This document shows positions 1 through 32,000 of a stretch of 32,000 nucleotides of DNA, piece after piece. The DNA lies in contig JAIZWK010000001.1 of assembly GCA_021498095.1 (NCBI GenBank), positions 4,329,486-4,361,485 on the forward strand, read 5' to 3'. The notes beneath the pieces are model-generated. The model saw nothing but the letters and a program-made list of their open reading frames with translations. It searched no databases and was not told the DNA's origin. The DNA is from Candidatus Harpocratesius repetitus (GTDB taxonomy: Archaea > Asgardarchaeota > Lokiarchaeia > Sigyniarchaeales > Promethearchaeaceae). Numbering within the stretch: the first letter of the stretch is position 1; the number at the start of each line of letters is the position of its first letter. The position numbers were made by a program, and so were the translations under genes.

Positions 1-1
1 G

Positions 2-1465
2 ATATCCGTCAACTTGAGTAAATATTTCTGAAGTAAATGGATTTTTACCTTGGTGGAATATTTTTTCGCGCAATTCTGAATTGAGATAATCAGGATGGGT
101 TGTATGGATTGCAGTAGCTTCGGAAATCATTCCGTCTACGTATATAGGAACTTGATCAACCATTTTTCGAGACATGAAATCTTCCAATACTACCATAATT
201 TCTTGTGCACGCCCAACAGCCAACACAGGGATGAGAACTTTTCCTCCGCTTCTAATGGTATTATTTAGAATTTGAATAAGCATTTTCTCAGATTCATGCC
301 GACTTGGCATTATATCTTGAACACCACCATATGTTGACTCGGTAATTAGAGTTTCAAGTCGTGGAAATTTACATGAAGCGGCTTCTAATAAACGGGTGCG
401 TTGGAATTTATAGTCTCCTGTAAAAACCAAATTATGTTCCCCATTGCCAAAATGTAAATGAATCATTGACGAACCAAGAATATGACCCGCATTATGAAGC
501 GTGAGTTTAATATCTGGAGTAATATCAGTGACTTTTCCCCATTCCAAGGTATATGTGTGAAGAATTGCTTTTTTAATATCATTTTTTGAATAAGGTGCAG
601 GACGTCCTTCACGAGCGCAAATATTAACATAATCTAATTGAAGCATGGTTGATAAATGCATAGTAGGTTCAGTAGTATATACGGGACCATCATATCCATA
701 TTTGAATAGAAAGGGGATTAAACCACTATGATCTAAATGGGCATGACTAAGTATAACTGCATCAAGATCTTCAATTTTGAAAGTTCCAACATCTAGATAT
801 GGAAACAAATCATCTGAATTTCCAACATTTAACCCGCAATCAAGCAGAACATTGCTCTCATTAGTTTCAATCAGAATGGATGAACGCCCAACTTCACGAA
901 AACTACCCAAACAAGTCATTTTTATATGAAAATCATTTTTTACTAAAGGTCGATGTATACGCCAACCAATTTTGCGGAATATTTCTTTTTGTTCTTGGCG
1001 TTCCTTTTGTAACATCGAACGAACCAATGCAACAGTTCGTGATTCAATAGGAGGTGTTCGAATAACTTGAGGTAACCACATTGTTTCTTTTTTTATAGTT
1101 TTTAGATTTGTTCCTGATTTTCCAATTGCCACTCCGGGTTTTTTTGCTTCAATAATTACTTCCCCTAAGTTTTCATTAAACATAATTTTGGTTACTTCAG
1201 CTTCTTCGGGAATTGTTTTTTGGATAAAAGCTACTGTTTCATCATTAATCATTCGGATCTCAGGGTCACTTCGAACTACGATTCGTTTTCGTAGTTTTTT
1301 GACAAGATTTCGAATTTCCTCACGATCATCACCAATAAAATCCACACTTCGACTGTAAATACTGATTTCAGGTCCTTCAAATTGAACTTCAGTTATTTTA
1401 GCTGATTTAGGAAGAGAATCAAAAATATCTTGCTTCATTTTTTCCAATGCTTCTTCAGTACTCAT
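2..1465 (-). CDS. fttA: aCPSF1/FttA beta-CASP ribonuclease (KH domains + metallo-beta-lactamase), runs off the left edge
   Basis: Not in the ORF track; translated by hand from ATG at 1465: MSTEEALEKMKQDIF..., KH motif KPGVAIGKSG, then GSFREVGRS, LLDCG, SHAHLDHSG, AGHILGS, FTGDYK, ESTYG, PVLAVGRAQE. Confidence 0.95.
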   Translation of the reverse strand, partial: MSTEEALEKMKQDIFDSLPKSAKITEVQFEGPEISIYSRSVDFIGDDREEIRNLVKKLRKRIVVRSDPEIRMINDETVAFIQKTIPEEAEVTKIMFNENLGEVIIEAKKPGVAIGKSGTNLKTIKKETMWLPQVIRTPPIESRTVALVRSMLQKERQEQKEIFRKIGWRIHRPLVKNDFHIKMTCLGSFREVGRSSILIETNESNVLLDCGLNVGNSDDLFPYLDVGTFKIEDLDAVILSHAHLDHSGLIPFLFKYGYDGPVYTTEPTMHLSTMLQLDYVNICAREGRPAPYSKNDIKKAILHTYTLEWGKVTDITPDIKLTLHNAGHILGSSMIHLHFGNGEHNLVFTGDYKFQRTRLLEAASCKFPRLETLITESTYGGVQDIMPSRHESEKMLIQILNNTIRSGGKVLIPVLAVGRAQEIMVVLEDFMSRKMVDQVPIYVDGMISEATAIHTTHPDYLNSELREKIFHQGKNPFTSEIFTQVDGY

Positions 1466-1679
1466 AAAATTTCACTTGTTGTATTAAATAGCTGCTTTAT
1501 CTTGTTTTTATTATATCTATTAGTATTATTAGGAGCATAAATAACAATTAGAATAATTATAACATTTCTGCAAACAACCAAATTTGCAGTATGCATTCAC
1601 AAACTTCTCTAAAAAGAAGACAAGTTGTACAAGGAGTGCAAACATAAAAACTTTTTTGTGTTTAACAAGAGAATAAGAT

Positions 1680-2552
1680 ATGGAAATTAGTGGGACCACT
1701 CAAGTTGTTGGGATCATTGGCAATCCCATCGAGCATGTATTATCCCCAATTATGCATAATGCCGTTTTTGATGCCCAAAATTTAGATTGGGTATACATTC
1801 CTTTACAAGTTTCTCAAATTAATTTAAAACAAGTGGTTTTTGGATTGAAATATTCTTCCTTTCGAGGATTCAATATTACAATTCCTCATAAAGTGAATAT
1901 TTTACCTCTATTGGATGAAATTGAACCACATGCCAGGCAAATTGGTGCAGTAAACACGGTAAAAATTGTTGATCATAAACTTATTGGAAAAAATACTGAT
2001 GGAGAAGGTGCGCTACAAAGTTTGATTGATCACGATTTTCCATTGAAACACAAGAAAATTACAATCTTAGGTGCAGGTGGGGCAGCGCGGGCAATATTTT
2101 ATTATGTATTTGAATATTCCAAGAATATTTGCATTATAAACCGATCACAGAGCCGATTATCAAATTTTTTAAAGGAAATTAGGATAAATACGACAATCAA
2201 GGATCAAACTGGGAATATATCAGGATTACTTTTCGATGAACATGAAATAGTGAAAAAAAGAATTGAAGATTCAGATTTGATAATAAATACAACACCTGTT
2301 GGAATGTATCCTAAGAAAGACCAAAGTCTGATTTTAAAACAATGGTTAAAACCTCATAATGCAGTTTTTGATGTAATATATACACCGATAAAAAGTAAAC
2401 TTTTGAAGGATGCAGAAGAAATCGGTTGTAGAATATTAAATGGAATAGAAATGTTGATCAACCAAGGTGCTTTAGCATTTGAATGGTGGACAAATCAAAA
2501 AGCAGATAAGGAATTGATGAAAAAAATGATTATTCAATTTTTAAAGCAATGA
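1680..2552 (+). CDS. aroE: Shikimate dehydrogenase
   Basis: GNPIEHVLSPIMHN, GFNITIPHK, GAVNT, NTDGEG, GAGGAAR, NTTPVGM, DVIYTP, MLINQGALAF. Confidence 0.96.
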   Translation: MEISGTTQVVGIIGNPIEHVLSPIMHNAVFDAQNLDWVYIPLQVSQINLKQVVFGLKYSSFRGFNITIPHKVNILPLLDEIEPHARQIGAVNTVKIVDHKLIGKNTDGEGALQSLIDHDFPLKHKKITILGAGGAARAIFYYVFEYSKNICIINRSQSRLSNFLKEIRINTTIKDQTGNISGLLFDEHEIVKKRIEDSDLIINTTPVGMYPKKDQSLILKQWLKPHNAVFDVIYTPIKSKLLKDAEEIGCRILNGIEMLINQGALAFEWWTNQKADKELMKKMIIQFLKQ

Positions 2553-2594
2553 ATATTTATTCATGGAAAAAAAGTAAATATTTAAAGTAGCGAT

Positions 2595-3212
2595 TTACAT
2601 TCCAAAGAAATCACTCGGTTTAAGAAGATGTGGTTCTTTTTTATCCTTCTTTTTCTGCTTCTTTTTCAAATGTTCTGGCACATAACCATAGACACTTATA
2701 ATTTGATCCCGTTCTTCTTTGGTCAGTCCATCATCGTTTTCATCTTCATCTTCTTCTTCATCATCAGCTACTGAATAAGAAGAGGAAATACCAGAAGAGA
2801 TCTGTGTTTTCTTTCCTCCTTTTGATTTCTTTCGTTTTCCACCTGAAAGTGAGATTTCTCCTCCAGATAACATTTGAAGTTCACGCATAATATTTTCTAA
2901 ATTAATGGCTTGGATACTTTTTCCCATAGTATTTTGAATATCTTGTAAAGCTTTAGAAGTCTCAATGATACTATCGGGTTTGATTCCTGTTAATAATGAA
3001 TCTAAAGATTCTTCCACCGTTCTTCTTAATGAATTCAAACTATTATTTATTTTTCCCCAATCTTCATTCATATTTTTCTCGATTTTCCTAATATAGTCGA
3101 TTACTTCATTTGTAAATTCCGTATGATTTTCCCAATGGTCTTGATCTTGTGAACGGATTGAAGAGACCAACATAATTAATTGACGAATTTCTTTTTTCAA
3201 TTCTTCGGTCAT
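2595..3212 (-). CDS. Hypothetical protein: helical/coiled-coil N-half, Lys-rich and acidic low-complexity C-half
   Basis: 208-aa ORF; ATG at 3212 (MTEEL) preferred to GTG at 3221; no family recognised. Confidence 0.75.
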   Translation of the reverse strand: MTEELKKEIRQLIMLVSSIRSQDQDHWENHTEFTNEVIDYIRKIEKNMNEDWGKINNSLNSLRRTVEESLDSLLTGIKPDSIIETSKALQDIQNTMGKSIQAINLENIMRELQMLSGGEISLSGGKRKKSKGGKKTQISSGISSSYSVADDEEEDEDENDDGLTKEERDQIISVYGYVPEHLKKKQKKKDKKEPHLLKPSDFFGM

Positions 3213-3380
3213 AAGAATCACTTTTTTCTGCTTTGATACTGTGATTTTTTTTTCTACATTATATTATTGACGGATATACCATAAAAAAATGTGCTTAAGA
3301 ACGTGATATTCAGATCGATTTATAATTTGTGGGAAAAATGTCGCAATTTTTAATACAATAGTTCTATGAAAATATAAGAG

Positions 3381-3417
3381 TGTCAATAACATTGAGCAAT
3401 TTTTTGGTAAATTGACA
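3381..3417. promoter_or_regulatory. Inverted repeat TGTCAAT-N23-ATTGACA upstream of the AbrB-family gene
   Basis: Perfect 7-bp arms at 3381-3387 and 3411-3417; function inferred only from position. Confidence 0.35.
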
Positions 3418-3557
3418 TCTTTGAATGAAGAAATTCTCCCAGAGAAGAATTTCTACCCAAAATATTCTCGACTGAAAGAAAAAAGCATAAGCTTTTTAAG
3501 GTTCTTTAACCCATTTTTACTCACCTTTATTTCTGCTCGACTTAATGAGGGACATAA

Positions 3558-3971
3558 ATGAAAGAAACTGAAATATTAAAAATTGATTCCCGCGGCCGAA
3601 TTGTCATTCCACGTTCCATGCGCAAAGGATTAGGTTTAAAAGAAAACTCACACATTATGCTAATTTCAAATCCAGAAGAGAATGAATTACGTATAATTCC
3701 TTTACCGTTTAGTGAAGAAAATCAAACATTTATAAAAATACGAATTATTATTCAAGATGAACCTGGAGCTTTAGGACAAGTTGCGAAAGTTTTCGGTGAT
3801 TTGAACCTTTCTTTATTGTATGGTCAAGAAGTAGTGATAAAAAAAGGCCAGGAAGCGGAGTGGAATGTAATTTCTCCGTTTCCGAATATTTCTTTGGAAG
3901 ATTTTAAAAAAATGATCATTGAAAAAGGTGGGGCTAAAAAAGTCACCATTGAATTACCAATGAAATCATAG
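3558..3971 (+). CDS. AbrB/SpoVT DNA-binding domain + ACT-like domain regulator
   Basis: KIDSRGRIVIPRSMRKGLGL (AbrB motif); IQDEPGALGQVAKVF (ACT motif); GAGG 5-6 nt upstream. Confidence 0.88.
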   Translation: MKETEILKIDSRGRIVIPRSMRKGLGLKENSHIMLISNPEENELRIIPLPFSEENQTFIKIRIIIQDEPGALGQVAKVFGDLNLSLLYGQEVVIKKGQEAEWNVISPFPNISLEDFKKMIIEKGGAKKVTIELPMKS

Positions 3972-3983
3972 AGAGGAAAATCT

Positions 3984-5303
3984 GTGCCGGTAGAACGTTA
4001 TCTTCATGGGATTTGGAGATTTTGCCCTGATCCAGATGATTTAGGAATCACGCAAGAATGGATGATGCAAGAAAACCAGCCATATTTGGAAGAAAAAACA
4101 CGAATAATTGTTCCAAGTTGCTGGAATCGATCAACTTGGAAAAAGTATGCTAATTATTCAGGTGTTGCTTGGTATTGGCGAATCTTTCGTGTTCCTCCTC
4201 AATGTCATGATCATCCAACATATATAGTTTTTGATGGAGTAGCGCATTCAGCTAAAATATTCATTGATGGAAAAGAAATCGGTTCATTTTCAAGTGGGTT
4301 TCTTCCCTTTGAAATTGATATTTCTGAGTTTGTTGATGATCAAGACCATTTTTTAGCTGTTCGAGTTGACAACTCCAATTCTACCACGCGATTTCCGTTA
4401 ATTCCGGATGTTCAATCATATGGTGGGATTTTCAAAGATGTTAAAATAATTTCTCATGAATATATCATTATTGAAGAAAGAAGTATTGAAACAATTTTGA
4501 ATTTTAATGATTCAAATAAAAGAATTCGCAATGCTGAATTAACTTTAAGCCTTTATCTTAGAAATCGTTCTGATTTCGATATACAAGGTAAAATTTCAAT
4601 TACTATAAGCCGAGACTATGTTCCAGTGGTTGAAATTGAGAAAGATATCGAAATTCTTAAACAAAATAGTAGATTGTCTAAAACTTTAATCCATATTGAT
4701 GGAAATAATTTAGATTTGTGGACACCAGATTCACCAAATTTGTACAATTTTAAAATATCTTGTTTTAATGATGAATTAGGAGAAATTTTTAATATTGAAG
4801 ATATTATTGGTATCCGAGAAATTGAAGTTTCAGAAAATAACATTATGATAAATGGTAAAGAAATGAATCTAAAAGGAACAATCTTTCCGATTGATCTTCC
4901 TGAATATGGGTATGCACTTCCCGCTCAAAAAATTCATGATATGCTTTTGGAGATTAAAGAAAAGGGTTATAACATTATTCGTCCAAATCAAGGTGTTTTT
5001 GATAGAACAATAATTGAATTGGCTTCGCGCATAGGAATTCTTGTAATTAATGATATTCCCATAATTTCTCTTTCATTGTTGGAAAAGCAGCAATATTTTA
5101 ATTTATTTGCTAATTCAATTACGTTTTTACCCGCTTTGGCATTTTACAGCGTTAATCCAAATATTAATATATCTGAAAGTAAAGTACGTAAAAGTTTTGA
5201 AGATATTCAGAAATTATTCACAAATAGATTAGATCCGAGTAGATATATGTTAGCCCGAGGAATGTTCGGAATAGAAAAGTGGGATAATTATTTTAATTCT
5301 TAA
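3984..5303 (+). CDS. Glycoside hydrolase family 2-like protein, C-terminally short and probably non-catalytic
   Basis: GH2 sugar-binding domain (VPSCWN, GVAWYWRIF, FDGV, GFLPFEIDIS, YGGIF), Ig-like domain (LWTPDSPNLY, GIREIEV, INGK), then a partial TIM barrel. GTG start with GAGGA upstream. Confidence 0.85.
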   Translation: MPVERYLHGIWRFCPDPDDLGITQEWMMQENQPYLEEKTRIIVPSCWNRSTWKKYANYSGVAWYWRIFRVPPQCHDHPTYIVFDGVAHSAKIFIDGKEIGSFSSGFLPFEIDISEFVDDQDHFLAVRVDNSNSTTRFPLIPDVQSYGGIFKDVKIISHEYIIIEERSIETILNFNDSNKRIRNAELTLSLYLRNRSDFDIQGKISITISRDYVPVVEIEKDIEILKQNSRLSKTLIHIDGNNLDLWTPDSPNLYNFKISCFNDELGEIFNIEDIIGIREIEVSENNIMINGKEMNLKGTIFPIDLPEYGYALPAQKIHDMLLEIKEKGYNIIRPNQGVFDRTIIELASRIGILVINDIPIISLSLLEKQQYFNLFANSITFLPALAFYSVNPNINISESKVRKSFEDIQKLFTNRLDPSRYMLARGMFGIEKWDNYFNS

Positions 5304-5353
5304 TTAAATTCAAAATAAAAGATCATAATTTGTTAATAGAGGTAATAAATTCG

Positions 5354-6394
5354 ATGGAATATGATTTTGAAAACCCAAGACTATTAATTGTTGGAGCAGG
5401 AGCTATTGGCGGTGTTTGTGCAGGATTCTTAACTCAAAGTGGTTATCATGTTGATTTAATTACAAAACATGAAGAGCTGGCTTTTAAAATCCAGACTGAA
5501 GGAATCCAAGTTTTAAGCCCACACGGTCAATTTCAAATTAAAATTCCCGCATTTCCAAACATGGAAAAAATAGAAGGAAAATATGACTTAATCTTTATGA
5601 CTGTAAAAGCAACTGATTTAAAAGAAGCAGTACGTGCAGTAGAACCATTCATGCACAGTAATTCGGCAATTGTAACTTTAGAAAACGGAATATGTGAAGA
5701 TATGGTTGCTGAAATGGTCGGACAAGCCCGTGTTATTGGATGTATTGTAGGATGGGGTGCAACCATGCATTCCCCAGGTATTGTCGAGATGACATCTCTT
5801 GGAGAATTTGTTATTGGTAATCTGGACAATTCAATAGACAAGCGCGTGGAGAAAGTTCAAGAAATCCTCTCTGCAGTCAATCCTTGTTATATTTCTCAGA
5901 ATATTTATGGAACATTATATTCTAAATTGATAATTAATTCATGCATTACTTCGTTGGGTGCAGTATGTGGATTGTATTTGGGTGATATGCTGGCGTCTAA
6001 ACAAGTTCGTCGTATTTTTATTGAAATTATACGAGAAAGTATTACAGTGGCAAATGCAATGAATTTACAAGTAGAAGTTTATGGGGGAAAACTCAATTAT
6101 TATGAATTTCTCAAAGGAAATGGGATCTTTGCCGAATTACGCCGTCACCTTTTAATTCGAATCATTGGTTTGAAATATAAAAAATTAAAATCATCAAGTT
6201 TACAAAGCCTTGAGCGGGGAAAGAAAACTGAAATCGATTATTTGAATGGATATATTGTTAAACAAGGCGAAAAACACAATATTGCCACACCTGTTAACAG
6301 TTTAATGGTTAAGATAATTAAAGAGATAGAAGCAGGAAAAAGGGAAATAAGTAAAAAAAATTTTGAGGATTTCTTAGATTTGATTAAGAATTAA
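5354..6394 (+). CDS. panE: Ketopantoate reductase (ApbA/PanE family)
   Basis: IVGAGAIGG, TVKA, TLENG, KLIINSCI, SSSLQSLERGKKTEIDYLNG. ATG at 5354 with GAGGT upstream preferred to TTG at 5330. Confidence 0.9.
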   Translation: MEYDFENPRLLIVGAGAIGGVCAGFLTQSGYHVDLITKHEELAFKIQTEGIQVLSPHGQFQIKIPAFPNMEKIEGKYDLIFMTVKATDLKEAVRAVEPFMHSNSAIVTLENGICEDMVAEMVGQARVIGCIVGWGATMHSPGIVEMTSLGEFVIGNLDNSIDKRVEKVQEILSAVNPCYISQNIYGTLYSKLIINSCITSLGAVCGLYLGDMLASKQVRRIFIEIIRESITVANAMNLQVEVYGGKLNYYEFLKGNGIFAELRRHLLIRIIGLKYKKLKSSSLQSLERGKKTEIDYLNGYIVKQGEKHNIATPVNSLMVKIIKEIEAGKREISKKNFEDFLDLIKN

Positions 6395-6624
6395 TAAAGA
6401 ATTGATTGAAAAATGGTTAATTATAAGTAAAAAATTAAATAATTTTTATATATGAGCCTTTATCAACATTTGATAGATTAATAAAAAAATAAAAATCCTG
6501 CATAATTTACGCATTTACCAATATTCCATCCAAATTTGAAATTTGTCGATCAAAAATTTAGAACTTTTTTTATCAAATTCTACGAAAATTTGATTAAAAA
6601 TAGTCAAAAATCGACTCATAATTA

Positions 6625-6705
6625 CATTTTCTAAAGTTCATCTTTGCCGACTGAAATAAATCTTGGATAAGTTTGATTATTGTCGGAAAATGAATGATTA
6701 AAATG
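6625..6705. repeat. Long imperfect inverted repeat in the convergent panE/GNAT gap
   Basis: CATTTT/AAAATG, TTCAT/ATGAA, CCGAC/GTCGG and AATA-ATC/GAT-TATT pair in nested order. Confidence 0.55.
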
Positions 6706-6747
6706 GGAATTCTGTCAAAAATAAAGAAGTTGCTAGAACCTCATATT

Positions 6748-7668
6748 TCATTCAATTTTTTTTTCAAATAAAAGAACACCAGTCTCACGATCTTCATCAT
6801 ATTTAAAACCTAATTGGAGAAAATAACGCGCTATCTCTTTAGGAATAAATACAATAACATAATCTATTTCTGTATTAGGTGAAGAATGGTAACACTTGAT
6901 ATATGTAATTAGAAGATCATATGCATTCTTAGGTTTTCCATATAAAGTGCACCAAATATGAGATTTTTGAGGACCTTCATGAAATTCTGATGAGTTACAT
7001 GTTTCGACACGTAAAAATGCATGGTCACTAGAATACCATTGGAAATCCTTCCCAATTTTTTGAAAAAATTGAAGACTGTTGGGAAAATAAGAAAATCCAG
7101 TGTTAATATCATCTGGTTTTTCTTCTAATTTAGAAGATACAAATTTAAATGCTTCATCAGGTGTAAGTTCAGAAATATTTTCATTAATTTCAACATCATC
7201 TAGCTTTAATTTGCTAACTTCAGCATTTAGAAAAATCATAGTATTTTTTGTTGTAAATCCATAACGACTTGCCAAAGCGATAGATCCTACATTCTCACTA
7301 TATGTTGCATATTGAATAATCTTACAACCTCGATTTATTGCTATTTGAATTGCATGTTCTGTTAAAATTTTACCTATTCCCATTTGCTGATAAGATTTTT
7401 TTACTCTTCCTCCTTCCATCCAAGCATTTTTTTCGCTAAGAAATTTCACCCTTCCAATTGCGATTAATTCTATTATTGATTCTTTAGATTCAGAATATTT
7501 TGGTAAAAAAATACCATATGTATATCCATCTGGATCTTTAAGCCATGCGTGAAAGACTTTTGGGATATAATCTTGACCGTCCCAAATATCTTTTGAGATT
7601 TCTTTAACTTGGGGAAGATCTTCTGGTTTTAATTTACGAAATATTAATTTCGAGTAATCAATCTTCAT
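6748..7668 (-). CDS. GNAT-family N-acetyltransferase
   Basis: WMEGGRVKKSYQQMGIG (acetyl-CoA motif A), ENVGSIALASRYGF; ATG at 7668 preferred. Confidence 0.88.
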   Translation of the reverse strand: MKIDYSKLIFRKLKPEDLPQVKEISKDIWDGQDYIPKVFHAWLKDPDGYTYGIFLPKYSESKESIIELIAIGRVKFLSEKNAWMEGGRVKKSYQQMGIGKILTEHAIQIAINRGCKIIQYATYSENVGSIALASRYGFTTKNTMIFLNAEVSKLKLDDVEINENISELTPDEAFKFVSSKLEEKPDDINTGFSYFPNSLQFFQKIGKDFQWYSSDHAFLRVETCNSSEFHEGPQKSHIWCTLYGKPKNAYDLLITYIKCYHSSPNTEIDYVIVFIPKEIARYFLQLGFKYDEDRETGVLLFEKKIE

Positions 7669-7784
7669 ATGTAAGAAAAGCTTCAAGAATATTAATTTTT
7701 TTTTTTAATTGTTAAGAGTTATTGATGAGATTTAGCTTTTTTAAGATGTACAAAATAGGTGGTTATTTAGATTTAAAGTATTCC

Positions 7785-8579
7785 TTATTTTATTTCATTT
7801 TCATTTAAATTTGTATAAAATGCTTCATTACTTGAATCTTCAAGTGAATTTGTAGACTTTTTCTCTTTTTCTTTTTTTATAGTTAAATCAAAAAGTGATT
7901 CTTTGATTATTTTTGTAATACTCCGTCGAATTTCTCGTATAAATATTTCTAAGTCCTTCTTTATTATGAAATTCAACCAATTAGATTCTAAATATTCAAC
8001 AATTCGTTCAATTGCTTTTGGTTCACGCTCTAATCGATATAAAATCTGAAATTCTCCTTCAGATAGTGGAGTACCATCTTCATGAACCCAACGAGACTTT
8101 AAACTGTTTTTAATTAATTGAACAAATTCTTTTCGAGGGCTAGACATCTTTAATTCTGGGTAAGGTTTAATTAATTGTTGCCAGTTTTTACGAAAATTGG
8201 AGTAGGGTATCCGTAGATCAGAAGTTAATTGAAAGTATGATTCATTTCTAATTCGCTGATACAATAATTGTCGATCAAATTTCAAACGTAATTGATTTTT
8301 CATAGAATTAAAATAAGAAAAGATGGCGTTATCTAGCTCTTTATTCTCAGTGTGATCCAATTCCCAAATTTTCTGAAATAAGATTTCTAGGGTTAGCTTA
8401 TCGATTTGAATATTAAAATTACCAATTTGGAGAGCTAGACTTGATTTTGCTTGTTTTCTTGTAGTAGAAATAGATGAAGTTTTCTTTCTTACTGTTTTTT
8501 TTTTACGATGTGATTTCTGTTTTTTTTTTTCAGCTTTTGCCCGTTCTTCTAATAAGCGTTGAATTTCATCCAATGACAT
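7785..8579 (-). CDS. Hypothetical protein with basic N-terminus, possibly nucleic-acid binding
   Basis: 264-aa ORF overlapping the upstream gene by 14 nt; no family recognised. Confidence 0.72.
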   Translation of the reverse strand: MSLDEIQRLLEERAKAEKKKQKSHRKKKTVRKKTSSISTTRKQAKSSLALQIGNFNIQIDKLTLEILFQKIWELDHTENKELDNAIFSYFNSMKNQLRLKFDRQLLYQRIRNESYFQLTSDLRIPYSNFRKNWQQLIKPYPELKMSSPRKEFVQLIKNSLKSRWVHEDGTPLSEGEFQILYRLEREPKAIERIVEYLESNWLNFIIKKDLEIFIREIRRSITKIIKESLFDLTIKKEKEKKSTNSLEDSSNEAFYTNLNENEIK

Positions 8580-9117
8580 TAAAATTTTCCTCCATTATCG
8601 CGAGAATTTCGAGTAATTGCTCTTTTTCTTCAAGTTTGAGCCCAAAATTAAGATCTAAGAATTTTTGGAGCAAATTGACATCTGATATCTCAGTCGCAAT
8701 TTTTGAAACATTGCGATCCATTTCATCTAATTTTGTTAAAAAATAATATACCTTAGAAAAATCAAGAATTTTTGCAGGAGAATTTTGTTTTCCACTTACA
8801 TCATTTGTTTTTTGTGATATATCTACCTTAATTTCTTCTAAACGATCAAATGAGGGCGCTCCTTTAATTGCAATTAGGGTTTTAAACTTCTTTTTTTGAG
8901 GATCAAAGATTCCTTCAAGATGAATTTTTGATTCAGGTTGAGCATGTAATCGTAATAATGTTCCTCTTGTTGCTCCAAAAGACCATTTCATAGATTTTGA
9001 AAGACCATAAATAGTTATCGGTAATTTATCATCATTTTCTCTAAGCCAATTTAACATGGATTCTTCATTTGCTCGAGCAACTTTTTCTTTTGGATGAATT
9101 GGATAGTTTGTATTCAT
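8566..9117 (-). CDS. Hypothetical protein with possible N-terminal winged helix-turn-helix
   Basis: 183-aa ORF; PITIYGLSKSMKWSFGATRGTLLRL has HTH-like periodicity, followed by a beta-hairpin-like segment. Confidence 0.65.
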   Translation of the reverse strand: MNTNYPIHPKEKVARANEESMLNWLRENDDKLPITIYGLSKSMKWSFGATRGTLLRLHAQPESKIHLEGIFDPQKKKFKTLIAIKGAPSFDRLEEIKVDISQKTNDVSGKQNSPAKILDFSKVYYFLTKLDEMDRNVSKIATEISDVNLLQKFLDLNFGLKLEEKEQLLEILAIMEENFNVIG

Positions 9118-9422
9118 ATAAATAATGATTAAATTTTAGATATATATTTTTTTTCTTAAATATATATTTTAATTCTCATTTTTGAAATTTATATTATTTC
9201 AATTAATTTAAAGTATTAATTTTAATTAGAATATATATTTTAAAAAAAATTTTCGAATAATAAATTTGTATTTAGAATTTATATTAAGTTCTATAGAAAA
9301 GGTACAAAATATATATTTTTTAAAAGAAATTCAATGAATTTTATTGATTCAAAATTTCGGAGTTGTAATTATTCATATTGAAAAGCATAAGTTTTTTTTA
9401 TTTTCGATCCCGTTCAATACCT

Positions 9423-10097
9423 ATGCCAGATGAAAACGAATATCAAAAAGTTCTCGAACTTATTTCTTATGGAAAATTTGATGAAGCTTTCAAAAAAATT
9501 AAACCTATGCTCAAATCAGAACCTGAAAACCCGGGACTTCTACTTGATGCAGGTTATATTTGTGCTAATTTAGGAAATTTTACAGATGCGATTAAATATT
9601 ATGAAAAAACCATTGAAATGGTACCTGATTCAGCCAGTGGTTATGCTGGATTGGGATTTGTTTATAATTTACAAGATCAACCTGAAAAAGCATTAGAATA
9701 TTTTAAAAAGGGCTTAGAAAAATCACCAGATAATGCACTTATCCACTTTGAAGTAGGGGAAACACTTCTTGAAATGGAACGATTTGAGGAAGCCCTTAAA
9801 TCCTACTATAAAGCAATTCAATTCTCAGGTTCAGAAACAGAAGTTGAAACGCTTCACCGTATTGCACAGGTTCATTTAGGAATGAATAACCCCGATAAAA
9901 CACTAGAAATCGCAAAAAATATATTATCAATCGATCCATCTTATGCAACGATTTACTATGTAATGGCTGGTGCAGAAGCGATGAAAGAAAATTGGGATTC
10001 AGCAAAGTCACATCTTGAAAAATATTTGAAATACTCACCTGAAGATGTAGATGCCAAAGAAATGTTAAAGCATATTGAAGAAGAAATGTCGAAATAA
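9423..10097 (+). CDS. Tetratricopeptide repeat protein
   Basis: About 6 TPR-like units (e.g. AGYICANLGNFTDAIKYYEKTIEMVP, LGFVYNLQDQPEKALEYFKKGLEKSP); ATG at 9423. Confidence 0.92.
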   Translation: MPDENEYQKVLELISYGKFDEAFKKIKPMLKSEPENPGLLLDAGYICANLGNFTDAIKYYEKTIEMVPDSASGYAGLGFVYNLQDQPEKALEYFKKGLEKSPDNALIHFEVGETLLEMERFEEALKSYYKAIQFSGSETEVETLHRIAQVHLGMNNPDKTLEIAKNILSIDPSYATIYYVMAGAEAMKENWDSAKSHLEKYLKYSPEDVDAKEMLKHIEEEMSK

Positions 10098-10186
10098 TCA
10101 AATAATAACCCTATTTTTTTAAATTAACTTAAAATTTTGCAAGATCTTAAATTGCATAGCATAAATTATGTAATAATAAATTATCA

Positions 10187-10208
10187 TAAAACAAAGAAAA
10201 AAAGAAAA
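10187..10208 (-). terminator. U-rich terminator tract after uL15
   Basis: The minus strand reads TTTTCTTTTTTTCTTTGTTTT about 12 nt after the stop, typical of archaeal aCPSF1-dependent terminators. Confidence 0.5.
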
Positions 10209-10219
10209 TTACTTGAAAT

Positions 10220-10717
10220 TTAACTTTCTTCTAACTGTGCAGTTAATTTTAAAACAGCTTTAGCTTCTTTCATCTTTTCTACTGCTAATGCTGACGCACG
10301 TTCAACAGAAATTTCAAGATTTTTTGTAACTTTTCCCTTTCCAAGTAATTTATTGTAATTTAAAGCGCCTAAATCAATGATATACTTACCACCTTTTTGT
10401 TCGATCTTTCCAGCTTCAAGCCAAGTAGGAAGTTTTTCTTCAACATCCTTTAAATTTATTGCTCGAGTCTGATTTAATCGTTGAACTTGAGGAGGTTGTT
10501 TGAATCCTTTCTTTCCAATTTTCCATTTTTCACCATCTGGACCTGGAAAACCAAGTTTTTTCATTTTTAGGTATAAACTCCATTTGTGCTTGAATTTTCC
10601 TGTGGTTAATCCAGTTCCACCACGTTGACCTTTAGCTCGATGAGCACCAATTGTACCGTAGCCTCGAGTTCTATTACCTTGCTGTTTCCGGCTTTTTTTT
10701 TCGAATTTTACTGGCAT
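10220..10717 (-). CDS. rpl15: 50S ribosomal protein uL15
   Basis: GNRTRGYG, HRAKGQRGGTG, GKKGF, KLLGKG; ATG at 10717 with AGGTGA SD. Confidence 0.95.
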   Translation of the reverse strand: MPVKFEKKSRKQQGNRTRGYGTIGAHRAKGQRGGTGLTTGKFKHKWSLYLKMKKLGFPGPDGEKWKIGKKGFKQPPQVQRLNQTRAINLKDVEEKLPTWLEAGKIEQKGGKYIIDLGALNYNKLLGKGKVTKNLEISVERASALAVEKMKEAKAVLKLTAQLEES

Positions 10718-10745
10718 TGTTTTTTTCACCTTTTTCCAGAAATGC

Positions 10746-11279
10746 TTAGATCATTTTTCGTAAATAAATATTGATCTTATCTCCTACTTTACCCAAGGAT
10801 CCACCGGCACCAATAGGTTTCTTGATCGAACCAGGATAACCTCCAATTGGTGGATGAAGTCGAAAGACGGGCTTTAATCCTTTAATTTCTTTTATTGCAA
10901 TTTTTCCTTTATGAATTGCATTGGCGAGATCAGGGATGGATTTATACACGGTTTCAGTTCGAACAAAATGATCAGTTAAAGGTTTATTACCTTCGAGTAG
11001 AGCGCGTTTTTCGAGTAATCTTTTTATATTATCAGCGGATACTGGTCCATAGGCAACATAATCCTTTACTTTTTGAATCATTCCTCGAACAGAAGGAGTA
11101 GTTTTAACTAATACTGCACTATTTACACGGTAAAGATTCAATAAATGTAATGTATGCAAGATTTTTCGATTCATCCCATGAGCACCACGAATCCTTATTA
11201 TACAATAGATTTCTTCTTCGGGGATTTTCGCTTTTTTTGTAGATGTTGATTTAGCGGTAGTTTTGACTTTACTTGACAT
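10746..11279 (-). CDS. rpl30: 50S ribosomal protein uL30 (long archaeal form)
   Basis: IIRIRG, TLHLLNL, GMIQKVKDYVAYG, PVFRLHPPIGG. Confidence 0.96.
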   Translation of the reverse strand: MSSKVKTTAKSTSTKKAKIPEEEIYCIIRIRGAHGMNRKILHTLHLLNLYRVNSAVLVKTTPSVRGMIQKVKDYVAYGPVSADNIKRLLEKRALLEGNKPLTDHFVRTETVYKSIPDLANAIHKGKIAIKEIKGLKPVFRLHPPIGGYPGSIKKPIGAGGSLGKVGDKINIYLRKMI

Positions 11280-11306
11280 AATCATCACCATTATTTAGAG
11301 GCTTAT

Positions 11307-12005
11307 TTAAGCCCCCCAATCTTTAGCTGTCATTACTTTATACATATTTTCCAAAGCATTAAAGACAGCTTTTGCCATATTTGTTCTGGATTTTGTATTT
11401 CCTTTTGTTACAGTCCATACATCTGTAATTCCAGCCAATCGGAGCACCAGTTTTGCAGTATCAGAACAAGCTAAACCAGTTCCTTTCGGTGCAGGTTTTA
11501 ATGTGACTCGAACACTTCCCATTTTACCAGATGTCTCAAAAGGAATGGAGTGATTTCCACCACAATTACATTCCCAACTTCCACATCCCCGTTTCACAGG
11601 AATCATGCTCAATTTTGCTTTAGCGATTGCTTTTCGGATTCCAGGACCTACTTCTTTGTTTTTTGAAGAATATAACCCAACAAATCCATCTTCATTACCG
11701 ACTACTACAGAACATTTAAATCGTGATTGTTCACCTGCATCGGTTTGCTTTTGTACCATTTTTATGTCAATTACTTCTTCTTTTAAATTGGGTATTAAGA
11801 AATCTAAGATTTCTTTTTCTTTGATGACATAATTATTACGAAGAATTTCTTCAATTGAAGTAATCTGCCCCGCTTTTACCATTTTCCCTAAGTGAGTTAA
11901 TGGTTCCCAATCATCCAATGGATTTCTCCGCTGCATTGTGCGCTTACTTCGCCTGGCACCTCGTCGGGGGGATCTATTTCGTTTACGTGATTCATTTTCT
12001 GACAT
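11307..12005 (-). CDS. rps5: 30S ribosomal protein uS5
   Basis: WEPLTHLGKMVK, VQKQTDAGEQSRF, RGCGSWEC, PAPKGTGL. Confidence 0.97.
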   Translation of the reverse strand: MSENESRKRNRSPRRGARRSKRTMQRRNPLDDWEPLTHLGKMVKAGQITSIEEILRNNYVIKEKEILDFLIPNLKEEVIDIKMVQKQTDAGEQSRFKCSVVVGNEDGFVGLYSSKNKEVGPGIRKAIAKAKLSMIPVKRGCGSWECNCGGNHSIPFETSGKMGSVRVTLKPAPKGTGLACSDTAKLVLRLAGITDVWTVTKGNTKSRTNMAKAVFNALENMYKVMTAKDWGA

Positions 12006-12009
12006 TTAA

Positions 12010-12600
12010 TTACACCTTACTCTCTATTTCTTTCAAAATTTTCTCAAAATCCGAATCAATTTTGGTAGGATCACCCTTTTTCTTTAAAACTGCAGAAAAT
12101 TTCTTTTTATATAAGTTTGAATTTTCTTTTTTCAACTGTTTTGCATATTCTGCAATATGAACCCCCTTGATTCGTTCTTCGATTCCATTGAAAAACCAAC
12201 TTTCTTCAACAGGAACTTCAATTCCTGCATCTAAAAAGCCTTTAACTGCTGCTTTAACCCGATTATCATGCACCAATATTCCAACATCAACTATTGCGTC
12301 AGAAATCCCTATTTTCTTTGCACGTAATCCACATAAATACCCAGCTAAATATGCTGACGGTAAATTACCAAGATTTTGTTTCCAATTAAAATCTTTTACA
12401 AGCTGTTGTGTGTGCACATGAGTTAAGATTTTATCTCCTTCAATTTTTGATTCAACCACTTGAACTATTGTATGCTTATTTGAACAACGAACTACTAAGC
12501 GATTACGACGTGATTGAATTAATTTTAATCTGCGATGATAATTAGTTTTCCCTTCTCGTCTTCGACGGAATGGAACTCGATATTTTGGTCCTTTAGCCAT
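12010..12600 (-). CDS. rpl18: 50S ribosomal protein uL18
   Basis: MAKGPKYRVPFRRRREGKTNYHRRLKL, NLPSAYLAG; start reassigned to ATG 12600. Confidence 0.97.
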   Translation of the reverse strand: MAKGPKYRVPFRRRREGKTNYHRRLKLIQSRRNRLVVRCSNKHTIVQVVESKIEGDKILTHVHTQQLVKDFNWKQNLGNLPSAYLAGYLCGLRAKKIGISDAIVDVGILVHDNRVKAAVKGFLDAGIEVPVEESWFFNGIEERIKGVHIAEYAKQLKKENSNLYKKKFSAVLKKKGDPTKIDSDFEKILKEIESKV

Positions 12601-12616
12601 TTCATTCACCTTCTCT

Positions 12617-13066
12617 CTAACTTCTCCACATCTTATGTTCATTAATATATCGATGCAAAGTGGCAACAGAATTAAATGTTCCACCTTTTGCTTTCAAATA
12701 AAGCTCTCGATATGTTGATACTTCTATTTGTTCAGTATCTCGTAATTTTTTAAGTTCACGACGTAAAGGTCTAATACGGTTTATCCAATTACGTTTACTG
12801 GGAGAACGAGCTGTTTTATTCCCTTTTCGACTTCCAATTCCGCGAGCACGCCCTTTTTGTTTCTTTAATTTCTTTTCTTTAGCTCGAAATCTTGAAACTC
12901 CAATTTTGGGGCGTTTAATAATTATTTTATTTTTAATTAAATTTTTAATATCTTCACGGGTTATGGCCATCAAGACATCTTCAATATATTCAGGATGGAT
13001 ATATACTCGATGGATTCCACATTTGAGAATGTCGGCAGCTAATCGTTTCTGAGCATTAATATTCAT
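12617..13066 (-). CDS. rpl19e: 50S ribosomal protein eL19
   Basis: QKRLAADILKCG, AITREDI, GSRKG, YRELYLKAKGG. Confidence 0.97.
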   Translation of the reverse strand: MNINAQKRLAADILKCGIHRVYIHPEYIEDVLMAITREDIKNLIKNKIIIKRPKIGVSRFRAKEKKLKKQKGRARGIGSRKGNKTARSPSKRNWINRIRPLRRELKKLRDTEQIEVSTYRELYLKAKGGTFNSVATLHRYINEHKMWRS

Positions 13067-13083
13067 ATTTTTCACCTATTTTT

Positions 13084-13581
13084 CTATTCTTCTTCATCCT
13101 CTGTTTGATCTTCTTCAGAATCTTCTTCATCGAGATCTTCATTTTCTTCTAATTCTTCCTCATCAATACCCTCAATTTCCATTAGTTCTTCCTTGGAAAT
13201 ACCTAAATTTAAAACACGAAATCCTTTCTCTTGAGCATATTCAATGAGAGCAATTCGCTTGCGTGCACCTAAACGCGAATTAATCCGAACAGCATGAATT
13301 TTTGGATCTAATTCATCAATATCTTTAGTATGAATGACATTTATATCTTTAAATCCTGATGGATGAAGTCCACGAATTGCCTTAGGATTTCGATAACCAG
13401 GCTCGGGGGATTTCACACCAGTTTTCGTTTTTCGACGTGTTTTATTATCAATCCCACGTTGTTTGCGCCATCCAGATTTTGATAATTTTTTATATCGCCA
13501 AGATTCATAACGTCGGAAACTCGGGCGCTTTTTGTTTTGTATTCTTCGAATTCGCATTAAGCGTGATTTATCTTCTACCAT
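13084..13581 (-). CDS. rpl32e: 50S ribosomal protein eL32 with acidic tail
   Basis: WRKQRGIDNK, GYRNPKAIRGLHPSG, RKRIAL. Confidence 0.96.
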   Translation of the reverse strand: MVEDKSRLMRIRRIQNKKRPSFRRYESWRYKKLSKSGWRKQRGIDNKTRRKTKTGVKSPEPGYRNPKAIRGLHPSGFKDINVIHTKDIDELDPKIHAVRINSRLGARKRIALIEYAQEKGFRVLNLGISKEELMEIEGIDEEELEENEDLDEEDSEEDQTEDEEE

Positions 13582-13595
13582 GATGATTCACTCCT

Positions 13596-14171
13596 TTATC
13601 GAAGTTCCCATAAAACTTCTTCACCAACTAATTTTTTATAGACATAAACACCGTCTTGAAAAACCCGCTTATCTTTTTCTCGAATTTTACACAATTTCTG
13701 AATGTTAGCGCAAGTTTGACCGACGTGTTCTTTACTCACACCAGAAACAATGACTTCTTCTTTATTGGCTTTTATTTTTACATCGCCAATTTTTTTGGTT
13801 ACTCGAGGTGCTCGTTCACCAATAAAATTTCGGATTAAAATTTCATCAGATTTACCTTTTGGAGGTTCGACTGTAATTGGAAAATGACTATATACAATTT
13901 TCATTCTATACTCATATCCCATTTGAACACCTTTAATCATGTTTCCGATTATATTTTTGATGGTATACATCTTTGCAATATCATTTTTACGAGGAAAATC
14001 TACATGAAGGTAAATAATATTTCCAATTAATTTTAGATCAATTTTCTTTGCATGAGAAAAATCTTTTATAATTTTTCCTTTCTTACCTTCTAATGTCAAA
14101 ATTTTATCTTTCAAACTTACTGAGATATCATCAGGAATTTTGACTTCTTCATCAACTGCTACATATTTCAT
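13596..14171 (-). CDS. rpl6: 50S ribosomal protein uL6
   Basis: IVYSHFPI, NFIGER, DKRVFQDGVY. Confidence 0.97.
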   Translation of the reverse strand: MKYVAVDEEVKIPDDISVSLKDKILTLEGKKGKIIKDFSHAKKIDLKLIGNIIYLHVDFPRKNDIAKMYTIKNIIGNMIKGVQMGYEYRMKIVYSHFPITVEPPKGKSDEILIRNFIGERAPRVTKKIGDVKIKANKEEVIVSGVSKEHVGQTCANIQKLCKIREKDKRVFQDGVYVYKKLVGEEVLWELR

Positions 14172-14191
14172 TTGACATCATCCTATAAGTA

Positions 14192-14581
14192 TTAATATAC
14201 ATATGCAATAAGCCTTCCACCGATATGTTTTTCTTTAGCTTCTTGATGAGACATCACTCCTTGGTTAGTGCTTATTAAAAGCATTCCAAAGTTTATTGCA
14301 GGTAAATATTGTTTCTCTGCACTTTCGATGTTTCGAGCTTTTATCGGTTTTCGGGGTTTAATTACACCAATTTTATTAATGCGTCCGAGTAATTCAACTT
14401 TAAATTTTCCTTCTCGACCATCATTAATTGATTCATATTCTGCAATATATCCATTCGCTTGTAAAATCCGAAGAACTGTACCAATCATTTTTGAGCGTGG
14501 TCGTATAACTACGGTACTTTTACAAACTGATTCGGCATTTTTAATAATACTACAAGCGTCAGCTAAAGGATCTAATAACAT
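14192..14581 (-). CDS. rps8: 30S ribosomal protein uS8
   Basis: [39 protein letters not shown]. Confidence 0.97.
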
Positions 14582-14603
14582 TTTTTGTGTTCACCTCATA
14601 CCT

Positions 14604-14768
14604 CTAAAAATATTTTTTAAATCCCATCTTTGGAGCAACTTCTCGGAAACATCTTCGACATATATCCAATCCATATCTTCGTATTAATCCTCGATGTGTA
14701 CCGCATCTTCGGCATTCCCGGGCTCCTTTTCCTTTTTTCGTTAATGAAAATGTTCGTTTTTCTGACAT
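14604..14768 (-). CDS. rps14: 30S ribosomal protein uS14 (Zn-binding, 54 aa)
   Basis: Below the ORF-track length cut-off; by hand [54 protein letters not shown], with CxxC...CxxC, in its canonical position. Confidence 0.97.
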
Positions 14769-14784
14769 TTTTTACACCTATCAC

Positions 14785-15354
14785 CTAATAAAATCGTTGC
14801 TCCATAACATCAACAATTTCTACTTTGAGAAATTTCTGCATGAAATACATTGCTTCATCTTTTGAAACGTAATGATGTTCACCAACTTTTCGGCGATCTT
14901 TTTTACGATATTTTATGCGATGTCCCGGACGCTCAATTTTACATGAAACATTGAAACCAAAGATTCCCAAATCAGGATCATATTTGATTCCAGGGACTTT
15001 AATATGTTCATCTACACCAAAGCTAAAGTTTCCTTTATGATCAAATGCTTTTCTTAATATTCGATTATCATAAATAATCAACACTTTCTTCAAGAATTCT
15101 TCAGCTTCTTTTTTACGAAGAGTAACACGAGCACCAATCGCTTGGTTTTTTCGAATTGCCCATTCTTTTACATTTTTTTTAGCTTTTGTAGTAGATGGTT
15201 TTTTATCTGTTAATTCAAATAATACTCGACGAGCTTTCTTAAGTTCTTGGGCTCCAGAACTTCCTATACCAATATTAACCACAACTTTACTAATAAAGGG
15301 TTTTTGCATAGGATGCTTCCATCTTTGTTCAAATTCTTTATAATTCTGTACCAT
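14785..15354 (-). CDS. rpl5: 50S ribosomal protein uL5
   Basis: KVVVNIGIG, IGARVTLR, GNFSFGVDEHI, YDPDLGIFG; ATG at 15354. Confidence 0.97.
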   Translation of the reverse strand: MVQNYKEFEQRWKHPMQKPFISKVVVNIGIGSSGAQELKKARRVLFELTDKKPSTTKAKKNVKEWAIRKNQAIGARVTLRKKEAEEFLKKVLIIYDNRILRKAFDHKGNFSFGVDEHIKVPGIKYDPDLGIFGFNVSCKIERPGHRIKYRKKDRRKVGEHHYVSKDEAMYFMQKFLKVEIVDVMEQRFY

Positions 15355-15361
15355 TTGATTC

Positions 15362-16123
15362 TCATACCTCCAATGGTAAATCGATAGCAGGCTTATCATT
15401 TCCAATTATAAAAACATAGTCATAAGATGTACTTAATTCACCATGCTCAGTAGAAATAATAGCCAATGAAGCATTTACTCCGAAACGTTTTATTAATTCT
15501 TTAACCTGTCCAGAAACACCGATGTTCTTCCCTTGATAGATCATAGCTTGATTTCCTTCTTCAAGTGGAAAATAATCAAGAATCTTTTGATCTGGAAGAG
15601 ATATTTTCAGTGTTCCACCCGTCTTGTAGGGGATAGATGGCTTTTCTTTCGGGTTATCGATTAAAATACGAATATTTCGACCGTCATGAAGGTTTAATTG
15701 TAAATGTCCACCACGTAAAGTTGTTATTTTTAAGATTTTACATAATTTGAATTTAGCTTCTTCTTTTGTAATTTCGCTTAATATCAACCCGTGATTTCGT
15801 GACGGCAATACTCGATAAGCCTTGTTAATTTCATGCAATTCGACTACATCCATTAACCCAACAGGAAATCTAATATCATTTTGGGGTTTCCCATCGATAA
15901 ATACTTGACCTTTATTTAAAATGAATTTTGTTTCTTTTATATTATTACTAACTTTTAGAAGATCGCGAAATATATGACCTAAAGGCAAGCTAAAATTGAA
16001 GGGATGTGGTCCAGGTCGAGCTTTTAAGAAAAATTTCCCCGCTTTACGATTTTTACGTTGAATTTGTAAATAACCCGGAGAAGCTAATCTTTTTAAGTAT
16101 CGTTTATTTCCTTTACTACCCAT
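15362..16123 (-). CDS. rps4e: 30S ribosomal protein eS4
   Basis: LKRLASP, PGPHP, FPVGLMDV, QLNLHDGRN. Confidence 0.97.
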   Translation of the reverse strand: MGSKGNKRYLKRLASPGYLQIQRKNRKAGKFFLKARPGPHPFNFSLPLGHIFRDLLKVSNNIKETKFILNKGQVFIDGKPQNDIRFPVGLMDVVELHEINKAYRVLPSRNHGLILSEITKEEAKFKLCKILKITTLRGGHLQLNLHDGRNIRILIDNPKEKPSIPYKTGGTLKISLPDQKILDYFPLEEGNQAMIYQGKNIGVSGQVKELIKRFGVNASLAIISTEHGELSTSYDYVFIIGNDKPAIDLPLEV

Positions 16124-16126
16124 AGT

Positions 16127-16558
16127 TTATTTTCCTCCTTTACTGGATTTTCCTTTTTTTGGAGATGTTGAGGAGACTATCTCGAGTTTTTCTTTTCGAT
16201 CAATCATTTTTTCGCGCCATGGATCCATTTTTTTCTCTCCAAATTTAGTTAAAACTATTTTTGAAATGGGTACAGGAACGAAATAATTGGAACTATCCCG
16301 TTTTTGAAGTGTTGCTTCTTCGATGGTAACTTTACGGGATTTCTTTAATATATCTAAAACTTTTCCTTCAATACCTTCAAATTGACCTGAAATAATCCGA
16401 ACAGAATCATTCTTTCTTACGGGTAATCGTTTTACACCATATTCTGCTTGTAAATTTTCATCAAGCCTAACGGTAAATAATTTGCTAACTTGATGGTTTT
16501 TAATCTTACGCAGAGCATTTCTTTGTTTTGAAGGTTTTTTACTTTTTATTCTAACCAT
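16127..16558 (-). CDS. rpl24: 50S ribosomal protein uL24
   Basis: SKKPSKQR, LPVRKNDSVRIISG, GIEGKV. Confidence 0.95.
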   Translation of the reverse strand: MVRIKSKKPSKQRNALRKIKNHQVSKLFTVRLDENLQAEYGVKRLPVRKNDSVRIISGQFEGIEGKVLDILKKSRKVTIEEATLQKRDSSNYFVPVPISKIVLTKFGEKKMDPWREKMIDRKEKLEIVSSTSPKKGKSSKGGK

Positions 16559-16574
16559 TTTTTTCTACCTACAC

Positions 16575-17003
16575 TTATATGATAAGACTTGCAACATTAC
16601 TTATTCGAGGCCATAAATCTGCAGATTCGCGTGCAATTGGGCCACTGATGGAACTTCCTTTTGGATCTCCATCATCGGTAACTAAAACAGCTGCATTATC
16701 TTCAAATTGAATTCTTGTACCATCAATTCTATGAATAATTTGTTTTTGACGAACAATCACTGCTTTCATAACTTTTTTACGTAAATCAGGATTTCCTTTT
16801 TTGATACTTACAACTACCATATCTCCAACACAAGCGTTAGGATATCTGTTTAAGCGAGTTTTTCTTCCAATAACTGCAATAACTTTTCCAAGCTTAGCAC
16901 CGCTGTTATCGGTAATTTTAACTATGGTTTCAGTGGAAATACCACGTGTGATTTTAGTCCTAAAAACTGATGATGTTTTTGGTCCAGATCTTCGTCCACC
17001 CAT
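16575..17003 (-). CDS. rpl14: 50S ribosomal protein uL14
   Basis: DNSGAK, VGDMVVVSIKKG, AVIVRQK, FEDNAAVL. Confidence 0.97.
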   Translation of the reverse strand: MGGRRSGPKTSSVFRTKITRGISTETIVKITDNSGAKLGKVIAVIGRKTRLNRYPNACVGDMVVVSIKKGNPDLRKKVMKAVIVRQKQIIHRIDGTRIQFEDNAAVLVTDDGDPKGSSISGPIARESADLWPRISNVASLII

Positions 17004-17006
17004 TTA

Positions 17007-17363
17007 TTATTCCTCCTTCGTTATTCGTTCAATAACAACAAAATCCACCGTTTTTGCTAATTTCCGGCATTGTGCAATTCTCACCATATCTCCTTCTTGA
17101 ACGTCAATACAGGGTGGAAGATGAGCTGCAATCTTGGATCGTCGTCGTTCATACCGCTGATATTTTGGTACATAGTAATTATAATCTCTTTGTATTACAA
17201 TGGTACCGTGCATTTTGGTAGATACCACAACACCAGATAAAATCCTCCCACGAAGACTTAATTCACCGTGAAAGGGGCAATTGGGATCTTCACATATTCG
17301 ATTAGGTTCCTTTACATCGGGAATACCTATATTATGTGTTTCAGTCAATCTCATACTCTCCAT
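17007..17363 (-). CDS. rps17: 30S ribosomal protein uS17
   Basis: CEDPNCPFHG, LRGRILSGVV, PKYQRYERRRSKI, CRKLAKT. Confidence 0.97.
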   Translation of the reverse strand: MESMRLTETHNIGIPDVKEPNRICEDPNCPFHGELSLRGRILSGVVVSTKMHGTIVIQRDYNYYVPKYQRYERRRSKIAAHLPPCIDVQEGDMVRIAQCRKLAKTVDFVVIERITKEE

Positions 17364-17367
17364 TCTT

Positions 17368-17691
17368 TTAATGATATTTTTTATGTATTTTTTTTCGTAT
17401 TAGTTTAATGCGTTGTTCTGGTTTTCCAGCAATTTTGATTCCATCAAATTCCAATAAAATTTTAGAACCATCATCTTGAGGGAGCCAGACTCTAAATATA
17501 TATTCTTTTTTAACAAAAATTTTGGTGGATTGATGCTGTTGCATAATAATTGTATTTTTTGTTTCATCAATACACTTTCCAATGAATTTGAATTCTTTCC
17601 AAGTTGGATTTGTTTTGTGTTTTGCATCTAATTCCACACCAATTAAATCTAAATAAATAAACCATTCAGGATTATTTCTCATGTTTTTCAT
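17368..17691 (-). CDS. rnp1: Ribonuclease P protein component Rpp29/POP4
   Basis: LIGVELD, GKCIDETKNT, DGIKIAGKPEQRIK, canonical position between uL29 and uS17; start may be 17682. Confidence 0.85.
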   Translation of the reverse strand: MKNMRNNPEWFIYLDLIGVELDAKHKTNPTWKEFKFIGKCIDETKNTIIMQQHQSTKIFVKKEYIFRVWLPQDDGSKILLEFDGIKIAGKPEQRIKLIRKKIHKKYH

Positions 17692-17872
17692 TGATTACTG
17701 TTAAAATTCTGGCAATAGATTTCTTTAATTCACGAATCTTCGATGGATCTTGCATAGTTCCACCCATTGCATTTGAACTTCGTACTTTAAACAATTCTTT
17801 CTGTAGATCTTCAAGTTTTTTTTCTCGTTCGATGGAACTCATATTCCGAATATCTTTGATTTTTACTTTCAT
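17672..17872 (-). CDS. rpl29: 50S ribosomal protein uL29
   Basis: KIRELKKSIARILTVINE. Confidence 0.95.
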   Translation of the reverse strand: MKVKIKDIRNMSSIEREKKLEDLQKELFKVRSSNAMGGTMQDPSKIRELKKSIARILTVINEKHEK

Positions 17873-17892
17873 TTATTTCACCATTAATTTTT

Positions 17893-18705
17893 TTATTCAT
17901 CAACATCAAGATCGTCAGATTCTTCTTCTAAGTCATTGAGTATCTCTTCTTCATCAACAACTTCTTTCTCATCTGCTGTAATAATTGAGGCTTCATCTAC
18001 ATCACTTGTGTCTTCAAAGATTTCTTCATCTTCATCTTCTGGAAGTTCATCTTGATAAAAGGGATCAACTCCTTCATCAGTTTTCTTTTCTTCAGCAGAA
18101 CGATCAAAAATACCTTCTAATATCTCAACTTCATCAGGTAATTGATAAGATTCAGGCATAATTTTAACTCGAATTCCTAATACTCCAGATTTTAAAGTAA
18201 GATGACAGACACCTCGAGATACACCTTCATCTGCAGGGGTTCCACATTTAGAAATAACACCAGCTCGAAATACTTGTGAACGTGCTCGTTGAGAAGTAAC
18301 CTTTCCACTTATATGAACTTCAACTCCTCTTGCACCTGCGCGCATAATTCGACGAATAATGCTGTAGGTCGCTCGTCGGTAGTTTTGTCCTTTTTGGATA
18401 GCATATGCAATACGTTCCGCTTGAATTTGAGCATTTAATTCAGGATTTTCAACAGTTTCAACATCAATAGTTGGTACATTAATATTGAACTTTTCTTTAA
18501 CTGCATCAGTTAATTCTTTCACCTTTGCACCTCTTCGTCCAATAACAATTCCTGGTCGAGAAGTTTTAATGGTGATTCGTGTTCCCATAGGTGTTTTTTG
18601 AAGAGAGCATCCCGCGTATCCAGAATTATCAAGTTCAGAAGCAAGATATTCTTCAATTAAGGTATGTTGAAGCCCTCTATTAACAAAATGTTTTTTGACT
18701 GGCAT
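17893..18705 (-). CDS. rps3: 30S ribosomal protein uS3 with long acidic tail
   Basis: RPGIVIGRRG KH motif, PELNA, GARGVEVHISGK, GVLGIRVKI; ATG at 18705. Confidence 0.97.
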   Translation of the reverse strand: MPVKKHFVNRGLQHTLIEEYLASELDNSGYAGCSLQKTPMGTRITIKTSRPGIVIGRRGAKVKELTDAVKEKFNINVPTIDVETVENPELNAQIQAERIAYAIQKGQNYRRATYSIIRRIMRAGARGVEVHISGKVTSQRARSQVFRAGVISKCGTPADEGVSRGVCHLTLKSGVLGIRVKIMPESYQLPDEVEILEGIFDRSAEEKKTDEGVDPFYQDELPEDEDEEIFEDTSDVDEASIITADEKEVVDEEEILNDLEEESDDLDVDE

Positions 18706-18715
18706 AAGATTCACT

Positions 18716-19183
18716 TTATATTTCGGTTAAGACAATTTCTATGTGAGTTAAAACTCTAAAATAAGGAGTACTTCGACCGTGGGCGCGTTCAATATATTGC
18801 TTAACTTTTCTTCCCCGCATTACAGCAGAATGAGTTATTTTTAACCTTTCGGGATCTAATCCTTTATATTCTGCATTAGATTCAGCATTGATTAAAACTT
18901 CATAAACCATTCTGGCTGATTTTTCAGGAAAACGACCGGAAGGAAATTTAAAATTTTTCAAACCATGACGATGTCCTACTTTTTTATTATATCGCTTAAA
19001 AGGAACTGCTTTTTTTAACAATATGACATCTTCTAAATAGTTTTTCGCGGTTTCCAATTTCATCCCTTTTATGACGTTACAAACTTCTCGTGTATTCTTA
19101 GGAGAGACATCAAGTTCTCTACCAACCGCTGTTGCAGTCCTGTCCGGATCTAAGCCTTGAACACTCATTTTCCAATTAGGCAT
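18716..19183 (-). CDS. rpl22: 50S ribosomal protein uL22
   Basis: VSPKNTREV, AVPFKRY, GRFPEKSA, RAHGR, THIEIVL. Confidence 0.97.
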   Translation of the reverse strand: MPNWKMSVQGLDPDRTATAVGRELDVSPKNTREVCNVIKGMKLETAKNYLEDVILLKKAVPFKRYNKKVGHRHGLKNFKFPSGRFPEKSARMVYEVLINAESNAEYKGLDPERLKITHSAVMRGRKVKQYIERAHGRSTPYFRVLTHIEIVLTEI

Positions 19184-19267
19184 AAATGATTCTTTCCTTT
19201 ACAGTGTTTTTAATTATAGATTTTGACTAATAATATTAACCAAAATCGCGATTCCTAACTTACGATT

Positions 19268-19418
19268 ATGATCAAAGTGAATATGGTGCCCAAATTCTGA
19301 AAAATTGTGATTTGGGGCATACTCACGCCCGAGATTTTTCATTCCTCGGCGCCTGAATTTCGAAGCTGTGATTATTTTGATCATTAAGATCAAATGGAAT
19401 CACAACTGGTTGAGATCA
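19268..19418. ncRNA. Candidate structured RNA or palindromic element (three consecutive stem-loops), family unknown
   Basis: Local GC about 45% (19321-19380) versus about 18% (19501-19560); stems at 19277-19326, 19326-19351 and 19354-19418. Confidence 0.45.
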
Positions 19419-19656
19419 AAAAATATCGATCATTAAATAAATTTTCGATTCTACCGCTATATAGAGCATCAGAAGGCAAAATCATCACATTTTAATATAA
19501 TGATTTAAGAATTCTGTTATCAAAAATGGAAATTATAAAAAAAGAAATAATACAGAGAAAAAATAAAAGATAAAAGAATAAAAAACGAAATTAAAATGTA
19601 TTTATCAATATCATATTGCAATAAAAAAGAAATATAATTTTGAATGGTGAACAAGA

Positions 19657-20286
19657 ATGAGAAATAAAAAAGGAAGATTGAGTAAAAAAAAGAGATTCTA
19701 TACCACTTTAGTAATGTTATTCTTAATAACGACTATCCTAACTGTGAAAGCATCTGGATTAAAAGTTAATAGTGGAGATGTTTTCTGGTGGGAAACAGGT
19801 GATAGCAAATCTGTAACAGGATATATTCGATTAACATACCAAGAAGTAAGAAATGCAACTGTTTGGGTTGATTATTTGGGATATGATATAGTTGGAGAAT
19901 TAACAGCAAATATTACTAATAAATCTGCTGGGTTCTTATGGGTAGACCCGGGTATTTTTTCAGAATGGTCCCAACTCGGTTATGAAAAAATAAATATAAC
20001 TCATTTAGATATCCAATTTCAATGCATCATTAGAGAACGTATTTATGGAGAAGAGACAACTGATGAATATTATGATTTAGATTCGGGTATTTTAGTTAAA
20101 TCTGAAAGCAATTTGGGAAATTATAAAACTTTGATTTCAACTGAAGATATTAACTTAGAAACTTATATGAAAGAACACAATAAAACAATAGATTCGTTAT
20201 CATTAATTTGGTTGATTGGAGTAATTTCTTGTACAATGGTCTATCTTCTTTTAAATCTGGATTTACGGAACAAGAGAAAGAAATAA
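19657..20286 (+). CDS. Putative cell-surface protein (signal peptide, beta-rich body, C-terminal TM anchor)
   Basis: Basic n-region + hydrophobic h-region ending VKA; YYDLDSGILV motif; C-terminal hydrophobic helix followed by RNKRKK. Confidence 0.75.
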   Translation: MRNKKGRLSKKKRFYTTLVMLFLITTILTVKASGLKVNSGDVFWWETGDSKSVTGYIRLTYQEVRNATVWVDYLGYDIVGELTANITNKSAGFLWVDPGIFSEWSQLGYEKINITHLDIQFQCIIRERIYGEETTDEYYDLDSGILVKSESNLGNYKTLISTEDINLETYMKEHNKTIDSLSLIWLIGVISCTMVYLLLNLDLRNKRKK

Positions 20287-20393
20287 TTGCTATTGATTTT
20301 TTATTTTTATACCACTTTTATAACCAAAAAATTATTAATTTATCGCCTATTCATGAAGTTATACATAAATAATATCAATTTTTGTGATATCTC

Positions 20394-20807
20394 ATGTCTG
20401 AACAACGACACAAGTTCCTTTATCGGGGCAAAAATTTGGATGAATTAAGACGAATGTCGATGAAACAATTCATGGAACTTCTACCTTCACGCCAACGCCG
20501 CAGTCTAAAGCGAGGTATGCCCCGACGCCAAAAAAAATTCTTACGTAAATTAAAAAAGGCCAAAAAAGCAGCGAAAGATGGGAGAGAAGTAGTGGTTCGC
20601 ACCCATAACCGGGATATGATCATTTTTCCTGAATTTATCGGCTTAACTATTGCAGTCCATAATGGATTAGAATTTATTCCTGTAAAAATTACTCCAGAAC
20701 ACATTGGTCATTATTTAGGAGAATACTCACCTACAAATAAGAAAGTAACCCATGGAAACCCTGGAGTAGGTGCAACCAGAAGTTCTCAATTTGTACCTTT
20801 GAAATAA
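20394..20807 (+). CDS. rps19: 30S ribosomal protein uS19
   Basis: [60 protein letters not shown]. Confidence 0.98.
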
Positions 20808-20833
20808 AAGATATCATATCTTTTTTCTTTTTT
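20808..20833 (+). terminator. Short hairpin + T-tract after uS19
   Basis: AAGATA-TCA-TATCTT directly after the stop, running into TTTTTTCTTTTTT. Confidence 0.55.
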
Positions 20834-20958
20834 ACCGAATTTTATTTTATGTAGCATAATTGAAAAATTAAAGGAATATTACAAAAAAAATCATTTTCAT
20901 TACTTTTCAGTTATTAAATAATGATTCCTTTCTATTCAAAAAGGAATACAACTTAATT

Positions 20959-21567
20959 TCACCATCCCAATTCAATCATTGTGGGTATTATTATGATTGG
21001 AAATATTATAACACAAGAGGCAATAAGTGCATATAATATTATTTTTCCCGTAGGCCAGCGATGGTGTTTGTACCATCGGACATCTAAGAAAAAAAACGCT
21101 CCATAAAAAAGAATTAGTGCATATAAAATAGAAAAACATTGACCCCAAAAATCGATAGAAGCAGTTGACCCTAAAACGAATTTACGTAATCCAGTAAAAT
21201 ATGCACGAGTTCCGAAGAAAAGCATAAGAGGATGCAGTGTTAATCGTTCGATAATCATCCATATCCGCTGTGATTTAGTTTCTAGAGGAACAGAAGAAAC
21301 TGGAATGCCGGTTTTAAAGCGTTTATAGAATCGAAAATCCCATCGAAAGAAAGCAACCCATAATGCAGGCATAGAAGTAGCTAAAATTATGTTGAAAGCC
21401 ATATTTTGGAAATTATAAATTAATGCAATTGAAAAGAAATAATTTGCAATACGGCTTAAATATCTTCTGCGAAAATCAAGTTCTTTCCTCAATTTTACTT
21501 CATCTAACCATAAACGAAAAATTAAGAAGGATAATCCAAAAATTGAATAAGCTGAAAGTGTTATCAT
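20959..21567 (-). CDS. Hypothetical multi-pass membrane protein
   Basis: 5-6 hydrophobic segments; no family recognised. Confidence 0.75.
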   Translation of the reverse strand: MITLSAYSIFGLSFLIFRLWLDEVKLRKELDFRRRYLSRIANYFFSIALIYNFQNMAFNIILATSMPALWVAFFRWDFRFYKRFKTGIPVSSVPLETKSQRIWMIIERLTLHPLMLFFGTRAYFTGLRKFVLGSTASIDFWGQCFSILYALILFYGAFFFLDVRWYKHHRWPTGKIILYALIASCVIIFPIIIIPTMIELGW

Positions 21568-21713
21568 GGAAATCCCTTAATAAGAGCAAAGATAGGAACG
21601 TAATAAAACTTTTTCACTTGATCACTTGATTATCAAATATTTATTCTGCCATCAGTTAAATGCTTTCGAAATAGATATTTATATAAGATATTAATGGTAA
21701 TTGGTGAATTATT

Positions 21714-22499
21714 ATGGTAAAATGGAATCTATTTCCGGGTCGGGGAACGAAATTAGTGAAAAACACCGCCAATAGTAATAAATTATATATAACACCTCAA
21801 GATCAGCAAGCGTGGGATGAAATTCAATTGATTTATGTAATCTTAGATGATACTATCGCTCCACTAAATCATATGGGTATTCGATCTCAGGAAGGGTATA
21901 TGATCATGATACCACCACAAGCGCCATTTATGGTTATAAATCTTTCTCAAGGTAATATTAGTGTTAAAATTAGTGATAACATTGTCGATAGGATTGATGA
22001 TGATAATAATACTGATGTAAATAGTGATAGTATTAGTGTTGGAATATCATCTATTAAAGAAGAAGGATTTGAGATTATTTATGATCCTTATCTATTGGAG
22101 AATAAACCTCACGAACAATTAGATCCAGAGTATTTTATATCACAAGATTTGGTTCCTTCGGGTTATATTGATGTTTTAATTAAATGGTATTCAGTAAAAT
22201 TCACATATCCGGATTATAATTTGATTTTTATTCGTCCTGGTTTGGGAATAAGTCTGCAAACTCATCAATTTCGAGAAGAACATTGGAAAATTTGTAGAGG
22301 AAAACCGATAATAATCACTGGTTCAAAAGTATATTATAATACTTCCCATGGAGATGAATTTAATATACCATTTGGAGTTAAACACACAATTATTAACCCT
22401 TCTCAAAGTAATTGGGTTATTTTAGAAGAAACATATAAAGGAACTTTTGATGAAGAAGATATAGTGAGGTTGTTTAATCCAAATAACTATTCTTCATAA
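21714..22499 (+). CDS. Cupin protein with a C-terminal mannose-6-phosphate isomerase type II-like domain
   Basis: ISLQTHQFREEHW matches the SLQxHxxRxEHW cupin motif; IPFGVKHTIINP; ETYKGTFDEEDIVRL resembles ExQxGxxxxEDDIxR. Confidence 0.82.
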   Translation: MVKWNLFPGRGTKLVKNTANSNKLYITPQDQQAWDEIQLIYVILDDTIAPLNHMGIRSQEGYMIMIPPQAPFMVINLSQGNISVKISDNIVDRIDDDNNTDVNSDSISVGISSIKEEGFEIIYDPYLLENKPHEQLDPEYFISQDLVPSGYIDVLIKWYSVKFTYPDYNLIFIRPGLGISLQTHQFREEHWKICRGKPIIITGSKVYYNTSHGDEFNIPFGVKHTIINPSQSNWVILEETYKGTFDEEDIVRLFNPNNYSS

Positions 22500-22556
22500 T
22501 GAATGGAGCGAAGGAGAACGAGATCACAAAATAATATCAAAACTACAGAATAAAAT

Positions 22557-22991
22557 CTATTTTCTTTTAAAAAATTGTATGATTTTGCGCATTTTCAATC
22601 TTTTTTTTTCTCTTAAAATCCTATATTGATGAGCTTCTTTACGGAGCTGGTTTAAATAGGCTTCTTTTGAGAATTTTTGCACTGCCTGTAACCTATCCAG
22701 ATTTGTTTGGCTTAATGATTCTGCTTTAGCAGTAGTTAAAGGATGTATTTTGTGCCATCCCATCCATATTATACTTATACAGACCAGTAGGATATTTGAA
22801 GTTGAGAGTACAATAACTCCTATTTTCCAATCCACCCATGGAGATAAAAAAAAATCCGAAAAATAATTAGAATGTTGCGAAGTTTCATACCATAAATCGA
22901 GTGGAATTGAAATTAGGATCCACGGAATCATAATGATCCAAAATCCAAGTTGAATAACGCCCCATAACCTACCGTAGATATGTTTTCGCAT
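22557..22991 (-). CDS. Two-TM membrane protein with basic C-tail
   Basis: Two hydrophobic helices; weak by-eye likeness to PIG-P only. Confidence 0.7.
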   Translation of the reverse strand: MRKHIYGRLWGVIQLGFWIIMIPWILISIPLDLWYETSQHSNYFSDFFLSPWVDWKIGVIVLSTSNILLVCISIIWMGWHKIHPLTTAKAESLSQTNLDRLQAVQKFSKEAYLNQLRKEAHQYRILREKKRLKMRKIIQFFKRK

Positions 22992-23107
22992 TTTAATTCC
23001 GTAAAATCTTTCTAAAGATCAAGTGTTCATGTTAAAAAAATATAAAAAAAGAATAAAGAACTTATCATTCAATTGAGACAATTGAAAAATTAAGATATTT
23101 TTATGAA

Positions 23108-23449
23108 TTATTCTTTATTTTCTTCAGTTTCAGATTCTGCATTTGCAGCTTCTTCAGCTTCCAATTCTTCTTCAAGTTCTTCAAGTGGAACAGGAGGTGG
23201 TGTTGTGATCATCGAATAACCAATCCAAGCGGCTAATAAACCAACCAATAATACCATAATTGTTAAAGGAATCACAACTGCCCATTGCCAATTGAAAAAT
23301 CCAATATCATATAATCCCTTCATACCTTTTAAGAGAGTTCCATTGGAATTTTGATAAATTAACGAAAGAGGTCCCCAAATGATATAAAATATCATCAAAA
23401 CGAACCCAATAATGAGAATAACTAATCCAAATGCTTTATCTTTACCCAT
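23108..23449 (-). CDS. DPM2/PIG-P-like two-TM protein
   Basis: D-x3-G...FY-x2-W helix 1, WAVVIPL...WIGYSMITTPPP helix 2, acidic tail; matches recalled human DPM2 and PIG-P patterns. Confidence 0.62.
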   Translation of the reverse strand: MGKDKAFGLVILIIGFVLMIFYIIWGPLSLIYQNSNGTLLKGMKGLYDIGFFNWQWAVVIPLTIMVLLVGLLAAWIGYSMITTPPPVPLEELEEELEAEEAANAESETEENKE

Positions 23450-23599
23450 AATATGTCATCTCAAGTTTTTTATTATTTAAGGAAAATTACTAACTCCTTA
23501 TGTTGCTTAAAATTAAAACCCAAATAAAAACCAATTGATTACTTGTGATCAAATTCACTATTCGATATCAAACGATCTAAAGTGACAATTTTTTAGAAG

Positions 23600-23917
23600 T
23601 TAATTAAAAAAATCGGATTGTTGTAAGCTACTTCCACAATGTTCGCATATTATAGATTTATTCTCTTTAAGAACTTCAATCAACTCAGAACTAATTGTAG
23701 ATTGACAAAAAGGGCAAATATAGTCTTTGTTAGGAGGATGTTCAGTGATTATTCTTCGTTGTGTCCCATAAAACTGTTGATTTTGTTTATGACTTAGTTT
23801 ATCTTCATTAGTGTATTCCTTTATTTTCTTTTTAACCTCTTGTAATCTATTTTTAACCATTTTTTTCAGTGATTTCCAATTGGATTTCGAAGAATATTCA
23901 TCGTTCATATCAGTCAT
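23600..23917 (-). CDS. Small zinc-ribbon protein
   Basis: CPFC...CEHC at the C-terminus. Confidence 0.75.
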   Translation of the reverse strand: MTDMNDEYSSKSNWKSLKKMVKNRLQEVKKKIKEYTNEDKLSHKQNQQFYGTQRRIITEHPPNKDYICPFCQSTISSELIEVLKENKSIICEHCGSSLQQSDFFN

Positions 23918-24009
23918 TTTTACACCTATATTGAAATAAAGGCGAGATTTCTACTTAAAGCTGTTGATTGAATTATTCTATATGAATTTCGAATAATAAA
24001 TTAGTATAT

Positions 24010-24819
24010 TCACCTATTATTGAGAATTTTATCCCATTTTCCTATTATGATTGATGAATCACCAGAATAATAAAAGAGTGTTCGTTTCCAGCGAGATTGT
24101 AACAAAGATAATAAAAATTCACAAATCTGAAGTTTTTGTTGCTTAATGGGGGTTATTGGCATATCCTTAGTATAATAAGGTTTTGAATACTTACCAATTT
24201 TTGTTGTAAAATCATAACCAAACAAGAAAAAGGTTTTTTGAAGAGGTACAAGATGATGAAGGAGAAATACACCACGATCACCATCTGTGAATCCCCCAGG
24301 GTTAATTATAGGATAACGTGCAGAAGCTTGAGTTGTTCCAATAATTCGCGAATATTTTTTAAAAATATATTGATAAGAATTCAAGTTTTGATAATTATCA
24401 CCATGTGCTAACACCATCAAGATTATATTTTGATTTAAAAGATGGCTCATTTGTTGAGGGGTTAAACCATCAAAATCAGAAATTACCAAATCAGGTATAA
24501 TATCAAAAAGTGAAAGCGCGTTTGCACTTCCATCAGCTGCTACGATAAAAAACGATTCTCGATGAGTAATCCATTGATCATGTATTTTTTGAATATGTTC
24601 AGTAAGATTTGGTCCAGCACCACAAAAACAAATGATACGATCACGAGCTAAATTACTTATTTCGTTAATTAACCCATCTGGTTTCTGCTTTTTTAATTGT
24701 TGTCTGAAAAAATCACGGGCTTGAATTTCTAAATAAAAATCAAAACCGAAATGGTTGCATATTTCTCGAAAAATTGGGCGGAAAGGAATAAAGTCAACCC
24801 AATTAGGCAGATTTCCCAT
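24010..24819 (-). CDS. mptE: 6-hydroxymethyl-7,8-dihydropterin pyrophosphokinase (archaeal MptE, DUF115)
   Basis: GAGPNL, AADG, PDLVISDFDG, AHGDN, GTTQ, NPGGFTDGDR. Confidence 0.88.
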   Translation of the reverse strand: MGNLPNWVDFIPFRPIFREICNHFGFDFYLEIQARDFFRQQLKKQKPDGLINEISNLARDRIICFCGAGPNLTEHIQKIHDQWITHRESFFIVAADGSANALSLFDIIPDLVISDFDGLTPQQMSHLLNQNIILMVLAHGDNYQNLNSYQYIFKKYSRIIGTTQASARYPIINPGGFTDGDRGVFLLHHLVPLQKTFFLFGYDFTTKIGKYSKPYYTKDMPITPIKQQKLQICEFLLSLLQSRWKRTLFYYSGDSSIIIGKWDKILNNR

Positions 24820-24886
24820 AATTTTCAAATAAAAAAAAGCATTACATTGATATGAATATTAGTATATTATAAGGAGAAAGTATAAA

Positions 24887-26041
24887 TTGATATCCCAGAA
24901 AAGAAAAAAAATTGGTTTTGTTCTAAATCCAATTGCAGGTTTAGGTGGAAAATTAGGTTTGAAAGGTTCAGATGGAGAAAAAGTAATTCAGCAAGCACAA
25001 CTACACCATGAACAAATTCAATCACCGCAGCGAGCAAAAGAATTCTTAAAATACTTGAAATCAATAAAAGACGAAATCTACTTTTTAACAGTGGAAGGAA
25101 TTATGGGAGGAAATATCCTTGAACAAACCGATTTTTCTTATGAATTATTAAATGATGCTCAATTAAAATCAACTAAACTTTATCACACATCAGCCACTCA
25201 TACACAAATTGCTGCTCGACATTTTAAAGATCTTCAAGTAGATCTTTTGGTCTTTATTGGAGGAGATGGCACAGCTCGAGACGTATGTGAAATAATCGGG
25301 ATGGATATACCTTGCTTAGGAATTCCAGGAGGAGTAAAAATTCATTCTTCCGTTTTTGCAATTAAGCCAGAAATGGCTGCAAAATTAGTGATAAAATATC
25401 TTCATAATCAAATTCCTTTACGAGAAGCGGAAGTTCTTGATATAGATGAAGAAGAATTTCGGAATAATCGTGTTGTATCAAAATTATATGGATATCTTCG
25501 TGTTCCCTATGAACCAACACTTTCTCAACCTTCTAAAATGGCGAGCCCTCACACAGAAGAAGAATTTGCAAATCAAGACAGAATAGCAGAATGGATTATC
25601 ATGGAATGGGAAAATTCATATTCCGATTGGTACTATTTACTCGGTCCTGGAACAACTGTTCGTGCTATTTCGAAAATTTTAGGCGAACCGAAAACCCTTC
25701 TGGGAGTTGATCTCTTTTATCATAAAAAGCTTATTGCATCTGATTTAAATGAAGAAGAATTACTTGCTCAAATAAAAGATCGCCCAGTAAAATTGATCGT
25801 AACACCCATTGGTGCCCAAGGTTTTGTTTTTGGACGTGGAAATCTGCAATTAAGTGCCAAAGTCCTTGAAGCTATAGGAATAAAAAACATACAGATAATT
25901 GCCACGAAATTTAAAATTTCAACACTTCCTCAAGGAAAGCTACGCATTGATTCTCGTAATTCTGAGTTTGATAAAAAATTTCAAGGATTGCATCGAGTAT
26001 TAGTAGATTTTGGAGAATACAATATAATTAAAGTTGAATAA
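24887..26041 (+). CDS. ATP/polyphosphate-NAD kinase-like protein (COG3199 type)
   Basis: NPIAGLGGKLGLKGSDG, GGDGTARD, GVKIHSSVFA, GPGTT, TLLGVD, GAQGFVFGRGNLQLS; TTG start with AAGGAG upstream. Confidence 0.9.
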   Translation: MISQKRKKIGFVLNPIAGLGGKLGLKGSDGEKVIQQAQLHHEQIQSPQRAKEFLKYLKSIKDEIYFLTVEGIMGGNILEQTDFSYELLNDAQLKSTKLYHTSATHTQIAARHFKDLQVDLLVFIGGDGTARDVCEIIGMDIPCLGIPGGVKIHSSVFAIKPEMAAKLVIKYLHNQIPLREAEVLDIDEEEFRNNRVVSKLYGYLRVPYEPTLSQPSKMASPHTEEEFANQDRIAEWIIMEWENSYSDWYYLLGPGTTVRAISKILGEPKTLLGVDLFYHKKLIASDLNEEELLAQIKDRPVKLIVTPIGAQGFVFGRGNLQLSAKVLEAIGIKNIQIIATKFKISTLPQGKLRIDSRNSEFDKKFQGLHRVLVDFGEYNIIKVE

Positions 26042-26173
26042 TTCTTCTTTGTATTTATAAAAGAGAAAATATCGAATAATTTAATTCTCCGACCAATTAT
26101 TGACATTAATAATATGCTAAAATTGTGTGAGAAAAAATTATCACAATAAAATAAAGAAAAAGAGAAGATTTTT

Positions 26174-26644
26174 TTACTTATTTATCTGTCCTGATTTCAC
26201 AGCGATCATATATTGTAACATTGCAAAACTAAAAACAATACAAACAATTCCAATTATTAATAATTTTAATGAATAACTGTAGTTATAAGCATGCTTTGTA
26301 GAATTGTATAAAATCAAAAAGCCCGTGCCCCCAATGAACATTAAGACAGCAGCCACAACAGATTCTATAATGAATGCCTCGCTTGTTGAAGGATAAAGCC
26401 ACATTACACTTTTATCACCGCTTGATCCTAATGGGATTGGATTACGAATAGATATATAAATACCACCCATCATTAACCAGAATAGAGCGAGATATATTGT
26501 TAATAAAATGAAGCTTCTTCCAGGAGTAGGTAAATTCATTTTTGAATCTTGATACACGGGATAACTAACTTTAGGGATACGAATTTTGGGTCCCAGTATC
26601 CATGGAAGTTTTTTCCCAACTTGAATTTGAAGATTATCGCTCAT
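26174..26644 (-). CDS. Oligosaccharyltransferase subunit, OST3/OST6 family TM-only form (OSTC/DC2-like)
   Basis: Three TMs; GGIYISIRNPIPLG, AFIIESVVAAVLMFIGGTGFLIL, LLIIGIVCIVFSF align by eye with recalled human DC2 ([51 protein letters not shown]). Confidence 0.85.
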   Translation of the reverse strand: MSDNLQIQVGKKLPWILGPKIRIPKVSYPVYQDSKMNLPTPGRSFILLTIYLALFWLMMGGIYISIRNPIPLGSSGDKSVMWLYPSTSEAFIIESVVAAVLMFIGGTGFLILYNSTKHAYNYSYSLKLLIIGIVCIVFSFAMLQYMIAVKSGQINK

Positions 26645-26703
26645 CACTTCTTAAAAAACTAAAAATAAAATTTAAGCCTTTTTGATCAAATGATTTTTTT
26701 TGC

Positions 26704-27678
26704 TTAACCATAAAAATTATGAATACCTTGAGGAGTAATTATAAATTTCTCAATTGTTTCTTGATGGATCTCACTGTTCACAATATGAGCATATCGGAGT
26801 CCCTTAATGGAGGAGAATTCAATTTCTTCTTCATTTACTCCTAATAGTATCCAATTTTTTACGAACCGATTTAAAGTAGTAGCTAAAACTGGTATAATAT
26901 CGAAAAAATAACTCTCCTCAAAACGACTAGTAACTTGAGAAGTTAAACAAACTATAAGATTAAAATCATCAGCCCACTTTTGAATTTGTTTAAGATTTTG
27001 AGCCAAATTAGAAATAACAAGGGCGGTTCTACTTGGATCTTTTGCCATTTCCAAGCGATAGACTCGAGTGAGGGAATCAATAATTAGTAATTTTATTGAA
27101 TGTGATTTTAATATTTCTTTAATTTTTTTTAACATTAAATTAAAAGTTACATAGTTTTGAGCTTGAACAGAGATGATTTGGTTTAAAATTTGATTTCCAT
27201 CAAGATTTTGAGCTTTTGCTATTTCTTTAATTCTTCCAGGACGAAAAGTTCCTTCAGTATCAATAAAAATTGTGGTTTTATCTTGTTTATCTTCTTGATT
27301 ATAAGATGATTTTGTAAATTTCTTGTAAAGTTCGACTGGAAGTTGATGACAAATTTGTGATTTACCCGATCTGGCTTTACCATAAAGCATTAAAATATTT
27401 TTTGAAATGATTCCTTTTGTAGAATTATTGTTTAAATAAAAAAAACGATCTAAAAACAATATATTAGTTGGTAAAACCCAAGCATCTTGAAGAAATGAAT
27501 TAAATTCAGAGATTCGCTTAAATATGCATTTAGTTTTCTGTCTAAACTTTAATTGAATACTTGAAAAGTTTGTAATTGAAGGGTATAAACGGAAAATACG
27601 GAACAATTCTGAAGGAGAAAGAATTTCTAATACATCTGATGAAAGCAGTTGTTGAAGATCGTTCGCGTTTAAATTCAC
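26704..27678 (-). CDS. Divergent RadA/Rad51 paralog (aRadC-like ATPase)
   Basis: Walker A GKARSGKSQ, FIDTEGTFRPGRI, Walker B LLIIDS, TSQV; N-terminus degenerate and start uncertain. Confidence 0.85.
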   Translation of the reverse strand: MNLNANDLQQLLSSDVLEILSPSELFRIFRLYPSITNFSSIQLKFRQKTKCIFKRISEFNSFLQDAWVLPTNILFLDRFFYLNNNSTKGIISKNILMLYGKARSGKSQICHQLPVELYKKFTKSSYNQEDKQDKTTIFIDTEGTFRPGRIKEIAKAQNLDGNQILNQIISVQAQNYVTFNLMLKKIKEILKSHSIKLLIIDSLTRVYRLEMAKDPSRTALVISNLAQNLKQIQKWADDFNLIVCLTSQVTSRFEESYFFDIIPVLATTLNRFVKNWILLGVNEEEIEFSSIKGLRYAHIVNSEIHQETIEKFIITPQGIHNFYG

Positions 27679-27742
27679 AAGCTATTGTTTTATTGTGTAA
27701 TAATAAATTTTTTTAGTTTTGGAAGATTTATTTAAAAATAGA

Positions 27743-28459
27743 ATGGTGGCGAAAAAGAAAACTACAAAAGCTTCGAAAAAAAAATCGACAAGTGTTTCGA
27801 AAAAAAAAACCAAAAAAACTACTGAAAAGAAAAAATCAATTAAAAAGAAATCCACTAAAAAAAAGAGCACAACTTCAAAAAGTAAAAAATCGCCTCCAAC
27901 TTCTAAAACACAATCTTTGAAAGTAGCTAAATCAGTTGAAAGCACTGCACAATCAAAAGATAGAGAAAAAATTAAACCAACTTCTACAAAAAGGAAAAAT
28001 TATTTTGCAGTGGATAAACAAATCTTATTAGCTTTAACTAATGCACCCAATAATTCCCTTGTAGTAGATGAATTGATAGAAAGATTCAATTTAAGCAGAG
28101 ATGAAATAGATAAATCAATAAAGCGATTAGAAAGTAAAGATCCCCCAAAAATACGAACAAATTTAGTAATGTATCAATCCAGATGGGTTAAACAAATAAC
28201 AAAAATTGATGATTTTGGCATAACTGTAAAAAAACAGAATAAATCGAAAAAATTAGTATGGGAAACAATTAACGATTTACCATGCTTTATTTGCCCTTTT
28301 AGTAAAAAATGCAATGAAGGTCAAAAACAATATAATCCTAAAAAATGTCCATACTTAACTGATTGGTTGATTTCATCAATAAATAATGAGCAATATTTGG
28401 GAAATCCTTTTCATCAAGAATATGATTCTAAGAAAACTAAAAATGAAATAATACCTTAA
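27743..28459 (+). CDS. RPC34 / TFE-beta homolog (winged helix + Fe-S cluster motif) with Lys-rich N-terminal tail
   Basis: C-terminal PCFICPFSKKCNEGQKQYNPKKCPYLTDWL matches the PCxxCP..C..PxxCxY..W motif of human RPC39 and Sulfolobus TFE-beta; wHTH DKQILLAL...ELIERFNLSRDEIDKSIKRLE. Confidence 0.82.
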   Translation: MVAKKKTTKASKKKSTSVSKKKTKKTTEKKKSIKKKSTKKKSTTSKSKKSPPTSKTQSLKVAKSVESTAQSKDREKIKPTSTKRKNYFAVDKQILLALTNAPNNSLVVDELIERFNLSRDEIDKSIKRLESKDPPKIRTNLVMYQSRWVKQITKIDDFGITVKKQNKSKKLVWETINDLPCFICPFSKKCNEGQKQYNPKKCPYLTDWLISSINNEQYLGNPFHQEYDSKKTKNEIIP

Positions 28460-28533
28460 TTTTCAAATTGTATAAATTCTTTAAATCATTTACGAATTCA
28501 ATAGCATTATTTTGGATTCTTTTTCATTTTTGG

Positions 28534-29181
28534 TTATTTTCCTTTATATCCCTTTCCAATTAAATATAATTCTCTACTTTTAGATCTGGATGCAGCAGGT
28601 TTCATACGCTTAAATAAATGAAAATGTGGAGCCCATTCTTGGAAAATTATATTTGTATTTTCGCTTTGAAATACTTTTACTATCAAATTTCCTCCAATTT
28701 TTAAATAACGCGAAAAATACAATACTTTTTGAACCATTGCTTCTTGAATTGCCACATCCCGAAAATCTCCAGCAGTCTTTGGTGCTAAATCGGAAAGAAT
28801 AACATCCCAGGGAGCAGATTGTTTTAGTAAATCTTCACATTCTTTCTTAAAAACATCCAATCTCACAGTAGTTATATTACTAATTTCATTAAAAGGGCGA
28901 ATTGAAGTAAGATCGACACCTACAACTTTAAATTTATTCGAAAAAGGTGTTTCAAATCGCGAAATATACTGGTCTTTTATGTATTCTAACCATGCACCTG
29001 GTGCAGCACCTAAATCAATTATTTTTTTTGGAAATCGTCCATTAATTGAAAGAATGTGATATTTAGCATCAATTTCTTTCAATTTATAATATGATCTTGC
29101 CCTATGATGTTCTGCTTTACTTTTTTTATAGTAGAGATCAGATTTTTGTTTAGATAACCATGGATTTTTTTTATTTCCCAT
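28534..29181 (-). CDS. rlmE: 23S rRNA Um2552 2'-O-methyltransferase (RlmE/FtsJ)
   Basis: RARSYYKL, DLGAAPGAW, SDLAP, VKVF, PAASRSKSRELY (K-D-K-E tetrad). Confidence 0.95.
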   Translation of the reverse strand: MGNKKNPWLSKQKSDLYYKKSKAEHHRARSYYKLKEIDAKYHILSINGRFPKKIIDLGAAPGAWLEYIKDQYISRFETPFSNKFKVVGVDLTSIRPFNEISNITTVRLDVFKKECEDLLKQSAPWDVILSDLAPKTAGDFRDVAIQEAMVQKVLYFSRYLKIGGNLIVKVFQSENTNIIFQEWAPHFHLFKRMKPAASRSKSRELYLIGKGYKGK

Positions 29182-29226
29182 CCATTATCACAAAATATCA
29201 AAATTTTAAATAAATAAGTAAAAATA

Positions 29227-29583
29227 CTAAATATTTTGTAGTTCTTCTAAAAACTCTGGCTTTACATAGCCATGATTTTGTAACCAATTTACTTGAGTCC
29301 GTGTATATCTCCAAATTATGTGAGCTTTAGGCTTTTTATCCTTTTTCACAGTCATATCCGCCCATGGAGTAATAAGAACAACATCACCCAATCGGACCCA
29401 CATTCGCTTCTTTATTTTACCCCTTATAACACCTAAATAATCAACTCCATTTTCTGAGCGGACACCCATATGTTCCCCGCCAAATATTTCAGTAACTACA
29501 GCCAAATATTCTTCATCTGCTCGATTAGGAATTCGGGGGCGCTTAGTAACTTCTGCATTATTTCTTCTACGATTCTTCGGCAT
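29227..29583 (-). CDS. eif1a: Translation initiation factor aIF-1A
   Basis: IRGKIKKRMWVRLGDVVLITPW, IIWRYTRTQVNWL. Confidence 0.95.
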   Translation of the reverse strand: MPKNRRRNNAEVTKRPRIPNRADEEYLAVVTEIFGGEHMGVRSENGVDYLGVIRGKIKKRMWVRLGDVVLITPWADMTVKKDKKPKAHIIWRYTRTQVNWLQNHGYVKPEFLEELQNI

Positions 29584-29699
29584 CTCATTTCTTTGAATTT
29601 AGCATAATTAATAATTTTTGGGATTACTGCTTCCATAAGCATAATTCTTCAATAGAAAAGAGAAATCCATTTTTTTGAAAAATTTATAATTGGACTTAA

Positions 29700-30074
29700 C
29701 AAGGATTAAAGCGGCTGCTGAAACAAATTGAGCAGAGGAAGGTGGCACGGGTGCTGATTGCCTATAAGGATCGGCTCACAAGATTCGGGTTTCCATTTCT
29801 GGAATATGTTTGCGGGATTTACGATGTGCCGATTATCGAGGTGGAGCGGGGATTGAATACTTCTTTAGAGGAACAGCTGGTGACGGATTTGATGGCGCTG
29901 ATTGCATCGTTTTCGGGCAAATTGTATCAGTTACGGGCGCTTCAGGCGAAAGGTTATGATAGAGAGGAGAAAGAGCGGGAGAGAATTGATTCCATTATCG
30001 AGAGGTATGTTAGGAGGGATTCGGAAAGAATACTGAGCAAGTTGACAAGGAATTTAGCCACTTCATGCTGTTAA
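29700..30074 (+). mobile_element. IS607-family TnpA serine recombinase remnant (N-terminally truncated, no tnpB)
   Basis: Frame open from 29700 (stop at 29697): QGLKRLLKQIEQRKVARVLIAYKDRLTRFGF...EQLVTDLMALIASFSGKLY. No MerR-type HTH or YARVS catalytic segment upstream; GC about 45-50% versus 20% just upstream. Confidence 0.88.
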
Positions 30075-30196
30075 GTGAATTTTCAATTTTTTTTTTTTGC
30101 TATTCTATGCTATAAGGTGGGTGGAGATCAATAATCTATCCAATCAAAATCGTGCAATTCTTAAATAGGTAACAGCTTATCAAATATTTGATTATC

Positions 30197-30583
30197 ATGG
30201 CAGATGCACAACCCAAAAAAGAAGAAGGATTTAACCCATTTGAATATTTTTCCCGACCTGATGTAAAAAAAAGATATAATGAATACTTGAAAAATCTAAA
30301 AAATCTGAAAAAAGAAAAATTACCCAAAGAAGAGCCGAAAATTAGTTTTGATTATTACTATTCTTATAATAGACTTTCTTGGTTAGTTGAACGAATGCAC
30401 TCAATCGGTGGCTATCAAGAATTGAGCATGATGCTCACTGATGAAGAATATAATGATGTTATCGACTTGAATTATATTTTGGAAGATCTTTTTGATAAGG
30501 ATAAAACCCATAAATATGTACGCTGGGTGGATAATTTATCGGGCAAAACAGGAATTGCAGAAAAATGGTTTATAATGATTTAG
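30197..30583 (+). CDS. Hypothetical protein
   Basis: 128-aa ORF from ATG 30197; no family recognised. Confidence 0.65.
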   Translation: MADAQPKKEEGFNPFEYFSRPDVKKRYNEYLKNLKNLKKEKLPKEEPKISFDYYYSYNRLSWLVERMHSIGGYQELSMMLTDEEYNDVIDLNYILEDLFDKDKTHKYVRWVDNLSGKTGIAEKWFIMI

Positions 30584-30668
30584 TTATTTCCAAAGTAAAA
30601 AACCTCGCCGAAAATCTATTAAAATAGAAGCACTCACTACTATTGACAAAAACCATCCAATTTCAGTT

Positions 30669-32000
30669 ATGCAACAAAATGTGTTTACATTTTTGAGCAT
30701 ATTTCTTAATAAAATGAATATTCCTGTTCACAGTTTATTCTTTGCGAGATTGGAAAAAGGAGGAAGTAGAATAGATTATATTACAAATCTGGGAAATTTT
30801 AAAGAAACAGATAGACAGTCCTATATATTTGAATGGGAATTGATTCACCTGATGTGGTTGTCATTGGCTTCGATTTATGAGAATCTCAATGATTTTCATG
30901 AAGACATTGATTATCTACTAGAAAATCAATTAGCCTCAACCAAATATCAGCAACCAATAAAAGATCAATATCTTTCCACGAAAGTGGGAGATGAACATTA
31001 CTATGTGCCCCCAACGAGTTTGCCCGATCCGAAAATCATCATCGGTGCTACTAAAAATAATTTTGCAGCCAAATTTATCCAGTGCGGAAAGCAGGTCTTG
31101 GAAGGTCTCGACTCATCAGGTGAAGTTGAAATAACTAAAGTTATGCTGAGTTTAAGGCGTGATGATGGTTCATTCGATATGGCTCAACTGGGAACCTTTG
31201 TAAAAGGTCAGATGTCGCCTTACGCTGTTATCAAGCCGCAATTCATGATGGATTTGTGGGATCCGATTAAAAACGAATGGATAGAATCCGAAAGCGAGAA
31301 AGGTAAAGCGTATATTATTCGATATAAAATCGATTGGATAGTTATGGAAAACATGCTGTGGTTGGTAAAGCGGGATGGTGATTCAATTACTTGGCGTGAT
31401 CCCGGCATTTTTGGTGTCGGATTACATGGAGCAAAACCAAATGATTTTAAATATTGGAAACGTAAAGCATTAAGGGTGTGGACCAGTCATCAAAACGACT
31501 TGTCCATCATCAATATTTTTACAGAGGGAACTGAAGCTATTAAAGCATTTCAAAAACAAATTGATGAGATTGCAGGTAATGAAGAAGCTCATAAACAACT
31601 GGTTTGCATCATGAAACCCCATGCGGAAGCCTTTTTTGCGCTGCGTAATCTACCCGAAATGCGGGGAATGACCATTAAAGAACTCATCACCGAGATGGCT
31701 GAATGGCTTCGGGAAGTAAGATTGCAGAATGATTTCGGGGCCAGATTTTACGGATATACCCAAACCACCATTGAAAATATAGTAAAATCATTTGGAGTCT
31801 TGGGAGAAAAATCTGATCAAGCCGTTTCTTACTCTTATATAAATGGTGAAAAAATAGAAGTAAAACATTGGGTTCCCTATCTGGATGATGAAGGCCATAT
31901 TGCATTCAATAGTGAAATAAAAGATTGGTACGATCAAATTGAACAACCCCATCTCATGTTCCAGGACTCTAATAAGTTGAAAATGCTCCAGCAGGTATAC
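30669..32000 (+). CDS. Large hypothetical protein, runs off the right edge (>444 aa)
   Basis: Not in the ORF track; by hand, stop-free from ATG 30669 (MQQNVFTFLSIF...) to the window end, and the frame stays open upstream to 30579. GC is elevated in the distal part. Confidence 0.85.
   Translation, partial: MQQNVFTFLSIFLNKMNIPVHSLFFARLEKGGSRIDYITNLGNFKETDRQSYIFEWELIHLMWLSLASIYENLNDFHEDIDYLLENQLASTKYQQPIKDQYLSTKVGDEHYYVPPTSLPDPKIIIGATKNNFAAKFIQCGKQVLEGLDSSGEVEITKVMLSLRRDDGSFDMAQLGTFVKGQMSPYAVIKPQFMMDLWDPIKNEWIESESEKGKAYIIRYKIDWIVMENMLWLVKRDGDSITWRDPGIFGVGLHGAKPNDFKYWKRKALRVWTSHQNDLSIINIFTEGTEAIKAFQKQIDEIAGNEEAHKQLVCIMKPHAEAFFALRNLPEMRGMTIKELITEMAEWLREVRLQNDFGARFYGYTQTTIENIVKSFGVLGEKSDQAVSYSYINGEKIEVKHWVPYLDDEGHIAFNSEIKDWYDQIEQPHLMFQDSNKLKMLQQVY

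Follow-up and report, generated by a model that had tools for sequence, protein, structure and literature searches.

A conserved two-hairpin RNA and proposed 5' leader of the uL22-uL15 ribosomal protein operon in one family of Asgard archaea

Introduction

In archaea, control of ribosomal protein (r-protein) mRNAs is known from the L1 site on the mRNA of the Methanococcus L1 operon, and Rfam holds the candidate motifs L4-Archaeoglobi and S15-Halobacteria/Methanomicrobia. To our knowledge, little is known about how r-protein synthesis is balanced against rRNA in archaea, and in Asgard archaea particularly. The RNA element described here resembles the L1 site and the L4 and S15 motifs in being archaeal, restricted to one lineage and located upstream of r-protein genes, and a role in cis is proposed for it as well. 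It belongs, however, to another operon and has another fold, and none of these motifs was returned by an Rfam scan of the locus at E values up to 10.

Bacterial r-protein operons are controlled by structured leaders that are bound by an r-protein encoded in the same operon (PMC3616713). Like the autogenous leaders of the S10 operon, with L4 as regulator, and of the spc operon, with S8 (PMC3616713), the present element is a structured RNA of narrow distribution, with covarying stems and with invariant nucleotides in loops and bulges, and it would likewise form part of the transcript of a large r-protein operon. The genes that it heads correspond by homology to the last part of the S10 operon together with the spc operon. 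It differs from the bacterial leaders in coming from another domain of life and in showing no similarity to them in sequence or structure when compared through Rfam. Furthermore, it lies far from the start codon, has no detectable rRNA mimicry and lacks an attenuator made of a hairpin and a U-tract.

The r-protein operons of methanogenic archaea have long 5' UTRs that are processed (PMC5499594). The putative 5' UTR at the present locus is also unusually long and also precedes an archaeal r-protein operon. The work on methanogens maps cleavage sites, whereas it describes no conserved folded core of the kind reported here (PMC5499594).

No published description of this RNA was found in the literature, and Rfam does not contain it. 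It would be the first RNA to be proposed as an r-protein operon leader in Asgard archaea. The candidate is compact, is backed by covariation and stands at the head of the largest r-protein operon, and its appearance coincides with a datable rearrangement of that operon. Adding the element to RNA family databases could improve the annotation of Asgard genomes.

Genomic setting

The window, that is the whole stretch of 32,000 nt that was analysed, forms the end of a closed archaeal chromosome of 4.36 Mb with 31% GC (genome G000). Judged by the operon, its gene content would suit an Asgard archaeon of the Lokiarchaeia type. It holds an operon of 18 genes in the order uL22-uS3-uL29-Rpp29-uS17-uL14-uL24-eS4-uL5-(uS14)-uS8-uL6-eL32-eL19-uL18-uS5-uL30-uL15, within which uL22, uS3, Rpp29 and uL15 are supported by Pfam (Table 1). 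The usual place of uS19 is directly upstream of uL22. Here, uS19 is found 1.2 kb away from uL22 on the opposite strand, beyond an unrelated ORF of 209 aa. An initial annotation of this DNA had described three hairpins at a break of the operon between uS19 and uL22; the hairpins and the break are both present, and the identity of the two genes is backed by Pfam.

Elsewhere in the window, an ORF of 110 aa on the plus strand (29742-30074) resembles by eye the C-terminal part of an IS serine recombinase, with no match in Pfam. The genome carries two 16S and two 23S rRNA genes that are partly unlinked, with one 16S gene at 724 kb, one 23S gene at 803 kb and one pair at 2.30 Mb in which the 23S gene comes before the 16S gene. 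Three tandem 5S rRNA genes with a spacing of about 375 nt are located at G000:C1:1399892-1400758.

Table 1. Features of the uL22 upstream region and its neighbouring genes, in window coordinates
Feature	Position	Strand	Remarks
uL22...uL15 operon	10220-19183	minus	gene order from ORFs
uL22 gene	18716-19183	minus	Pfam Ribosomal_L22, E 6e-28; first gene of the uL22-uL15 operon
Spacer from core to uL22 start	19184-19276	minus	holds genus-specific hairpins, e.g. 19219-19247
Purine-rich SD-like motif AAGGAAAG	19192-19199	minus	within the spacer
P3 (stem 1)	19277-19326	minus	9-bp lower stem, 1x3 internal loop, upper stem, variable tip
P2 (stem 2)	19327-19352	minus	GC-rich hairpin with bulged G and loop AUG-N-AAAAA
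Variable 5' hairpin (stem 3 of the initial annotation)	19364-19407	minus	in the minimum-free-energy fold
BRE/TATA-like box, CGAAAA + TTTATTTAA, then (N)GATC	19433-19447	minus	putative promoter
uS19 gene	20394-20807	plus	Pfam Ribosomal_S19, E 4e-32; detached from uL22 and inverted

Folding and strand

The GC content is 39.1% over the annotated span (19268-19418) and 43.5% over 19272-19363, which covers the core, against 25% and 20% in the intergenic flanks. The rise in GC that had been pointed out is therefore real, and the earlier figure of about 45% is slightly high for the span as a whole. The motifs quoted at the time were all found where they had been placed, with ATGATCAAA at 19268-19276, stem 1 at 19277-19326 and GATCAAA at 19270, 19388 and 19414.

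Both strands fold better than dinucleotide shuffles of the same sequence, the minus strand more so. The fold of the minus strand has an energy of -49.1 kcal/mol (z -4.54), reached by none of 200 shuffles, compared to -44.2 kcal/mol (z -2.89) for the plus strand, for which 2 of 200 shuffles were as good. Across 14 distinct aligned homologues, the minus sense gives standard pairs in 309 of 322 cells and the antisense in 280 of 322, and the 30 G-U cells of the minus-sense alignment would turn into A-C on the plus strand. Because the minus strand folds better and the G-U cells break on the other strand, the RNA is read in the direction of uL22. The functional strand is thus the minus strand, the sense strand of uL22, and not the plus strand on which the hairpins were originally drawn.

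Read in this direction, P2 and P3 abut with no linker between them and form a conserved core of two hairpins (19277-19352). The AUG and the run of A in the P2 loop are invariant in nine genomes. Helix 1 of P2 is paired in 100% of cases, and both sides have changed in three of its six pairs. The internal loop of P3 sets a single C opposite CAC or UAC; the G-C and C-G pairs that flank it and an ACC are invariant, and both stems of P3 show compensatory changes. 

The 5' hairpin brings together TGTGATT (19368-74) with AATCACA (19398-404), and TTTGATC (19376-82) with GATCAAA (19388-94). Every relative has a hairpin at this position, usually built on a GAUC palindrome, but its sequence is not kept between genera. 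Hence, of the three stems drawn initially, stems 1 and 2 are conserved in sequence and stem 3 is a hairpin that varies with the lineage. Its 5' end is predicted to fall no more than a few nt from where transcription starts, and a role as a stabilising hairpin at the 5' end of the transcript is plausible.

On the other side of the core, the spacer is kept within a genus, while its length (40-170 nt) and sequence vary between genera. An AAGG-like motif is found 11-18 nt before the uL22 ATG in most genera. In G000 the spacer contains, between the core and the uL22 start, a 13-bp hairpin (19219-19247, minus strand) of GAUUUUGGUUAAU with AUUAGUCAAAAUC, which is kept in G002. An alternative hairpin, formed with the UUGAUCA that directly follows P3, overlaps this one, so that the two folds compete within the genus.

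The initial annotation had also proposed that the element acts as a switch between two mutually exclusive folds, from an exact 9-nt pairing of 19268-76 with 19376-84. The pairing exists in this genome. It is absent in the closest relative, G002, where the 3' flank reads UUUGAUCAC and GUGAUCAAA is missing upstream, and a conserved switch therefore gains no support. The outermost GATCAAA, at 19414, is probably located ahead of the predicted start of transcription. Of the switch-like r-protein leader suggested before, the part that concerns a leader of the uL22-uL15 operon is the best supported reading, and the switch-like part is not retained.

Conservation and covariation

The element is a real folded RNA, present in a single copy and kept in one archaeal family. 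A stretch of 201 nt has no second copy in the closed genome, the next matches being at most about 30 nt long with E values of at least 0.06, and BLAST matches were found in three relatives, each of them upstream of uL22. The conserved core was defined by aligning the uL22 upstream regions of the family. A covariance model of the full core (R1) gave exactly one match per genome in 10 of the 14 genomes of the family, belonging to genera g1, g5, g6 and g7, and no match in 137 genomes from three sister families of the order (f2-f4). Six further matches of R1 were found in metagenome contigs, with a uL22 gene after each. All 16 occurrences are on the strand of uL22 and 40-170 nt upstream of its ATG. 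Two of the relatives that carry the element have genomes of a single contig.

Two genera of the family are less clear. Genus g3 gave only marginal matches at the same place (E 0.035 and 0.098), in which the 9-bp stem and the CAC bulge are kept. In genus g4 (G005) a P3-like hairpin was tentatively recognised by eye, and a P3-only model (R2) does not detect it. In families f2 and f3, a search around uS19-uL22 gave no P3-like motif. In g3 a non-coding stretch of about 360 nt, present in a single copy, is located upstream of uL22 (L029:1100-1500 and the matching region of G009), with 74% identity between the two species. The P3-like stem carrying the CAC bulge is all that it has in common with the element, and it could represent a leader that has diverged or been expanded.

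The secondary structure is conserved and supported by covariation, for which the initial annotation had proposed a test, along with a comparison of the region upstream of the uL22 gene in relatives. RNAalifold gave 23 pairs, 10 of them with compensatory changes. Among the 14 distinct sequences, which amount to about four independent genera and were aligned by fitting to the model, 96% of cells pair and 11 of the 23 pairs have changed on both sides. None of 500 column shuffles reached any of the five measures used, and sliding the 3' partners by 1-3 columns lowered pairing to 27-55%.

This pattern also bears on the possibility that the region is a mobile element, a stand-alone TnpB omega RNA or a small ORF starting at the conserved loop AUG, all of which we regard as extremely improbable. 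The AUG of the P2 loop is indeed invariant, and a 59-aa ORF on the minus strand overlaps the region. However, where the 3' arm of P2 has changed, the untranslated 5' arm has changed with it, and the ORFs that begin at the loop AUG run from 1 to about 59 codons, with G006 reading AUG-UAA. A non-autonomous mobile element had been one of the original suggestions. It is refuted by the single copy in the closed genome and in the g3 counterpart, and by the identical position upstream of uL22 in four genera; MITEs and omega RNAs were rejected along with other mobile elements on finding one match per relative genome, always before uL22.

Known classes of structured RNA were also considered. Rfam 15 gave no match in the window at the gathering score, and at E values up to 10 only chance matches to snoRNAs and miRNAs of at most 20 bits. 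The element had been said to lack any tRNA, 5S, SRP or RNase P signature. In agreement with this, ARAGORN found nothing at the locus, neither tRNA nor tmRNA, and 5S rRNA, RNase P RNA and SRP RNA are encoded elsewhere in the genome. On inspection of the alignment, there is no conserved RUGAUGA/CUGA pair at the 12-nt spacing of a C/D-box sRNA and no conserved ACA 3' of P3 as in an H/ACA sRNA, and a K-turn was rejected since the 3-nt bulge is followed by C-A and not by G-A. Bulge-helix-bulge and sarcin-ricin motifs were ruled out by inspection as well.

Promoter and transcription unit

Genera g1, g5, g6 and g7 share the sequence of the BRE/TATA-like box, the start of which lies 68-109 nt before the core. 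A box of similar type is also found ahead of uS19. When G000 is aligned with its congener G002, the DNA before the box is poorly matched; similarity rises sharply at the box and stays high as far as the uL22 ATG. Transcription is predicted to start near 19411, at the foot of stem 3. Runs of 6-16 T are found upstream of the promoter box in eight of nine genomes, and a run of 4 in the ninth (G001). Between the core and uL22, none of the nine genomes has a run of five or more T, a depletion that composition shuffles do not show to be significant. From the promoter box, the lack of T-runs and the SD-like motif, we infer that the core and uL22 are part of one mRNA.

Most genomes also have AT-rich, TATA-like strings 25-35 nt before the uL22 ATG, where a second, proximal promoter may be located. 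The conserved SD-like AAGG 11-18 nt before the ATG favours a 5' UTR on the mRNA over a start at these strings.

These observations are central to the main rival of the leader reading, in which the element is an independent gene for a small non-coding RNA of about 130-150 nt, with its own promoter, that acts in trans or is released from the leader by processing. An unknown ncRNA had been among the original suggestions. We consider this rival somewhat unlikely, though still live. The element does have its own BRE/TATA box, its core is self-contained and lies at a variable distance (40-170 nt) from uL22 behind a spacer that is not conserved between genera, and the TATA-like strings before the ATG could serve uL22 separately; that neither rRNA mimicry nor sequestration of the SD was found points the same way. 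On the other hand, no oligo-T terminator follows P3 in any of the nine genomes, and an mRNA begun at the proximal strings would lose the SD-like motif. Furthermore, every occurrence of the element accompanies uL22 and is on its strand, and conservation within a genus runs unbroken from the promoter to the ATG.

The sequence GATC is frequent around the promoter, occurring five times in 196 nt (19260-19455), a density reached in just 0.14% of random stretches of that length taken from the genome. In eight of nine genomes, G010 being the exception, a GATC comes no more than 1-2 nt after the TATA box, and most of the nine have paired GATCs 25-45 nt downstream of the box that form the variable 5' hairpin. 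Such palindromes, in stem 3 and after the TATA box, would be expected if part of the signal acted at the DNA level as operator sites for a transcription factor. We find this very unlikely. The half-sites differ between genera (TTGATC against AAGATC) with complementarity kept, and P2 and P3 would be left unexplained, their G-U pairs and compensatory changes being of a kind specific to RNA. The GATC cluster as such may belong to the RNA, serve as an operator for a transcription factor or act as a decoy resembling an SD, UGAUC being complementary to the 3' end of the 16S rRNA.

Proposed function

We propose, with moderate confidence, that the element is a cis-acting structured 5' leader of the uL22-uL15 operon, most likely serving autogenous control by an r-protein. 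Transcription of the minus strand would start near 19411 from the BRE/TATA-like box, and the transcript would comprise the variable terminal hairpin, the core of P2 and P3 and, about 95 nt further on and with no terminator in between, uL22. The invariant nucleotides among covarying stems look like a site of protein recognition. Candidate docking points are the AUG-N-AAAAA loop and bulged G of P2, the GC-rich junction of P2 and P3, and the internal loop of P3 with its flanking pairs. An r-protein encoded in the operon and present in excess over rRNA might then bind the core and lower expression in an autogenous feedback.

How binding would act on expression can be narrowed down to some extent. 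The core lies 40-170 nt from the start codon with no conserved pairing to it, and an effect on mRNA stability, processing or ribosome loading is therefore likelier than occlusion of the start site. In folds of eight full leaders, we found no consistent sequestration of the SD or the AUG. By analogy with the long processed 5' UTRs of methanogens (PMC5499594), control by cleavage or by stability is plausible here.

A search of the 16S, 23S and 5S rRNA of this organism with R1 and R2 gave no match, though rRNA sites formed by long-range contacts could escape such a comparison. Autogenous operators usually mimic the rRNA site of the protein that regulates them. A usual hallmark of such an operator is therefore missing, which counts against the autogenous reading, and the variable spacer, unconserved between genera, would also fit an autonomous RNA module. 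Two local resemblances to 16S rRNA were considered and rejected. A 10-mer shared with the 3' strand of helix 34, AGUAUGCCCC, is at the level that shuffling predicts by chance (P = 0.24), and the register in which its partner strand pairs is another one. The uS8 site of h21, in which a UA bulge adjoins a G-C pair, is by eye only loosely similar to the core and not equivalent.

The lack of an rRNA mimic would also suit a leader that senses something other than an r-protein, such as a small molecule (as a riboswitch), an ion, temperature or a non-ribosomal RNA-binding protein. In favour of this, the nucleotides of the loop and the internal loop are highly conserved beside covarying stems, as in RNAs that bind ligands. 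We nevertheless judge it quite unlikely. Metabolite riboswitches are usually widespread and located ahead of several genes of a pathway, whereas the present element is confined to one family and tied to one operon. It has no conserved expression platform either, and no Rfam riboswitch matches it even at E values up to 10. An autogenous leader of the uL22-uL15 operon thus remains the reading that we prefer.

Origin of the element

The distribution of the element can be set against the position of uS19. In families f2 and f3, uS19 is directly upstream of uL22 and ends 26-69 nt (at most about 70 nt) before it in the loci measured. In g1, g5 and g3, uS19 is absent from the 1.5 kb upstream of uL22, and in g6, g7 and g4 it is still upstream on the same strand at a distance of 420-1100 nt. 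Since the element is found where uS19 is gone or 420-1100 nt off, its occurrence coincides with uL22 heading its own transcription unit.

This leads us to a tentative scenario, which we hold to be somewhat less probable than not. In it, uL22 lost uS19 and gained a promoter in the ancestor of a single Asgard family of the Lokiarchaeia type, and an RNA operator was born with this change. An r-protein or another factor would through this operator set the output of the 18-gene uL22-uL15 operon, with neither occlusion of the start site nor mimicry of rRNA. If true, Asgard archaea would have in this element their first known r-protein feedback RNA, and the de novo birth of such a regulator would be datable.

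The arrangement in g6, g7 and g4 (loci L025-L028 and L031) looks like intermediate stages of the operon split. On the uS19 side of the locus in G000 (window 19657-20807), the ORF of 209 aa has no Pfam match, and it adjoins the element in G001 as well.
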